Shown here: positions 1 through 64,000 of the stretch, one piece after another
Position numbering within the stretch: position 1 is the first letter of the stretch
How the letters are laid out: each line of letters starts with the position of its first letter
From: an uncultured Alphaproteobacteria bacterium
Lineage (GTDB): Bacteria; Pseudomonadota; Alphaproteobacteria; CBDUZE01
Reading direction: 5' to 3'
Length of the DNA stretch: 64,000 bases
Assembly: GCA_965371625.1 (NCBI GenBank)
Contig: CBDUZE010000001.1
Span: 71,320 to 135,319 of the forward strand
Program-made: the position numbers and the translations under genes
The notes under the pieces: generated by a model
The model's database searches: none
What the model saw: the letters and a program-made list of their open reading frames with translations, nothing else
Told to the model about the DNA's origin: nothing

Positions 1-978
1 CGGGCGGCGTGATCAGGCGGATCGGCCGGTAGCAGCCCTCGTTCTGGAGGATCGTCGGCGTCACCATGTAGCGCACCGCGCAGTAGGCGGCGGAGTGGAC
101 CGACGACAGCGAGCAGTTGAAGGGCCCGGCGACCTCGGGGCTCGAGCCGGCGAAGTCGACGGTGACGTCGCCGTCCTCGAGGGTGACGGCGACGCGGATG
201 CGCACCGGCTCGTCGCTGACGCCGTCGTTGTCCATGAAGCCGTCGGCGCCGTAGGTGCCGTTGGGATAGGCGCGCAAGTCCTCGCGCATCAGGCGCTCGG
301 AGCTATCGAGGCAGGCGGCGACGATCTGCGCGAGCACGCTGGCGCCGTGCTTGGCGACCAGCTCCAGGTAACGGCGCTCGCCCACCGTCACGGCCGCGAT
401 CTGGGCCCGGATATCGCCCATGGTCTGGTGCGGCACGCGGATGTTGGCAGCGATCATGGCGAGGATCTCGTCGACCGGCTGGCCCCGCTTGACGAGCTTC
501 AGCGGCGGGATCATCAGGCCCTCCTCGAAGACGTCGCGGGCGTCGGTGGCGACGCTGCCCGGCGAGCGCCCGCCGACGTCGAGGTGATGGCCCAACGAGC
601 CCGCCATGGCGACCAGCCTCTCGCCCTCGAAGATCGGCTTGAAGATCATGATGTCGGGGTGATGGGTGCCGCCCATGTAGGGGTGGTTGAGGATCACCAC
701 GTCGCCGGGCTCGACCGTCATGGTGGCGAGCACGTGCTTGGCGGCGTGGCTCAGCGTGCCCTGATGGGAGGGCACGTGGTCGGCCTGGGCGATGAGCTGG
801 CCGCTGGGGTCGAACAGCGCCGTGGTGCAGTCCATGCTCTCGCGTATGATGGTCGAATAAGCCGTGCGCATCAGCGTCGTGCCCATCTCGCGCACCGCCG
901 AGACCAGGTAATTGCCCACCACCTCGAGCGTCACCGGATCGGCGTTGGTCATGGCCTGGGCCTCGGGCGGCGGTTTCA
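1..978 (-). CDS. hyuB: Hydantoinase B/oxoprolinase family protein (HyuB-like), 3' end truncated by window edge
   Basis: Minus-strand translation of 1-978 gives MKPPPEAQAMTNADPVTLEVVGNYL...HPYMGGTHHPDIMIFKPIF..., typical of hydantoinase B. The start ATG overlaps the hyuA stop (ATGA). The +strand ORF 95..1012 is its antisense artefact. Confidence 0.7.
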
Positions 979-3054
979 TCGCGCCGGCACCGTGATCAGG
1001 AGGTTGCCATAGGCGTCGACCGCGGCCTCGTGGCCGGGCATCAGCACGGTGGTCGCGGCGGGCTCCTCGATGATCGCCGGGCCGCTGATCCGGGCGCCCG
1101 CGGCCAGCGCCGAGCGCTCGAACACCGGTGTGATGAGCGCACCTCGGCCGCGCCCGAAGTGAACCGGGCGCTCCGCCTTGGGCGCGCTCGGGCGCTTCGG
1201 CCCGCCCTCCGGCAGGGGGCCGAGGCGGGCCTTCCGCACCGCGCCCACGCCGAGCACCCGGAAGTTGACCAGCTCCACCGCCTCGTCCTCGCTGGCGGCG
1301 CCGTAGAGCCGCCGGTGCTCGTCGTGGAAGCCGCGCAGCAGGGCCGCGAGGTCCGGGGCCGCGAGCTCCGAGGCGGCGCTGGCCCCGCCGGGGAGCGCGA
1401 CGTTGACCTCGTAGGCCTGGCCGCGGTAGCGCATGTCGCAGGAGCGCTCGATGGTGATCTCCTCGGGCTTCACCCCGTCGGCCGCCAGGTCGGCGGCGAG
1501 CGGCGCCTCGAGCTCGTGGTAGAGCGCGGCCAGGCGAGCGCCGTCGATGGCCTCGGCCGCCACCAGCCGGGTCATGGTCCGGGTGTACTTGATGTCGGTC
1601 ATCAGCATGCCGAGCGCCGACAGCACGCCGGGATGGACCGGCACCAGGATCCGCGTCATGCCGAGCTCCTCGGCCACCAGCCCGGCGTAGAGCGCGCCGG
1701 CGCCGCCGAAGGGCAGCAGCGCGAACTCGCGGGGGTCGAGGCCGCGCTGCACCGAGACGGCACGGATGCCCGAGACCATGTTGGCGACCTGGACCTCGAC
1801 CACCGCCGCCGCGGCCTCCGCCACCTCGAGGCCCATGGGCCCTGCGATGGCCTCGTCGATCGCGGCCCGGGCGCGCTCCAGATCGAGCGCGATCTCGCCG
1901 CCCAGGAAGTACCCGGGATCGATGAAGCCGAGCGCCAGGGCGCAGTCGGTGCTGGTCGGCGCGGCGCCGCCGCGGCCGTAGCAGACCGGGCCGGGATCGG
2001 CGCCGGCGCTCTCGGGGCCGACCTTGAGGGCGCCGCGATCGAGGCGCGCGATGCTGCCGCCGCCAGCGCCGATGGTGTGGATGTCGATCTGGGGCACCTT
2101 GACCGGCAGGCCGCCGAGGCGGCCCTCGGGCGAGAGCCCGACCCGGCCCCCCTGGACCAGGCAGATGTCGAGGCTGGTGCCGCCCATGTCCATGGTCACG
2201 AGGTCGTCGAGACCGGCCAGCTTGGCCACCTCGACGGCGCCGACCACGCCCGCGGCGGGGCCCGAGAGCAGGGTGTGGACGGCGTGGCTGCGGGCCCGCT
2301 CGGCACTCATCAGGCCGCCGTTCGACTGCACGATGCGCAGCCCCGCCGGGCACCCGAGGTCGCTGAGCACGCCCTCGAGGCGCGCCGCCAGGCGATCGAT
2401 CTTGGGGCTGACGTAGGCGTTCATGGCCGTGGTGCAGCTGCGCTCGTACTCGCGGAACTCAGGGCACACCTCGGACGACAGCGTGACGTGGAGGCCCGGC
2501 GCGCGGGCGCGGATCGCCGCGCCGATACGGCGCTCGTGGCCGGGCTCGAGGAAGCCGAAGATCAGGCACACCGCCACCGCCTCGACCCCGAGGCCGGCGA
2601 CCGCCTCGGCGACGCGCTCGGCCTCGGCGGTGCTCAGCGCCTCGACCACCGCGCCGTCGGCGGCGATGCGCTCCCGGGCCTCGAGCCGCCAGCGCCGCGG
2701 CACCAGGGGCTCGGGCTTCATCAGCGCGAGATCGAACAGGCGGTGGCGCCACTGGCGCTGGATCTCGAGCACGTCGCGGGTGCCCCGGGTGGCAACGAGC
2801 GCGGTGCGCGCGCCCGCGCGCTCGAGCACCGCGTTGGTGGCGACGGTGGTGCCGAAGATGAAGCGCCCGATGGCACGCGGCGAAACACCGTGACGCTCGG
2901 CCAGGCGCTCGAGCCCGCGCCGCACCGCCCGCGCCGGATCGTCGCGCACCGAGGGCACCTTGAAGGTGACGATCTCGCCGCTCGCGGTGTCGAGCACCAC
3001 GAAGTCGGTGAAGGTGCCGCCGGTGTCGGCGCCGAGGAAGAAGCCGGTGCTCAT
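976..3054 (-). CDS. hyuA: Hydantoinase A/oxoprolinase family protein (HyuA-like, ATP-dependent)
   Basis: ORF 976..3198 trimmed to the Met of MSTGFFLGADTGGTFTDFVVLD (actin-like ATPase fold N-terminus of hydantoinase A). About 693 aa, upstream of hyuB and translationally coupled to it. Confidence 0.75.
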   Translation of the reverse strand: MSTGFFLGADTGGTFTDFVVLDTASGEIVTFKVPSVRDDPARAVRRGLERLAERHGVSPRAIGRFIFGTTVATNAVLERAGARTALVATRGTRDVLEIQRQWRHRLFDLALMKPEPLVPRRWRLEARERIAADGAVVEALSTAEAERVAEAVAGLGVEAVAVCLIFGFLEPGHERRIGAAIRARAPGLHVTLSSEVCPEFREYERSCTTAMNAYVSPKIDRLAARLEGVLSDLGCPAGLRIVQSNGGLMSAERARSHAVHTLLSGPAAGVVGAVEVAKLAGLDDLVTMDMGGTSLDICLVQGGRVGLSPEGRLGGLPVKVPQIDIHTIGAGGGSIARLDRGALKVGPESAGADPGPVCYGRGGAAPTSTDCALALGFIDPGYFLGGEIALDLERARAAIDEAIAGPMGLEVAEAAAAVVEVQVANMVSGIRAVSVQRGLDPREFALLPFGGAGALYAGLVAEELGMTRILVPVHPGVLSALGMLMTDIKYTRTMTRLVAAEAIDGARLAALYHELEAPLAADLAADGVKPEEITIERSCDMRYRGQAYEVNVALPGGASAASELAAPDLAALLRGFHDEHRRLYGAASEDEAVELVNFRVLGVGAVRKARLGPLPEGGPKRPSAPKAERPVHFGRGRGALITPVFERSALAAGARISGPAIIEEPAATTVLMPGHEAAVDAYGNLLITVPAR

Positions 3055-3298
3055 GCTGCCGTAATTGCCCCCTCCGCGCCCCGCGCCGCTCCGATCCGCG
3101 CAAGGCCGACGCGCGAGCGCTCGATTGATTGTCAGATTAACCCGGATTCCCGAACCGCGGCGCAAGTTCAAAGCGCGGGCCGGCACCGCGCATTGCAATG
3201 AGCCCCTGGAACCCCCAAACTCCGGGGCCGCGACGGACGGTCAGGGGGAGGAGGGGCGTGCCACTCTTGCGACGCGACGGAAGCCACGGGGCGCGCCC

Positions 3299-5002
3299 GT
3301 GACCGAGGTGATCGCGACCGACGTGCTGGTGATCGGGGGCGGCGCCGCCGGCGCCAACGCGGCGCTCAAGGCGGCGGATCGGGGCGCCCGGGTGCTGATC
3401 GTGGTCAAGGGCCTGCTCGGCAAGAGCGGCTGCTCGATCTTCGCCAGCCACCTGCCCTATCACGACGTCACCACCGCCGAGAAGGGTCGCGACCGCTTCC
3501 GCTACTCGGTGCGCTACTACAACCACTATCTCACCGACCAGGAGCACGTGAAGCGCATGGGCCGGTACATGCGCAGCGAGTTCTTCGACGAGCTCGAGGA
3601 GCTCGGCCTTTACTGGCGCCGCACCGAGGACGGCGAGCTGATGCCGAGCCTCAACCGGGTGCCGGTGCTGGTGGCCCACAAGCAGGGCGCCTCGGGCGTG
3701 ATCCTCATGGACAAGCGGCGGCGCCAGATCCTGGGCCGCGGCATCCCGCTGCACGAGGAGTGCGCGGCGACATCGCTCCTCGTGGACGACGGCCGGGTGG
3801 TCGGCGCCACGGTGCTCGATCACCGCCGCGGCGAGCTCTTCGCGGTGCTGGCCAAGAGCACCATCGTCGCCACCGGACATTCGGACTACCTCGCGACCCG
3901 GGCCACCGCGACGCGGGAGCAGTCGGCCGACGGCATCGCCATGGCGCTCGGCGCCGGCGCCGAACTCGCCAACCTCGAGATCCAGTGGTGGCACGTCAGC
4001 GACATGGCCGAGCCCCGCACCTGGATGCGCCTGCACCTCTACCCCAACCCCCTCCTGGGCACGGCCGAGACCGCGCGCCTCTATAACTCAGAGGGCGAGA
4101 TGTTCTACGAGCAGGTCAGCCACAGCCCGGGCTCCTCGGCGCCCTACGTCGAGCAGATCCGCCGCCTCAGCCTCGAGGTCGAGGCCGGCAAGGCGCGCTG
4201 GGACGGGGGCTACACCTCGGGCTACGACCACATTCCGCCCGAGGTCATCAAGAGCCATCAGCACCAGGCCAAGGTGTGGGGCAAGCTGGGCCTCGACGTG
4301 GGCTCCGACCGCCTGGAGTGCGGCATCACCTGGCACATGCGCCAGGGCGGTATCGACGTCGACCCCGAGACGATGCGGACCAGCGTCCCCGGCCTCTACG
4401 CCGCCGGCGGCATCGGCGGCCATTACCTGGGCGGGGTGGGGCCGGTGAGCTACGACGGCAAGGTGGCGGGCGAGGCCGCCGCCGAGCAGGCCGGGGCGGA
4501 AAGCGAGCCGCGGCCGCCGACGGAAGCCATCGCCGCCGAGGAGCAGCGGGTCTTCGGCTTCCTCCAGGCCGGCAGGGGTGGCCCCCGCCCGATCGAGCTC
4601 AAGCTGCGCCTGCGCGAGATCATGTGGAAGCTCGGCTACGTCAAGAACGAGGCCAAGCTCGGCGCCGCCCTCGAGCGGATCGAAGCGCTGCGCGCGCGCG
4701 AGCTGCCGCGCCTCCGGCTCGAGCACGCCTCGCGGGCCTGGAACAGCGGCTGGGGCGACGCGCTCGACCTCTGCTCGATGCTCGACGCCTGCGAGGCCAC
4801 GGTGCGCTCAGGACTCTTGAGGAAGGAGAGCCGGGGGCCGTTCTACCGCGAGGACTATCCTTTCGTCGACAACGAGAACTGGCTCAGGAAGGTGATCTTG
4901 AGCCGCGTCGACGGCAAGTGGGGCTCCCGCACCGAGCCCTACGCCCTGCCCTATCTCACCCCCGAGAAGGGCCGCGAGCCCTTCTTCGAGGCGGACTATT
5001 AG
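3299..5002 (+). CDS. Succinate dehydrogenase/fumarate reductase flavoprotein-family FAD oxidoreductase, paralog 1 (non-covalent FAD type)
   Basis: DVLVIGGGAAGANAALKAA Rossmann motif near the N-terminus. C-terminal ESRGPFYREDYPFVDNENWLRKV matches the Sdh/Frd flavoprotein C-terminal domain. GKSGCS replaces the RSHT covalent-FAD motif. Start set at an in-frame GTG by analogy with paralog 2; the 3065 ATG would leave no promoter space against hyuA. Confidence 0.65.
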   Translation: MTEVIATDVLVIGGGAAGANAALKAADRGARVLIVVKGLLGKSGCSIFASHLPYHDVTTAEKGRDRFRYSVRYYNHYLTDQEHVKRMGRYMRSEFFDELEELGLYWRRTEDGELMPSLNRVPVLVAHKQGASGVILMDKRRRQILGRGIPLHEECAATSLLVDDGRVVGATVLDHRRGELFAVLAKSTIVATGHSDYLATRATATREQSADGIAMALGAGAELANLEIQWWHVSDMAEPRTWMRLHLYPNPLLGTAETARLYNSEGEMFYEQVSHSPGSSAPYVEQIRRLSLEVEAGKARWDGGYTSGYDHIPPEVIKSHQHQAKVWGKLGLDVGSDRLECGITWHMRQGGIDVDPETMRTSVPGLYAAGGIGGHYLGGVGPVSYDGKVAGEAAAEQAGAESEPRPPTEAIAAEEQRVFGFLQAGRGGPRPIELKLRLREIMWKLGYVKNEAKLGAALERIEALRARELPRLRLEHASRAWNSGWGDALDLCSMLDACEATVRSGLLRKESRGPFYREDYPFVDNENWLRKVILSRVDGKWGSRTEPYALPYLTPEKGREPFFEADY

Positions 5003-5020
5003 CATGCCCGCGCGGCAGCG

Positions 5021-6742
5021 ATGGCGGGAGGGTTTAGGGTGACCGGGGTGCTCTCGACCGACGTCCTGGTGATCGGCGGCGGCGCCGCCGGTGCCCACAC
5101 CGCGCTCGAGGCGGCGGCCCGCGGGGCCCGGGTACAGATGGTCGTCAAGGGCCTTTTGGGCAAGAGCGGCTGCTCGATCTTCGCCGGCTACTTCCCCTAC
5201 CCCGATGTGACGACGCCGGAAAAAAGCCACGAGCGGCTCGTCAACTCGGTGCGCTACTACAACCACTACCTCACCGATCAGGACTACGTGATGCGCATGG
5301 AAGCCTACATGCGCGACGAGTTCTTCGCCGAGCTCGAGCGCCTCGGCGTCTATTGGCGGCGCCGCGACGACGGCGCGCTCGAGGTGAGCCCCAACCGCGG
5401 CCGGCTGGTGGTGGCCCAGAAGCAGGGCGCCTCGGGCACCATCATCATGGACAAGCTGAGGCGGCGCATCCTGAGCCTGGGCATCCCGGTGCGCGAGGAG
5501 TGCGCCGCCACCGGCCTTTTGGTCGACGACGGCCGCGTGGTGGGCGCCACCGTGCTCGACACCCGCCGCGGCGAGCTCTTCGTGGTGCTGGCCAAGGCCA
5601 CCGTCATCGCCACCGGCCATTCGGACTTCCTGGCGCGGCGCGCCACCGCGACGCGCGAGCAGTCGGCCGACGGCATCGCCATGGCGCTCGGCGCCGGCGC
5701 CGAGCTCGCCAACCTCGAGATCCAGTGGTGGCACGTCAGCGACATGGCCGAGCCCCGGGCCTGGATGCGCATGCACATCACGCCGAGCGGCCTGCTGGGC
5801 ACGGCCGAGACCGCGCGCCTCTACAACGCCAACGGCGAGATGTTCTACGAGCAGGCCACCCACAGCCCCACCTCGACAATCCCCTATGTCGAGCAGCTGC
5901 GCCGCCTCAGCCGCCAGGTCGAAGCGGGAACGGCGCGCTGGGACGGCGGCTACTACTCGGGCTACGACCACATCCCGCCCGAGGTCATCGAGAGCGGCCA
6001 GCAGCACGCCAAGGTGTGGCAGAAGCTCGGCCTCGAGCTCGGCAAGGACCGCCTGGAAGGCGGCATCTCCTGGCACATGCGCCAGGGCGGCATCGACCTC
6101 GAGCCTGAGACCATGCAGACCAGGGTGCCGGGGCTCTACGCCGCCGGGGCGGTCGGCGGCCACTACCTGGGCGGGCTGGCGCCGGCCAGTTACGACGGCC
6201 GCGTGGCCGGCGCGGCCACGGCCGAGTTCGCCGCCGCGACCCCGGCGCCGGCGCCGCCCGAGGGGGCCATCGCCGCCGAGCAAGAGCGGGTCTTGGGCTT
6301 GCTCCGGACCGCCGCCGAGGGGCCCCGTCCCACCGAGCTCAAGACCCGGGTGCGCGAGATCATGTGGCAGCTCGGCTACGTCAAGAACGAGGCCAAGCTC
6401 GGCGCCGCCCTGGCCGCGCTCGAGAGCGTGCGCGAGGAAGAGCTCCCGCGCCTCCGGCTCGAGCGCGCCGCGCGGACCTGGAACACCGACTGGCTCGATG
6501 CCCTCGACCTCTGCTCGATGCTCGATGCCTGCGAGGCCGCGGTGCGCTCAGGGCTCGTTCGCACCGAGAGCCGGGGGCCCTTCTTCCGCGATGACTACGC
6601 TTACGTCGATAACGCGAACTGGCTGCGCAAGGTGCTGATCAGCCGGGCCGACGGGGAGTGGGGTTCGCGCACCGAGCCCTACGACCTGCCCTACGTCCGT
6701 CCCGAGGCGGACCGCGAGCCCTTCTTCGAGGTGGACTACTGA
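5021..6742 (+). CDS. Succinate dehydrogenase/fumarate reductase flavoprotein-family FAD oxidoreductase, paralog 2
   Basis: 573-aa ORF about 75% identical to paralog 1 over its full length, with the same FAD N-terminal and Sdh/Frd C-terminal signatures. Confidence 0.75.
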   Translation: MAGGFRVTGVLSTDVLVIGGGAAGAHTALEAAARGARVQMVVKGLLGKSGCSIFAGYFPYPDVTTPEKSHERLVNSVRYYNHYLTDQDYVMRMEAYMRDEFFAELERLGVYWRRRDDGALEVSPNRGRLVVAQKQGASGTIIMDKLRRRILSLGIPVREECAATGLLVDDGRVVGATVLDTRRGELFVVLAKATVIATGHSDFLARRATATREQSADGIAMALGAGAELANLEIQWWHVSDMAEPRAWMRMHITPSGLLGTAETARLYNANGEMFYEQATHSPTSTIPYVEQLRRLSRQVEAGTARWDGGYYSGYDHIPPEVIESGQQHAKVWQKLGLELGKDRLEGGISWHMRQGGIDLEPETMQTRVPGLYAAGAVGGHYLGGLAPASYDGRVAGAATAEFAAATPAPAPPEGAIAAEQERVLGLLRTAAEGPRPTELKTRVREIMWQLGYVKNEAKLGAALAALESVREEELPRLRLERAARTWNTDWLDALDLCSMLDACEAAVRSGLVRTESRGPFFRDDYAYVDNANWLRKVLISRADGEWGSRTEPYDLPYVRPEADREPFFEVDY

Positions 6743-6743
6743 C

Positions 6744-7667
6744 ATGGACGTGATCTCAGCCCGCATCTTCCGCTTCGATCCCGCGAGCGACGAGGGCCCG
6801 CGCTACGACACCTTCGAGGTGCCGGCGGCGCCCCGCATGCGGGTGCTCGACGTGCTCGACTACGTCCACGAGCGCCTGGCCCAGGACATCGCCTACCGCT
6901 GGTTCTGTGGCGTCAAGAAGTGCGGCACCTGCGCGGTGACCGTGAACGGCTCGCCGGCGCTGGCCTGCTGGGAGGCGGCTCAGCCCGAGATGACCATCGA
7001 GCCGCTCAACAACCTGCCCGTGGTGCGCGACCTGGTGACCGAGCGCGAGCCCTACGAGAAGCTCTTAGCCCAGCTCTCTCCCTTGCTCGTCCGCAAGGAC
7101 GACTACCCCGGCTTCCCCGAGCCCCTGTCGGCGCTCGAGATGGCGCCGGCGCGCCACCTGCGCGACTGCATCCAGTGCCTCGCCTGCGTCGCCGCCTGTC
7201 CGGTGCTGGAGCAGCCCGAGAGCGGCTTCGCCGGCCCCGCCGCCCTGGTGGCGCTGGCCGAGCTCGCGCTCGACCCCCGCGACGGCGCCGACCGCGCCCG
7301 GCTGGCGCAAGAGATCGGCCAGGTCTTCAAGTGCGTCTCATGTTACGAGTGCGAGCGCGTGTGCCCGGCCGAGATCCCCATCGTCGGCGACGCCATCGAA
7401 CCCTTGAAGCGCATGGTCACCCGGCGCGGCGAGGGCGCGGGCGCCGGCCACGCCAGGGCCTTCCTCGAGGTGGTCAAGGCGCACGGCAAGCTCAACGCGC
7501 CGCGCCTGGCGCTGCGCACTCGAGGCCTCACTCTCGATGCTTTGAGGACCGGGGCGCGCCTCGCCGCCCGCGGCAAGGTCGACCTGGTCGAGGCTTTCCT
7601 GGGGCGCCCGCCCAAGGGCGCGGCGGCGCTGCGACGAACCTTGGACGCCAGCGAGGACGACCGATGA
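6744..7667 (+). CDS. Iron-sulfur subunit (SdhB/FrdB-like; 2Fe-2S ferredoxin-like domain plus 4Fe-4S cysteine clusters)
   Basis: CGTCAV 2Fe-2S-like motif. CIQCLACVAACP and CVSCYECERVCP cluster motifs. Immediately follows the flavoprotein genes. Confidence 0.75.
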   Translation: MDVISARIFRFDPASDEGPRYDTFEVPAAPRMRVLDVLDYVHERLAQDIAYRWFCGVKKCGTCAVTVNGSPALACWEAAQPEMTIEPLNNLPVVRDLVTEREPYEKLLAQLSPLLVRKDDYPGFPEPLSALEMAPARHLRDCIQCLACVAACPVLEQPESGFAGPAALVALAELALDPRDGADRARLAQEIGQVFKCVSCYECERVCPAEIPIVGDAIEPLKRMVTRRGEGAGAGHARAFLEVVKAHGKLNAPRLALRTRGLTLDALRTGARLAARGKVDLVEAFLGRPPKGAAALRRTLDASEDDR

Positions 7668-8554
7668 CCCGGCGCTACGCCTACTTCCCCGGCTGCTCGG
7701 CCAAGGGCAGCTGCCGCGAGCTCGACATCAGCACCCTGGCCGTGGCCCGTGCCTTCGACATCGAGCTTACCGAGCTCGAGGACGCCGGCTGCACCGGCGC
7801 GCGGGAGTTCCGCGCCATCAGCGAGCAGCTCCAGCTCACCGCCAATGGCCGCATCCTGGCCCTGGCCGAGGCGCAAGGCTCGGACCTGGTGGCGGTCTGC
7901 GACACCTGTCTGTTGAACCTGATGGAGACCAACCAGCGGCTGAAGGCCGACCCGGCCGCCCTCGAGACGGTCAACCGTGCCCTCGCTGAGGGGGACCTCG
8001 AATACCGCGGCGGGATCGCGGTCAAGCACTTCCTCTGGGTGCTCTCGGAGGACGTGGGCGAGGCGCGGCTCCGCGAACGGGTGACGCGGCCCTTGAACGG
8101 GCTTCGGGTGGCGCCGTTCTACGGCTGCCACATCCGCCGCCCGGCGAGCGCCTACGGCGCCGAGGTCCCGGACCGGGCGACCTCGCTCGACCGCCTCTGC
8201 GAGATCGTCGGCGCCGAGCCGGTGGCCTACGACGGCGCCGACAAGTGCTGCGGCTTCCACGTCGTGATGGCGGAGGAGAAGATCGCGCTTCGGATGGGCG
8301 GCGCCCGCCTCGCCGGCGCCCGCGACCAGGGCGCCGACTGCCTGGTGACGCCCTGCCCGCTCTGCCACACCGTGCTCGACGCCTATCAGCCCAACATCGA
8401 GCGCCAGCTCGAGCAGCGCTTCGAGATCCCCATCCTCCACGTCTCGCAGCTGATGGGGCTCGCTCTGGGGCTTTCACCCGAGGCGCTCGCCCTCCCCCGC
8501 CACATGGTCGACGCCGGCGGGGTGCTCGCGGCGGTCGGGGGCGAGAACGCCTGA
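7664..8554 (+). CDS. CCG-domain subunit (HdrB/SdhE/TfrB-like, two cysteine-rich CCG motifs)
   Basis: Start ATG overlaps the upstream stop (ATGA). Motifs YFPGCSAKGSC, FYGCHIRRP and CPLCHTVLDAY are typical of heterodisulfide-reductase subunit B-like domains, as found in type E Sdh and in MfrE/TfrB. Confidence 0.7.
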   Translation: MTRRYAYFPGCSAKGSCRELDISTLAVARAFDIELTELEDAGCTGAREFRAISEQLQLTANGRILALAEAQGSDLVAVCDTCLLNLMETNQRLKADPAALETVNRALAEGDLEYRGGIAVKHFLWVLSEDVGEARLRERVTRPLNGLRVAPFYGCHIRRPASAYGAEVPDRATSLDRLCEIVGAEPVAYDGADKCCGFHVVMAEEKIALRMGGARLAGARDQGADCLVTPCPLCHTVLDAYQPNIERQLEQRFEIPILHVSQLMGLALGLSPEALALPRHMVDAGGVLAAVGGENA

Positions 8555-8591
8555 ACGGGCCCCCAAAGCCCGGCTCCGGCGAACCTGATGT

Positions 8592-9443
8592 TCAAGCGAC
8601 CAGAGGCATCTCGATCGGCTTGACCTGATCGATCGTGCTTTTGTTGATGATCTCGAGCTCCTCCCGCTCGGTCTCGATTGGGAAGAAACTCAGATCGCTG
8701 TTCAGGACATCGACCACACGTTGATGTTCCGTAACGAAGACCTTCCCTTTCCTTGTCTCGCCGTCAATCGTGATGATCTCGACCTCGAGCCGGTCGAGGC
8801 TGGTAGACACCTTCATTGGGGCGCCATTGTCGATGGGAATGACCCGTGAAAGAGTCGCCTTGGTGATCACCTGGAACTCCCCGTCGTCGCTCTCGAACGG
8901 CAGAAAGCTCTTTTCATTGGCAATCACGTCGGACACCCGTTCGCCCTTGGCACAATAGATTTTCCCCTGGAGGACGCTGCCATCGAGCTTTACAAGCCGC
9001 ACCGTGGCAGGGTCCTTGTGTTGCCAATTGCTGTTTTCCATATCCGCCTTCCTTTCCTGCGTCACTTGGACCGCCAGTGCCTCACCAATCTCCGCAATAA
9101 AATTCTGCTTGGAAACGGCGATCGCGGCAGTCATGCCTTTGGCTACGCTTAACGTCCTGGCCATTTCCGCGTACTTCGGCGAGTAGCCGGTAACGATGAT
9201 CAACCTGGCTGTGCATCCTTGGTCGCCCAGCCAGTTGATCAATTCGATGCCGTCGACGTCGGGCATCACCACTTCGAGCATGATTACGTCCGGATTGAAG
9301 GTCTCGAATGACTCTTTGAAATCCCGCGCCCGGGTCGTGACATTGACCTCGAAGCCAGCCTCATCGGCGGCCTGGCGCACGTACTCGCCGAAGTCTTTAT
9401 CGTTGTCGATAATCAGGAAGCGATTCTTGCTCACAACCAACAT
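8592..9443 (-). CDS. Atypical single-domain response regulator (Glu at the phospho-acceptor position) fused to two tandem copies of an uncharacterised ~65-aa domain
   Basis: N-terminal REC fold (LIIDNDKD...DVIMLEVVMPDVDG...LIIVTGY...SKQ). The residue aligned to the phosphorylatable Asp is Glu. The C-terminus holds two repeats of pattern DGxxxxGKxxxxxxxRVxDVxNxxxxFxPxExxxxExxxIxKxxIxxVxPI. Lower GC than surroundings. Start chosen at MLVVSKN. Confidence 0.6.
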   Translation of the reverse strand: MLVVSKNRFLIIDNDKDFGEYVRQAADEAGFEVNVTTRARDFKESFETFNPDVIMLEVVMPDVDGIELINWLGDQGCTARLIIVTGYSPKYAEMARTLSVAKGMTAAIAVSKQNFIAEIGEALAVQVTQERKADMENSNWQHKDPATVRLVKLDGSVLQGKIYCAKGERVSDVIANEKSFLPFESDDGEFQVITKATLSRVIPIDNGAPMKVSTSLDRLEVEIITIDGETRKGKVFVTEHQRVVDVLNSDLSFFPIETEREELEIINKSTIDQVKPIEMPLVA

Positions 9444-9455
9444 CCAACACAAATT

Positions 9456-9487
9456 GTGGCGACACCATTGGACGTGGCGACACCATT
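9456..9487. promoter_or_regulatory. 14-bp direct repeat GTGGCGACACCATT x2 (18-bp period) immediately upstream of the response-regulator start
   Basis: Read directly in sequence at 9456-9469 and 9474-9487. Lies in the divergent RR/luxI intergenic region. Confidence 0.5.
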
Positions 9488-9616
9488 AGGGTACGGGGCG
9501 AAACCGTCGGTCCGCACACTATCGACGGGCAGAGCCCGACTACACCTGTCATCTCCTCAAGAATATGGCCTGTCAACTCGTCCAAAAGGCGGATGTATCT
9601 CCTCGTGGGAGTCCTT

Positions 9617-9654
9617 CTAACCTGCCAATACTGACCTAACCTGCCAATACTGAC
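9617..9654. promoter_or_regulatory. Perfect 19-bp tandem duplication CTAACCTGCCAATACTGAC x2, 20-57 bp upstream of luxI start; candidate LuxR-type operator (lux-box-like ACCTG start)
   Basis: Read directly in sequence. Position overlaps the expected -35/-10 region of the luxI-family gene. Confidence 0.5.
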
Positions 9655-9673
9655 GGGAGAAAGGTGTGGGATC

Positions 9674-10279
9674 ATGTCGAACGTGACGCTAGAGTTCGGA
9701 AAAATCCACGAGCTTCCCAAGCGTATGGTGGATCAGATGTTTCGATTGCGGGCGCTGGTTTTTGACCAGCAGCTTGGATGGGTGAAATCCAACGGGGAGA
9801 CGGAGATCGACTATTACGACGCGCTCGGTCCCGTCTACGTCGTCTGCCACGCCCCAGCCGATGAAGTAATCGCCGCCGTTCGGCTGCTCCCCAGCAGCGG
9901 CCCCAACATGCTTCGCGACGTGTTCCCCGAGCTCCTGTGCGGCAAAGACCCGCCCTGGGCGGATGACGTATGGGAGTCGAGCCGCTTCTTCGCCGTTGGC
10001 CGACCGCCCGAGATTTCTCCCGTCCAGACCGCGTTCAAACTGGTTGAAGGCATGTTCACCTGCGCTCTGGCACGAGGGTGGCGTGGAATCGTCTCGGTCA
10101 GCGACGTACGCATGGAGCGGCTGATGCGCCGGACTGGCGTGCGGATCAACCGTTTCGGACCACCGCAGCGGATTGGCAACATGTTGGCGATGGCGGGATG
10201 GGCCGACGTGACGCGTGAAAACCTCAACCTCTCCGCCAACGCCGCCGGTTCGACCGGAGACCTTCGCCTGGCCTCCTAG
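9674..10279 (+). CDS. luxI: Acyl-homoserine-lactone synthase (LuxI family autoinducer synthase)
   Basis: FRLRALVFDQQLGW, YYD and SRF motifs conserved in LuxI-family synthases. 201 aa. Confidence 0.85.
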   Translation: MSNVTLEFGKIHELPKRMVDQMFRLRALVFDQQLGWVKSNGETEIDYYDALGPVYVVCHAPADEVIAAVRLLPSSGPNMLRDVFPELLCGKDPPWADDVWESSRFFAVGRPPEISPVQTAFKLVEGMFTCALARGWRGIVSVSDVRMERLMRRTGVRINRFGPPQRIGNMLAMAGWADVTRENLNLSANAAGSTGDLRLAS

Positions 10280-10303
10280 GGCGTCGACCGAGCCGCCGAG
10301 GAG

Positions 10304-11749
10304 TTGGCGGGCGCTTCACCAGGTATGAGAGGACCTCGAGAAATGGACGCGATAGTCAGACCCAATTGCCCGGGACAAGTAGTCCCGCGGGATGTGCCCT
10401 TGCTACGTGGCGCGCCAGTGATCGGCGCGCTGCTACCGATCCGAAAAGATCCTCTCAATTTCTTCGTCAACATCCGACGAGCCTTGGGCGATGTCGTCAA
10501 GGTGAATGTCGGAAACGACCAAGTCCTGTTCGTCGCCGACCCCGAGATCATCGAGCACGTTCTGGAGACCAACCACCGCAACTATGTCAAGAGCCGCCAT
10601 CTCAAGCGAATGGCGACGATCTTCGACTCCAACGTCATCGTTGCGGACGGCGAGGACTGGCGTCGGAGGCGCAAGTTCCTTCGCCCCGCGCTCGCTCGCG
10701 AGCATATCGATGAGCTCGGTTGGCTGGTGGTTGGCGAAGTCACCGCGATGGTCGAGCGCTGGCGCCTCGCCTCACGCCAGGGCCAACCGATCAACGCTTT
10801 GGACGAGTTCATGGATCTCACCCTTGGCGTCATCGTGAAGTCCTTGTTGGGTGTGGGCATCGGACCTCGAGGGCCGATGATCGCCCGCGCCCTTGCCGTC
10901 ATGCTGGCGGCCAGTGAGCGACGCCTTTGGACACCGATCAATGTGCCAATCTCGGTGCCCATTCCCAGCAATCGCGCACTCAAGCGAGCAATCGCGCAAT
11001 TCGACCAGTTGATCTATTCGATCATCGGCGAACGCAGGCAATCGGCTGAAGGTCGCAACGATATCCTAACGGTTCTGCTGTCGGCGGAAGGCGACCCACA
11101 CGATCCCATATCGGACGTCGATATCAGAGACGAAATCGTGGGCATGATCGTTGCCGGTCACGAAACGACGGCGACGACACTAACCTGGACCGTCGAGGCC
11201 CTGTCTCGCCATCCCAATATCGATCGCAGGCTCCGTGCCGAGGTTCAGGAAGTGCTGCAGGGCAGAACGCCGACGATCAGCGACGCGGCCGATCTGAAGT
11301 ACTGCAGGATGGTTCTCCAGGAGACGATGCGCCTGCGCCCGCCGGTGTGGACCGTATCGAGGGAGGCGTTGGCGGACGATCAGGTAAATGGGGTTCGGAT
11401 TCCGGCTGGAACCGTCGTCATGATGTCGCCGTTCGTGGTCCACCGGCATGAAGGCTACTGGCCCAATCCGGAGGGCTTCGACCCGGAACGCTTCGTCGAT
11501 GGCGAGCCGGACGGTGCGGCAAAGTACGCCTATTTCCCGTTCGCGGGCGGGCCGCGCAGGTGCGTGGGGCAACATTTCTCGATGACCGAAATGCTGATCG
11601 CCCTGCCCATGTTGATCCAGAATTTCCAGCTCAGTCTCATACCCGGACACCCGGTCGAGATGCAACCGATGGTGACCCTACGTCCCCGACACGGACTATG
11701 GATGCTTGTGTCGGACGCCGCCGCCGCGACGCAACAACGCGCCGCATGA
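10304..11749 (+). CDS. Cytochrome P450 monooxygenase
   Basis: FPFAGGPRRCVGQHFSMTEM haem-thiolate loop, ETMRLRPP (ExxR) and AGHETT I-helix motif. True start may be Met at ~10343. Confidence 0.85.
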   Translation: MAGASPGMRGPREMDAIVRPNCPGQVVPRDVPLLRGAPVIGALLPIRKDPLNFFVNIRRALGDVVKVNVGNDQVLFVADPEIIEHVLETNHRNYVKSRHLKRMATIFDSNVIVADGEDWRRRRKFLRPALAREHIDELGWLVVGEVTAMVERWRLASRQGQPINALDEFMDLTLGVIVKSLLGVGIGPRGPMIARALAVMLAASERRLWTPINVPISVPIPSNRALKRAIAQFDQLIYSIIGERRQSAEGRNDILTVLLSAEGDPHDPISDVDIRDEIVGMIVAGHETTATTLTWTVEALSRHPNIDRRLRAEVQEVLQGRTPTISDAADLKYCRMVLQETMRLRPPVWTVSREALADDQVNGVRIPAGTVVMMSPFVVHRHEGYWPNPEGFDPERFVDGEPDGAAKYAYFPFAGGPRRCVGQHFSMTEMLIALPMLIQNFQLSLIPGHPVEMQPMVTLRPRHGLWMLVSDAAAATQQRAA

Positions 11750-11842
11750 CGGGCTATCTTGGCGACACTTTAGCTGATATCGCCTTTCGTGGACGGATCG
11801 CTGTGGTATAATTCAACCGATCGTAGGATCGGGGGACTCGAA

Positions 11843-12601
11843 ATGGTGCGCAAATCCCTGATCGGCTTCGTCGGACGTCTGGAAAGCGCGCGGACATTGG
11901 ACGAGTGCGGTGAGGTAATCGTCGACATTGCCGACGCGTGCGATTCCTCGAACTACCTCACCTACTTCGGCACCCTGTCTCATGACGCGCGAACCTATCC
12001 CGGCACCATGTTTCAGGAACAGCCGCTGTCCATTTACAACTTCCCGCAGGCCTGGGCCGAAATCTACCTCGGCCAAATGCTGTTCCGGATCGACCCCGTG
12101 ATGCAGCGCTGCCTGCACTCGGTGGTCCCAGTGTTCTGGCACGACGAGCTGCGCGGCGCCGATGAGGAGGGGAGACGGTTCTTCGCCATGGCCCGCGAGC
12201 ATGGGCTGGCGGCCGGGTTGACCGTCCCGATCCACGCCCGCCACGGCAGCTTCGGGGCGTTTGCCCTGTCCTTCGACAACGACGCCGCCGAGACGCTGCG
12301 GCATATCGAGGCCATCGCGCCCGATCTCCATGTGCTGAGCTTTCACGTCTACGCCAACCTGCGGCGGATCGCCAGCGTGGAAGAGCCGGCACCGGCGCTG
12401 CCGCGGCTGACGCCCAGGGAAAAGCAGGTCCTGTTGTGGACCGCGTCGGGCAAGACGATCTGGGAGATCTCGGTCATCCTCTCGATCTCCCAGAGAACCG
12501 CCAAGCAGCACCTGTCGAGCGTGATGGCCAAGCTCGGCGTGGAGAACAAGTTTCATGCCGTGGCGGAAGCCGTGGCCTGCGGTCTGACAAAGGCCTATTG
12601 A
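11843..12601 (+). CDS. luxR: LuxR-family AHL-responsive transcriptional regulator
   Basis: Autoinducer-binding residues (W, Y, DP, W) in the N-terminal domain. C-terminal LTPREKQVLLWTASGKTIWEISVILSISQRTAKQHL HTH. ORF begins at 11789; start chosen at MVRKSL. Confidence 0.8.
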   Translation: MVRKSLIGFVGRLESARTLDECGEVIVDIADACDSSNYLTYFGTLSHDARTYPGTMFQEQPLSIYNFPQAWAEIYLGQMLFRIDPVMQRCLHSVVPVFWHDELRGADEEGRRFFAMAREHGLAAGLTVPIHARHGSFGAFALSFDNDAAETLRHIEAIAPDLHVLSFHVYANLRRIASVEEPAPALPRLTPREKQVLLWTASGKTIWEISVILSISQRTAKQHLSSVMAKLGVENKFHAVAEAVACGLTKAY

Positions 12602-12652
12602 GCCGATTGCCGACGCCCGGAATGCCGGGGGGTTGACGCCGGCCGCCCCCGC

Positions 12653-13900
12653 TCACCCCCGCGTCAGATAATCGTAGGCCGAGAGCACGTGGGTGCGCAC
12701 GGTGTGGAGGAACTCCTCGACCTCGACGTGCTCGTCGAATGAGCCCATGCCGGCCGGCACCGGGCCGTAGACGTAAGCCGGCACGTTCTCGTAGCGCCAC
12801 AGCCGGGTGTCGGTGGCGCCCAGGCTGACCACCGGCTTGGGCTCGAAGCCCCTTAAGGTGCGCACGTTGTCGCGCAGGATCTCGGCCATCTCGCCGAAGG
12901 GGGCGCACCAGCTCGGCGCGTTGCGGTTGATCTCTTCCATGCTCACCTCGGGGTAGCCCTCGAGGATGGTCTCGATCTCGCCCAGCACGCGCTCGGCCGT
13001 GACGCCCACCGGCAGGCGCACGTCGACCTCCATCTCGGCCTGGCCCGGCGTCATGTTGACCTTTACGCCGCTCCGCAGCAGGCCGACGTTGACCGACACG
13101 CGCGAGACCACGTCGGCGGCGCCCGCGCCCTGGGCCTCTTCGATCTCGTCGCGCGCACCGCTGAGAGCGGTGACCACGTTGTCGGGCATCTCCATCTCGA
13201 TCTCGGTGAGCGATTCGAGCTCGCCAATGAGCCGTGCCGCGAGCTTCGAGGCGCTCACCGTGAGGTGGGGATAGGCGCCGTGGGCGCCCCGGGTCGCGAT
13301 GGTGAAGCGCAGCCAAATCAGCCCCTTCTCGCCGAAGCGCAAGGTGCGCGGCCCCGAGGGCTCGCCGTTGAGGCAGCAGTCGCCGTGGACCTCGGGGTGG
13401 TTGGCGATGAGGTGGCGGGCACCATAGGGCCCGAAGGTCTCCTCGTCGGAGACCGCGGTCAGGGTCAGGCGGCCCTTGAGCTGGTCGCGGATGCGGCTCA
13501 GGTAGAGGTAGGTGAAGATCGAGGCGGTGGTGCCGCACTTCATGTCGGCGGCGCCGCGGCCCCAGATGCGGCCGTCGGCGACGGCGCCGCTCCACGGCCC
13601 GTGGCTCCAGCGCTCCTCGTCGGGGACGGGGAAGACGTCGATGTGGCCGTTCAGCACCAGGTGGCGGCCCGGCGCCCCGCCCTCGAAGCTGGCGACGATG
13701 TTGGGCATGCGCTCGTTGGGGGCGATGACGCGATAGTCGAGGCCTTCGCCGTCGAGCAGGCCGCGGACGTGGTCCGCCGCCGCCACCGTGTCGCCGGGCG
13801 GGTTGGGCGACTTGGCCTGGATGAAGCGGCTCAGGAACTCGATCAGGCGCTCGCGATCGCCCTCGATCCAGTCGAACAGCGTCTTCTTGTTGTCAATCAT
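12653..13900 (-). CDS. M20-family metallopeptidase/deacylase (ArgE/DapE-like)
   Basis: MIDNKKTLFDWIE...HIDVFPV...GAADMKCG...SDEE typical M20 metal-ligand motifs. Long ORF 12653..14515 trimmed to this Met. Confidence 0.75.
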   Translation of the reverse strand: MIDNKKTLFDWIEGDRERLIEFLSRFIQAKSPNPPGDTVAAADHVRGLLDGEGLDYRVIAPNERMPNIVASFEGGAPGRHLVLNGHIDVFPVPDEERWSHGPWSGAVADGRIWGRGAADMKCGTTASIFTYLYLSRIRDQLKGRLTLTAVSDEETFGPYGARHLIANHPEVHGDCCLNGEPSGPRTLRFGEKGLIWLRFTIATRGAHGAYPHLTVSASKLAARLIGELESLTEIEMEMPDNVVTALSGARDEIEEAQGAGAADVVSRVSVNVGLLRSGVKVNMTPGQAEMEVDVRLPVGVTAERVLGEIETILEGYPEVSMEEINRNAPSWCAPFGEMAEILRDNVRTLRGFEPKPVVSLGATDTRLWRYENVPAYVYGPVPAGMGSFDEHVEVEEFLHTVRTHVLSAYDYLTRG

Positions 13901-13929
13901 TCCGTTCTCCCCTTGCGATCGCCGGGCGT

Positions 13930-14754
13930 CTAGGGCTCCTTCTCGGGCTCGAAGCGGGCGTCGCGCCAGGCCAGTGCCGCCTGCAGGCCCTGCTCCTTGC
14001 GGATGCGGTTGAACTCGGCGCGCTCGGCGCCTTCCGAGCTCTCCAGCACGATGTCGGTCTCGAGGGCGGCGAGCAGCGCCTGGCGCATGTTCATCATCTC
14101 GTAGCTGCGGTTGATGGCGCGCTTGGTGAGGCGCACCGAAAGGGGCGCGGCGGCGGCGATGTCCCGGGCCAGCGCCATCGCCTTGTCGAGCTCGGCGCCG
14201 GCCGGCACCACGTGGTTGACGAGCCCCATGGCGAGGGCTCTTTGGGCGTCGATCTTGTCGTCGCCGGTGAGCAGGAGCTCCTTGGCGAGCTTGGCTCCGG
14301 TCATCCACGGCAGTATCAGGGCGACGATGCCGGAGCCGAAGCGCACCTCGGGCGAGCCGAAGCGCGCGCCCTCGGCGGCCACGGTGATGTCGCAGGCCAG
14401 CGCGAGCTCGAAGGCGCCGGCCAGGCAGTGGCCGTGGACCGCGGCGATGGTCGGCTTGGGGCAGTCCCAGAACTGCATGATGAAGTCGAAGTCGTGCTCC
14501 AGCACCGGGCGCCACTCGGCGGCGCCGGTGGTGGCGCGGGCCGCCGACTCCTTGAGGTCGAAGCCGGCCGAGAACGAGCGCCCGGCGCCGTGGACGACCA
14601 CCGCCGAGACCGCCTCGTCGCCGGCGAAGGCGGCGAGCGCGGCACCGGTCTGGTCGATGAGCGCGCTGTTGAAGGCGTTCAACACCTCGGGCCGGTTGAA
14701 GGTGATGACGCCGACCGCGCCCTCGGTGCGGGTTAGGATCGGATCCTGGGTCAT
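13930..14754 (-). CDS. Enoyl-CoA hydratase/isomerase (crotonase) family protein
   Basis: Crotonase-fold motifs (ITFNRPEVLNAF, FSAGFDL, GHCLAGAFELALACD). Confidence 0.8.
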   Translation of the reverse strand: MTQDPILTRTEGAVGVITFNRPEVLNAFNSALIDQTGAALAAFAGDEAVSAVVVHGAGRSFSAGFDLKESAARATTGAAEWRPVLEHDFDFIMQFWDCPKPTIAAVHGHCLAGAFELALACDITVAAEGARFGSPEVRFGSGIVALILPWMTGAKLAKELLLTGDDKIDAQRALAMGLVNHVVPAGAELDKAMALARDIAAAAPLSVRLTKRAINRSYEMMNMRQALLAALETDIVLESSEGAERAEFNRIRKEQGLQAALAWRDARFEPEKEP

Positions 14755-16925
14755 GGGCGTTCGCTTTCCTTCGTGTCCTTGGGGTCGATTTTCCTGGGCA
14801 CCACCAGGGCGTCGACGGCGAGGGCGCCGTCGGGGCCCACGATCACCGGGTTGACGTCGAGCTCGGTAATGAGCGGCCCGAGCTCCACCGCGAGCACGCT
14901 CAGCCGCTCGATCGCCCGCGCCAGGGCGCCCATGTCGGCGGCCGGGCGCCCGCGATAGCCGTCGAGCAGGGCGTGACCCTTGAGCCGCTCGAGCGCGCCG
15001 AGCGCCTGCTCGGCGGCGATCGGCGGCACCAGGGTGACCTGGTCCTCGAACAGCTCGACCAGCACCCCGCCGAGCGCCACCGTGACCATGGCCCCGAAGG
15101 GCTCGTCGTTGACCACGCCGAGCAGCACCTCGACGCCGGGCGGCGCCTGGGCCTGGACCAGGGCCCTTGCGCCGTGGGCGGCGGCGACGCGGCGGTAGGC
15201 CGCGGCCAGGGCCCCGGCGTCGGCGAGGCCGAGGACGACGGCGCCCACGTCCGACTTGTGCAGGACCTCGGGCGCCGCGGTCTTGAGCACCACCGGATAG
15301 CCCAGCCTGGCCGCGGCGGCGAGCGCCTCGGCCTCGCCCTCGACCACGGCCCCGGCCACCACCGGGCCGCCGAAATCGGCGAACAGGCGCAAGCTCTCGG
15401 CGCCGTCGAGCGGCACGCCGCCGGCCGCCGCGAGGCGCCGCCGCCAGCGCTCGATCACCTCGGCCTCGGCGGGCACGGGCCTCGCCGCCGCCGTGCCGCC
15501 CCTGTGGCGGCCCCTGTGGCGGCGCCCGTGATAGGCGACGAAATGGGCGATCGCCGCCAGCGCGGTCGCCGTGCCCATGAGCACCGGGATGCCGAGCTCG
15601 CGGAGCCGCGCCGCCTCGTCGCGGCAGATCGAGCTGTGGAGGTTGCCGAAGGCGACGATCGGCTTCGGCGTCGAGTTATGCGCGGCTTCGGCGGCCGCGG
15701 TCTGGGCATAGAGATAGGGCCGGCCGGTGACCATGTTGACGGCCAGGGCGACGATCCCGACGTCCGGATCCTGGGCCATGATGCTGAGGCAGTCCTCGAA
15801 GATGTAAGCGCCGTCGCCCCACGAATCGACCGGATTGTCGGGCTCGAAGCCGGGGTCGAGCACCGCCTCGAGCTTGGTCCTGGTGGCCGGCGCGAGCGCG
15901 GCGAACCGGAGCCCGGCATGCGACGCGAGGTCGACGATGAGCTGGCGCTCGGCGCCCGAATCGGTGACCACGCCGAGGCCGTCGCCGGGCGGCGCGCGAC
16001 CCCGCGAGAAGAGCTCCAGGGTATCGGCCAGCTCGTCGAGCGTGTCGACGGCAGAGACGTTGTGGCGTTCGAAGACGGCGCGGTAGGCGGCGTCGGAGCC
16101 GGCGATGGCGCCACTGTGAGCAAGGGCGAAGCGGGCGCCCGCCTCCGAGCGGCCGAGCTTGAGCGCCACCACCGGGATGTCGCGCTTTTCCGCCAGCTCC
16201 AGCGCGGCGAGGAAGGCCTCGGGATCGCGCACCGTCTCGAGGACGCAGCCGATCACCCGGGTCTCCGGGCGCGCGATCAGGAAAGCCAAGTAATCGGCCA
16301 TCGTGGTGGCGATCTCCTCGCCCGCCGAGACGGCGTAATTGAAGCGCAGCTGGCGCTGGCTGCCGACCAGCCCCGACCAGCTCGAGCCGCTGTGGGAGAT
16401 CACCCCGATGCCGCCGTCGAGCGCCGGGATCGGCAGCGCGTGGCCGCACACCATGAGGCGGTCGACGAAGTTCATGAAGCCCATCGAGTTGCTGCCGCAC
16501 ACCGCCATTCCGGCCTCGCGGGCGATCGCCCCCAGGCGCTCGGTCAGGGGTGCCCGGCCGGGCGACGGCGGGGCCTCGTAGCAGCGGCCGAAGAGCACCG
16601 CGGCCCGCGCCCCGGCGGCGGCGGCCTCGGCGAAGAGGCCTTCGACGCGGTCGTCCGCGACCGCCATGATGACGCAATCGACGGGCTCCGGGATGGCCCC
16701 GACGGTAGGGTAGCAGGGGTAGCCGGCGATCTCGTCGTAGCGCGGATTGACGGCGTGGACGGCGCCACCGAAGTCCCACCTCGCCAGCGAGTCGAGCAGG
16801 CTGCGGCCGAACGAGGCAGGCCGAGCGCTGGCGCCGACCACCGCGATCGATTCGGGCCGCAGCAGCCGCGCCACGGCATCTTCCCCGACGCTGTTCACGA
16901 GACGAATTTGACCCTCTTCCCCCAA
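14751..16925 (-). CDS. ADP-forming acyl-CoA synthetase (acetate--CoA ligase family, fused alpha/beta; CoA-binding plus ATP-grasp domains)
   Basis: N-terminal CoA-binding/succinyl-CoA-synthetase-alpha-like region (IAVVGAS...SHSGS) and C-terminal ATP-grasp (PVVLKTAAPEVLHKSDVGAV). 4-bp overlap with the downstream hydratase. Exact start uncertain. Confidence 0.7.
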   Translation of the reverse strand: MGEEGQIRLVNSVGEDAVARLLRPESIAVVGASARPASFGRSLLDSLARWDFGGAVHAVNPRYDEIAGYPCYPTVGAIPEPVDCVIMAVADDRVEGLFAEAAAAGARAAVLFGRCYEAPPSPGRAPLTERLGAIAREAGMAVCGSNSMGFMNFVDRLMVCGHALPIPALDGGIGVISHSGSSWSGLVGSQRQLRFNYAVSAGEEIATTMADYLAFLIARPETRVIGCVLETVRDPEAFLAALELAEKRDIPVVALKLGRSEAGARFALAHSGAIAGSDAAYRAVFERHNVSAVDTLDELADTLELFSRGRAPPGDGLGVVTDSGAERQLIVDLASHAGLRFAALAPATRTKLEAVLDPGFEPDNPVDSWGDGAYIFEDCLSIMAQDPDVGIVALAVNMVTGRPYLYAQTAAAEAAHNSTPKPIVAFGNLHSSICRDEAARLRELGIPVLMGTATALAAIAHFVAYHGRRHRGRHRGGTAAARPVPAEAEVIERWRRRLAAAGGVPLDGAESLRLFADFGGPVVAGAVVEGEAEALAAAARLGYPVVLKTAAPEVLHKSDVGAVVLGLADAGALAAAYRRVAAAHGARALVQAQAPPGVEVLLGVVNDEPFGAMVTVALGGVLVELFEDQVTLVPPIAAEQALGALERLKGHALLDGYRGRPAADMGALARAIERLSVLAVELGPLITELDVNPVIVGPDGALAVDALVVPRKIDPKDTKESERP

Positions 16926-17135
16926 GCGAAGCCGACGGCCCGGCGCCGTCGCCCGGCGATCTTAGGAGCAACGATTCGCCCAGACAACAAGCGCTGCCCG
17001 GCGCGGCGGGTGCCGCGACTGTCGCCGCGATTCCGATTGACGGCCCGCGGCATCGGCGGGACAGTCGGGGAGTCCGGCTCGGCACCGCCCACCGCGCCCC
17101 CCACCGCGCCCTTATTTCCAACCTGGTGAAAGCGT

Positions 17136-18023
17136 TTGAGTTTCGCGACGCTGCCCGAGCCTATCCGCGGCGCCCTCTGGTACCTTCCGGCGGCGGCATC
17201 CTGGGCCATTCTGGGAGGGGTCGTGCGCTACCTCTCGAGCGACCTGAGCGCGCTCGAGATCGCCTTCTTTCGCGCCCTCTACGGGCTCCTCATCCTGCTT
17301 CCCTGGATCGTCCGCGGCGGCAAGCGCCTGCTGCCGCGGCGGCGCTACCGCGTCTACACCGTGCGCGGCCTGTGCGAGACCGCCGCCTTGCTATGCTGGT
17401 TCAGCTCGGTCACCCTGATCCCGGTCGCCGACGCGATCGCGCTCACCTTCGTGGCGCCCTTGCTGGCGACCATTCTGGCGGCCCTCATCCTGGGCGAGAC
17501 GGTGCGGCTGCGGCGCTGGACCGCGATCGTCATCGGCATGGCCGGGACCCTGGTGATCGTGCGCCCCGGCTTCCAGGACCTCAACGCCGGGATCCTCTTG
17601 GCGCTGGCGGCGGCGCTGGCGTTGGCGGGCTCGCGGGTCGCCGGGCGCCAGCTCGCTCAGACCGAGCCCACCATCACCATCGTCGGCTCGATCCTGCTCT
17701 TCACCTTGCCCTGCACCCTGGTGCCGACGGTGCTGGTGTGGCAGACCCCGGACCCGGTCCAGCTCCTGCTGCTGCTGGTCATCGGCGGCCTTGCCACCTT
17801 CGCCCATTTCTGCCTCACCATGGCCTTGCGGATCGCCGAGACCTCCGAGCTGGCGCCCTACGATTTCGCCCAGCTCCCGGTGGCGGTGGCGTTCGGGGTG
17901 ATCGTCTTCGGCGAGGTGCCCGACCTCTGGACCTGGATCGGCGGCGCGGTGATCGCCGCCACCTCGGTCTACGTGGTGCGCCGCGAGGCCCGGCTGCGCG
18001 CCCTCAGCGAGGCGCCGGGATGA
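17136..18023 (+). CDS. DMT-superfamily (EamA-like) transporter, paralog 1
   Basis: 10-TM-like hydrophobic profile with duplicated EamA halves. Confidence 0.7.
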   Translation: MSFATLPEPIRGALWYLPAAASWAILGGVVRYLSSDLSALEIAFFRALYGLLILLPWIVRGGKRLLPRRRYRVYTVRGLCETAALLCWFSSVTLIPVADAIALTFVAPLLATILAALILGETVRLRRWTAIVIGMAGTLVIVRPGFQDLNAGILLALAAALALAGSRVAGRQLAQTEPTITIVGSILLFTLPCTLVPTVLVWQTPDPVQLLLLLVIGGLATFAHFCLTMALRIAETSELAPYDFAQLPVAVAFGVIVFGEVPDLWTWIGGAVIAATSVYVVRREARLRALSEAPG

Positions 18024-18940
18024 CCGTGATCGCCCAGCGCTGGGCCGGCCTCGGCGGCAACGTCAGGGGGGCGCTGTGGATCCTGCTCGCCGCCTTCCTG
18101 ATGAGCACCCAGAGCACCATCATCAAGTTCCTGGGCGCCACCATGGACAGCCTCGAGATCGTGTTCTTTCGGGGCCTCTTCGGGGTCGTGCTGATCCTCC
18201 CCTTTATCACCCCGATCGGCTGGATCCATGTTTCCACCCGCCGTCCCAAGCTCCATCTCGCCCGCGCCATGGCCGGGGTCGTCGCCATGGGCTGCGGCTT
18301 CTACGCCTTCACCGAGCTGACCCTGGCGGACGCCACCGCGATCGCCTTCACCATGCCGCTGTTCATGATCGTGCTGGCGGTGATGGCGCTGGCTGAGGTG
18401 GTGGGCTGGCGCCGCTGGAGCGCCACCCTGATCGGCTTCGCCGGCGTCCTGGTGGTGGTGCGGCCCGGCATGGCGGCGTTCCAGGCGGCGAGCATGATCG
18501 CGCTGGTGGGCGCTTTCAGCCACGCCGTGGTCGGGGTGCTGCTGAAGAAGCTCGCGACCACCGAGACCATCGCCTCGATCATGTTCTACTTCTCGGTCAC
18601 CGGCACGGTGGTGTTCCTGGTCCCGGCGATCCTGGTGTGGACCACGCCGAGCTGGTCCGAGCTCGGTTTCCTCGCCTTGATGGCCGCCCTCGGCATGTCG
18701 AGCCAGGCCGCCTTCTTCCAGGCCTGCCGGGTCGGCGAGATGACCGCGGTGACGCCGTTCGACTACTCGCGGCTGATCTTCGCCACGGCCTTCGGATACC
18801 TGCTGTTCGACGAGCTGCCCGACGCCTGGACCGCGAGCGGTGCCGCGGTCATCGTCGCCAGCACCCTGTTCATCGCCCGCCGCGAGGCCCGCCTCGCCCG
18901 CCGCGCCGCCGCCCGGGAGGACGCGCCGCCGGAGCCGTGA
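18020..18940 (+). CDS. DMT-superfamily (EamA-like) transporter, paralog 2
   Basis: In-frame internal Met (MTVIAQRW) of ORF 17126..18940, overlapping the upstream stop. Same architecture as paralog 1. Confidence 0.7.
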   Translation: MTVIAQRWAGLGGNVRGALWILLAAFLMSTQSTIIKFLGATMDSLEIVFFRGLFGVVLILPFITPIGWIHVSTRRPKLHLARAMAGVVAMGCGFYAFTELTLADATAIAFTMPLFMIVLAVMALAEVVGWRRWSATLIGFAGVLVVVRPGMAAFQAASMIALVGAFSHAVVGVLLKKLATTETIASIMFYFSVTGTVVFLVPAILVWTTPSWSELGFLALMAALGMSSQAAFFQACRVGEMTAVTPFDYSRLIFATAFGYLLFDELPDAWTASGAAVIVASTLFIARREARLARRAAAREDAPPEP

Positions 18941-18950
18941 GCATCCGCGC

Positions 18951-20213
18951 TCAAAAGCGGTCGACGCGGAATGGCGCGATGTCGATCGTCGGCGGCCGCC
19001 CCGCCACCAGGTCGGCGATCAGGCGCCCGGTCATGGGCGCCCCGCTGAGGCCGGTATGGCCATGGCCGAAGGCGTAGTAGGTCGACGGATAATGGGGTGA
19101 GCGGCCGATCACCGGCAGGGTGTCGGGGAGCGAGGGACGGTGACCCATCCACTCCGACACGTTGTCCGCGTCGAGGTCGGGAAACATGCGCTTGCCCCGC
19201 TCGAGCAGGCTCCGCGCGCGGCGGTAATCGGGCGCCGCCTCGAGGCCCGCGAACTCGACCGTACCGGCGAACCTCAGGCCCGGCGCCATGGGCGTGGTCA
19301 TGAACTTGCGCTCGGCCCACATGATGCTGAGCCGCGGCGAGACCCCGGGATCGGCGACCGTGACGTGATAGCCGCGGTGACTTTCGAGCGGCACCCGGCT
19401 GCCCAGCTGCCGGGCCAGCAGATGGGACCAGGCGCCCGCCGCCACCACCAGGGTCTCGACCTCGAGCTCGCCGCCATCGGTCTTGAGATGGGTCGGACCC
19501 TCGGCGCCGATCTCGAAACCGGTGACCTGGCGGCGCAGGATGGTGCCGCCATCGAGGGCGAAGCGGTCGGCGAGCAGCTGCACCAGACGGAAGGGATCGA
19601 GGCAATGGCCGTGCTCGGGCAGCAGCACACCGCGGGCGAAGATCGGCGCCAGGGCGGGCTCGCGCTGGCGGATCTGCTCGCCCTTCAGAATCTCGATCGG
19701 GATGCCGCGGGCCTGGCGCAGCGCCCAGGCGCCGGCATCCTTCCGGTAGGCCGCCTCGGAGCCATAGACGTAGAGCTGGCCGCTGTGCCGGATCAGGCTC
19801 TCCGCCCCCGCCGCCTTGAACAGGGGCGCGTAGCTCTCGAAGACCTCCCGGTGCAGGGCCCAGAGCGCATCCGCCACCTCCTCGACCCGTCGCGGGTGGG
19901 CGGCGCGAACGAAGCGCAGCAACCAGGGCAGCGCCTGGGCTAGGTAGGACCAGCGGATGATCAGCGGACCCTGGGGATCGAACAGCCACCGCGGCACCTG
20001 GGACAGCACCCCCGGCATCGCCATGGGCACCACCGAGCCGGGGCTGAGCCCGCCGGCGTTACCCTTCGAGCAGCCCTCGCCCGGGGGGCCGCTGTCGACC
20101 ACCGTGACGCTATGGCCGTCGCGGAGCAGGGTGCTGGCGCAGGCGATGCCGACGATGCCGGCACCGATGACCGTGACCTTTCGGCCCTGCCCGGGTGCTG
20201 CGGTATCGCTCAT
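18951..20213 (-). CDS. FAD-dependent D-amino-acid dehydrogenase-like oxidoreductase (DadA/DAO family)
   Basis: VTVIGAGIVGIACA Rossmann motif and a DAO-family C-terminus (GHGHTGLSGAPMTGRLIADLV). Confidence 0.75.
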   Translation of the reverse strand: MSDTAAPGQGRKVTVIGAGIVGIACASTLLRDGHSVTVVDSGPPGEGCSKGNAGGLSPGSVVPMAMPGVLSQVPRWLFDPQGPLIIRWSYLAQALPWLLRFVRAAHPRRVEEVADALWALHREVFESYAPLFKAAGAESLIRHSGQLYVYGSEAAYRKDAGAWALRQARGIPIEILKGEQIRQREPALAPIFARGVLLPEHGHCLDPFRLVQLLADRFALDGGTILRRQVTGFEIGAEGPTHLKTDGGELEVETLVVAAGAWSHLLARQLGSRVPLESHRGYHVTVADPGVSPRLSIMWAERKFMTTPMAPGLRFAGTVEFAGLEAAPDYRRARSLLERGKRMFPDLDADNVSEWMGHRPSLPDTLPVIGRSPHYPSTYYAFGHGHTGLSGAPMTGRLIADLVAGRPPTIDIAPFRVDRF

Positions 20214-20229
20214 GCCGCCCCCCTTATTC

Positions 20230-21240
20230 CTACCCCTGGTCCCAGACGATGGCCTGGCGGCTCGTCGGCGGCGCCGCCCAGGCGCCCTCGAGCTCGCGCC
20301 AGGGCCAGGCCGTGACGTGGGTGAGGCCCTGGGGAAGAATGCCCGAGGCCACCAGGTGGACGGCCTCGGCGAAGTCGCGCGGGGTCTTGCCCAGCGAGCC
20401 GACGATGGTCGCCTCGGGCTGGATCAGGAGGCCGTACGGGTTGTCGAGGTCGAGGACGATGCGATCGGTGGTGCCGAGCACCGCCACCGTCCCCGCCGGC
20501 GCCAAGAGCTCGAGCGCCAGCGCGATCGACTCGCCGGTGCCCATGCAGTCGTAGACCGCGGCGGCGGCGCGCCGCTCGAGCGACGATCCCGATTCGAGGA
20601 GCTCGATGCCGAGCTCACCGGCCACGCGCCGGTGCGCGGAAGCCGGGTCGATGGCGCTCAGCTCGAGGCCCGGATAAAGCGCGGATGCCACCGCGGCGAT
20701 GGCGCTGCCGTGTCGGCCGAAGCCGATGACCACCGCCCTCTCGCCGGCCACCAGGGGGGCCTTGCGGACCATGTGAACCGCGGTCGCGACCTCGGTGATC
20801 ATGGTCGCCGTCACGGCATCGACCTCCCCCGGCAATCGAAACAGGCTCGACGCCGGCACCGCGACCCGTTCGGCGAAGCCGCCGGGGAGGCCGCTGTCGA
20901 TGCCGAGCAGGCGGTGCCGCGAACAGACGTTCTGGCGGCCGGCGAGGCAGCGGGCGCAGTGGCCGCAGAAGAGCACGCCATTGACCACTACCCGCTCGCC
21001 GGCGCTCCAACCGTGGCCCTCATCGAGCACCTCGCCCACCAGGCTGAAGCCGGGGACGTGGGGGTAGTCGAAGGGGCCCGGGTGATAGCGTTGCCGCCGT
21101 CCCGAGGCGACCAGTCGCTCGGCCGTGCCGACGCCGCAGGCCGCCACCCGCAGCACAATCTGGTCCGCTCCGGGCGTGGGCTCGGGCGCCTCGCCGAGCT
21201 TCGGTACCTCAGCCGCGCGCTGCAAGAGCCAGGCGTGCAT
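20230..21240 (-). CDS. Zinc-dependent alcohol dehydrogenase (MDR family)
   Basis: GHEGWSAG-like catalytic Zn region, structural Zn cysteines CGHCARCLAGRQNVC and GFGRHG NAD(P) motif. Confidence 0.75.
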   Translation of the reverse strand: MHAWLLQRAAEVPKLGEAPEPTPGADQIVLRVAACGVGTAERLVASGRRQRYHPGPFDYPHVPGFSLVGEVLDEGHGWSAGERVVVNGVLFCGHCARCLAGRQNVCSRHRLLGIDSGLPGGFAERVAVPASSLFRLPGEVDAVTATMITEVATAVHMVRKAPLVAGERAVVIGFGRHGSAIAAVASALYPGLELSAIDPASAHRRVAGELGIELLESGSSLERRAAAAVYDCMGTGESIALALELLAPAGTVAVLGTTDRIVLDLDNPYGLLIQPEATIVGSLGKTPRDFAEAVHLVASGILPQGLTHVTAWPWRELEGAWAAPPTSRQAIVWDQG

Positions 21241-21265
21241 GAACGCATCCCCCCTCGGTCGCGGG

Positions 21266-21577
21266 TCAGGCCTCGGACGCGGCCAGGGCCTCCACGGTCA
21301 CCGCCAGGTGGCGCTTGACCGGCGGGATGGCGAACAGGGGCTCGAACTTCTTGAAGGTATCCTCGAACTCCTCGCCGGTCTCGCTCGCCAGCAGGTCGGC
21401 CTTGGTCTCGAACCAGACCACCGAAGCGCCTTCGCCGCTGCTCTCGTCGGTGAGGAACAGCGCCCCCCGGAAGCCGTTGAGCGCCCGCAGCCCCGGCACC
21501 ACCAGCTCGTGCCACAGCGCCTCGGCGTCGGCGATCTTGCCATCCTTGAACTGAACGGTGACGTGTCGAGCATGCAT
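21266..21577 (-). CDS. Small ABM (antibiotic-biosynthesis-monooxygenase/Dabb-like) domain protein
   Basis: 103-aa ORF with ferredoxin-like ABM pattern, co-directional with the upstream operon. Weak assignment. Confidence 0.45.
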   Translation of the reverse strand: MHARHVTVQFKDGKIADAEALWHELVVPGLRALNGFRGALFLTDESSGEGASVVWFETKADLLASETGEEFEDTFKKFEPLFAIPPVKRHLAVTVEALAASEA

Positions 21578-21610
21578 GATCGCACCTCCTTAGCTAACGC
21601 CGGGAGCGGT

Positions 21611-23431
21611 TTAGGTTCTGCTCGTGCGCCGCTGGGTATATTCCGCCAACAGGATCACCACCGTGACGAAGATCAGGATCACGGTCGAGACCGCGAGCAC
21701 GGTCGGACTCACCTTCAAGAGGGCGTCGGTCCACATCTGCTTGGGCAAGGTGGTGGCGCTGCCGCCGCTGACGAAGAGGGCGATGGTGAGCTCGTCGAAC
21801 GAGGTCACGAAGGCGAACAGGAAGGCCGCGATCAGCCCCGGCTGGATCAAGGGGAAGGTGATGTGCCAAAGGGTGCGGGGCTTGCTCGCGCCCAAACTCC
21901 AGGCGGCGTGGTCGAGCCGCTCGTCGTAGTTCTTGAGCACCGCCATCACCGTCACCACCACGAAGGGCACCGCCAGCACGGTATGGCCCAGCACCAGGCC
22001 GATGGAGGTGCCCACCAGGCCGACGCGGGCGTAGAGGTAAAAGATGGCGATGGCGATGATGATACGCGGGACGATGAGCGGCGAGAGGATGAAGGCGAGC
22101 GCCGCGGTGCGGCCGATGAGGCGCTGGCGCGCCAGCACGAAGGCGGCCGGCACGCCGATGATCATCGACAGCGTGGCGGCGAAGAGCCCGACCAGGAACG
22201 AGCGGATCATCGCCCCCACCCAGATGTCCGACGAGAGGAAGCGTTCGTACCACTCGAAGGTGAAGCCCTTGATCGGCCACTCGATGAACACGTTCTCGCT
22301 GAACGAGACCGGCACGACGAAGAACGAGGGCGCCGCCAGGTAGAAAATCACCGCCATCGCCACTACCCAGAGCACCCAGCGCGAGGTCTGGCGCCGCGGC
22401 CGCTCGGGACGGATGGGGCGGATCTTCTCCACCAGCTCGCCGAACAGGTCGCTGACCCAGCCCAGCGCGGCGATGATATAGCCGCCGAGCCACGAGCCCA
22501 GCCTTCCGATCGGGTTGTCGGCCGCCCCCACCGTCTTTTCCGAAGCCGCCGAGCTGCCCGCCAGCGTCGACATGCCGAGCATGCGGTCGTAGACGTAGAA
22601 GACGATCAGCGCGGTGACCAAGAGCAGTACCGCGACGGCGCCCGCGAAGCCCCAGTTCAGGAGCTCCTCGACCTGCTCGATGATGACCTGGGCGATCATG
22701 ATCTCGCGGCCGCTGCCCAAGAGCGCCGGGGTGATGAAGAAGCCCAGCGCGGTGATGAAAACGAGCAGACCGCCGGCTGCGGCGCCGGGCAGCGAGAGCG
22801 GGAAATAGATGCGCCAGAACGCCTGTCCGCCGCGCGCGCCCAAGGTCGCGGCGGCCTTCGGCAGGTTGGCGTCGATGGTCTGCATGACCGCCAGCATGGT
22901 GAGCACGGCGAGCGGCATCAGCGCGTGGACCATGCCGATCATGACGCCGGCGAAGTTGTAGATCAGCCCCAACGGCGCATCGGTTATGCCCAGATCCTGA
23001 AGCCAGGTGTTGAGCGTCCCGTGGCGCCCCAGCAGCACGATCCAGGCGAAGGTCCGCACCAGGAAGCTGGTCCAGAACGGCATCAGCACCCAGAGGATGA
23101 GGGTGTTGCGGCGGCGCTCGGTGGTGGTGGCCAGCAGATAGGCCACCGGATAGCCGGCGAGGACGGCGATCACGGTGGTCCAGGCGGCGATGCGAAAGGT
23201 GATGCCGAGCACCTTCACGTAGGTGGTCCGGGCGAACAGCTTGGCGAAGTGGACGTCGGAGATCTCGCCCGCCCGATCGACCAGGCTGAGCCACAACAGC
23301 TGGACCACCGGGTAGAGGAACAGGAAGCCGAGGTAGATCAGCAGCGGCAGCAGCGGCCAGGCCGCGAACCAGGCCGGGCGGCGGCGATAGATCTTGCCGG
23401 TGTCGGGCCCGATTTCGCTGATCGCGGTCAT
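21611..23431 (-). CDS. Fused ABC transporter permease (PotB-like plus PotC-like domains, polyamine/opine type)
   Basis: Internal Met MTAISEIGPD of ORF 21611..24343, overlapping the ATPase stop. Continuous ~606-aa frame holding two binding-protein-dependent transport permease domains. Confidence 0.7.
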   Translation of the reverse strand: MTAISEIGPDTGKIYRRRPAWFAAWPLLPLLIYLGFLFLYPVVQLLWLSLVDRAGEISDVHFAKLFARTTYVKVLGITFRIAAWTTVIAVLAGYPVAYLLATTTERRRNTLILWVLMPFWTSFLVRTFAWIVLLGRHGTLNTWLQDLGITDAPLGLIYNFAGVMIGMVHALMPLAVLTMLAVMQTIDANLPKAAATLGARGGQAFWRIYFPLSLPGAAAGGLLVFITALGFFITPALLGSGREIMIAQVIIEQVEELLNWGFAGAVAVLLLVTALIVFYVYDRMLGMSTLAGSSAASEKTVGAADNPIGRLGSWLGGYIIAALGWVSDLFGELVEKIRPIRPERPRRQTSRWVLWVVAMAVIFYLAAPSFFVVPVSFSENVFIEWPIKGFTFEWYERFLSSDIWVGAMIRSFLVGLFAATLSMIIGVPAAFVLARQRLIGRTAALAFILSPLIVPRIIIAIAIFYLYARVGLVGTSIGLVLGHTVLAVPFVVVTVMAVLKNYDERLDHAAWSLGASKPRTLWHITFPLIQPGLIAAFLFAFVTSFDELTIALFVSGGSATTLPKQMWTDALLKVSPTVLAVSTVILIFVTVVILLAEYTQRRTSRT

Positions 23432-24534
23432 GGGCGGGCGCCCGAAGAGCGCTCGGGCAACAGCACCGTGCAGTCCTCGGACCAGCCCAGGCGGACCTCG
23501 GCCCCGGGCTCCAGCGATGGCGCGTCGACCCGGGTGAGCCGGGTGGCGGAAACCACGGTATCGTCGGCGAGCCTGGCGTAATACTTGGTGACCTGTCCGA
23601 TCAGGATGATGTCCTCCAACGTGGCATCGACCACGTTGGGCGCTTCTTCCCCATCGTCGAGCAGGCGGACGTTCTCGGGCCGGACCATGAACTTGAGGCG
23701 CTCCCCCTCGCGCAGCTCGCCGCGGGGAAGGGCGCGGATCGGCACCTCCGCCGGGCCGCGCAAGTGGACCACGTTGCCGTCCACGGACGCCACCGTGCCA
23801 TCGAGAAGGTTGGACTCGCCGAGGAAATCGGCGGCGAAGACGGTCTGGGGACGGAAATAGAGGTCGTCGGGCGTGCCCAGCTGCTCGATCCGGCCCGCGT
23901 TCATGAGGCAGATGCGGTCGGAAATGACCAACGCCTCCTCCTGGTCGTGGGTGACGTAGAGCACGGTGATGCCGAGCCGCATGTGGAGATGTTTGATCTC
24001 GAGCTGCATCTGGTCGCGCAGCTTCTTGTCGAGCGCCCCCAGCGGCTCGTCCATCAGGATGATCGAGGGCTGGTAAACGATGCAGCGGGCGAGCGCGATG
24101 CGTTGCTGCTGTCCGCCCGAGAGCTGTCGGGGCAGCCGATCCGCGACCTCGGGCAATTGCACCATGTCGAGCACCTGCCCCACCTCCTCGGCGATGGCGG
24201 CGTCGGACAGCTTCCGCATGCGCAGGGGAAAGGCGATGTTCTCGTAGACGCTGAGGTGGGGAAACAGGGCGTAGTTCTGGAACACCATGCCGATGTCGCG
24301 TTTGTTGGCCGGCATGTAGGTGCACAGCCGGTCGCCGATCCACAGATCGCCGCTGTCGGGCTGAACCAGGCCGGCGATTATCAACAGCATGGTGGTCTTG
24401 CCCGAGCCCGAGGGGCCGAGCAAGGTGAGGAGCTCGCCCTCGCGCAAGTCGAGGTCGGCCCCGGCGAGGGCGACCACCGGACCATAGGTCTTGCGCAGAT
24501 CGCGAATGCGTAGCTTGTGGGCTGGTTCGGTCAC
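23428..24534 (-). CDS. ABC transporter ATP-binding protein (PotA/PotG-like)
   Basis: Walker A GPSGSGKTT, signature LSGGQQQRIALARC, Walker B ILMDEPLGALD and a C-terminal TOBE-like domain. Confidence 0.85.
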   Translation of the reverse strand: MTEPAHKLRIRDLRKTYGPVVALAGADLDLREGELLTLLGPSGSGKTTMLLIIAGLVQPDSGDLWIGDRLCTYMPANKRDIGMVFQNYALFPHLSVYENIAFPLRMRKLSDAAIAEEVGQVLDMVQLPEVADRLPRQLSGGQQQRIALARCIVYQPSIILMDEPLGALDKKLRDQMQLEIKHLHMRLGITVLYVTHDQEEALVISDRICLMNAGRIEQLGTPDDLYFRPQTVFAADFLGESNLLDGTVASVDGNVVHLRGPAEVPIRALPRGELREGERLKFMVRPENVRLLDDGEEAPNVVDATLEDIILIGQVTKYYARLADDTVVSATRLTRVDAPSLEPGAEVRLGWSEDCTVLLPERSSGARP

Positions 24535-24636
24535 GCCAACCTCCCCTGAGGCGGTCTAAATCAACTTAACAAAAAGAAAGAGCGCCGGTGCGGAAGGATC
24601 CGCACCCGCGCTCTAATCCTTGACCAAGACCGCTGG

Positions 24637-25749
24637 TTACGAAAGCAGCCAGTCGTTGAACAGCTCCATCCCCTCGTCCTTGTGCTTGCCCCAGAACACC
24701 GAGTCGATCGCGGTCGTCTTGGCGAAGTTCTGCGGCGACGTCGGCAGCACCGCGGCCCGCTCGGCGGGGATGGTGTCGTAGGCCCCCGGATTGGTCGGGC
24801 CATAGGCCAGCCACTTGGTATGGGTGGCCTGGCGCTTGGCGTTGGCGCAGAAGGCGGCGAACTTGCGGCAGGCGTCGATGTTGGGCCCGTCGCGCAGGAT
24901 GCACATGCCCTCGTAGCTCCACAGCGCCTGGTTCCAGGACACGGTGACCGGCGCCCCGGCATCGATCGCCGCCTGGGAACGGCCGTTCCAAGTCGGGCAG
25001 ATATCGACCTCGTGGGTCTTGAGCAACTGCGAGGTCTGAGCGCCGCCGGTCCACCAAATGTCGATGTCGGGCTTGATCTTGTTGAGACTCTTGAGCGCCC
25101 GCGGGAAGTCGCAGGGATAGACCTCCGAGGACGGCACGCCATCGGCCATGAGCGCCTGTTCGATGGTGTCGAAGGCGTGCTTGCGCATCGCCCGGCGACC
25201 CGGAATGCCCTTGACGTCCCACATGTCCTTCCAGCCCCCGGTCGGCGCCGGCGCGGTCTTGGGGTAGACGTCGGTGCGATAGGCGAGAATCGTCGCATAG
25301 ACGTCGATGCCCATCATGTAGGGCGTGCGGAAGTGGCTGGGAATTTGCTGGACGTCCGGATCGTCGTCGATCCCCAGCTTCGTCAAGTAACCCGCCGCCA
25401 CCAGCAGGTTATGGGCCGAGATGCTCAAGTGGGCCATGTCCCAGGTGTAGCTCCCGGTGTCGACCATCGACTTGATCTGGGCGGTGGGCTCGTGCTTGCC
25501 GGCCACCCCGACGATCTCGATCTCGCCCTTCATCATCTCGTTGAAGGGCTTGTAATAGGCGTTTCCGAAGGCGTCCACGTAGGGACCGCCAGGGTCGCGA
25601 ACGGTGATCTTGACCGCCGCCCGGGCCTTGCGCGGAAGCAGGACCGTCGGAAATGCCATCACCGCCGCGCCGGCGCTCGCGACCTTGAGCACCCGACGAC
25701 GGCTCACGGTGAGCTTACGGGATTTGTCGGTTTTCATTTCCTTTGCCAT
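24637..25749 (-). CDS. Periplasmic substrate-binding protein (PotD/PotF-like, Tat-type signal)
   Basis: SRRRVLKVASAGAAVMAF twin-arginine signal followed by an SBP fold. First gene of SBP-ATPase-permease operon. Confidence 0.8.
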   Translation of the reverse strand: MAKEMKTDKSRKLTVSRRRVLKVASAGAAVMAFPTVLLPRKARAAVKITVRDPGGPYVDAFGNAYYKPFNEMMKGEIEIVGVAGKHEPTAQIKSMVDTGSYTWDMAHLSISAHNLLVAAGYLTKLGIDDDPDVQQIPSHFRTPYMMGIDVYATILAYRTDVYPKTAPAPTGGWKDMWDVKGIPGRRAMRKHAFDTIEQALMADGVPSSEVYPCDFPRALKSLNKIKPDIDIWWTGGAQTSQLLKTHEVDICPTWNGRSQAAIDAGAPVTVSWNQALWSYEGMCILRDGPNIDACRKFAAFCANAKRQATHTKWLAYGPTNPGAYDTIPAERAAVLPTSPQNFAKTTAIDSVFWGKHKDEGMELFNDWLLS

Positions 25750-26179
25750 CGCGTCTCCTCCCTCATCAGAATTGACCTCGGGCGGCCGGCCGGCCCCCGA
25801 CGCCGCTCTCAGCTACATATCCTCTCACTATCGGAAGCCGGTTGCCCCCCCGGTTCAAGGCCGCGACACGAGCGGATTCGTTTGCGCCGCACCGCACCTT
25901 TTACTGGCTCCTCTCCGCCACCACAATCACGCGTTCCACCCTTGCCGTTGCAAGCGCGCCACGTGCGCCACGGTGGGGACGATCATAGTAACGACCTGCC
26001 CTCCCTGCGGCAACTTGCGTCGTCACGCGGTTATTCGCTTCCTGGTTATTCCGTGTCTCGATGTGCTCTGCCTGCGTGATCCGGCGCGCGCGGCGACGCG
26101 GGCTCATTTGCCGATTGGCCCTGGGGGGTGCTCGCGCCGGCCCCCGGAGCGCCGTCGCCCGCACATGCGGACCACGGGA

Positions 26180-27148
26180 TCACAGCGGCAGGACGGTTCC
26201 GAGGCCCCGGCTTCTCGCCGCCTCGAAGACCAGCGCGGCCACCGCGAGATCGGCCACGGCGGCGCCCTGAAAGATCAGCATCGAGCGCTCCCCGGGCGCC
26301 CGAGGTCCGGCTTGCACGCCCGTCGCCAGCTCATAAAGGTCGGCATGGAACGGCCCCGGGTAGGCCAATCGCCGGGCACCGCCGGTCCCGTGGCGGCGGT
26401 CGTCGACGACCACGCGCTCGATGCCGTCGAGCCCCTCCGGGCGCCAGCAGCGGCCGAGATCGACCAGGCTGGCGAAGGCGCCGGCGGCGAGCCATTCGGC
26501 CTCCAGGAAGGGCTCGAGACCAGGGCTGTCGGGGACGCTGGTGACGACGATGTCGAGGCCGGCAACGGCGTCGCGCGGGTCGGTCACCGCAACCGCCGCC
26601 AGGCCCTGGGCGCGGGCCTCGGCGGCGAATGCCTCGGCGGTCTCCGGGCGGCGGCTGAAGCCGCGCACCCGGGTGATGGGGAAGAGTTCGCCGAGTGCCG
26701 CGAGATGGCTGCGCGCCTGCCGCCCGCAGGCCACGAAGCCGATGCTCGCGCTCTCCGGCCTGGCCAGCCGGCGCGCCGCCACCGCGGTCATCGCCGCCGT
26801 GCGCACGGCGGTGATCCAGGTGCCGTCCATGACCGCCACCGGAACCGCGGTCGCGGCGTCGACCAGGACCACCAGCGCGCTGACGTGGGGCAGCCCGCGG
26901 GCGGCGTTGTCGGGCCCCACGCCCACCGTCTTGACCACCGCGAAGGGCGGTTCCTCGGCGGCGGCGATCATCGCCTGCACCAGCCGCCCGTCTCCGGGAT
27001 CGAAGCTCAGCTTGGGAAGGTTGACGACGCCGGCGCCGGGCTTGGCGCCGAACATGCGCTCGACCGCCCTGTTGGCGGCGGCGGCGGAGATCTCCAGCGC
27101 CCCGACATCGGCTTGCGAGAGATAGAGGATGTCCTTGCCGAGCTCCAT
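26180..27148 (-). CDS. Ornithine cyclodeaminase/mu-crystallin family protein (possible pyrroline-2-carboxylate reductase)
   Basis: OCD/mu-crystallin family pattern with NAD-binding GFVACGRQARSHLAAL. Start chosen at MELGKDILYL. Confidence 0.7.
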   Translation of the reverse strand: MELGKDILYLSQADVGALEISAAAANRAVERMFGAKPGAGVVNLPKLSFDPGDGRLVQAMIAAAEEPPFAVVKTVGVGPDNAARGLPHVSALVVLVDAATAVPVAVMDGTWITAVRTAAMTAVAARRLARPESASIGFVACGRQARSHLAALGELFPITRVRGFSRRPETAEAFAAEARAQGLAAVAVTDPRDAVAGLDIVVTSVPDSPGLEPFLEAEWLAAGAFASLVDLGRCWRPEGLDGIERVVVDDRRHGTGGARRLAYPGPFHADLYELATGVQAGPRAPGERSMLIFQGAAVADLAVAALVFEAARSRGLGTVLPL

Positions 27149-27254
27149 CGCGGCTCCCCTGAGGTGGCGGCGGGCCATCACTTTCGGCGCCCGGCGCCGC
27201 CGCGGTCAAGACCGAGACGCTGGGCGGCGCCCTCCGCGCGCTGGCAAAGCCCAG

Positions 27255-27270
27255 CCGCTGTTACCTATAC
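27255..27270. repeat. 16-bp motif CCGCTGTTACCTATAC, copy 1 (promoter region of the ocd-like gene)
   Basis: Identical 16-mer recurs at 30433-30448; the two copies bracket the AT-rich island. Confidence 0.6.
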
Positions 27271-27731
27271 AGCCCTGGTCGTCGCCGAGGATGCGCTCGA
27301 GGCCGTCGAGGGCGCTGCTGCTGCGGTGGCCCGTCACCTCCTCGACGTGGGCAAGGGCCTGCCCGAGCCCGACCGCGAAACGCGAGACGGTCGACGACGA
27401 CGGGCTGCTGGTCCTTACCGCATCCCAGGCGGACGAGGCGATGGCGGGCGCATAATCGGTTGCGACGGGCACGGCGATGCCGTGCGTTTGGCGCCGTCGG
27501 GCAGGGCGACCATGGGGCTCTTCATGGCGGCCTCGAGTCGGCGCGGCGATGCCGCGTTACCCTGCCCCTCCGGCCTTCATTCCTGGAATAGACCTGGTAA
27601 TGGGCTCGGCCCAGGTCATGTCGGCGATGCCGGCGCCCCGCCATTTATGGCGGCAGCTGTCCTCCCGGATCGAGTTGGGCTAGCGATGTGAGCCCGACGC
27701 CCGTCGCCGCCGAAGCCGTGCGCGCTCGGCC

Positions 27732-27983
27732 TCAGTCTCTCAGCAGGAACAATAGCGCGATGACTACACCAATGATCCAAACCCATGTCGGGACAAGCTT
27801 TGTCGCCTGCGGTGCACGTTCGATTTTAGGCGTCGCCTCCTGTAGCCATGCCCGCAGCTCATTAAGCTCCTGACTGATTGCGTCCAGATCATCGGTGTCC
27901 CGTTCGTCTAGAGCGCGGCCGATCTGACCGACCTTATCATTTAAGGTGGCGATTTTCTCAAATGTCTTGTCAATAGTTTCCAT
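27732..27983 (-). CDS. Small tail-anchored membrane protein (coiled-coil N-terminus, single C-terminal TM helix)
   Basis: 83-aa ORF in the AT-rich island, immediately downstream of and co-directional with the 391-aa gene. C-terminal LVPTWVWIIGVVIALLFLL hydrophobic helix. Confidence 0.5.
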   Translation of the reverse strand: METIDKTFEKIATLNDKVGQIGRALDERDTDDLDAISQELNELRAWLQEATPKIERAPQATKLVPTWVWIIGVVIALLFLLRD

Positions 27984-28019
27984 CTTATTTTCTGTGTGCT
28001 CTAATCCATGTAAATCTCC

Positions 28020-29195
28020 TTATACTTCGGAGTCAACACCCATAGATTCACTTATCTTGTCTATCTTCTTTTCTAGACGGCGAATTATTGCGTTGGGCGA
28101 ACTGCTGTACTCCTCATCCTCGTCTCGGAACCAATCAGGGTGCTCTCGTCTCTTTCGTTCTTCGGCCCACCGAAGGGCGTTTGGAGCGTTCATCCCGCTG
28201 TGCGGATCAGGAACCTCCCAGGCGAGATCGCTCAGCCGTCTGCGGTTATCATCCGATCTCCATAGACGGTCATTTTCGACGATGGCAACGAAGCCCTCCT
28301 CTCCATCTCGTTCTACGAACTTAGGCCAGTCTTCAAATTTCGAGGGTTCAAAACGACGATAAAAAGACTCTCTAACAGCGAAGTCATCGGAATTCAGTAG
28401 ACTGGCGTCGGGTTTTAGAGTATCCGCGATTCGTGAGCGAAGAAAGTATGAGTATGCCAATGAATGCTTTTCATCGTCGCGCTCCTCTTCAATGCGCCAA
28501 CGTGCGATGACAGTCTCTGGCTCCTTATAACTGACGGGTAGAGAGGTTTTTCGAAGCAGCTCATAAAGAGCGCTTGCGCGCAATTGGTCGGCAGGCAGGG
28601 TCCTCGCGAGTTCCCAAGCGAGCGAGAACACCCTCCCATGGCTATACTCAGCCCAGCCGTCGAGAATCCGATCGTCATACGACTTCGACATCCGTGGGTT
28701 ACCCCCCAGCCACATAAGCATGTGAAGATACTGGTTTTCGGAGAGTTCAGCGAACTCCTCCTTTTTCTCCAGCAGATGCTCCAGAGCGGTGTCATCAAGG
28801 AACGGGTTCCTTGCAAACGCTTGGAGCTCCGCGTAGCACCCGGAGCGGATTAGCTCCTTGAGTCCGTTTTCGTCAAGCCATCCGTCACCAATAAGACGCA
28901 TGGGCTGGGCCGGACCGATGTGTGGATTCGATAACGCAGCGCAACGAACGCCAAGATTTCCACGCTTCACGACGCGCTTTATTGCGGTGATTGATTTACC
29001 AAAGCGGGCGATACCAAGGTCAATCAAAGAATCATTTCGGCGGACGAGGAGGTACTCAATCACTTTGGGGAATTCGTCCAGAATAGGTGGTTCTTCGCCG
29101 TCCGGCTGCCTATTTTCATGCAGCCAATCGTACGCCGCTTGTGACGAGCATTCGACGAGATAAGCAGCCTCAATTCTCGTTTGATATCGATCCAT
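28020..29195 (-). CDS. Hypothetical 391-aa protein (no recognisable catalytic motif; helical-repeat-like), AT-rich island
   Basis: Long uninterrupted ORF with low GC and codon usage distinct from the host. Central gene of the three-gene island. Confidence 0.6.
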   Translation of the reverse strand: MDRYQTRIEAAYLVECSSQAAYDWLHENRQPDGEEPPILDEFPKVIEYLLVRRNDSLIDLGIARFGKSITAIKRVVKRGNLGVRCAALSNPHIGPAQPMRLIGDGWLDENGLKELIRSGCYAELQAFARNPFLDDTALEHLLEKKEEFAELSENQYLHMLMWLGGNPRMSKSYDDRILDGWAEYSHGRVFSLAWELARTLPADQLRASALYELLRKTSLPVSYKEPETVIARWRIEEERDDEKHSLAYSYFLRSRIADTLKPDASLLNSDDFAVRESFYRRFEPSKFEDWPKFVERDGEEGFVAIVENDRLWRSDDNRRRLSDLAWEVPDPHSGMNAPNALRWAEERKRREHPDWFRDEDEEYSSSPNAIIRRLEKKIDKISESMGVDSEV

Positions 29196-29308
29196 CTTAG
29201 CAATGTCCTTCGCTTCTTTCGCACTTCAGCGCCGGCGCGGTGAGGACCACGATGAGCGCTGCTATGAACGCCAAACGTCTCATGCGCGGCATGGTAGCAT
29301 GCTGCTCT

Positions 29309-30094
29309 TTAGGCCGAGAGCACGTCATCTAGGCGCGATGCAAGAAAGCTGATAAAGACGAGGCACTGTAGGGCGCTTTGACGATCATCGACCTGGATGG
29401 TGTGAGCCCTCGGATTGCGCAGCGCAAGCATGGCACCTGCGTAAAGAAACATCATCCCTTTCTGCTCTCCTTTTTCATGATCGTTGGTAAGATTGTTGAA
29501 CCTGAGAATAGGTTCATTTTGGCTAAAAACGCGGAGCATTAAATCTGTCCCATCGGCGTCAAAGATTCCGGTCTTTGTTTGAATGAGAGCGTTGAGCGCA
29601 GTGCACCCACGTAACAAAGCATCAGCGTAGTGCCCATTTCGGTATAGATCCCCTGATGCCGTTTCAATTGCCTGGTGTAAAGCGGTTTCAGCCAGTGCAC
29701 GCTGTGCTCGACCACTCTCACTCTCACCCAGGTCTTCCAGCTTTTCCTCAAGCATTTCGACGGCGGTCTGCAATGATGTGATTGCGCTTTCGACGTTGTT
29801 AGCGATTTCTTGGAGCCTCTCTTCCCGTGGAATTTCTAGTCCAAATGACATCGATACCGCGCTCAGCGGTAGGACGCGGTATCGAGAATAGTCCGTAGTA
29901 TCTTCTCCAAAAATCGATGCTAGGCTATCCTCGATCTTCGTAGAAATCGCGGCCAGTCGGGCATCGTCAGCGCCCTGAATCGTGGAAAGATCGAGATCAT
30001 GGAGCTCACTGATCCGCCGATTCAACTTCCGAATCGCGCCATGCATTTGCTCGGGTGAAAGGTTTGCCGGTCGACTGTCAGGTGGCTTAACCAT
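29309..30094 (-). CDS. HEPN-domain protein of the TIGR02391 (Abi-associated) family with ~140-aa coiled-coil N-terminal extension
   Basis: C-terminal region (GHYADALLRGCTALNALI...DGTDLMLRVFSQNEPILRFNNL...GEQKGMMFLYAGAMLALRNPRAHT...ALQCLVFISFLASRLDD) follows the conserved TIGR02391 pattern, including the HEPN Rx4H motif (RNPRAH). First gene of the island operon. Confidence 0.65.
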   Translation of the reverse strand: MVKPPDSRPANLSPEQMHGAIRKLNRRISELHDLDLSTIQGADDARLAAISTKIEDSLASIFGEDTTDYSRYRVLPLSAVSMSFGLEIPREERLQEIANNVESAITSLQTAVEMLEEKLEDLGESESGRAQRALAETALHQAIETASGDLYRNGHYADALLRGCTALNALIQTKTGIFDADGTDLMLRVFSQNEPILRFNNLTNDHEKGEQKGMMFLYAGAMLALRNPRAHTIQVDDRQSALQCLVFISFLASRLDDVLSA

Positions 30095-30432
30095 CGCAAA
30101 TCTCCAGGTTGAATTTTCCAGTAAGGATATATTGAATCAATGAAAATTCAAAGGCCGGGCGAACCTCGCCTCGCGCTGGGCTTATCGCGCCCGCTGTCGG
30201 CGATGGCCTTGTTATCGCCGATACCTTACGACAGCCCCAAGGCCGAGCCGTCCAGCGTCGTATATTGCGCCGTTCCCGCCCGCGGGCAAGATACCTGGAA
30301 GGGGTCTTTCGCGCCCCCGCGGGCTTGTCAGGGGCAGCGAGGGACCAGCGGTCGGCAGGTGCTGACCCGGTGCTGACCCCAAGAAGGAACGGATCGAGAA
30401 ATGGGGTCGGATAAAGGATTCGAGCCCTTGAC

Positions 30433-30448
30433 CCGCTGTTACCTATAC
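30433..30448. repeat. 16-bp motif CCGCTGTTACCTATAC, copy 2 (promoter region of the dapA-like gene)
   Basis: Identical to 27255-27270 in the same orientation. Contains GntR-type half-site pattern CTGT...ACxG. Confidence 0.6.
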
Positions 30449-30485
30449 TGAGGATCGCGGGGCCTGGCACCCGTCGTCCGAGGGC

Positions 30486-31424
30486 ATGAAGGAGGGGGCG
30501 ATGTCCGAGCGCCGGACCACTTGGAAGGGAGTCTTCGTCGTCGCGGCGACGCCGTTCACGGAGTCGGGCGAGGTCGACGAGGGCGGCTTTCGCAGCCTGG
30601 TAAACCGCTTCGTTGCCGACGGCGTCCACGGCATCATCGTCGCCGGCAGCACCGGCGAGTGGTACACGCTTGGCGAGGACGAGCGCCTGGCCCTGTTCGA
30701 GATCGCCAGGGCCGAGGCCGGCGGCGCGGTGCAGCTGATCGCCGGGACCTCGGCGATCGCGACCCGCGATACCGTGCGCCTCACCGCCGCGGCCAAGGAG
30801 TTGGGCTACGACGGGGCGATGGTCCTGGCGCCGCCCTATGCGCTCCCCAACGAGCGCGAGGTGCTGGGCCATTTCGAGGCGGTGGCGGCGGTGGGCCTGC
30901 CGATCATGGCCTACAACAACCCGGGCCGCACCCAAGTCAACCTGAGCGCCGCGATGGTCGACAAGCTGTGCGACTTCGAGACCATCGTGGCGCTCAAGGA
31001 CAGCTCGAAGGACCTCTATCAGTTGAGCCAGACGATCCGCGTCGTCGGCGATCGCCTGGCCGTCTTCGCCGGTCTCGAGCCCTATGCGCTGGCCATGATC
31101 CAGCGCGGCGCCGTGGGCATCGTCTCGATGAGCGCCAATATCATCGGCCGCCGCGCGGTGACCTTCTACGACCACGCCGCGGCCGGCCGCTGGGCCGAGG
31201 CTCGCGCCATCGAGGCGGTGATCGACCGCCTCTACGAGGCCTTCTACGTCGGCGGCTACGGTGCCTACGTGGTGATCAAGGAGTGCATGAACCTGGCCGG
31301 CCGGCCGGCGGGCTGGCCGCGCCGGCCCCATCTGCCGATGGACGCGGACGGGCGCCAGCGGCTCGCCCACGTGCTCGCCGAGATCGGCGTGATCGGCGCC
31401 GACCAGCCCGACGCCGCCGATTAG
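30486..31424 (+). CDS. Dihydrodipicolinate-synthase-family lyase (DapA/HypD-like; possibly pyrroline-4-hydroxy-2-carboxylate deaminase)
   Basis: DHDPS-family pattern (GIIVAGSTGEWYTL, active-site Lys region IVALKDSS). Start may be Met at 30501. Confidence 0.8.
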   Translation: MKEGAMSERRTTWKGVFVVAATPFTESGEVDEGGFRSLVNRFVADGVHGIIVAGSTGEWYTLGEDERLALFEIARAEAGGAVQLIAGTSAIATRDTVRLTAAAKELGYDGAMVLAPPYALPNEREVLGHFEAVAAVGLPIMAYNNPGRTQVNLSAAMVDKLCDFETIVALKDSSKDLYQLSQTIRVVGDRLAVFAGLEPYALAMIQRGAVGIVSMSANIIGRRAVTFYDHAAAGRWAEARAIEAVIDRLYEAFYVGGYGAYVVIKECMNLAGRPAGWPRRPHLPMDADGRQRLAHVLAEIGVIGADQPDAAD

Positions 31425-31439
31425 GCCGGAAGCGACGGC

Positions 31440-32603
31440 ATGGAGCTGCCGGCCCCCGACAGCGTCGCAGGGGCGAGGGCGGGGGCGGCGCCGGCGCTCC
31501 CCTCGGAGAGCGACATCGTGATCGTCGGCGCCGGCATCGCCGGCCTCTGCACCGGCCTCTACCTCGCCCGGGCCGGCCGCGAGGTCGTGATCCTCGACCG
31601 CGCCGAGCCCTGGGGCGACGCCTCGGGCGCCAACGCCGGCACCATCTCGCTGCAGGTCAAACGCCCCGAGGTGCTCGAGATGACGCGCACCGCCATCGCC
31701 CTGTGGCGCGAGTTCGGCGACGCCCTCGGCATCGACGTGGGCTTGGTCCAGGATGGCGGCCTAAGGGTCGCGACCTCGGAGGCGGACGTCGCCAACCTGC
31801 GCCGATCGGTGGCGCTCCAACAGGCCCGCGGCCTCGAGGTCGAGCTGCTCGAGGGTAGCGCGCTTCGCGACGCCGCGCCCTGGCTCGGCGCGGCCGTGCG
31901 CGCCGCCTCTTACTGCCGCTGGGACTGCTTCTCCAGCCCCCTGGTGGCGGGCCACAACCTGATCCGCGGCGCCGCCGCCGCCGGCGCCCGGGTGGTGGCC
32001 CACGCCGCGGTCGAGGCGATCGAGGCGGAGGCCTCGGGCTACCGGGTCCGGAGCGTCGCGGGCGCCATCCGATGCCGCCATCTGGTGATCGCCGCCGGCG
32101 CCTGGTCGGGCCGGATTGCCGGCCTGCTCGGCGTCGCGCTGCCGGTCATGGTGGACGTCAACATGCTGACCGTCACCGAGCCGGCGCCCCGGCTTTTCGA
32201 CAAGATCGTCACCCATATCGGCGGCATCCTGTCGCTCAAGCAGTACTCCAACGGCAGCTGCATGATCGGCGGCGCCTGGCAGGGCCGCGGCGGCCTCGAG
32301 AGCGGGGCCAAGGAGCTCGACTACGAGCGCCTGCTGCACAACCTGCGGCTCGCCGCCGCGGTGGTACCGGCCCTGGCCGAGCTTCGCGTGGTGCGGGCGT
32401 GGGCCGGCTTCGAGGCGGTGGCGCCGGACGCCCTGCCGCTGCTCGGGCGCCTGCCGGGCCACCGCGACGCCTTCATCGCGGCCTGTGCCCGCGGCGGCTA
32501 TTCCCAGGGCCCGGCGTTCGCTCGCCTGCTCGCCCAACTGATCGAGGGGCGCCCGACCTCGCTCGCCATCGAGCGCTTCGACCCGGGCCGGTTCCAGTCA
32601 TGA
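31440..32603 (+). CDS. FAD-dependent oxidoreductase, beta-subunit type (opine oxidase OoxB / HcnC / LhpB-like, DAO family)
   Basis: IVIVGAGIAGLCTG Rossmann motif and DAO-family body. First of three co-linear subunits. Confidence 0.8.
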   Translation: MELPAPDSVAGARAGAAPALPSESDIVIVGAGIAGLCTGLYLARAGREVVILDRAEPWGDASGANAGTISLQVKRPEVLEMTRTAIALWREFGDALGIDVGLVQDGGLRVATSEADVANLRRSVALQQARGLEVELLEGSALRDAAPWLGAAVRAASYCRWDCFSSPLVAGHNLIRGAAAAGARVVAHAAVEAIEAEASGYRVRSVAGAIRCRHLVIAAGAWSGRIAGLLGVALPVMVDVNMLTVTEPAPRLFDKIVTHIGGILSLKQYSNGSCMIGGAWQGRGGLESGAKELDYERLLHNLRLAAAVVPALAELRVVRAWAGFEAVAPDALPLLGRLPGHRDAFIAACARGGYSQGPAFARLLAQLIEGRPTSLAIERFDPGRFQS

Positions 32604-32926
32604 GTCCAGTCATGACCGAAGGGGCCGGGGCGCGGCGGTTGGGGGGCGGCGAGGGGCGCGGCGAGGCCTTCGAGATCACCTTCGACGGCGAGGCGCTCCG
32701 CGCCTACCCCGGCGAGACCGTGGCCACCGTCCTGCTCGCCGCCGGACGACGCCGCACCCGCGTCACGAGCCGCCGCGGCGAGCCGCGCGGCCTCTATTGC
32801 GGCATCGGCCTGTGCTGGGAGTGCGTGGTGGTGGTCGACGGCCGCCCCAACCAGCGCGCCTGCACCACCCCCGCCGCGCCGGGCCTGCGGGTCGAGACCC
32901 AGCGCGGCCCGGGAGAGAGCGCTTGA
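32600..32926 (+). CDS. Small 2Fe-2S subunit (HcnA / opine oxidase small subunit / LhpF-like)
   Basis: 108-aa ORF overlapping the upstream stop (ATGA), with CGIGLCWEC...C cysteine cluster typical of the BFD-like 2Fe-2S domain of these oxidases. Confidence 0.7.
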   Translation: MSPVMTEGAGARRLGGGEGRGEAFEITFDGEALRAYPGETVATVLLAAGRRRTRVTSRRGEPRGLYCGIGLCWECVVVVDGRPNQRACTTPAAPGLRVETQRGPGESA

Positions 32927-34380
32927 AGCGCTGCGACCTGGCCGTGGTGGGCGCCGGGCCGGGCGGCCTGGCGGCGGCGGCCGAAGCCCTCGAGCACGGC
33001 CTCTCGGTGACCCTGTTCGACGACAACCCGCTCCCCGGCGGCCAGTACTTCCGCCAGCCGCCGCGTTCATTGGCGAAGCTCACCCCCCGGCACCTGGAAC
33101 GGGACCAGGCGCGCGCCGCCGAGCTGTTCCGGGTCCTCGATCATCCCCGCCTCGACTATTTGCCGGAGACCGTGGTGTGGGACGCCCCGGAGGCCGATGT
33201 CCTGGCCTTTGCCGCGGGCGCGGAGTCGGGGCGCATCAGGGCCGGCGCCATCGTCCTCGCCGCCGGCGCCCATGACCGGGCGGTGCCCTTTCCGGGCTGG
33301 ACCCTGCCCGGAGTGATGACCGCCGGCGGGGTCCAGAACCTGATCAAGGGACAGCGGCTGACGCCCGGCGGCCGCGTCGTGGTGGCCGGCAACGGGCCGC
33401 TCTCGCTGGTGGTCGCCGTGACCCTGCATCGCGCCGGCGTCGAGGTCGCGGCGGTGGTCGAGGCGGCGGCGCTCAATCGGCGCCTCATGCGCCAGCTGCC
33501 GCGCTTGTGCGCGGCGCCGGCGCTGGTCCGCCAGGCGGCGGCGCTACGCCTCGCGCTGATCGCCGCCGGGATCCCGCTGCGCAGCGGCGAGACCGTGGTC
33601 GAGGCCCATGGCGAGGACGCGGTGCGCGCGGTGACCACCGCCCCCATCGACGACGCGGGCCGGCTCGACCGCGGCCGCGCCCGCACCCTCGAGGTCGATA
33701 CCCTGGTGACCGGCTTCGGCCTCGTCCCCTCGGTCGAGCTCACCCGGCTGCTCGGCTGTGACCATCGCTTCGAGGCGCTGCGCGGGGGCTGGCTGCCGCT
33801 CCGCTCGGAGGCCCTGGAGACCACCGTGCCCGGGGTCTTCGCGGTCGGCGACGGGGCCGGGATCGGCGGCGTCGAGATCGCGCTGCTCGAGGGCCGCCTG
33901 GCCGCGCTCAACGCGGTGGCGCGGCTGCGGGGCGGCGCCGCGGCGGCGGCGGTGCAAGGGCGGCGGCGCGCCCTGGGGCGGCGCCTCGCCCGCCTCTATC
34001 GCTTCCGCGCCGGGCTCGAACGCCTGTTCGCGCCGCCGCGCCATTTCCTCGAGCTCATCACGCCCGAGACCGTGGTCTGCCGCTGCGAGGAAGTGAGCGC
34101 CGGCGAGCTCCGGCGGCGCGCCGCCGAAGGGGCCACCAGCATGAGCCAGCTCAAGGCCACCACCCGCACCGGCATGGGCCGCTGCCAGGGGCGCAACTGC
34201 CTCGCCACCTTGGCCGCCCTGGTGGCCCGGGCGCAGGGCCGGGAGCCGGGCGCGGTACCGTGGCCCAAGGCGCGGCCGCCGGCCCGGCCCATCCTCTTGG
34301 GCGAGCTGTTGCACGAGCCACTGCCGCCGCCCGAGTTGCCCGACGACCCCCATTTCCCGCGCCAGCCGCCGGCGGGCTAG
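32923..34380 (+). CDS. FAD/NAD(P)-binding oxidoreductase, alpha-subunit type (OoxA / HcnB / LhpE-like)
   Basis: DLAVVGAGPGGLAAA and VVVAGNGPLSL dinucleotide motifs. C-terminal CRCEEV...C cysteine motif. Start at TTG overlapping the upstream stop. Confidence 0.75.
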   Translation: MKRCDLAVVGAGPGGLAAAAEALEHGLSVTLFDDNPLPGGQYFRQPPRSLAKLTPRHLERDQARAAELFRVLDHPRLDYLPETVVWDAPEADVLAFAAGAESGRIRAGAIVLAAGAHDRAVPFPGWTLPGVMTAGGVQNLIKGQRLTPGGRVVVAGNGPLSLVVAVTLHRAGVEVAAVVEAAALNRRLMRQLPRLCAAPALVRQAAALRLALIAAGIPLRSGETVVEAHGEDAVRAVTTAPIDDAGRLDRGRARTLEVDTLVTGFGLVPSVELTRLLGCDHRFEALRGGWLPLRSEALETTVPGVFAVGDGAGIGGVEIALLEGRLAALNAVARLRGGAAAAAVQGRRRALGRRLARLYRFRAGLERLFAPPRHFLELITPETVVCRCEEVSAGELRRRAAEGATSMSQLKATTRTGMGRCQGRNCLATLAALVARAQGREPGAVPWPKARPPARPILLGELLHEPLPPPELPDDPHFPRQPPAG

Positions 34381-34525
34381 GGGCAAGGGCCCAAACCGTC
34401 TCCCGAAAGTCGCGCCGTGGCCCGCAAAAGTCACTGAAAACCAGAGCTTTGCGATTCTCCGGGGTTAACCCAAAATTAAGCCAGATCATGATCTGATTGG
34501 CGCAGCGAAATTCCCGGAACTGGCC

Positions 34526-34999
34526 TTGGCACCCGCAAACGCAACAGGTGAGCGAGAGGCCGCGGCCGCGTCGGCCGCGGGCGGCGCGTCGATCGACCTC
34601 GACGGCCTTCTCAGCACCGCCTCCGACAGGATGACGCGGCTCGACCCCGAGCCGCCCGCCCAGTTCACCTTCTCCTGGCGCGGCACCGCCTTCTCGGCCA
34701 AGGTCGAAAGACACGGCCAAGGCTTCCGCCTGGTCCTCGGCTGCAATCTCGGCGCGGTCCCCTACAGCGCCGAGAACCTGCCTCACCGCGAGACTCTGCT
34801 GGCGCTTCTCGGCGGCCCCCAGACCGGCGCCCCGGGGCGCTTCCGGGTCGATCGGCGGCATCGCCTCCACTTCGCCACCAGCGCCGAGGTCGAGGAGCGG
34901 GCGACGGGCACCGCCATCGTCGGCTGGACGACGCTGCTGCTGTTGCGCGCGGCGCCCTGGCTCGAGCACGCGGCGGCGCTCTGCGTGGCGCGGCGCTAG
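34526..34999 (+). CDS. Hypothetical protein (157 aa)
   Basis: ORF with host-like composition, followed directly by a strong rho-independent-type terminator. The opposite-strand ORF 34151..34969 looks like compositional noise. Confidence 0.45.
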   Translation: MAPANATGEREAAAASAAGGASIDLDGLLSTASDRMTRLDPEPPAQFTFSWRGTAFSAKVERHGQGFRLVLGCNLGAVPYSAENLPHRETLLALLGGPQTGAPGRFRVDRRHRLHFATSAEVEERATGTAIVGWTTLLLLRAAPWLEHAAALCVARR

Positions 35000-35038
35000 A
35001 GCGGTTCCGCACTGATCGGAACCGCTCTAGATTCTTTT
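34996..35038 (+). terminator. Intrinsic terminator: 14-bp perfect stem CTAGAGCGGTTCCG / CGGAACCGCTCTAG, 7-nt loop, then ATTCTTTT
   Basis: Read directly. Stem starts in the stop codon of the 34526..34999 ORF. Confidence 0.6.
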
Positions 35039-35198
35039 CGCTCACGGCAGCGGACCCAAGGATCCGCGCCTGCGCGGGCGCGCCGGAGGGCCGGCGGGCC
35101 GCAGTCGCGGCCTTGAGCGCTTCCAATTGACCTGAAATCGCTCTGGCCCCGCCGCCCCGGCGCGGTCTGAGGCACCCGAGGCCTCGCCGGCGCCGCGC

Positions 35199-36221
35199 CT
35201 ACTCAGGTTCGGGCAGCGCGAACACCTGTCCCGGATAGATCTCGTCGGGATCGCGGATCTGGTCCCGATTGGCCTGATAGATCACCGTGTAGCGGGTGCC
35301 GGCGCCGTAGACCGCGCGGGCGATGCGCCACAGGCTGTTGCCGGGCTGCACGACGACGCTGCCGGCGGCCACCGCGATGGTGCCCGGCACGGCGCGGCTG
35401 AAGGGCACCTCGATCCTGAGCGCCACCGCGCCGCCGGCGCCGATCTGGTCGACGCGCAGGCCGTGGGCGCCCGGCGCCACCTGGGCCGCGGGCTCGAGCC
35501 GCCATCTCCCGGTTTCGTCGGCCCGCGCCGTGCCCACCACCTGGTCGTCGATATAGGCGCGCACGCTGGCGCCGGGCCGGGCCAGACCCGAGAGCACGAC
35601 GTTGCCCTCCTCGTCGTAGTCGACCGCGCTCACCGACAGGCCCCCGGTCGCCGCCGCCGCGAGCTCCGGAGCCGGGCCCTGCAGCACCTCGGTGTCGCCG
35701 CTCGCGGTGCTGCGCAACACCAGTACCGGCTTCCCGCCGCCGGCGCTTGGCCCAGCCTCGTCGCGCTCGGGCACGACCACCACCACGACCTGCTCCGATC
35801 GCTTCGCCGTCGCCTCTCCCGGCGCCCGGACCTCCTGGCTGAGCTCGACCGCGCCGCTCTTGAGCCGCGCCACCGGCACCAGCACCCACTCGCCGCGCGA
35901 ATCGGCGATGACCGTGCCGAGCACCTCCTCGCCCGCCCGCACCGTGACCTCGGCGCCGGGCAGGGTGCGGCCGGCGATCACGGTGGTGCCATCGGGCGCC
36001 ACCCGGACCACGTCGAAGCTCGCCTCCTCCTTGGGCCGCAGCTCGCCCTCGGGCGCCTCCACTATGCGCTCCACCGCGCTGGGCCGCGCCGCGGCGGGCG
36101 CTTCCGTCTCTGGTACCGCCACCTCGGGCGCCGGGACCTCGCGCCCAAAGCGCAAGGTCAACGCCAGGATCAGCGCCGCGAGCACGGCGATGGCGGCGAC
36201 CACCCAAGCTTTGTTGCGCAC
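35199..36221 (-). CDS. LysM peptidoglycan-binding domain protein with N-terminal membrane anchor and Ig-like repeats
   Basis: C-terminal LysM motif (VVQPGNSLWRIARAVYGAGTRYTVIYQANRDQIRDPDEIYPGQVFALP) and N-terminal hydrophobic helix. Confidence 0.7.
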   Translation of the reverse strand: MRNKAWVVAAIAVLAALILALTLRFGREVPAPEVAVPETEAPAAARPSAVERIVEAPEGELRPKEEASFDVVRVAPDGTTVIAGRTLPGAEVTVRAGEEVLGTVIADSRGEWVLVPVARLKSGAVELSQEVRAPGEATAKRSEQVVVVVVPERDEAGPSAGGGKPVLVLRSTASGDTEVLQGPAPELAAAATGGLSVSAVDYDEEGNVVLSGLARPGASVRAYIDDQVVGTARADETGRWRLEPAAQVAPGAHGLRVDQIGAGGAVALRIEVPFSRAVPGTIAVAAGSVVVQPGNSLWRIARAVYGAGTRYTVIYQANRDQIRDPDEIYPGQVFALPEPE

Positions 36222-36345
36222 GGGACCTCGGGATCAAGACTTCAATCGAGCCCTAACAGTAATACCGGGACCGGGCGCAGACAACGCCCGACCTCGTTCG
36301 GGGGCGCGGGGGTTCGGGGGCGACGGCGCGCCGGCTTGGCGCCGC

Positions 36346-37272
36346 TCAGGGGCGCTTGCGCTCGACCCGGTGCCGAATCGGTGTGAACGACAAGACGTAA
36401 TCCGCGATGGCGGCCAGGTCCTCGTCGCTCAGGTGCTTGAGGCCCTCGTCGATGGCCTCGGCCATGGCGCCCTGGACGGTATCGAAATTGGCTTTGCGAC
36501 CGGTACTAAGCAGCCGCACGAGGTCGGCGGCGCTCCAGTCGCCGATGCCGGTTGCGCGGTGCGGCGTGATGTTGGGGGCGAGGCGCCCTTCCGGCCCCTG
36601 AGCTGTGCCGGCGAGCCACATCTCCCGGTCCAAGGCGCCAAGGGCGTTACGTGGGGTATGGCATTCGCCGCAGTGAGCCAGCGCCTCGACCAGGTAGGCG
36701 CCCCGGTTCCAGCGCTTCGAGCGGCCGGGATCAGGCTGTAAGGGGCCGGGCTCGAAGAACAACAGCTTCCACGCCCCGACGAGGAAGCGCCAGGCGAAGG
36801 GCGGGCGCAGTTCGTGCGGCGGGACAGGGCTCCGCACGGGCGGGCGCGAGAAGAGATAGGCATTGAGCGCCACCACGTCCGCCGCGCGCATGTGGGTATA
36901 AGAGGTATAGGGAAAGGCGGGGAAATAATGGGCACCGTCGGGACGGATGCCGTGGCGCAGGGCGCGCGCAAAATCGGCGTCCGACCAGGCCCCGATGCCG
37001 GTCTCCTCATCGGGGGTGATGTTGGGGCTGTAGAAAACGCCGAACGGCGTCTTCAGCGCGCGGCCGCCGGCCAACGGCCTGCCGCCGCCCTTGACGTCGG
37101 TATGGCAGCTCACGCAGCCGCCGGCGCGAAGCAGGTACTCGCCACGCGTCAGGAGATCGTGCTCGCCGGCGACCGCCCTGGCCGCCGCGCCAAGCGCGAG
37201 GACGGCGCAAAGCAGCGCGGCGCCGACCGGCACCCGGGTCGGGAGGCGGAGTTCGCACCAGTGTCTCAGCAC
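36346..37272 (-). CDS. Dihaem c-type cytochrome
   Basis: Two CxxCH motifs (CVSCH, CGECH) and a signal peptide. Confidence 0.75.
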   Translation of the reverse strand: MLRHWCELRLPTRVPVGAALLCAVLALGAAARAVAGEHDLLTRGEYLLRAGGCVSCHTDVKGGGRPLAGGRALKTPFGVFYSPNITPDEETGIGAWSDADFARALRHGIRPDGAHYFPAFPYTSYTHMRAADVVALNAYLFSRPPVRSPVPPHELRPPFAWRFLVGAWKLLFFEPGPLQPDPGRSKRWNRGAYLVEALAHCGECHTPRNALGALDREMWLAGTAQGPEGRLAPNITPHRATGIGDWSAADLVRLLSTGRKANFDTVQGAMAEAIDEGLKHLSDEDLAAIADYVLSFTPIRHRVERKRP

Positions 37273-37327
37273 AGCACAAGTGGTGGTCGGCGGCCGGCGG
37301 CCCGTCTTTGAGCGGGGCCGGCCGCGC

Positions 37328-37798
37328 TTACTGCTTCTCCTTGCGGAAACGCTTGTGGCAGCCGCCGCACGACTTGCCGATTTCTTCGAGCTGGGCGCCG
37401 ATAGCCCCCAAGTCGCCGGTGGCGGCGACCTCGGCCAGCTTCACGGCCTGGGTCCTGTAGTTCGCGTAGAGCTCCTGGAACTCGTCCCAGTTCTGCCAGA
37501 TCTCGGGCTTGGCGCGGCTTTCGCCGACCGCCGATCCCTCCGGGAAGATGTCGGCCTCCATCTCGGCGATGGCCTTGACGGCGTCGGCGTGGTCTTTTAC
37601 GTGTGCCCCGTAGGACACCTCGCCCCCGACCACGGCAGCGATCGCCCGCAAGTGGCCGGTCTGGGTGTTCATCAGGATCACGCGATATTTGACAACATCC
37701 TCCGGCGCGTCCTGCGCCGCGACGCCGCCTGCGGCGCCGAGCATGAACACGGCCGGGATGAGCCCCGTCGCAACTCGCTTGAACATCCAATCCATCAC
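37328..37798 (-). CDS. Class II cytochrome c (cytochrome c'/c556 family)
   Basis: Signal peptide, four-helix-bundle-sized protein (156 aa), single C-terminal haem motif CGGCH. Confidence 0.7.
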   Translation of the reverse strand: MMDWMFKRVATGLIPAVFMLGAAGGVAAQDAPEDVVKYRVILMNTQTGHLRAIAAVVGGEVSYGAHVKDHADAVKAIAEMEADIFPEGSAVGESRAKPEIWQNWDEFQELYANYRTQAVKLAEVAATGDLGAIGAQLEEIGKSCGGCHKRFRKEKQ

Positions 37799-37855
37799 TG
37801 ATCTCCCTGAGAACGTCGTGTCAAATCCGAGCCCCGGTCGCGCCCCTTACACTCT

Positions 37856-38170
37856 TTATCTGGGATTTCCCAGTTGACTCCTCCCAAGCACCAGCCGCAG
37901 GCCGCCGATCGGCCGCAGGATCTCCACGAACAACGGCCGTGGAAACGCGATCTCGGCGAGCTGGAACGTGAGGTACCGACCGTGCCGAACCACCTTGGCG
38001 CCGATTTTGATCAGCTTTTCGCACATCGTGGTCATCGACCAATGCTCGATCTCATCGGGTAGCGCCAGGGTCCTGAGGAAGTTGCCCAATCTGGGCCTTC
38101 ATCAAGTTGACGCGGTCGGCGACGACGTTCGCCGGGTCGTCGGCGGTGCCGCCCGGAAGGGCAGTCCAGA
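37856..38170 (-). pseudogene. DDE transposase C-terminal remnant (IS4/IS5-superfamily-like), frameshifted and 5'-truncated
   Basis: Peptide ...MTTMCEKLIKIGAKVVRHGRYLTFQLAEIAFPRPLFVEILRPI resembles conserved C-termini of IS transposases. An adjacent frame gives ...DPANVVADRVNLMKAQIGQLPQD. Locally lower GC. No intact transposase or inverted repeats seen. Confidence 0.45.
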
Positions 38171-38458
38171 CGGTCAAAACCCCTGCGATAGCAATTGGTT
38201 ATGCTATTTTCTTAAGAGTTAAAATCATTAGGCCTCTCCCTGAGACTCGAAGATCTGATCGGCCCTCGGAAACCCACGGGTATCCGCCAGGCCGCCCCCT
38301 CAGGACCCGCGCACGCCGCCATTTGCGCCCCTTTCCGGCGAGCGCTGCCGGAGAGAGATAGGGCGCACGCGGACTGCCGGCAACGGCGCTCCTTATACGT
38401 CAGCCGAGGCTCACGGGAAATTGATTGTTTTGCGATCGTTGCGCCGCCCCTCGGCCCC

Positions 38459-38505
38459 AGCCACACCGGCGCCACACCGGCGCCACGCCGGCGCCACGCC
38501 AGCGC
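38459..38505. repeat. 11-bp tandem repeat GCCACACCGGC x4 (two variants) upstream of the LOG gene
   Basis: Read directly: ccacaccggc gccacaccggc gccacgccggc gccacgccagc. Confidence 0.6.
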
Positions 38506-38595
38506 CCCAGCCGGCCGCCGAAGAGGCGCTAGGCGCGGCGCCGCGTCGGCCTTATAAGACAGGCTCCGAGGGCGATCGGGACGATTGGCTCCGCC

Positions 38596-39180
38596 ATGGC
38601 AAGGCTCACCTCACTGTGCATCTACTGCGGCTCGCGCAGCGGCAAGGACGAGGTCCACCGCGCCGCCGCCGCCCGGCTCGGCACCTTACTCGGCGAGCGC
38701 GGCGTGCGCATGATCTTCGGCGGCGGGCGCATCGGCCTCATGGGGGTGGCGGCCGACGCGGCCTTGGCCGCGGGCGGCAAGGTGGTGGGCGTGATTCCCG
38801 GACACCTGCATGAGCGCGAGCTCGGCCACCACGGGATCGACGAGCTGGTGGTGGTCGACAGCATGCACGCCCGCAAGGAGAAGATGTTCGACCTCGCCGA
38901 CGCCTTCGCGGTGCTGGCGGGAGGCCTCGGCACCCTCGACGAGGCCATCGAGATCATCACCTGGAAGCAGCTCGGCCTGCACCAGAAGCCGATCGTCCTC
39001 GTCGACTGCAACGGCTATTGGCGCCCCTTCCGCGAGCTCATCGAGAACGCCGTGGCCGGGCACTTCGCCGCCCCCGAGGCGCGCCAGCTGTTCACCGTCG
39101 TGTCCCGTGTCGAGGACATCTTCAAGGTCATCGCGGCGGCCCCCGAGCCGGGCCCAGCGATCGCCAGCGAAGGGCTTTAG
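38596..39180 (+). CDS. LOG-family cytokinin riboside 5'-monophosphate phosphoribohydrolase (TIGR00730)
   Basis: CIYCGSRSG...IFGGGRIGLMG...GGLGTLDE signature of LOG/lysine-decarboxylase-like proteins. Confidence 0.85.
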   Translation: MARLTSLCIYCGSRSGKDEVHRAAAARLGTLLGERGVRMIFGGGRIGLMGVAADAALAAGGKVVGVIPGHLHERELGHHGIDELVVVDSMHARKEKMFDLADAFAVLAGGLGTLDEAIEIITWKQLGLHQKPIVLVDCNGYWRPFRELIENAVAGHFAAPEARQLFTVVSRVEDIFKVIAAAPEPGPAIASEGL

Positions 39181-39286
39181 GCGGTCGCCGCGAAATCCTT
39201 GCGGTCCGGGGCGGTGGTGATACTTTGCCCGCTGCGGGGACGACCATGCCGGCAATGGTAGCAATGGTAGAAGGACGAGGAGCGCC

Positions 39287-40510
39287 ATGGGCAAGATCAG
39301 GGTCGACAACCCGGTGGTCGAGATCGACGGCGACGAGATGGCGCGCATCATCTGGGAGATGATTCGCGGCCGGCTGATCCTGCCCCACCTCGACCTCGAG
39401 CTCGATTACTTCGACCTCGGCATCGAGAGCCGCGACGCCAGCGACGACCAGATCACGGTCGACGCGGCGGAGGCCATAAAGCGCCACGGCGTGGGCATGA
39501 AATGCGCCACCATCACCCCCGACGAGGCACGGGTCGAGGAGTTCGGCCTCAAGCGCATGTATCGCTCGCCCAACGGCACCATCCGCAACATCCTCGGCGG
39601 CACCGTGTTCCGCGAGCCCATCATCTGCCGCAACGTGCCGCGGCTGGTGCCGGGCTGGACCGACCCCATCGTCATCGGCCGTCACGCCTTCGGCGACCAG
39701 TACCGGGCCACCGACTTCGTGGTCCCGGGCAAGGGCAAGCTCACGATTAAGTTCGAGCCCGAGGACGGGGGCGAGATCATCGAGCGCGAGGTCTTCCGCT
39801 TCACCGGCGGCGGGGTCGCGCTGGCCATGTACAACCTCGACGACTCGATCCGCGACTTCGCCCGCGCCTGTCTCAATTTCGGCCTCGAGCGCGGCTGGCC
39901 GGTCTACCTGTCGACCAAGAACACCATCCTCAAGGCCTACGACGGGCGCTTCAAGGACCTCTTCCAGGAGGTCTTCGAGGCCCAGTACCAGGAGCGCTAC
40001 GAGGCCGCCGGGCTGACCTACGAGCACCGCCTGATCGACGACATGGTGGCCGCCGCGCTGAAGTGGAGCGGCAAGTTCGTGTGGGCCTGCAAGAACTACG
40101 ACGGCGACGTGCAGTCGGACACCGTGGCCCAGGGCTTCGGCTCGCTCGGGCTGATGTCCTCGGTGCTGCTGTCGCCCGACGGTCGCACGGTCGAATCGGA
40201 AGCCGCCCACGGCACGGTGACACGCCATTACCGCCTGCACCAGCGGGGCGAGCCCACCTCGACCAACCCGATCGCCTCGATCTTCGCCTGGACCCGGGGC
40301 CTGGCCCACCGCGCCAAGCTCGACGACAACGCCGAGCTGGCGCGCTTCGCCGCGACCCTGGAGCGGGTCTGCGTCGAGACCGTCGAGGCCGGCTACATGA
40401 CCAAGGACCTCGCCATCCTCATCGACCCCGAGCCGGAGTGGCAGACCACCGGCCAGTTCTTCGACAAGATCGAGGAAGGTCTCGAGGCGGCGCTGGCCAG
40501 CGCCGCCTGA
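39287..40510 (+). CDS. icd: NADP-dependent isocitrate dehydrogenase (dimeric type)
   Basis: Full-length match to the eukaryote-like dimeric IDH pattern ([17 protein letters not shown]...NYDGDVQSD...). Confidence 0.9.
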
Positions 40511-40535
40511 GGCGGCGGCGCGAGCGCGCCGAACC

Positions 40536-43277
<2,742 letters not shown>

Positions 43278-43468
43278 CCGTAAAACGCCCTAACGCCTTG
43301 AAATTTAGGAATTTCCCGTGACGACCCCGGGTAATGTGGCGAGCATTTCGGGCGCTGTCAAGCGAGCCGCCTCGGACGCACCGGGGGCGCCCCGCCGGGG
43401 CGGAAAAAGAACAGCGCGACGCCTGGGCGCCGCGCCGGGGGGAGACGGGCGAGAACCGGCGGGAGGCT

Positions 43469-44578
<1,110 letters not shown>

Positions 44579-44630
44579 GACCTTTCCTTCCTTATTCCAC
44601 AGCCCGTGGGACGATGCAATCGCCTTCAAT

Positions 44631-44645
44631 GTACACGTTTTGTTC
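44631..44645. promoter_or_regulatory. Putative alphaproteobacterial LexA (SOS) box GTAC-N7-GTTC, 53-67 bp upstream of recA
   Basis: One mismatch to the GTTC-N7-GTTC (GAAC-N7-GAAC) direct-repeat consensus, at a typical distance from recA. Confidence 0.45.
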
Positions 44646-44770
44646 CGTTACGCAAGGGTTTTTTCAAACCCTTGATACAAGGGCGCTTTTAGCGCCATGT
44701 TTCGGCTCTGTTCTAGGCGTGAGGGGGTAGGCGGGCGATTGTATACTTGACTGAATGGCGGCGCCCCGGC

Positions 44771-47287
<2,517 letters not shown>

Positions 47288-47391
47288 GGAAAACCCGCAA
47301 CACCAATAAGTTATGGGCTGAAAGCATATCGATTCGCGCCCTTCGCGCCAGCCAAATCCGCCCTCGCCGCGGTCATCGCTGCCACCGCTAC

Positions 47392-48477
47392 TCAGGCCCC
47401 TGGCCGCGCCGAGCGCAACCCGCCCTTGAGCCGCATGACGTAGCCGATCACCTCGGCCACCGCCTTGTAGTGCTCGACCGGAATCTCCTGGTCGACCTCG
47501 GCGCTGTCGTGAAGCGCGCGCGCCAGCGGCGGGTTCTCCACCACCGGCACGTCGTGCTCTTCCGCGATCTCGCGGATCTTGATCGCGACCAGGTCGCGGC
47601 CCTTGGCCACCACGCGGGGCGCCGCCATGAGCTCGGCCTTGTACTGGAGCGCGACCGCGAAATGGGTCGGGTTGGTGACCACCACGTCGGCCTCGGGCAC
47701 CGCCTTCATTATGATCTGGCGCAAGCGGGTGACGCGGATCCGGTGCAACCGCTTCTTGATCTCGGGGTCGCCGTCCTGCTGCTTGCGTTCGTCCTTGACC
47801 TCCTGCTTGGTCATGCGCAGCTGCTTTTGGTGGTCGTAACGCTGGTAGGCAAAATCGGCGAGTGCCATCATCGCCAGGATCGCCAGCACCGTGAGCAACA
47901 CCTTGAGGATCATGAACCGCGCCAACGGCAAGAGATCGAGAATGTTGGCCCCGACCAGGTCCAAGAGGCGCGCGCGCTCGGGCCACAGCAGCACCACCAC
48001 CGCGCTGCCCAGGATCGAGAGCTTGGCCAGGTCCTTGCCGAACTCGGTCAGGGTGTTGAGCGAGAACTTCTTCTTCACGCCGCTGATGGGGTTGAAGCCG
48101 CCGAACTTCGGCTTGAGCTTCTGGATCGCCCACACCCAGCCGTGCTGGATGACGTTGCTGGCCACCGCGGCGGCGATGAGAACCGCCATCGGCGCGGCGA
48201 ACGCGAAGCCCAGCGATTCCACCAGACCCAAGGCCAGGGCCTGCACGCTCGCCGGGTCGAGCGCGATCTCGTGGACCGAGGACAGGTGCGCGGCGAGACG
48301 GGAGCGGAGTGCGCCCGCCACGTAGTCGCCGAAGACCATGATGATCAGCGCCGTGGCCGCCAGCATCGACCAGTGGTTGACCTCCTGACTGGTGATCACC
48401 TGGCCGCGGTCGGCCGCCTCGCTGATTCGCTTGTCGGTGGGATCCTCGGTTTTTTGATCTTTATCGATTTCGGCCAT
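47392..48477 (-). CDS. flhB: Flagellar biosynthesis protein FlhB
   Basis: Type III export apparatus pattern with NPTH autocleavage motif (VVTNPTHFAVAL). Confidence 0.85.
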   Translation of the reverse strand: MAEIDKDQKTEDPTDKRISEAADRGQVITSQEVNHWSMLAATALIIMVFGDYVAGALRSRLAAHLSSVHEIALDPASVQALALGLVESLGFAFAAPMAVLIAAAVASNVIQHGWVWAIQKLKPKFGGFNPISGVKKKFSLNTLTEFGKDLAKLSILGSAVVVLLWPERARLLDLVGANILDLLPLARFMILKVLLTVLAILAMMALADFAYQRYDHQKQLRMTKQEVKDERKQQDGDPEIKKRLHRIRVTRLRQIIMKAVPEADVVVTNPTHFAVALQYKAELMAAPRVVAKGRDLVAIKIREIAEEHDVPVVENPPLARALHDSAEVDQEIPVEHYKAVAEVIGYVMRLKGGLRSARPGA

Positions 48478-48480
48478 GGC

Positions 48481-49245
48481 TCACGTCGCCGCCAGGAGCT
48501 GCGTCATCGAGCTCTCGAAGTAGCTCAGGAACCAGAGCATGATCGCCGGCAGCACGATCGCCAGGATCGTGAGCGAGAGCAGGATCTGCAGTGGCATGAC
48601 CACGAAGAACAAGGGAATTCGCGGCATCAGCCTGCCGAGCAGGCCGAGGCAGGTATAGAACACCAGGCCGTAGACCACGAACGGGGCGGCGATCCGCACC
48701 CCCAATGTGAAGGCGCCGACCACGATCTTCACCAACAGCTCGGCGAAGTCGCCGACCGGCGGGAAGCTGCCGGCGGGAAACAGGACATAGGAGTCGATCA
48801 GCGCCTTCAAGAGCAGGTAGTGAAGCCCGGTGGCGAAGATCAACACCACGCCCAAGAGGCCCAAGAGGCTCGAGATGACCGCCCCCTGGCTCTGGGCCGC
48901 GGGATCCACGGTCTGGGCGAAGCCCAGGCTGCTCTGAAAGGAGATCACGGTTCCCGCCACGTGCAGCGCGCTCATCACCACCCGCGCGCTGCCGCCCAGG
49001 AAGGCGCCGATCACCACCTCCATGAGGATGAGGCCGAAGAGCCCGGCCAGGGTCGCCGGCATGCCGGGCAGAGCGGGGCCGATGAGCGGGAACACCGCCA
49101 GCGCCACCGCGAGGGTGAGACTGATGCGGACGCGTGGCGTCACCACCGCCTCGCCGAACCCGGGCAACAGCATCATGGCGCCGCCGAGCCGCGCGAAGAG
49201 CAGAAAGAAGGCGAACAGGTTGGTGCTCAGAATCTCGTCGAGCAC
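48481..49245 (-). CDS. fliR: Flagellar biosynthesis protein FliR
   Basis: Polytopic membrane protein of FliR size, between fliQ and flhB. Confidence 0.85.
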   Translation of the reverse strand: MLDEILSTNLFAFFLLFARLGGAMMLLPGFGEAVVTPRVRISLTLAVALAVFPLIGPALPGMPATLAGLFGLILMEVVIGAFLGGSARVVMSALHVAGTVISFQSSLGFAQTVDPAAQSQGAVISSLLGLLGVVLIFATGLHYLLLKALIDSYVLFPAGSFPPVGDFAELLVKIVVGAFTLGVRIAAPFVVYGLVFYTCLGLLGRLMPRIPLFFVVMPLQILLSLTILAIVLPAIMLWFLSYFESSMTQLLAAT

Positions 49246-49250
49246 GGGGA

Positions 49251-49517
49251 TCAGGACACGCCTATGATGCGCTGGGCGATCTGATTCATGAAGGCGGTGA
49301 GGGTGTTGATCATGAACGGCAGAAAGACGATCAGCGAGACGAAGATGGCCAGGATCTTGGGCACGAAGGTGAGGGTCATCTCCTGGAGCTGGGTGATCGA
49401 TTGGAACACCGAGACCAAGAGACCCACGCCCAGGCCGACCATCATGATCGGCCCCGAGACCTTGATCAGGACGAAGACCGCGTCGCGTCCGACGTCGATG
49501 ATCTCGGTCGGGCCCAT
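49251..49517 (-). CDS. fliQ: Flagellar biosynthesis protein FliQ
   Basis: 88-aa two-TM protein with FliQ pattern. Confidence 0.85.
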   Translation of the reverse strand: MGPTEIIDVGRDAVFVLIKVSGPIMMVGLGVGLLVSVFQSITQLQEMTLTFVPKILAIFVSLIVFLPFMINTLTAFMNQIAQRIIGVS

Positions 49518-49528
49518 GGCTTGGCGCC

Positions 49529-49846
49529 CTAGCCCGACATACGGATGATTTCCAGGTAGGCCTGCACGACCTTGTCCTTGAGCGCCACCACCGTCTGCAG
49601 GGTGACCTCGGCGTTGCTCACGGCGGTGACGATCGAGACCAGTTCGGCCTCGCCGGTGAGGCTTTTGAGGCTCGCCTGCTCGCCCTTTTCGACCGCCGCC
49701 ACCGCGCCCTCGGCGACCCGGCTCAAGACCTCGGCGAAACTGGTGCCGGGCCGGTCCGGCTCGGGCAGCGCGCTGGCGCCGAGCCCGCTGGCGCGATTGA
49801 GCGATTCGATGTAGGCGGTGGCGGCGTTGGCCGACTTGACGTCCAT
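49529..49846 (-). CDS. fliE: Flagellar hook-basal body protein FliE
   Basis: 105 aa with conserved FliE C-terminus (LQTVVALKDKVVQAYLEIIRM). Confidence 0.8.
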   Translation of the reverse strand: MDVKSANAATAYIESLNRASGLGASALPEPDRPGTSFAEVLSRVAEGAVAAVEKGEQASLKSLTGEAELVSIVTAVSNAEVTLQTVVALKDKVVQAYLEIIRMSG

Positions 49847-49886
49847 CTTTCTCTCCGTTCTCTCCCCTGGCGCCGGGCGCGGGGGG

Positions 49887-50297
49887 TCAGGCCTGCAGCA
49901 CCTCGAGAGTGCGCATCAACATGTCGCGCGCCGCCTCGATGACCTTGAGGTTGGCCTCGTAGCTGCGCTGCGCCTCGCGCATGTCCATCATCTCGATGAG
50001 CCCGTTGACGTTGGGCAGGCTCACGTAGCCGTCGGCGTTGGCGGCCGGGTGGCCGGGATCGAACTTGAGCGGGAACTCGGAGCTGTCCTTGCCGATCTTG
50101 CGCACGCGCACCGTCTCGACCCCGAGCTCGCGGTCGAGCACGTTGGTGAAGGTCACGACCTTGCGGCGGTAGGGCTCGCCCTCGGAGTTGCGCGCCAGCG
50201 AGCTCGCGTTCGCCAGGTTCTCCGAAATCACCCGGATGCGCTGCTCCTGGGCACGCATCCCGGCGGCGGAGATCATCATCGCCTTGAGGAGTTCCAT
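49887..50297 (-). CDS. flgC: Flagellar basal-body rod protein FlgC
   Basis: ISENLANASS rod-protein N-terminal motif. 136 aa. Confidence 0.85.
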   Translation of the reverse strand: MELLKAMMISAAGMRAQEQRIRVISENLANASSLARNSEGEPYRRKVVTFTNVLDRELGVETVRVRKIGKDSSEFPLKFDPGHPAANADGYVSLPNVNGLIEMMDMREAQRSYEANLKVIEAARDMLMRTLEVLQA

Positions 50298-50310
50298 TGC
50301 CGTCCCCCGC

Positions 50311-50718
50311 TCAGCGGCCCCTGCCGCCGAGCGCCGCGCGCAATAGCGCCACGTGCTTGCGGTAGAGGTTCACGGCCAGGTCGTATTCCATGCGGTTGCG
50401 GCCGATCTTCATCATCTCTGCCTCGAGGTTGACCGCGTTGCCGGTGGGCGAGGTCTCGAGGGTGCGCTGGCGTATGGTCGGGCTCGCTCCGCCCATCGCC
50501 TCGGTGGCCTGCAGATGACCGGGCTTGGTGGTCACCAGGGTCAACTTCGCCGCCGCGGCGCGCGCCAGCCTGTCGAAGTCGAGGGGCTTGAGGTCGCGCG
50601 GGGTGTAATTCGGGGTGTTGGCGTTGGCGATGTTCTGCGCCAACACCGACTGACGCTGGTTGAGCCAAGCCATGCGCTTGACCAGCATCGACATCAAGGG
50701 AATCGAGTTCAGGTCCAT
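50311..50718 (-). CDS. flgB: Flagellar basal-body rod protein FlgB
   Basis: LAQNIANANTPNY rod motif. Start trimmed to MDLNSIPLMS within ORF 50311..50775. Confidence 0.8.
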   Translation of the reverse strand: MDLNSIPLMSMLVKRMAWLNQRQSVLAQNIANANTPNYTPRDLKPLDFDRLARAAAAKLTLVTTKPGHLQATEAMGGASPTIRQRTLETSPTGNAVNLEAEMMKIGRNRMEYDLAVNLYRKHVALLRAALGGRGR

Positions 50719-51185
50719 GGTCGTCCGGGGCGCCATCCGGGGAGCGCGCGCGAGCCCGCTCCGGCGCAGCCGCATTCTCGCCGCCGCCGCTTAACAAAGG
50801 GTTAAGGGCGCGGCTCGCGGGCGGGGCCGGTAATGGCTCCGCCCCAGGACCGTGCCCACCATGAGACGCGGATAGGTAGTGCGCGCTGGAGCTCGGAGCC
50901 GGTCGGCCAAGGCGGTTTCATGCACCCGTCGCCGGCGCGCCGGAGGAACAAGGCGGGAAAGCCCGGTTTGGAGGGGGGAATGCCGCGCGCCGAGTTCGGC
51001 AACCGCCACCTGCCCCGAGGTCCCGAGCAAGGCTGGGTCCCCGCGGCGTTGCGGCGCGAGCTCAGCGAGAGGGAACACCCGGTCTATATCGCGCGGCCGG
51101 ACCCCAAGCGCTTCGCGCTGCGCCCAAGCGTTTGGCACTGCGATAGTTCTGGCCGACGTTCATCGGCGGCCTCTCGTGGATCGGG

Positions 51186-51614
51186 ATGCTCCTTTACGTC
51201 ACCCCGGACTCGATCCCGGAAGAGGCCGCGTTGCCGTCGATCATGGTGCTCGCTTTGTTCTACCTCCTCGGTCTCGGCGCGCTGGCCAGCCCCTTGTGGC
51301 TCTACCAGCGCGGACTGCGGACCCTCTACGTCGTCACCAATAGGCGTCTGTTGGTCCTGAACGGATGGCTCCGGCCGTCGGTCGTGGATTACGACCCGTC
51401 GGACCTCAACACCATCGAGCGAAAGGAGCGCCAGGACGGCAGCCGCACGGTCTACTTCCAGCGCCAACGAGGGGCGAGCGGAGCGCTCGAAAAAAGGGGC
51501 TTCCTGTTCGTCCCCGACGCCGCGGAGGCCGAACACCATATCGTGAGTCTCAAGCGAGGCGATTGGCTCGGGACCGGAAGGCGTTTCGACCCTTCCCTCT
51601 TTCCCACCCGCTGA
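51186..51614 (+). CDS. Hypothetical membrane protein (bacterial PH-like domain?)
   Basis: ORF with an N-terminal hydrophobic pair and YVVTNRRLLV-type motif. Weak. Confidence 0.4.
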   Translation: MLLYVTPDSIPEEAALPSIMVLALFYLLGLGALASPLWLYQRGLRTLYVVTNRRLLVLNGWLRPSVVDYDPSDLNTIERKERQDGSRTVYFQRQRGASGALEKRGFLFVPDAAEAEHHIVSLKRGDWLGTGRRFDPSLFPTR

Positions 51615-51736
51615 TCCGATCGGCGCCCGGCCGCGCCCTCCTATCCCCGCGCCCGCCCATCCTCGAAGCCGCCGCTTGTCCCGGCGCTGCCGGCATGGTC
51701 CCCTGGCGCCCGACCTATCTCGAGCGCGAGCGAACC

Positions 51737-52339
51737 ATGACCTGGATCCACACCATCCCCTATGGCGAAGCGCGCGGGCGGCTCAAACGGCTCTACGACC
51801 GCATCAAGGGGCCGGACGACGACATCGACAACATCATGATCGCCCATAGCTTGAGACCGCCCACCCTCGAGGGCCACATGGCGCTCTACAAGAACGTGCT
51901 CCACCACTCGGGCAACCGGCTCCCGAAGTGGCTCTCGGAGGCGCTCGGGCTCTACGTCAGTCTGCTCAACGGCTGCGCCTACTGCGTCGCCCACCATGGC
52001 GAGGGGCTGCGCCGGCGTTTGGGCGACGATACCCGCGCCCGAACCATAGTGAGCGCGCTCGAGGCGGGCGCGCCCGAGCAAGCCTTCGCCGGCGCCGAGC
52101 TCGCGCTCATGGCTTACGCCCGGGCCCTCACCGAGGCGCCGGCGGCGCTCACCGAGGCGGCGGTGGCGGGGTTGCGCGCCGCCGGCCTCGACGACGGCGA
52201 GATCCTCGAGGCCAACCAGGTGATCGCCTACTTCGCCTATGCCAACCGCACCGTCCAGGGTCTCGGCGTGAGCACCGAGGGCGACCTGCTCGGCCTCTCG
52301 CCGAGCGGCGCCGAGGGCGACGACTGGGGACACGGCTGA
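51737..52339 (+). CDS. Carboxymuconolactone decarboxylase-family / AhpD-like peroxidase-related protein
   Basis: CAYCVAHH motif (CxxC...H of the AhpD core). Internal Met of ORF 51365..52339. Confidence 0.7.
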   Translation: MTWIHTIPYGEARGRLKRLYDRIKGPDDDIDNIMIAHSLRPPTLEGHMALYKNVLHHSGNRLPKWLSEALGLYVSLLNGCAYCVAHHGEGLRRRLGDDTRARTIVSALEAGAPEQAFAGAELALMAYARALTEAPAALTEAAVAGLRAAGLDDGEILEANQVIAYFAYANRTVQGLGVSTEGDLLGLSPSGAEGDDWGHG

Positions 52340-52555
52340 AGCGAGGAGGCCTGCGAGGCGTTCCCGGCCCGGCCCGGCGCCCTTAGCGCGATTCACGTTT
52401 GTCGGGGATCGCTCTAGGCCGCGCCAGTGGGGACCCTCGGGCCCGCCGGCCCTCCGGCGCGCCCGCCCCGACGTGTGCCCCCTTGGCGCGGACCTTCAGG
52501 TCCGCTGCCGTGAGCGAAAAAGACCGAGAGCGGGTCCCATCAATTGGGACCTGCT

Positions 52556-53020
52556 CTAGCCCGTGAACTCGATCTTGCCCTCGGGCAGCATGTAGAGCAC
52601 CAGGGCCTCGCCACCGGTCACCGTGGGGCGGTGTGCGGAGCCCGCCTCGTAGACCTTCCAGCCGGCGCCCTGGCCGTCGAACGCCGCGCCCTCGGTGAGC
52701 GGCATGATCATGCAGACCTCGCCCGTGGGGTGACGGTGGTGGGGGCCGACAATGTCCTCGAGGTCGACCACGTCGACGCTGAGCCCGGCGCTCTTAGGCC
52801 CGGCCTCGATGACGCGGCCGAAGCGCCGCCCGGCGGCGCCCTCGCGGCACATCCAGCCGGCGGCGATGGCCTCGTGACAGGCCGCCTCGATGGCCCGGAA
52901 GGCCTCGCCGCCGGGCGGAAAGCGGCGCTCGAGCTCGGCCGCCAGGCGCTGATCGATGGCCGTCCCGGCAATCGCCTCGGTCAGCGGCGCGATCAACTCG
53001 CGAAAACGCTCGACATCCAT
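52556..53020 (-). CDS. Hypothetical protein (154 aa, possible small beta-barrel/cupin-like)
   Basis: Host-like composition, isolated on minus strand. No firm family call. Confidence 0.45.
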   Translation of the reverse strand: MDVERFRELIAPLTEAIAGTAIDQRLAAELERRFPPGGEAFRAIEAACHEAIAAGWMCREGAAGRRFGRVIEAGPKSAGLSVDVVDLEDIVGPHHRHPTGEVCMIMPLTEGAAFDGQGAGWKVYEAGSAHRPTVTGGEALVLYMLPEGKIEFTG

Positions 53021-53159
53021 TATTCCCTCCTGACCTTGGTCGGCAAGTGTACGCCAGGCGGGCGCCGCCCCGCACTTAAAGCTTTATTAAGCATGATGGT
53101 AGGACAATGCCTCGCCGGGACGGGCCCTGCCGCCCGCCCGGAGAACCCGGGCGCCGCCG

Positions 53160-53471
53160 ATGGTCAAGACCCCTTCCTACGCCGAGTACAAGGAGCGCAA
53201 GGCCGCGGCCCTGTCCTACGACCGCGCGCGCGGCGACCTGCCCCGGGTCACCGCCGTGGGCACCGGCGAGCTCGCCGAGGAGATCGTCGCCCTGGCGCTG
53301 GCGCACGGCGTCAAGGTGCGCGAGGACGCCGACCTCGCCGAGGTGCTGACGGCGCTCGACATCGACAGCCCGATCCCGCCCGAGACCTTCGCCACGGTGG
53401 CGCGGATCCTGGCCTACGTCTACCTCGCCAACGGCAACACCGTAGCGCCCGTGGCGCCGGTGGGGCCATGA
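53160..53471 (+). CDS. Standalone FlhB C-terminal-domain-like protein (EscU/YscU/HrcU family)
   Basis: PRVTAVGTGELAEEIVALALAHGVKVREDADLAEVL...IPPETFATVARILAYV parallels the FlhB C-terminal domain encoded in this window (PRVVAKGRDLVAIKIREIAEEHDVPVVENPPLARAL...IPVEHYKAVAEVIGYV) but lacks the NPTH site. Confidence 0.7.
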   Translation: MVKTPSYAEYKERKAAALSYDRARGDLPRVTAVGTGELAEEIVALALAHGVKVREDADLAEVLTALDIDSPIPPETFATVARILAYVYLANGNTVAPVAPVGP

Positions 53472-53785
53472 GCACTCCCTTCGACCCCGTGGCCGAGCTC
53501 GGGCGGCTGAGGCAGGCGCTGGCGCGGACCCGGCGCGAGACCGGGAGCGGCGACGCCATGGACCTCTCGGGCCTCGAGCAGCGCCTCGACCGGGTGTGTC
53601 GCGAGGTCGGCGCCTGGACCCGGTCGCGCCCCGGCAGGGACCAAGGCGTGAGCGTGGCGCGGGAGATGCGCGGCTTCCTGGACGACCTGGAGTCGCTGGC
53701 CGCCGAGCTCGAGGACCGCCACGGCGAGCTCGAGCGCCGCCTCGAGGCGCTGGGCGCCGAGCCGGGCACACGGCAACAAGGGTAA
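53468..53785 (+). CDS. Hypothetical small protein (105 aa) translationally coupled to the FlhB-C-like gene
   Basis: ATGA overlap with the upstream gene. Coiled-coil-like. Sits within the flagellar export operon. Confidence 0.45.
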   Translation: MSTPFDPVAELGRLRQALARTRRETGSGDAMDLSGLEQRLDRVCREVGAWTRSRPGRDQGVSVAREMRGFLDDLESLAAELEDRHGELERRLEALGAEPGTRQQG

Positions 53786-53854
53786 GGCGCCGGCCCCGGA
53801 CGCGGCGCGCCCGAGCCGACCCGGTTCGCCGGGAACCAGCGCCAGGAACATTGA

Positions 53855-54184
53855 ATGGAGTTCACCGGATACCTTCGCTTCGCCCTCGCCTTTCTGTTCG
53901 TGCTCGGGCTCATCGGCTTCTTCGGCTGGCTCGCCCGGCGCCTGGGCATGATGCCCAAGGCGCGCCGCGGCGAGGGCCGCCGCTTGGGCATCGTCGAGGT
54001 CATCCAGGTCGATGCCAAGCGGCGCCTGGTGCTGGTGCGCCGCGACCACACCGAGCACCTGATCCTGCTCGGCGCCACCGCCGACCTGGTGATCGAGAGC
54101 GGCATCCTGGCCCGGGAGGCCGAGCGCGACCAGGAGCGGGAGGGGGCGCAGGTGAGCCAGCTCGGCGCTGGAGGCGGCGGGTGA
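53855..54184 (+). CDS. fliO: Flagellar biosynthesis protein FliO
   Basis: Single TM helix followed by FliO core (RRLGIVEVIQVDAKRRLVLVRRDHTEHLILLG). Directly upstream of fliP. Confidence 0.65.
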   Translation: MEFTGYLRFALAFLFVLGLIGFFGWLARRLGMMPKARRGEGRRLGIVEVIQVDAKRRLVLVRRDHTEHLILLGATADLVIESGILAREAERDQEREGAQVSQLGAGGGG

Positions 54185-54921
54185 CGCGGGCCGCGCTCCT
54201 GATCGCGCTCTTGGGTGCGCTGCTGGCGGCTATCGCCGCCCCCGCCGCGGCCCAGCAGCTGACCCTCGACTTCGGCGACGGCGGCTCGCTCACCGGCCGC
54301 GTCTTTCAGCTCATGGTGCTGATCACCGTGATCACCCTGGCGCCCTCGATCCTGGTGATGGTGACCTCGTTCACCCGCATCGTCGTCGTGCTCTCGATCA
54401 TGCGCAGCGCCATGGGCGTCCAGGGCACGCCGCCCAACACGGTGATGATGAGCCTGGCCCTGTTTCTCACCGCCTTCATCATGGCGCCCACCTTCGAGGA
54501 GGCCTACGACGCCGGCATCCGCCCCCTGATCGAGGAGGAGATCACCGAGGGCGAGGCCTTCGAGCTCACGGTGGCGCCGCTGCACGCCTTCATGATCCGT
54601 CACGTGCGCGAGAAGGACCTGGGCCTGTTCCTCGACATGGCCCGCCTGGAACGCCCCGAGAGCCCGGCGGCGACGCCGCTCAGGGCACTGATCCCGGCCT
54701 TCGTCATCAGCGAGCTCAAGCGCGCCTTCGAGATCGGCTTCCTGGTCTTCGTCCCCTTCATCATCATCGACATGGTGGTGGCCTCGGTGCTGATGTCGAT
54801 GGGCATGATGATGCTGCCGCCGGTGATGATCTCGCTCCCCTTCAAGCTGATCTTCTTCGTCCTGGTGGACGGCTGGCACCTGATCACCGGCTCCCTGGTG
54901 CAGAGCTTCGGCGCCGGTTAG
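54181..54921 (+). CDS. fliP: Flagellar biosynthesis protein FliP
   Basis: GTG start overlapping the fliO stop. Signal peptide plus conserved FliP membrane core (SFTRIVVVLSIMRSA). Confidence 0.85.
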   Translation: MTRAALLIALLGALLAAIAAPAAAQQLTLDFGDGGSLTGRVFQLMVLITVITLAPSILVMVTSFTRIVVVLSIMRSAMGVQGTPPNTVMMSLALFLTAFIMAPTFEEAYDAGIRPLIEEEITEGEAFELTVAPLHAFMIRHVREKDLGLFLDMARLERPESPAATPLRALIPAFVISELKRAFEIGFLVFVPFIIIDMVVASVLMSMGMMMLPPVMISLPFKLIFFVLVDGWHLITGSLVQSFGAG

Positions 54922-54935
54922 CCGCGACCGCCGCC

Positions 54936-57900
54936 TCAGTTGATGGCGCTGAGTCCGCCGTTCGACAGCTTCTTGCGGTAGCTCGCCATGAAGGCCTGGA
55001 GGGTGCTCACCTCGGCGATGCGTCCGGCGAGCTGGCGGAACTCGGTGCCGCGGCGGTCGACGGTGCTGGTGACGACGCGGAAGGCGTCGGCGTCGGCGCC
55101 CTCGCCGAGCCGCTCGGAATAGCGCAGCCGCACCCGGTCGAGCCCGGCCTGGTCGGCGGCCAGCGCGAACGATACCGCGAGCTGCATGAGCTGCTGGCGC
55201 TCGACCGCCTCGAGCGGCTCCTGTCGTTGCCAGCGCTCGCCGAGCAAGGCCTCGAAGGTCTGGGCGGCGTTGACCCAGTCGCCGGCGCGCCAGTGGATCT
55301 CGCCGCGCAAGGCCCGGCCCTCGGGCGATGTTTCGTCCGAAAGCAGGCTCAGGGCCTCGTCGTAGCGCTCGAGGTCGGCCAGCGCCCGCGCCTCGAGGCG
55401 GCGGCGCTCGGCGACAAGCGCCGTGGCGAGCGAGGTCGCCGCGCTCTCCGACAGGGTGGCGAGGGCCTCGCTCGGCCGGTTGTCGAGCAGCTGGATGACC
55501 GCGAGCCGGGCCCCGACCCGGGCCTTCTCGGCGCCCTCGAGTCGGCTCCGGACCTGGTGCCCCAAGAGCTCCGCGGCGCGCCCCAGGAGGTCGACCGCGA
55601 CCAGCCGGTCGGCCAGGCGCCGGATCATCTCGTCGCCCTTGGCGCCGATCGGCGTCAGCTCGCGGAACTCATAGTAGACCGCCAACGCCGAGACCGGTGT
55701 CATGGCGTCGGCGCCGCCCTCCAGGAAGAGGTTGGCGAAGATCTCGTTCATGCTCTGGGCGGCGGCGCGGGTGGCGTCGTCCTTGGGGAAGTGGGTGACG
55801 GCCTTGCGCAGCGAGTCCAGGGCCTCGCGGTAATCGCCCTCGGCGACGTAGAGCTCGCCCAGTTGCTGCAATACCGAGAGCTCGAAGTCGTCGCCGCGCC
55901 ACACGAAACGAAGCCCCTCGAGGCGATCGATGGCCCGTTGCCGCGAGAGATCGTCGCGCTTCAAGAGCAGATTGACGCGCGCGAGCTCGGCGCGGGCGCG
56001 GACCGCGCGGTGATCGGAGGCGATGGCCTTCTGGTAGCTTTCGAGCGCGGTGTCGTAGCGGCCGAGTCGCTCGTGGGCGCGGCCCTGCATGTACGCGACC
56101 TCGCTGAGCACCCCTTCCGGGGGCTCCATGTCCGCAAGGGCGATGAGAGCGGCATCGAGGTGCTCGACCTCGTTGGTGGCGAGCGCCGTCCTCGCCTCGA
56201 GCAGCAGGAAGCGGATGCGCAGGTCGCGCGGGTAAGCCTGAGAAGCCCTCAAGCCGATGGCGAACTCGCGCTTGGCGCGGTGCCAATCCTTGGTCCGGGC
56301 GGCGAGCGCGGCGCGCCACACCGCGATCTCGGGGTGGCCGTCGAAGTCGGCGTGGTAGAGATGCTGGGCCGCCGTGTCGAAGCGCTGGAGCAGGAAGTCG
56401 ACCGCCCCGCGCAGGGCCCGCGAGGGAAGGTCCGTCAGCACCCGGGGATCGTTCTCCTCGATGGTCTCCAGGATTCCCCTGGCGTCGGCGGCGAAGCCGT
56501 GGGCGAAGTAGAACTGAGCCAGCTTCAGCCGGTGGTCGTTGCGGTCGTCGGGACGCGCCGCGGCGATCTCGCGGAAGAGCTGCTGCTTGAGCGCGAGGAA
56601 GCGTTGGGGCGGGCCGCCTCGCCAACGCTCGAAGTGGAAGAGGCGCCTAGCCGCGAGCGCCGGCGAGGCCACCGGATTGCGGTCGGCGGCAGAAGACAGC
56701 ATCAGCCCGCCCGCCTTGCCCACCGTGACGCCGTTGCGCAGTGCCCGCACCCCGATCCCGTCGGCCGCGGGCGCCACCGCCACCCCGTGGGCGGTGGCCA
56801 GGACCTTGACCTCGAGGAAGTCGCGCTCGACCGGCATCGCCCGTACCGGCGCCCCGAACGGCACCACCACGAGCCGGTCGCCGGCCTCGGGGTCGCGCAG
56901 CTCGATCGCTTCGCCGAGGTCGATGGCGGGCAGGAAAAGGCGGGGTCCCAGGGCCGCTTGAGGCTCGGGTCGGACCTCGATGGTGGTCTCGGCGGCCACC
57001 GCGTGGTCGACCAGATCGACCAGCCAGCTGGTGTCCCGCTGCAGCACCCTGGGAAGGAGACCCGGTTCGAGCTCGAACCTGAGCACCGTGGCCTGCCCGT
57101 AGGGGAGCTGCCCTGCCGAGACCACCGGCCCCCCCGGCTCGGCCATCGTTGCCGAGAGATCGGCACGCGCGTACTTCTCGAACACCACCCACAGGTGGCG
57201 CCCGCGCTGGAACACCGCCGCCGCCACCGGCTCGGGCCAGGTGAAGCGCAACCGCGGACCGCTAAAAGTGGGCACCATGTCGACCGCGAGGCCGCTGGCC
57301 GCGTCGCGATCCTGGCCCGCCGCGCGGGCCTTTTCCGGGGGCCCGGCCGGGGGCCCTTCGGGCGCGGCGGCCTCGGCGGCGGACGCCGGCTGCGCTGGCG
57401 CCAAGGCCCGATCCGCTTTTTCGATGCCAGCGGCGGCCTCGTCGCTGCGCTCCTGGTCGGCCCGACTCGCCAATAAGTTTCGCGGCGCCCCCACGGCCTG
57501 CTCGCGCCGGGGTTCCTCGGCGCCCGCCGCCGCTGGCGAAGGCGCGGCGGCGGCCGCCTCCGGCGGAACGCCCTCGGATGGCCCGGCCGCGGCGACCGGG
57601 GGCTCGGTCACCACCGTCGGCGCCGGCACGGCCTCGGGCACGCTTTCGGACCCGGAGGCGGACGCGGCCGGAGGCGTGGCGGCGACGGCGGCCTCGCGCC
57701 GCGACGGCGCGGCCGGCGCCGGGGCAGGAGCTGGAGCGGGGTCGGCGCCGGCATCGCCGAGCACGTCGATCACCACCTTGGTGCCCCAGCGGAAGATCCT
57801 TAGATGGACCGCGGGCGGCAGCCCGATGGTGACGATGGCGCGCTTTCGCTCGCTGGCGCTCTTGGCCCAACGCACCAAGCGCAGCGGCGCGGCCGTGAGC

Positions 57901-58430
57901 GCCGAGAGATCGATCGGACCCGGGTGCGAGAAGGTGACGGTCGCTTTAGAATCCTCCCGATCGACGCGGTAATCGACGAAGCGGGGCCAGTCGAAGACGA
58001 GGCGGCTGAAGCCCGGATGCTCGCCACGCCGCACCGCCACCGCGGCCCGGCCGCCACCGCCGGCCGGACTTATGCTCGCCAGGTCCAGCACCACCCTGTT
58101 GCCGTAGATGGAGGTGCTGAGCTCGAGCGGCCGCGCCAAGTGGAAATAGACGGTGCGACGGTCGCCGCTGAGCTCGGCCGAATCGAGGTAGTCGGGGAGC
58201 CGCTCGAGCGCCGGCGAGAGGTCGGTCTCCAAGGTCCGCGGGAAATTCACGCGCAGGATGTCGTCCTCGATCCGCGCCTCGAACGCGACCGGCGCTTCCC
58301 ATTCGAGCACGATGCGGGCGTAATCCTGGTGCGGCGCGGCGCGCGTGATGACGGGCTCGGCGGCAGCGCTCGCCGCCAACATCAGGGCGGCGATCAGGAC
58401 CGCGCCGCGAATCAGGGGCTCAAGAGTCAT
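54936..58430 (-). CDS. Large (1164 aa) periplasmic AMIN-domain plus Pro/Ala-rich linker plus TPR-repeat protein, flagellar-cluster associated
   Basis: Signal peptide. Two N-terminal AMIN-like modules (RIVLEWEAPVAFEAR..., RLVFDWPRFVDYRVD...). ~200-aa PAPAPA/Ala-rich linker. Long C-terminal TPR-like helical repeats. Overlaps the upstream motB-like gene by 11 bp. Confidence 0.7.
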   Translation of the reverse strand: MTLEPLIRGAVLIAALMLAASAAAEPVITRAAPHQDYARIVLEWEAPVAFEARIEDDILRVNFPRTLETDLSPALERLPDYLDSAELSGDRRTVYFHLARPLELSTSIYGNRVVLDLASISPAGGGGRAAVAVRRGEHPGFSRLVFDWPRFVDYRVDREDSKATVTFSHPGPIDLSALTAAPLRLVRWAKSASERKRAIVTIGLPPAVHLRIFRWGTKVVIDVLGDAGADPAPAPAPAPAAPSRREAAVAATPPAASASGSESVPEAVPAPTVVTEPPVAAAGPSEGVPPEAAAAAPSPAAAGAEEPRREQAVGAPRNLLASRADQERSDEAAAGIEKADRALAPAQPASAAEAAAPEGPPAGPPEKARAAGQDRDAASGLAVDMVPTFSGPRLRFTWPEPVAAAVFQRGRHLWVVFEKYARADLSATMAEPGGPVVSAGQLPYGQATVLRFELEPGLLPRVLQRDTSWLVDLVDHAVAAETTIEVRPEPQAALGPRLFLPAIDLGEAIELRDPEAGDRLVVVPFGAPVRAMPVERDFLEVKVLATAHGVAVAPAADGIGVRALRNGVTVGKAGGLMLSSAADRNPVASPALAARRLFHFERWRGGPPQRFLALKQQLFREIAAARPDDRNDHRLKLAQFYFAHGFAADARGILETIEENDPRVLTDLPSRALRGAVDFLLQRFDTAAQHLYHADFDGHPEIAVWRAALAARTKDWHRAKREFAIGLRASQAYPRDLRIRFLLLEARTALATNEVEHLDAALIALADMEPPEGVLSEVAYMQGRAHERLGRYDTALESYQKAIASDHRAVRARAELARVNLLLKRDDLSRQRAIDRLEGLRFVWRGDDFELSVLQQLGELYVAEGDYREALDSLRKAVTHFPKDDATRAAAQSMNEIFANLFLEGGADAMTPVSALAVYYEFRELTPIGAKGDEMIRRLADRLVAVDLLGRAAELLGHQVRSRLEGAEKARVGARLAVIQLLDNRPSEALATLSESAATSLATALVAERRRLEARALADLERYDEALSLLSDETSPEGRALRGEIHWRAGDWVNAAQTFEALLGERWQRQEPLEAVERQQLMQLAVSFALAADQAGLDRVRLRYSERLGEGADADAFRVVTSTVDRRGTEFRQLAGRIAEVSTLQAFMASYRKKLSNGGLSAIN

Positions 58431-59145
58431 GCTCTCCTCGCCTCGCTGTACCCTCGCGAAGGACCACGTCGACCCGTCGCGCGAGCTGGCGCCGACGCCA
58501 CTCGGAGAGCGCCGGCGAGAGGTCGTGGAACCGGGAATCGGCGAGACCGAAGGCGGTGATCCGTTGACTCAGACCGGCCTCGCGCAAGACCTCGGCAAGG
58601 GCCAGCGCGCGCGCCAGCGAAAGTTCCCAAGACGAACTGAAGCCCTCGGACAGCGGCGTCGCCGGGTGGGTGTGACCGGTGACCTCGACGCTGTTGTCGA
58701 CGTACCTGAGCAAGGTGCCGAGCGCCGCGACCGCGGCGCGGGCGTCGGCCGCGAGCTGGGCCCTCCCGGGCGCGAAAAGGGCGCCGCCCGGCAGTGATAT
58801 CACCAGCCGATCCTCGAGCCGATGGATGATGCTCTCGGCCAACAGCGGCTCGTCCGCAACTTTCTCCGCCAGCATGGTGTCGAGGTAATCGAGTCCCAGC
58901 AACTTGGGCTCGAAGACGCGGTGCACGTTGCGCTCGGCGAACGGTCCGATCTTGGCGTGCGCGCTTTCGGGGTTGAGGCGATCGGAAAGCGCTTCGACGA
59001 CGGCCTGCCACTTCTCGGTCTTGACCTGGGACATCGAGAAAAGGAGCACGAAGAAAGTGATCAGCAGCATGATCAGGTCGGCGAACGTGATCATCCACGC
59101 CGTGCCGCCGACCTGGGGCCGTTGTTCGCTCGTGGGCCGTTCCAT
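58420..59145 (-). CDS. motB: MotB-like flagellar stator protein (OmpA-family C-terminal domain)
   Basis: TM helix with conserved Asp (AWMITFADLIMLLITFF) and OmpA-like peptidoglycan-binding signature (TGHT...SSWELSLARALALAEVL). Confidence 0.75.
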   Translation of the reverse strand: MERPTSEQRPQVGGTAWMITFADLIMLLITFFVLLFSMSQVKTEKWQAVVEALSDRLNPESAHAKIGPFAERNVHRVFEPKLLGLDYLDTMLAEKVADEPLLAESIIHRLEDRLVISLPGGALFAPGRAQLAADARAAVAALGTLLRYVDNSVEVTGHTHPATPLSEGFSSSWELSLARALALAEVLREAGLSQRITAFGLADSRFHDLSPALSEWRRRQLARRVDVVLREGTARRGEHDS

Positions 59146-59148
59146 CGC

Positions 59149-59826
59149 CTACTCCGCGAGCTGCTCGAAGGTGACCCCCGCGTCGCCCACGCGGGGGCCG
59201 AAGAAGTACAGCTCGGTCATTTTCGCGCTTCCCGCCCTAAGGCCCGGGGCGAGCGAGCGGGCGGCGACGCCGCGGCCGCGAAGATCGCTCGCGAGCGCCG
59301 CCGCGCGTCGCAATGCCAGGCTCGGCCGCCCGGTCGCGGAGGGCAGCTCGGCGCCGCTGCCGACAATGAGCTCGACCTCGAAGCGGCCCTGGGAGGTCTC
59401 CCGGCTGAGGGCGTCCGCAAGCGCCTCCATGAGAGCGGTTCGCTGCGTTCTCACGCGCGCCCGTCCGGGCACGAACAAGGCCTTGCTCGGCACCCTCACG
59501 CGCATGGTGTTGCCCAGTTGCAGGATCTCGAAGCGCGCGATCGGCAGGTCGCGCGCGAACAGGCCGCGCACCTGGCGACGAAAGTTCTCGACCGGGTCGA
59601 AGGGGCCGCTCGAGGAGGTGAACTGCGGCACCTCATCGCTGATCAGACGGTCGGCATCGAAGGTCGCGGTAAGGCTGTTGATGGCGGCGTCGGTCCGCAC
59701 CTCCTCGCGCTGGGAGATCGAATAGAGGACGATGAAGAAGGCCAGCAGGAGGAGATAGAGGGCGAGAAAGAGCGCCACGTTCCGGTCGTTGCCGGTCGGT
59801 CGCGCCGCCGCCGCCGGCTCGCCCAT
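59149..59826 (-). CDS. MotB-related membrane protein lacking a recognisable OmpA signature
   Basis: N-terminal single TM helix, MotB-like size (225 aa), adjacent and co-directional with the motB-like gene. Confidence 0.5.
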   Translation of the reverse strand: MGEPAAAARPTGNDRNVALFLALYLLLLAFFIVLYSISQREEVRTDAAINSLTATFDADRLISDEVPQFTSSSGPFDPVENFRRQVRGLFARDLPIARFEILQLGNTMRVRVPSKALFVPGRARVRTQRTALMEALADALSRETSQGRFEVELIVGSGAELPSATGRPSLALRRAAALASDLRGRGVAARSLAPGLRAGSAKMTELYFFGPRVGDAGVTFEQLAE

Positions 59827-59832
59827 GCCAGC

Positions 59833-60480
59833 CTAATCGAAGCCGGCCAAGAGCGCGTCGATGTCGTCCTGGCTGTTCGCGTTCGCGGGGAGCTCCGGGC
59901 CGTTGAGCAAGGCGGTGTCGCCGCCCGGGCCGGCCGCCAGGCCGCTCTGCGCGACCTCCCGCTGGAGCTCGTAGCCGCAGGCCTCGGCCAGCACCCGTAT
60001 CTTGCTCTCGATGTGCTTGAGCGTTTTCACCACCTTGGTGATGCGCTGCCCGGTGACGTCCTGGAAATTGGAGGCTTCGTAGATCTTGGTGGCGATCGCG
60101 GTGATCTTCTCGGCCGCCTCGCCGGAGAGCTCGCCGGCCAGGCTCTCGAGCTCCTCGGCGGCGTCGAGGATGGTGCCGGTGGCTTCCTCGGTGGCCTTGA
60201 CGACCTCGTCGAGCTCGTCGGTCGCCACCGGGATGTGCTCGTCGTGAATCTCCCCCGGGCTCAGGGCGGCGATCTCGGTCTTGGCCTGCTGGATGTACTC
60301 GATCAGGCCCTGCAGCTCGCTCCTGACCCGGATGTGCGCCCCCGTGATGTCGCCTTCCATGTTCTGGATCAGGCTCTCGACGACCCCGACGACCTCGTCG
60401 AGACCGACCGTCTCACCGTGTTCGTGGCGCAGCGACTCGACGCACTGGGCCAGTCTTTGCGTCCAATCCGTCGCGGTCAT
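59833..60480 (-). CDS. cheZ: CheY-P phosphatase CheZ
   Basis: Catalytic motif FQDVTGQRI (cf. QDFQDLTGQ) and C-terminal CheY-docking peptide DDIDALLAGFD (cf. DDLLDSLGF). 215 aa. Confidence 0.7.
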   Translation of the reverse strand: MTATDWTQRLAQCVESLRHEHGETVGLDEVVGVVESLIQNMEGDITGAHIRVRSELQGLIEYIQQAKTEIAALSPGEIHDEHIPVATDELDEVVKATEEATGTILDAAEELESLAGELSGEAAEKITAIATKIYEASNFQDVTGQRITKVVKTLKHIESKIRVLAEACGYELQREVAQSGLAAGPGGDTALLNGPELPANANSQDDIDALLAGFD

Positions 60481-60489
60481 GGGACCCCC

Positions 60490-60876
60490 CTAGAAATCAC
60501 CAATAACGGCGCCCATCTTGGTCTTGAGCGTCGCGGCGTTGAACGGCTTGACGATGTAGTTGTTGACCCCGGCCTGCTTGGCGGCGATCACGTTGTCGGT
60601 CTTGCTCTCGGCCGTCACCATGATGAACGGCGTGCCCTTGAGCTTGGCGTCGGCCCGCACTTCCCTGAGCAACTGGAGCCCGGTCATCGGCTCCATGTTC
60701 CAATCCGAGATCACCAGGCCGTATTTGCCGTCGCGCATCTTTTCCAATGCGCTGGATCCGTCGGTGGCCTCGTCGACGTTGTTGAAACCGAGTTGTTTCA
60801 ATAAGTTACGGATAATCCTTATCATCGTCTTGTAATCGTCGACGACGAGGATGTTCATGTTGGAGTCGACCGACAT
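60490..60876 (-). CDS. cheY: Chemotaxis response regulator CheY
   Basis: 128-aa single REC domain with DD, D (ISDWNMEPMTG), T and K residues conserved. Confidence 0.85.
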   Translation of the reverse strand: MSVDSNMNILVVDDYKTMIRIIRNLLKQLGFNNVDEATDGSSALEKMRDGKYGLVISDWNMEPMTGLQLLREVRADAKLKGTPFIMVTAESKTDNVIAAKQAGVNNYIVKPFNAATLKTKMGAVIGDF

Positions 60877-61012
60877 CGTGGGCTCCTCTGAGTTTTCGGC
60901 AATCGCCCTATTTCAGTTTTGTTGGATGCCGCCGTGAGGCAGAGGGAAAGTGGCGATCAAGCTACGGGGCATTGGTTAAGGTCGGGTTAAGCGGGCGCCT
61001 CAAGCGCCGGCG

Positions 61013-61777
61013 TCAGCCACCCGCCGCCGGGAGCTGGCGCCGCATGGCGAGCTCGACGGTGATCGTCTTGGCCTTGTTCGAGTTCATTAGGGCAAGGATC
61101 GGCGCCATTTTCGCCTCGCGCATGCGCTCCGCGACCTCGAGCAGGATGCCCATGTCGAGCTCTTCCAGGATCCGGGCCGCGTCCTTCGGCTTCATGTTCT
61201 CGTAGATCTTCACCAGGCTCTTCATCTTGGCCTCTTCCTGCTCGTCGTACCGTTTGAGCTTGGCCTCGACGGTGGCCTCGAGCTTCGTGAGCTCGGCGAT
61301 CTTTTCCTCGATCCGCTTCTCGGTCGCGCCGAGAAGGTTCTCGCGCATCTCGAGTTCCCCGGCGCGAGCCTGCAGCGCCTCGCGTCGCTCGGAAAGGCTC
61401 TGCAGGACCTCGACCTCGGCCGGGGTGAACATCGACTCCGCTTCCTGCCGGCGCACGCGTCTCAGCTCGAGGACCTTGTTGAGCTCCTGCTCGACGATGG
61501 CCTCGATCTTCTTCCTGAGGCGGCGCCGCAGGATGGCCTCTGTCTCGCCCTCGACGCCGGCGGCGCCGCCCTCCGCCTCTCCGCCATCGCGCTCATCCAG
61601 CGCGCCCGAGGTCGGCCCCGCCTCGGCCCCGGCGAGGGAAGATTGGGCCAGCGCCCGGCCCACCGCGAAGCTCTCCAGCACGGGCCCGGCGGCGTACCAC
61701 AAGTCGCCGAGCTTGAGTCCCAACACGAGGGCGCAGGCCACGACCACCATCGGAAGCAGGCGCGTCTTTGCGACCAT
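61013..61777 (-). CDS. MotE-like flagellar protein with MgtE_N domain
   Basis: N-terminal TM helix, coiled-coil, C-terminal MgtE_N-type motif (KMKPKDAARILEELDMGILLEVAERM). Confidence 0.55.
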   Translation of the reverse strand: MVAKTRLLPMVVVACALVLGLKLGDLWYAAGPVLESFAVGRALAQSSLAGAEAGPTSGALDERDGGEAEGGAAGVEGETEAILRRRLRKKIEAIVEQELNKVLELRRVRRQEAESMFTPAEVEVLQSLSERREALQARAGELEMRENLLGATEKRIEEKIAELTKLEATVEAKLKRYDEQEEAKMKSLVKIYENMKPKDAARILEELDMGILLEVAERMREAKMAPILALMNSNKAKTITVELAMRRQLPAAGG

Positions 61778-61791
61778 CGCGTTTGCTCCTC

Positions 61792-62298
61792 CTAGATTGC
61801 CGCGTCGGGGTGCGCGGGCTCGGGCGCCGAGGCCAGCCGGGCACGGCGCAAGGTATCGATCAGCTCGCGTTCGGCGAGCGTGGGGGCCTCGGGCCGCCCC
61901 GCCCCGGATGGGCTTGCGGCGGAGGAGCCCCGGGACGGCGCCGTGGACGCGACGGCGCTGGCAGCCTCGGACCGTGAACGGCGGTCCGTCACGCCGGTTT
62001 CCAGGCGCTCGGCCAGGCGGGTGCCGGTCTCGCTCAGGAAGGCCAGCTCGTCGGCGACCGCGCGGGCGCCCTCGAGGCGCTCCTGAAGCGTATCTCCGGT
62101 TTGCTCGGCCGCCGCCCTGAGCTGGGCCACGCCGAGCTCGGCGCGCTCGATCGCGGCGACGAAGCTTGAGACGAGGCCCTTCATCTCGGCCTGGACGCCG
62201 CGGAAGCCGGCGAGCCGCCGATGGAGGCGAAAGCAGAAAACGATGGTGGCGAACATGAGGAGCGCCACCAAGCCGTCGAGCACCAAGCCGAAAATCAT
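61792..62298 (-). CDS. Hypothetical membrane protein within the fliLM operon
   Basis: Start trimmed to MIFGLVLDGL (hydrophobic helix) within ORF 61792..62397. Start overlaps the fliM stop. Confidence 0.45.
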   Translation of the reverse strand: MIFGLVLDGLVALLMFATIVFCFRLHRRLAGFRGVQAEMKGLVSSFVAAIERAELGVAQLRAAAEQTGDTLQERLEGARAVADELAFLSETGTRLAERLETGVTDRRSRSEAASAVASTAPSRGSSAASPSGAGRPEAPTLAERELIDTLRRARLASAPEPAHPDAAI

Positions 62299-63410
62299 TG
62301 CTCCGGTTCCTTGGCCACCATCGAGCCGTCGACGCGGATGGCGATGTTGGCGCCGACCCGGCCCATCTTGCCGGTGAGCAAGGGCACCCCGCCGCAACGC
62401 AACTGGACGCTCGATTCAGGCGCCGCCTGGAACAGGAGGGTCCGGCCGACCTCGAGATTAATGACCTCGGCCAGAGGCATCATCTGTTCGTCGAGCACGG
62501 CCTCGATATCAACGTGGGTGGACCACAACTCGGTGGCGAGATGGCTTTCCCAGATCGAGTCGCGTCCGAACTTCTCGCCCATGAACATTTGCAGCAGCAG
62601 CTCACGAATGGGCTCGAGCGTGGCGTAGGGCAACAGCAGCTCGAGCCGACCGCCACGGTCCTCCATGTCGATTCGCAACTTGATCAGGATGGCGGCGTTG
62701 GCGGGCCGCGCGATGGTGGCGAAGCGAGGGTTGGTCTCCAGCCTGTCGAACTGGAACGCCACCGGGCTCAGGGGCTCGAAGGCGGCGCCCATGTCGTTGA
62801 GCACCACCTCGACCATGCTCTCCACCAGGTCGCGCTCGATGGTGGTGTAGGGGCGGCCCTCGATGCGCATCGCCGCGGTGCCCCGACGCCCGCCCAAGAG
62901 GACGTCGACGATCGAGTAGATCAGCGAGCTGTCGATGGTGAGCAGACCGTAGTTGTCCCATTCGACGGCACGGAACACGCTCAGCATGGCCGGCAGGGGA
63001 ATCGAGTTGAGGTAATCGCCGAAGCGGATCGAGGTGATGTTGTCGAGGGACACCTCGACGTTGTCCGAGGTGAAGTTGCGCAAGCTGGTCGTCACCATGC
63101 GCACCAGGCGGTCGAACACCACCTCCAGCATGGGCAGCCGCTCGTACGAGATCAGGGTGCTGTTGATGATGGCGCGAATGCCCGAGCGCTCGTCACCGTC
63201 GAGGCCGTCGCCATCGAATCCGAGGAGGCTATCGATCTCGTCCTGGTTGAGGACACGGGCCGAGCTCGAGCCACCGCCGCCGACCTCTTCACCCTCGTCC
63301 TCGCCTTGGCCCTCGTCTTCGTCCGGCTCGTCGTCGGCCATCGCCGCCCATTCCGCCGCGAGCGCGTCGTCGTCCGGCGCTTCCTCTGTCTCTTCCATGG
63401 CGTCCGACAT
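62295..63410 (-). CDS. fliM: Flagellar motor switch protein FliM
   Basis: LNQDEIDSLLGF CheY-P-binding peptide and conserved FliM middle and C-terminal domains. Unusual ~45-aa acidic N-terminal extension. Confidence 0.85.
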   Translation of the reverse strand: MSDAMEETEEAPDDDALAAEWAAMADDEPDEDEGQGEDEGEEVGGGGSSSARVLNQDEIDSLLGFDGDGLDGDERSGIRAIINSTLISYERLPMLEVVFDRLVRMVTTSLRNFTSDNVEVSLDNITSIRFGDYLNSIPLPAMLSVFRAVEWDNYGLLTIDSSLIYSIVDVLLGGRRGTAAMRIEGRPYTTIERDLVESMVEVVLNDMGAAFEPLSPVAFQFDRLETNPRFATIARPANAAILIKLRIDMEDRGGRLELLLPYATLEPIRELLLQMFMGEKFGRDSIWESHLATELWSTHVDIEAVLDEQMMPLAEVINLEVGRTLLFQAAPESSVQLRCGGVPLLTGKMGRVGANIAIRVDGSMVAKEPEQ

Positions 63411-63421
63411 GATAGGGCGGC

Positions 63422-63964
63422 CTACTGAACGATCATTTCCCGGAACAGAACGTCGTTGATGCGAACCGGCGTGACCGCCGCGTTGACCCGCACCAGCAGT
63501 TCCTCCTTGAGCCGAAACAGCCCGGCCGAGCCATTGAGGTCGTCGAGTCGCAGCTCGCGCAGGTAGACCTGGAAATTGTCGATAATGCGGGGCAGCACGA
63601 GATCGAGCCGCTCGACCGCCTCGGCGTCCTCGATCTCCAGCGATACCTTGAGCCTCAGGAAGGTGTTGCGCTTGCCGCCGCTGTTCAGGTTCACCAGCAA
63701 TTCGGGCAGATCGTAGTAGATCACCGTTTTCGACTCGCGCCCGCTCGCCTCGTCACCGCCCTCTCCCAGCAGGCCGCCAAAATAGGCGGCAGCGCCGCCG
63801 CCGCCGAAAAGAAGGAGAGGTAGAATTACGAACAGGGTGAGCCTCTTGCCGCTCAGCTTCTTCTTGCGGCGGGATTGGTCGTCCTCGTCTCCCAGCGCTT
63901 CGTCGTCCTCGTCTCCCAGCGCCTCATCGGCGCCGGGCTCGAGATCGGTGTCGAGATCGCCCAT
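63422..63964 (-). CDS. fliL: Flagellar basal-body-associated protein FliL
   Basis: TM helix (LTLFVILPLLLFGG) plus FliL periplasmic domain. ORF runs to the window edge, so the start (taken as MGDLDTD) is uncertain. Confidence 0.7.
   Translation of the reverse strand: MGDLDTDLEPGADEALGDEDDEALGDEDDQSRRKKKLSGKRLTLFVILPLLLFGGGGAAAYFGGLLGEGGDEASGRESKTVIYYDLPELLVNLNSGGKRNTFLRLKVSLEIEDAEAVERLDLVLPRIIDNFQVYLRELRLDDLNGSAGLFRLKEELLVRVNAAVTPVRINDVLFREMIVQ
63879..63926. repeat. 24-bp tandem duplication in fliL 5' region encoding EALGDEDD x2
   Basis: Read directly (tcgtcctcgtctcccagcgcttcg / tcgtcctcgtctcccagcgcctca). Confidence 0.6.
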
Positions 63965-64000
63965 AGCTATACCGCGTCCGAGGATAAAATAAGCTTCCAC

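Follow-up and report, generated by a model that had tools for sequence, protein, structure and literature searches.

An aspartate-less receiver joined to tandem DUF6812 barrels, encoded beside luxI in a quorum-sensing island of an uncultured alphaproteobacterium

The 64,000-nucleotide stretch of DNA analyzed here (the window) carries, at 8592..9443 on the reverse strand, a gene for a protein with a receiver (REC) domain at its N-terminus and, at its C-terminus, two tandem β-barrels of about 60 aa that belong to the Pfam family DUF6812; the helical linker that joins these parts is poorly modelled. This response regulator (RR) gene was delimited from the ORF list, the sequence and its translation. 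Read from TTG 9452, the ORF (8592..9452) encodes 286 aa; counted from ATG 9443, the coordinate adopted in a preliminary description made from the letters alone, the product has 283 aa. GTG 9434 is an equally plausible start; every locus has GTG or TTG at position 9434, whereas ATG 9443 is replaced by ATA in one of them (L004). Eight full-length homologues show 79-90% identity to the protein, for which the overall pI is 4.7. PADLOC assigns the label SduA at E 2e-4; this match falls within REC and was not considered meaningful.

Divergent from the RR gene, on the forward strand, lie a luxI-type AHL synthase gene at 9674..10279 (Pfam Autoind_synth, E 3.5e-30), a cytochrome P450 gene at 10304..11749 (Pfam p450, E 2.1e-87) and a luxR-type regulator gene at 11789..12601 (Pfam Autoind_bind and GerE). 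The coordinates of the P450 gene are those of the longest ORF; its homologues are called at 443-468 aa and occupy the same position in loci L001, L003, L004 and L008. The likely start of the luxR gene is ATG 11843, which would make its product 252 aa long, the length called in its homologues. Together the four genes make up a compositionally atypical island (8592..12601), with a GC content of 0.55-0.63 as compared with 0.69-0.72 in the flanks and with boundaries that coincide with gene ends. Their GC3 values are 0.74 (RR), 0.76 (luxI), 0.73 (P450) and 0.83 (luxR), whereas those of the flanking genes are 0.93-0.95. The earlier assignment of the RR gene to the same low-GC block as luxI is thus upheld, and together with luxI, P450 and luxR it forms a horizontally acquired island of four genes. 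No tRNA genes were found in the 64-kb window, a blastn search of a plasmid collection with luxI–P450–luxR gave no match, and a literature search turned up no paper on such cassettes.

In the window, as in L001, L003, L004 and L008, which are all of the orthologous loci with enough context, the RR gene lies next to luxI and is transcribed divergently from it. The proposal that it belongs with the luxI block is thus borne out by synteny as well as by composition. The L001 locus is identical to that of the window, and the linked loci have the same RR-side flanking genes, so they represent one evolutionary event and not independent evidence. One explanation that such a single event among closely related, syntenic loci would allow is that the RR gene has been a passenger in this mobile island, has no functional relation to quorum sensing (QS) and serves, for example, as a regulator or adaptor of some other process; it is also in keeping with the neighborhoods of the stand-alone DUF6812 paralogues, which lie beside unrelated genes (amidase, DUF2336, PhyH), and with the fact that no regulatory site tying the RR gene to LuxR was found. 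We nevertheless think it unlikely, given that the atypical GC3 is common to RR, luxI, P450 and luxR, that the divergent arrangement with luxI has been retained while synonymous divergence between loci reached 0.4-0.9, and that both the REC and the DUF6812 halves are under purifying selection (dN/dS 0.12-0.32 for each, the one exception being the barrels in comparison with the closely related, frameshifted L008 copy, at 0.67).

The divergent RR/luxI intergenic region (9444..9673) contains three families of direct repeats: a 14-bp pair adjoining the RR start (9456-9469/9474-9487), which is conserved in all loci; a second pair at 9545-9563/9569-9587; and a perfect 19-bp tandem pair (9617-9654), which is present only in the window strain and the identical L001 and is a strain-specific duplication. 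The repeat-rich character originally ascribed to this shared region is therefore real, though its most striking element is peculiar to the strain. No sigma-70-like promoter, inverted repeat or lux-box-like dyad was detected between 9444 and 9673, nor was any Rfam match, and RNA stability there is not unusual (z 0.36). With no such dyad or promoter found, control of RR transcription by QS is conjecture.

Residues 1-112 (9108..9443, reverse strand) form the putative pseudo-receiver, identified by Pfam, AF2 and Foldseek. Pfam Response_reg (PF00072) is matched at E 6.9e-13, with 49.2 bits against a cutoff of 30.2, over profile positions 2-83 of 111 only, the α4-β5-α5 third being too divergent; in the AF2 model, β-strands and helices alternate through β5. 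Foldseek returned 350 matches for this domain at E<=1e-3, and every one among the matches listed is a receiver-domain protein. The phospho-acceptor position is occupied by Glu57 (codon GAA, 9273..9275, reverse strand), which falls in the phospho-Asp column of HMMER alignments to the solved response regulators 3a0r, 3eqz and 1nxo and again, when the protein is aligned to CheY, Spo0F and PhoB by MAFFT, at the acceptor (CheY Asp57) at the end of β3. It is invariant in 7/7 aligned full-length orthologues. The Glu first noticed from the letters alone thus stands, a mis-alignment hiding an Asp being disfavored by these alignments. Since the acceptor is Glu, phosphorylation by a histidine kinase at that site is not expected.

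The preliminary description also had the remaining pocket residues intact. This is so for the Thr, as Thr85 aligns with the conserved receiver Thr/Ser (it is Ser in one orthologue), but not for the acidic pair, which is Asp13-Asn14 in the window copy and Asp-Asp or Asp-Glu in the orthologues; Asn14 (codon AAC, 9402..9404, reverse strand, from the alignments and translation) is at the second acidic-pocket position, that of CheY Asp13. The pocket Lys is ambiguous, being K102 according to MAFFT and K112, at the end of β5, according to AF2, in a region that the PF00072 match does not include; both are invariant among the orthologues. The absence of a cognate kinase nearby was confirmed, there being none within about ±8 kb in four loci according to precomputed Pfam annotation, and no H-box motif (in a crude scan) or other significant REC match in the 64-kb window. 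One might still see here a conventional, phosphorylatable response regulator with its kinase encoded elsewhere, the Glu being mis-aligned or another residue being phosphorylated; the protein still has Asp13, Thr85 and a pocket Lys, both acidic residues are kept in orthologues, and orphan RR genes are common, most of them encoding typical regulators (PMC12632262). Against this, which we hold to be very improbable, are the independent placement of Glu57 at the acceptor by HMMER and MAFFT, its invariance, and the loss of the second metal ligand as well in the window copy. The only nearby Asp is Asp52, in an 'NPD' before β3, a position which in typical receivers is a common non-acceptor one.

Judged by its sequence, then, the protein belongs with the aspartate-less receivers, that is, receivers recognized as such by software that have no acceptor Asp (PMC12632262, PMC4395418). 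In pseudo-receivers, Asp to Glu and Asp to Asn are the commonest changes, and Asn is the commonest change at the second acidic position; Glu, the most frequent replacement in aspartate-less receivers, accounts for 26% of them (PMC4395418, PMC12632262). Being the commonest substitution, the Asp to Glu change is in itself an ordinary feature. It is often insufficient on its own for activity, and the activity of ChxR is not abolished when its Glu is replaced (PMC4395418, PMC12632262). Of what had been read into Glu57, the part that holds is that a histidine kinase is not expected to phosphorylate the site; the phosphomimetic, "constitutively active-like" signaling attached to it is hypothetical, given how often that substitution falls short. 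Pseudo-receivers make up several percent of receiver domains, with their switching and roles largely unexplained, and the aspartate-less receivers are enriched in rare output domains (PMC12632262). The window protein has much in common with members such as Chlamydia ChxR (also with Glu), the plant PRRs and fungal Rim15p: a REC fold found by Pfam, Glu in place of the acceptor Asp, Asn as the second acidic residue, orphan status without a kinase, and an uncommon output domain (PMC4395418, PMC12632262). It differs in that its output is a pair of DUF6812 barrels and not a DNA-binding domain.

The two barrels lie at residues 143-205 (8829..9017) and 217-280 (8604..8795), both on the reverse strand, and each is delimited by Pfam PF20660, AF2 and the internal repeat. 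The tandem duplication of a ~65-aa domain seen at the outset is clear, residues ~144-205 and ~217-278 being 34% identical in a gap-free alignment of 62 aa (E 1e-15 for a pairwise search space), and the consensus pattern proposed for it is approximately right. The repeat had been thought to belong to no known family; this is not the case, as the profile search then suggested finds Pfam DUF6812 (PF20660) with a score of 39.9 bits, above the cutoff of 27.1. The match falls into two stretches and covers about half of the 53-position profile, which is also matched by 84/85 related domains. DUF6812 is a catalogued but functionally uncharacterized family, for which a literature search found no paper; since it lacks a characterized function, the match is not of the kind (to a well-characterized family) that had been named as evidence against the original description. 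Structure prediction, likewise suggested at the start, gave a confident model of the C-terminal part (pLDDT 95.3, pTM 0.87) with the order β1-β2-short helix-β3-β4-β5, and the output is accordingly predicted to be two rigidly packed SH3/Sm-like barrels; in the full-length AF2 model, the orientation of REC to barrels is not reliable (pTM 0.52). Near-invariant positions common to the family and the window protein are G, G, R, D, N, F, P and K. Of 145 domains, 81% carry a net negative charge, with a median pI of 4.95, and DUF6812 also occurs fused to J-domains and in membrane-anchored Sel1/TM proteins. Three other assignments were considered and set aside: PilZ, with no Pfam match at E<=1 and with a motif here of DGxxxxG instead of D/NxSxxG and no RxxxR; tandem Tudor, with a Foldseek TM of only about 0.24; and KOW/GPKOW_C, at 19 bits against a cutoff of 65.

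Between the two halves is an extended α5/linker helix, assigned to residues 113-142 (9018..9107, reverse strand) and modelled by AF2 as helix over 112-137, with pLDDT values of 69 and 56 in the residue blocks across 121-140; its dN/dS of 0.25-0.95 indicates relaxed selection. Stand-alone DUF6812 proteins are either single-domain, of about 80-100 aa, or tandem, of about 150 aa. In two alignments Met135 corresponds to the start Met of the tandem ones, and in L006 the linker similarity found by tblastn runs on into the stand-alone gene's 5' leader, so that REC looks as though it had been joined to an entire tandem-DUF6812 gene of the stand-alone kind. The C-terminal 146 aa show 60-69% identity to the stand-alone tandem proteins P0009, P0011 and P0121-P0123. 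(The 'IF-1' label that JGI gives to P0009 is an automated name with nothing supporting it.) These stand-alone proteins differ from the window protein in having no N-terminal REC, and none of the recovered genes adjoins luxI, luxI not being adjacent at any of the REC-less paralogue loci (L005-L007 and L009). At 50% identity there are 111 matching clusters, of which 109 are DUF6812, and REC is present only in the one that holds the window protein, the REC–DUF6812x2 members of which all come from one narrow uncultured lineage. A word-index protein search with the C-terminal 146 aa found 5 close relatives only, and one with the single-domain alignment no scoring match; scans of genome contigs with the whole protein and with the tandem-domain alignment gave no relatives, as did a tblastn search of the plasmid collection with the DUF6812 half. 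The patterns chosen for a metagenome-contig scan lay in REC, and for this reason all that it yielded was generic receiver domains (23-38% identity). REC–DUF6812x2 is thus a rare domain combination within a common protein class, and what is unusual is the combination and its position in a QS island.

The best single-domain solved match of the barrel is S. aureus Hfq (1kq2_H; Foldseek probability 1.00, TM 0.66, rmsd 2.9 Å over 59 columns, with an E of 0.18 that is not significant). An hhalign comparison with Hfq spans the whole Sm core (P 3.7e-4, probability 36%), and there are weak matches to Pfam Hfq_1 (8/85 domains, best E 0.0044) and to SM-ATX; profile searches of the PDB gave nothing significant (E >= 0.05), though Hfq recurs below threshold. 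(The DnaJ matches in that search arose because J-domain fusions sat in the query alignment.) Shared with Hfq/Sm proteins are the five-stranded bent β-barrel, a profile alignment that runs over Sm1 and Sm2, and the near-invariant DUF6812 residues Gly10, Gly15, Phe35 and Lys50, which align with Hfq Gly29, Gly34, Phe42 and Lys56. The differences are these: no N-terminal helix precedes β1 in the AF2 model, a 12-residue 'RVxDxLN' helix is inserted between β2 and β3, His57 of the Hfq YKH motif is not conserved, the window protein is a covalent tandem where Hfq is a homohexamer, its domains are acidic, with a median pI of about 5, where the Hfq core is basic (about 10), and the sequence similarity is not significant, Pfam E values being at least 0.004.

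On the strength of these likenesses the output could be an Hfq-like RNA chaperone, its tandem barrels binding RNA and controlling luxI, P450, luxR or the RR gene's own mRNA post-transcriptionally, perhaps as a trimer of tandems that forms a pseudo-hexameric ring; a candidate site would be the conserved AATGGTGTCGCCAC, present twice beside the RR's own start codon, where the conserved direct repeats adjoin it. This we regard as decidedly unlikely in view of the differences just listed and of an RR 5' region with neither unusual RNA structure nor an Rfam match, though the charge of the domains says little against RNA binding when the equivalents of the four Hfq residues are nearly invariant.

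The reading that we prefer, if tentatively and as something a little short of probable, is that this pseudo-response regulator, arising from the fusion of REC to tandem DUF6812, works independently of a kinase as an accessory factor to the QS cassette and binds a partner through its acidic, Sm-like barrels. The protein would not be controlled by phosphorylation; its activity would instead be set by its abundance, through transcription from the promoter region it has in common with luxI, by the binding of a partner to REC, or by both, and the DUF6812 barrels would in turn bind a partner and so exert an accessory effect on the cassette. This partner would more likely be a protein or some other non-nucleic-acid molecule than RNA or DNA, because the barrels are acidic and the family is fused to J-domains and membrane-anchored Sel1 proteins. 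The link to QS is drawn from the adjacency of the genes and their similar composition within a single narrow lineage with syntenic flanks, and amounts to one evolutionary observation.

Accessory regulators encoded at luxI/luxR loci include RsaL, RsaM, TraM and QslA-type anti-activators. The window protein may be likened to these as a small, non-enzymatic protein beside luxI, inside and co-inherited with a QS cassette, though without any relationship to them in sequence or fold. RssB and CpdR offer a different parallel, with REC coupled to, or itself serving as, a protein-interaction module without a DNA-binding output; RssB is present among the Foldseek matches of REC, and CpdR is its top NCBIfam match, far below cutoff (39 vs 180 bits). 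Both, however, keep the phosphorylatable Asp and have outputs unrelated to DUF6812, and there is no evidence for protease targeting by the window protein. A literature search found no paper on REC–Sm-like or REC–DUF6812 regulators.

More specifically, and here we are distinctly doubtful, the protein might be a new type of QS accessory regulator, a kinase-independent pseudo-receiver whose tandem Hfq-like barrels bind LuxR, LuxI, the P450 or their mRNAs and thereby determine either the threshold of an unusual luxI–P450–luxR system or its output. If that were true, DUF6812 would gain its first function, and response regulators their first Sm-like output domain. The four-gene QS cassette gives a pseudo-receiver a clear genetic context, so that its role is directly testable, and offers an entry point to DUF6812.

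The regulator is encoded on the minus strand by an open reading frame at window positions 8592..9452, giving 286 amino acids from TTG 9452 and 283 from ATG 9443; residues are numbered here from the latter, the start used in the preliminary description. The true start codon is uncertain among three candidates, TTG 9452, ATG 9443 and GTG 9434. Among the orthologous loci compared, ATG 9443 is not conserved, being ATA in locus L004, and every one of them has GTG or TTG at position 9434. GTG 9434 is preceded, at a distance of 9 nt, by GGA, a candidate Shine-Dalgarno element. Using Pfam, a receiver domain (PF00072, E 6.9e-13) was found at residues ~10-90, and two stretches match DUF6812 (PF20660; 39.9 bits vs a cutoff of 27.1), the output domain that had been considered assignable to no family. 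The original observation of an atypical receiver with a duplicated output is confirmed with corrections, and its interpretation is supported in part only.

Glu57 lies opposite the phospho-acceptor Asp, as had been proposed. HMMER aligns the query IMLEVVMPDVDGIE with VILDIEMPGISGLE and IILDLMMPDMDGIE of solved response regulators, MAFFT with CheY, Spo0F and PhoB agrees on the placement, and the residue is unchanged in all full-length orthologues aligned (7/7). The first acidic-pocket residue, Asp13, is retained, and Thr85 aligns with the conserved receiver Thr; the statement that the acidic pair is kept is wrong for this protein because its second residue is Asn14, the orthologues having Asp or Glu there. 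MAFFT makes K102 the pocket Lys; the other candidate is K112, which the AlphaFold model places at the β5 end. The predicted receiver fold of the N-terminal domain is not in doubt: Foldseek with the full model gave 350 matches at E<=1e-3, all of those listed being receiver-domain proteins. The domain is not decaying, since its dN/dS is 0.15-0.32 among four orthologues.

A conventional phosphorylatable regulator is unlikely. As had been remarked, a cognate kinase is not found nearby: none is annotated within ~8 kb in four loci, and in the 64-kb window a crude motif scan detected no H-box and tblastn no other significant receiver match. Among aspartate-less receivers Glu is the commonest acceptor-position residue (26%), while in only 29% is an acidic residue found at the second acidic position, where Asn is the commonest substitute; Asp-to-Glu change is often insufficient for constitutive activity, and in ChxR neither Glu-to-Asp nor Glu-to-Ala alone abolished constitutive DNA binding (reviewed in PMC4395418 and PMC12632262). 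The substitutions seen here, the Asp-to-Glu change included, are an ordinary signature of this class, and these precedents together leave the suggested phosphomimetic, constitutively active state unsupported; what stands, and is well supported, is that the protein is not phosphorylated at the canonical site, which has no Asp.

The tandem duplication is borne out by an ungapped alignment of residues ~144-205 with ~217-278 (34% identity; E 1e-15 in the pairwise search space). The C-terminal 146 aa, run exhaustively by HMMER against 1.84 billion cluster representatives, matched 111 proteins at E<=1e-3, two of which, a Kelch and an InlB-repeat protein, are false positives. The relatives are mostly 75-100-aa single-domain or ~150-aa tandem proteins; one has three repeats and one has five, these 3-5-repeat proteins being P0012 and P0015, and a C-terminal hydrophobic segment in P0015 resembles a membrane anchor. 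DUF6812 is fused to J-domains in P0070, P0099 and P0109, and P0082 joins it to a TM segment and Sel1 repeats. A metagenomic protein of 320 aa, P0010, with a near-identical barrel 2 and an unrelated N-terminal region, probably arose from chimeric assembly or gene mis-calling. A literature search returned no paper mentioning DUF6812 or PF20660; the family is catalogued, yet uncharacterised.

Residues G10, G15, R24, D27, N30, F35, P37 and K50 are nearly invariant in an 85-sequence domain alignment. Structure prediction, as suggested in the preliminary description, gives Sm/Hfq-like barrels: AlphaFold2 models the tandem unit at pLDDT 95.3 and pTM 0.87, each repeat as β1-β2-short helix-β3-β4-β5, with the conserved linker between the barrels structured. 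Foldseek of the tandem model against the PDB gave nothing below E 1e-3; tandem Tudor domains ranked first, yet with a TM of only ~0.24. Among single domains, S. aureus Hfq 1kq2_H superposes best (probability 1.00, TM 0.66, rmsd 2.9 Å, 59 columns), and the Sm-sized spliceosomal chain 5o9z_e (78 aa) is also among the matches. With four Hfq sequences, hhalign aligned the whole Sm core to the domain profile, the "RVxDxLN" helix being a 12-residue insertion (P-value 3.7e-4, probability 36%); Pfam Hfq_1 matches weakly in 8 of 85 domains, SM-ATX weakly in one multi-repeat relative, and Hfq recurs among the sub-threshold PDB matches. This evidence points in the same direction as the fold, at a level that is not statistically significant, and membership of the Hfq family is rejected. 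We assign DUF6812 to the SH3/Sm-like small barrels; a distant relationship to Sm is plausible.

In contrast to the Hfq core (pI ~10), 81% of 145 DUF6812 domains are net negative (median pI 4.95), and the whole regulator has a pI of 4.7 and a net charge of -15. An Hfq-like RNA-binding role for the barrels is the rival that their fold brings to mind; a protein partner seems somewhat more likely, in view of this acidity and of the family members fused to J-domains or Sel1 repeats.

The C-terminal half is most similar to stand-alone tandem proteins of 145-177 aa (P0009, P0011, P0121-P0123; 60-69% identity), in which the start Met falls opposite Met135 of the regulator. At L006 (329-832), tblastn similarity extends beyond the stand-alone coding sequence into its 5' leader, as far as regulator residue 116. 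The putative scar, window 9018-9107 on the minus strand (residues 113-142), covers Met135 and the linker, which is the lowest-confidence modelled region and under relaxed selection. The most economical explanation is in-frame fusion of a receiver domain to an intact tandem-DUF6812 gene. The alternative is loss of the receiver from the stand-alone paralogues; no receiver remnant was found upstream of their genes, and among the 111 matched representatives only the regulator's own cluster has a receiver. These paralogues are not adjacent to luxI. At L005-L007 two of them flank a 232-aa protein without a Pfam match (in L006 at 386-835, 1097-1795 and 2016-2549, with an amidase downstream), and L007 comes from the same source metagenome, 3300041077, as the regulator-bearing L003.

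The regulator lies beside genes for a luxI-type AHL synthase (9674-10279), a cytochrome P450 (10304-11749) and a luxR-type regulator (11789/11843-12601), all on the plus strand. The low-GC block described for the regulator and luxI (GC3 0.74 and 0.76) extends to P450 (0.73) and luxR (0.83), vs 0.93-0.95 in flanking genes on both sides, forming a compositional island whose edges coincide with gene ends. Among 5.8 billion proteins searched, full-length homologues numbered only eight (79-90% identity). In all loci with enough context (L001, L003, L004, L008) the regulator adjoins and diverges from luxI–P450–luxR; no further informative loci came from two one-genome-per-GTDB-species scans or from searches of plasmids and of metagenomes. 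The P450 sits between luxI and luxR in the window and all four of these loci. No paper on the cassette emerged from a literature search, and oxidation of the AHL acyl chain by the P450 is speculation.

An operon-like FAD flavoprotein/Fe-S/CCG-domain gene set (5021-8554, plus strand), succinate dehydrogenase- or heterodisulfide-reductase-like, borders the island on the regulator side in the window, L001, L003 and L004; L008 has a CCG gene and a cut neighbour there. On the luxR side L008 carries an aldo-keto reductase and the other loci an M20 peptidase. The L008 orthologue (P0008, 4936-5763), frameshifted in barrel 2 with an unrelated C-terminus, is a pseudogene or else the product of faulty assembly. 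Because the loci also have the CCG/Fe-S flank in common, the linkage counts as a single evolutionary event, and the rival that the regulator is a hitch-hiking gene without a quorum-sensing connection has to be weighed against maintenance of the linkage up to dS 0.4-0.9.

The repeat-rich divergent promoter that had been proposed stands as to its repeats, three direct-repeat families lying between the regulator and luxI. In an alignment of five loci, the pair of AATGGTGTCGCCAC directly upstream of the regulator's start codon (9456-9469 and 9474-9487, minus strand) is kept in all, and a 22-nt block, CCGCCTTTTGGACGAGTTGACA (9570-9591, minus-strand sequence), is invariant. Outside the window, the perfect 19-bp tandem duplication of CTAACCTGCCAATACTGAC just upstream of luxI (9617-9654) occurs in the identical L001 alone; L003, L004 and L008 have one copy each, which marks the duplication as recent and strain-specific. 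Searches of this region for a sigma-70-like promoter, an inverted repeat, an Rfam family or unusual RNA stability came back negative, so regulation by LuxR is conjecture.

The REC–DUF6812x2 architecture and its quorum-sensing-island location are rare, undescribed and known from one uncultured lineage only. The best-supported reading is a kinase-independent pseudo-response regulator with a rigid, acidic Sm-like barrel pair as effector, acquired and kept with luxI–P450–luxR. Expression level or the binding of a partner, not phosphorylation, would set its activity, one model discussed for pseudo-receivers (PMC12632262); by binding a partner, it may act as an accessory factor of the luxI–P450–luxR cassette.

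Follow-up and report, generated by a model that had tools for sequence, protein, structure and literature searches.

A luxI-linked cytochrome P450 clade in Alphaproteobacteria and its putative role in a three-gene acyl-homoserine lactone circuit

The window analysed here, a stretch of 64,000 nucleotides of DNA from an uncultured alphaproteobacterium, carries a quorum-sensing cassette in which a cytochrome P450 gene lies between luxI and luxR. We consider it somewhat probable that these genes form a three-gene acyl-homoserine lactone (AHL) circuit, with the P450 acting as an oxidase on the acyl tail, either of the signal itself or of the precursor. The observations behind this reading are the identities and intactness of the genes, their exclusive and conserved linkage, the cladistic coherence of the three proteins, and the fatty-acid-binding enzyme that is the nearest structure to the P450.

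The cassette consists of luxI (positions 9674-10279, 201 aa), the P450 gene (10343-11749, 468 aa, haem domain only) and luxR (11843-12601, 252 aa), in that order. All three are intact and lie on the + strand, with complete Pfam domains and P450 motifs, in agreement with the sequence-only reading that had described three intact genes in one orientation. The gap between luxI and the P450 gene, given there as 24 bp, had to be revised. In the P450 gene, translation most probably begins at ATG 10343 instead of TTG 10304, as suggested by a length of 468 aa in all homologues and on a near-identical contig, and by an AGAGGA Shine-Dalgarno sequence 9 nt upstream of this ATG; with this start the gap widens to 63 bp. 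For luxR, ATG 11843 is the most likely start codon, which leaves 93 bp to the P450 gene, close to the earlier estimate of about 90 bp. Each cassette gene is preceded by a Shine-Dalgarno sequence, and no intrinsic terminator was predicted between them.

The strongest evidence came from other genomes. Relatives of the P450 were collected by an alignment-based scan of genome contigs (the same scan returned no matches when the window P450 was the single query), and the comparison set comprised 164 related P450s, taken from genomes as well as metagenomes. A luxI gene immediately precedes the P450 gene in each of the 21 members of exactly one P450 clade, and lies beside none of the related P450s at the 120 testable loci outside that clade. 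The trio of luxI, P450 and luxR was seen again in some 20 further bacterial lineages. Among its cultured hosts are Azospirillum formosense CC-NFb-7, A. brasilense ATCC 49958 and Ferruginivarius sediminum WD2A32. The linked P450s share 34-52% identity with that of the window and sit in unrelated flanking contexts. Neighbour-joining bootstrap support was moderate for the clade as a whole (65/100) and complete for the subclade uniting the window with Azospirillum (100/100). Not every related alphaproteobacterial P450 is linked to luxI, as illustrated by the closest alphaproteobacterial plasmid relative, a P450 of Skermanella pTT6-1 (35.5% identity), which has no luxI.

The synthases displayed the same pattern. 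The P450-linked LuxIs fell into two neighbouring groups that exclude some 100 further LuxIs of the same or greater identity, and the most similar LuxI outside the two groups (P0177, 46% identity) had no P450. This clustering correctly predicted P450 linkage in both of two new contigs whose gene context was previously unseen (L170 and L171). The distance matrices of LuxI, P450 and LuxR were also correlated (r = 0.89-0.96 overall, and 0.59-0.77 when each subclade was represented by a single sequence), which points to co-inheritance and not necessarily to co-adaptation, since such correlation is expected for any genes with a common history. Collectively, these comparisons support the P450 as a dedicated and conserved partner of luxI and luxR, as opposed to a pathway gene that abuts them, and thereby part of the interpretation given in the sequence-only reading. 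The linkage demonstrates functional coupling, not its direction.

Cassettes of three types were distinguished, and only luxI, the P450 gene and luxR are common to all of them. Most relatives display the order luxR-luxI-CYP, and the luxI-CYP-luxR order is derived. In the more distant cassettes, the P450 gene is followed by genes for an MFS transporter and a fatty-acyl-CoA-ligase-like enzyme, neither of which occurs in cassettes of the window or Azospirillum types. Those distant cassettes also contain a conserved small ORF in the gap between luxI and the P450 gene. Its product was considered as a ferredoxin and as an acyl carrier protein, and both assignments were rejected: it had no Pfam match, no Cys cluster and no DSL motif.

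The window luxI gene encodes a LuxI-family AHL synthase (PF00765, E=3.5e-30, 105.3 bits against a cut-off of 24, residues 16-184 of 201), and AHL production is predicted. The blocks FRLRALVF..GW, EIDYYD, VRLLP and VWESSRF align with LasI, so that the catalytic and SAM-binding blocks are present. Prompted by the ligase gene of the distant cassettes, we considered whether this could be an acyl-CoA-type synthase such as BjaI, RpaI and the Mesorhizobium I1 subgroup. This candidate was rejected, taking similarity as a proxy for substrate use: the best PDB matches were LasI (3.5e-27) and TofI (2.5e-23), with BjaI (2.9e-11) and RpaI (2.7e-10) far behind. The LuxI of L033 ranked acyl-ACP-type over CoA-type synthases in the same way, as did that of L007 by a narrower margin.

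The P450 matched PF00067 over its full length (E=2e-87, 294 bits). The motifs by which it was judged are all intact, namely the Cys-ligand loop FxxGxRxCxG (FPFAGGPRRCVG), the acid-alcohol pair of the I-helix (AGHETT), ExxR (ETMR) and PERF (DPERF), and the enzyme is predicted to be catalytically intact. An AlphaFold2 model displayed a confident P450 fold (pLDDT 92). The nearest structure was CYP184A1 with oleic acid (33% identity, TM 0.88-0.92), ahead of P450 BM3 (CYP102A1), also a close fold match (Foldseek TM 0.85), and of other structures. Identities to these named members (33% to CYP184A1, 21-22% to CYP102A1) lie below the 40% family threshold, so that by this nomenclature rule the protein would be a separate CYP family. 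The residues specific to the luxI-linked clade map to regions of substrate recognition; E192 and W196 lie where the F-helix ends, and T337 lies in SRS5. The 468-aa haem domain has no fused redox partner, and no ferredoxin or reductase gene was found in the island that holds the cassette; host redox partners would thus be needed. A redox partner alongside or fused is not a defining feature of P450s.

LuxR contains both an autoinducer-binding domain (PF03472, E=9e-28, 97.1 bits) and a GerE domain (PF00196, E=5e-17, 61.7 bits), and its best PDB match was LasR (E=6.7e-32). The sequence-only reading had stated that all ligand-pocket residues are present, which is true only in part. The six family hallmarks, equivalent to LasR W60, Y64, D73, P74, W88 and G113, are all there, as are the E, L and G of the helix-turn-helix, and W60, Y64, D73, W88 and G113 are invariant in 15 cassette LuxRs. 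However, the hydrogen-bonding residues Y56 and S129 of LasR are replaced by F and A in the window protein, and R61 and T75 by A and V. These changes suggest a different recognition of the acyl chain or of its 3-position. Since all cassette LuxRs keep the contacts to the AHL head group (W60, Y64, D73, W88), any modification of the signal must be on the tail.

The whole cassette lies inside a low-GC island of 4.1 kb (8555-12652), set in DNA of 71-72% GC. The earlier observation that the block and its adjacent regulator are low in GC was confirmed: GC is 0.600 over positions 8592-12601 versus 0.714 and 0.716 in the 5-kb flanks, and GC3 is 0.74-0.85 in the island genes versus 0.93-0.96 in their neighbours. 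Because of this contrast, the luxI-P450-luxR block looks horizontally acquired, as had been proposed. The island is bordered on the left by a CCG-domain gene (+ strand, ending at 8554) and on the right by an M20 peptidase gene (12653-13900, - strand). The sole nearby crotonase gene (13930-14754, - strand) lies outside the island and has host-like GC. In two close relatives (L001 and L168, the latter a near-identical contig retrieved by LuxI look-up) the island occupies the identical insertion point. An exact look-up of the 468-aa P450 returned no record, and the window matched plasmid records only in short conserved genes. Flanking direct repeats, an integrase and a tRNA were looked for at the island borders, and none was found. 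We interpret the cassette as a mobile unit, which Rhodospirillales-like Alphaproteobacteria have both inherited and exchanged in one piece.

The island also holds a response-regulator gene (8592-9443, - strand), which is divergent from luxI and has the lowest GC of the island (0.55). Its product consists of a receiver domain (PF00072, E=6.9e-13) followed by two DUF6812 repeats (PF20660, E=4.3e-10), and the corresponding gene call on L168 is 283 aa long. Membership of this regulator in the circuit is putative and is drawn solely from the island boundaries, since the gene is confined to the window-type subclade of cassettes. Directly upstream of its start codon (9452-9488), two copies of GTGGCGACACCATT overlap the imperfect palindrome AATTGTGGCGACACCATT; this candidate regulator-binding site is identical in L168 and partly kept in L001.

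Just upstream of the luxI Shine-Dalgarno sequence is an exact 19-bp tandem duplication of CTAACCTGCCAATACTGAC (9617-9654, + strand). The repeat is lux-box-like, yet a poor palindrome. It agrees at 14 of 16 positions with a palindromic box upstream of luxI in L052 (ACCTGTCAATTCTGACAGCT), and L001 has one diverged copy of it. Its role is uncertain, as it lies too near the ATG for a classical -42.5 activator site. No convincing canonical palindromic lux box was found upstream of the window luxI, while relatives display clear lux-box palindromes at that place. The repeated ACCTGCCAATACTGAC, which resembles the L052 box, was dropped as a binding site because it is non-palindromic and badly placed. 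In the gap between the P450 gene and luxR, direct reading revealed an extended -10 promoter element, TGGTATAAT (11805-11813, + strand), which the promoter consensus scan did not list because it has no matching -35 hexamer. This element could be a separate promoter of luxR.

The substrate of the P450, the order of reactions and the regulation are what we infer from these data. In the circuit that we propose, LuxI would make an N-acyl-homoserine lactone, probably a long-chain one. The P450, co-transcribed with it, would hydroxylate or epoxidise the acyl chain by means of host ferredoxin and reductase, either after the AHL is complete or at the stage of the acyl precursor, ahead of LuxI. The linked LuxR would then read the oxidised AHL through its normal pocket for the lactone and amide head group. 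The luxI and P450 genes would form one transcription unit, and luxR may have its own promoter.

Several lines of evidence favour this tailoring of the signal. The linkage is exclusive to one P450 clade (21/21 versus 0/120), the partner LuxIs cluster and predict the presence of the P450, and the distances of the three proteins correlate. The organisation of the locus points the same way, with short gaps, a Shine-Dalgarno sequence per gene, no predicted terminator, and lux-box palindromes in relatives. As for the enzyme, it is intact, its nearest structure is a fatty-acid epoxidase, it matches the fold of BM3, and its clade-specific residues lie in substrate-recognition regions, while the cassette LuxRs retain their head-group contacts. 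There is also a precedent in Mesorhizobium, where the accessory enzyme mlr5639 is required for signal synthesis (PMC10470506). Meanwhile, the lack of a ferredoxin or reductase gene in the cassette counts against tailoring, as do the bootstrap value of only 65/100 for monophyly of the whole P450 clade and the absence of a convincing palindromic lux box from the window. The transporter and ligase of the distant cassettes would also fit a small uptake and oxidation operon regulated by quorum sensing.

In an unlikely alternative reading, the P450 is the first target of quorum-sensing control and leaves the signal untouched; its substrate at high population density would be another lipid or a compound from the environment, for instance a fatty acid or a product of a plant or host. 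Genes directly downstream of luxI are often quorum-sensing outputs. A free-fatty-acid epoxidase as the nearest structure would suit such a role, and the MFS transporter and ligase-like enzyme of the distant cassettes resemble a module for uptake, activation and oxidation. However, these two genes do not belong to the common core. In all 21 cases, moreover, the P450 has remained with a single LuxI lineage, even where identity falls to about 35% and where gene order and genomic context have changed, which would be unusual for a lone output gene.

We regard it as rather improbable that the P450 instead converts its own AHL into a form poorly read by LuxR, and so sets a threshold or resets the circuit as a self-encoded oxidative quorum quencher akin to CYP102A1. 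Conserved linkage to luxI and luxR is expected in that case as well, and P450 BM3, whose fold the window enzyme shares (TM 0.85), oxidises AHLs according to work cited in PMC5479921. The similarity to BM3 is nevertheless limited to 21-22% identity, with no fused reductase here, and to place a synthase and the destroyer of its product on one promoter would be wasteful. No such case was found in the open-access literature searched for luxI-linked P450s, and dedicated LuxI and LuxR lineages travelling with the P450 fit a distinct signal chemistry better.

Chance adjacency, in which an unrelated P450 pathway gene merely abuts luxI and luxR in one genome, could not be dismissed from the window by itself, and a published table lists unrelated P450s only as incidental members of antiSMASH homoserine-lactone regions (PMC8197338), but this possibility, which the sequence-only reading had raised, is effectively refuted by a linkage confined to one clade (21/21 versus 0/120) across many contexts with differing flanks, by the LuxI phylogeny that correctly predicted it, and by the single foreign GC signature over the whole block.

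Extending the tailoring reading beyond the window, we tentatively propose that the luxI-linked P450 clade might mark a class of AHL circuits that is fairly widespread, and so far overlooked, among Alphaproteobacteria of the Rhodospirillales, Kiloniellales and Azospirillum types. Their signal would be a long-chain AHL oxidised by the P450 (epoxy- or distal-hydroxy-), served by co-evolving LuxI and LuxR lineages of its own, in many cases with a fourth conserved small protein, and sometimes with a transporter and an acyl-CoA ligase to supply the pathway. A simple genomic rule would identify such systems: luxI, followed by a member of the luxI-linked P450 clade. AHL diversity is usually credited to the substrate choice of LuxI alone, and the crotonase of Mesorhizobium illustrates how new signals can arise through accessory enzymes linked to the synthase; with a dedicated P450, oxidative tailoring would join the ways of making new AHLs. 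If true, a P450-oxidised AHL would be a chemistry unreported as a native, genetically encoded signal. This would predict new AHL structures, possibly missed by standard screens, and would supply synthetic biology with orthogonal pairs of signal and receptor. It would also account for a quorum-sensing system that is silent or uncharacterised in culturable, plant-associated Azospirillum strains.

The known systems share one or another element with the cassette. In keeping with the sequence-only reading, which was aware of no characterised luxI-CYP-luxR cassette, no description of a luxI-P450 circuit was found in the open-access literature searched. CYP102A1 hydroxylates long acyl chains, those of AHLs included (Chowdhary 2007, as cited in PMC5479921), and its structural class is also that of the window P450 (Foldseek TM 0.85). 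It differs in its fused reductase, its low sequence identity (21-22%) and its lack of linkage to luxI and luxR, and its oxidation of AHLs counts as quorum quenching because its Gram-positive host makes no AHL. CYP184A1 of Streptomyces avermitilis (PDB 7wzl, 7wzm), which binds oleic acid and epoxidises fatty acids, ranks first both by sequence (E=2.5e-74) and by structure. However, it is an actinomycete enzyme of 33% identity, under the 40% family threshold, and neither its PDB entry title nor one published description mentions a link to quorum sensing.

LasI and LasR of Pseudomonas aeruginosa, the best PDB matches for LuxI and LuxR, share the domain architecture and hallmark residues of the window proteins, whereas their genes are not accompanied by a P450. 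The butenolide and gamma-butyrolactone autoregulators of actinomycetes offer a parallel for the P450: there, a P450 encoded beside signal-synthesis genes (Cyp17 in the case of avenolide) tailors a diffusible signal. These are not AHL systems, as they belong to another signal class, with another synthase family and a TetR-type receptor.

The closest counterpart is the R1-I1-mlr5639 system of Mesorhizobium japonicum, a three-gene AHL circuit with a crotonase (Suo et al. 2023, PMC10470506). Deletion and complementation demonstrated that mlr5639 is needed for an unusual AHL, which is selectively read by the linked LuxR (PMC10470506). Since that circuit is already published, the idea of three genes in one AHL circuit is new only in part; a version with a P450 as accessory enzyme was not found in the literature searched. 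The Mesorhizobium circuit was established experimentally, whereas the P450 version is predicted from sequence. The two also differ in their enzymes: that of Mesorhizobium belongs to the crotonase superfamily and acts on acyl-CoA, and its LuxI is of the acyl-CoA clade, whereas for the window LuxI the acyl-ACP-type LasI and TofI are by far the better matches. In both systems, the gene of the accessory enzyme is a co-oriented neighbour of luxI, separated from it by a short gap (63 bp here, with no predicted terminator), and just as the Mesorhizobium arrangement is kept in other Alphaproteobacteria, the linkage described here is kept in all 21 members of the P450 clade and in L170 and L171.

The ORF listing and Pfam/NCBIfam scans of the window revealed three genes in the same orientation on the + strand, as the sequence-only reading had described. 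These are a luxI gene encoding a LuxI-family AHL synthase (9674-10279; 201 aa; PF00765, E=3.5e-30), a cytochrome P450 gene encoding 468 aa (PF00067 over the full length, E=2e-87), and a luxR gene encoding a LuxR-family receptor of 252 aa (Autoind_bind and GerE). Upstream of luxI lies a divergent gene (8592-9443, - strand), whose product joins a response-regulator receiver to two DUF6812 repeats. For the P450, ATG 10343 is the most likely start, since a length of 468 aa is shared by every close homologue and by the gene called in the near-identical contig L168, and AGAGGA is found 9 nt before this codon. The most likely start of luxR is ATG 11843, preceded by GGGGGA. With these starts, the gaps are 63 bp (luxI-P450) and 93 bp (P450-luxR); the 24 bp previously proposed for the former corresponds to the TTG start of the longest ORF. 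No terminator was predicted inside the three-gene block. The P450-luxR gap contains the extended -10 element TGGTATAAT (11805-11813), so luxR may have a promoter of its own as well.

The window LuxI matched all conserved LasI blocks in the alignment, and the P450 displayed the Cys-ligand loop, the I-helix acid-alcohol pair, ExxR, and PERF. LuxR retains the HTH residues as well as the six hallmarks of the ligand domain; the earlier claim of a complete ligand pocket holds for these six, but not for LasR Y56, R61, T75, and S129, which are replaced by F, A, V, and A. The most economical reading, to which we give somewhat better than even chances, is a three-gene AHL circuit in which the P450 oxidises a long acyl chain to a signal read by LuxR. 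The P450 would hydroxylate or epoxidise this chain, acting on the finished AHL or, alternatively, on its acyl precursor, and the oxidised product would be the signal for the co-inherited LuxR.

CYP184A1 of S. avermitilis, whose solved structure contains oleic acid, was the best PDB sequence match of the P450 and also the best Foldseek match of its confident AlphaFold2 model (pLDDT 92), with 33% identity and TM 0.88-0.92. The next Foldseek matches were CYP97, CYP3A, and P450 BM3 (TM 0.85). According to PMC11214959, which cites Kim et al. 2022, CYP184A1 epoxidises fatty acids and has a long, narrow pocket, and oxidation of AHLs by BM3 is attributed in PMC5479921 to Chowdhary 2007.

Cassettes of relatives fell into three types: the window type (divergent RR-DUF6812, then luxI-P450-luxR), the Azospirillum type (luxR-luxI-P450-RadC), and the Kiloniellales/Rhodospirillales type (luxR-luxI-small ORF-P450). 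The core shared by these types consists of luxI, P450, and luxR only. The LuxIs of every type scored better to acyl-ACP-type LasI/TofI than to CoA-type BjaI/RpaI. All cassette LuxRs retain the lactone- and amide-binding residues, suggesting that the ligand is still an N-acyl-HSL and that any novelty lies in its tail. The small ORF in the luxI-P450 gap of the distant cassettes (L011, L015, L023, L033, L034, L036, L052, L066, L068, L092, L115, L171; weak in L170) encodes 70-85 aa and is unannotated and conserved; its core motif is A[IL]xxCLxYLxxEA..GL...AHLIGVAAEA, and no Pfam family matched. A second copy lies at L066:9206-9658. The ORF is absent from window-type and Azospirillum-type cassettes and may be a fourth circuit component. 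L011 also carries a PhyH-family dioxygenase gene between luxR and luxI (5906-6793, - strand), and in L015 a stand-alone receiver-domain protein is encoded right after the P450 (9357-9752, + strand), echoing the response regulator beside the window cassette.

The Kiloniellales/Rhodospirillales type often continues, downstream of the P450, with an MFS transporter and/or a fatty-acyl-CoA-ligase-like AMP-binding enzyme (L023, L033, L034, L036, L052, L068). Such gene content may point to an acid precursor that is taken up and activated. The same transporter and ligase lend credibility to another reading, in which the P450 would be a quorum-sensing-controlled output enzyme acting on another lipid; we consider this rather unlikely. 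Self-attenuation, in which the P450 would turn over the signal as the sequence-only reading had also proposed, appears less likely still.

In the Azospirillum-type loci L004, L006, L007, L008, and L002, a RadC-like JAB gene directly adjoins the stop codon of the P450, and luxR is preceded by a conserved Cys-rich ORF of ~100 aa (CPCPYSTMRNGRRCGG) whose product is apparently secreted. The surroundings of loci of this type include IS66 fragments, HNH, ubiquitin-like (Bub-type) defence genes, or type I-E CRISPR-Cas, suggesting a mobile or defence-island setting.

Identity among P450 homologues drops sharply, from 91% and 88% to 51-54% and then to 44% or less. Every readable context of homologues with at least 51% identity had luxI directly upstream, in several unrelated neighbourhoods (luxR-luxI-P450-RadC by IS66 and defence genes, type I-E CRISPR-Cas, and window-type synteny); luxI was absent beside one 41% relative. 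An alignment-based scan of species-representative genomes, followed by tblastn, found the same arrangement in Azospirillum formosense CC-NFb-7 and A. brasilense ATCC 49958, and in nine more distant loci (34-39% identity), all from Alphaproteobacteria: Ferruginivarius sediminum WD2A32 and Kiloniellales, Rhodospirillales, and unclassified MAGs. Cultured hosts of the cassette exist, and a metagenome scan added four luxI-linked loci. When 164 unique P450s were placed in an NJ tree, the 21 luxI-linked sequences formed exactly one clade, with no unlinked sequence inside and no linked sequence outside; absence of luxI was testable in 120 of the 143 unlinked loci, which had at least 1 kb of upstream sequence. 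In an 88-sequence tree, the whole clade had bootstrap support of 65/100, and the subclade of window and Azospirillum sequences 100/100. Residues E192 and W196 (F-helix end) and T337 (SRS5), in regions shaping substrate specificity, are kept in this clade and rare outside it. Chance adjacency, with the P450 an unrelated pathway gene merely abutting luxI, is effectively excluded by this single clade in varied neighbourhoods.

Linkage was also tested from the LuxI side. Many relatives of the window LuxI share 36-46% identity with it, and in an NJ tree the cassette LuxIs formed two neighbouring groups, separate from about 100 further LuxIs. Linkage was judged for two members of previously unknown context, P0262 (luxR-luxI-small ORF-P450) and P0231 (luxI-small ORF-P450); a third, P0248, sits at a contig end. 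The control P0177, which at 46% is the closest LuxI belonging to neither group, is encoded in a luxR-luxI pair followed by an unrelated 289-aa gene and no P450. This conserved gene (L174:5694-6563), 43 bp downstream of luxI and without a Pfam domain, has the same layout in L175 and may be another uncharacterised luxI-linked accessory gene. The LuxI, P450, and LuxR distance matrices were correlated (r = 0.89-0.96 overall; 0.59-0.77 with one sequence per subclade; Mantel p <=0.012), indicating that the three genes travel as a unit.

The cassette and the divergent regulator gene form an island (8592-12601) with a GC content of 0.600 vs 0.714 and 0.716 in the flanks, confirming the lower GC noted before; GC3 is 0.74-0.85 in island genes vs 0.93-0.96 in neighbours. 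The flanks are host-like: one holds a fumarate-reductase-like flavoprotein, FeS and CCG gene set, and the right one (12653-16925, - strand, host GC) an M20 peptidase, an enoyl-CoA hydratase (crotonase), and an ADP-forming acyl-CoA synthetase. With its proximity to quorum-sensing genes, the crotonase gene is reminiscent of the Mesorhizobium accessory gene; the likeness is probably coincidental, since it lies beyond the island and in the opposite orientation. The insertion site is the same in the close relatives L001, L005, and L168. No border repeats, tRNA, or integrase were found at the island, and no Rfam family, tRNA and rRNA included, reached the gathering score across the 64-kb window.

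Clear lux-box palindromes precede luxI in relatives: GTCGTCAGATCCGACGAC in Azospirillum, CCCGCCAGTTCTGGCGGG in L033 and L036, and ACCTGTCAATTCTGACAGCT in L052. Upstream of the window luxI we found only a weakly palindromic, duplicated look-alike, an exact 19-bp tandem duplication of CTAACCTGCCAATACTGAC (9617-9654) immediately before the ribosome-binding site. This unit matches the L052 palindrome at 14/16 positions, is itself a poor palindrome, and has one diverged copy in L001. Just upstream of the response-regulator start, two direct repeats of GTGGCGACACCATT overlap the imperfect palindrome AATTGTGGCGACACCATT (9452-9488). Conserved in L168 and partly in L001, this element is a possible regulator-binding site.

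In agreement with the earlier remark that such a cassette is not known to have been characterised, no description of a luxI-linked P450 circuit was found in the freely accessible literature searched; one survey only lists unrelated P450s located within antiSMASH homoserine-lactone regions (PMC8197338). One three-gene AHL circuit, demonstrated in Mesorhizobium japonicum, requires a crotonase gene 8 bp downstream of I1 to make 2E,4E-C12:2-HSL (PMC10470506). The present cassette resembles that circuit in architecture, but differs from it in enzyme class, with a P450 instead of a crotonase, and apparently in LuxI subgroup.
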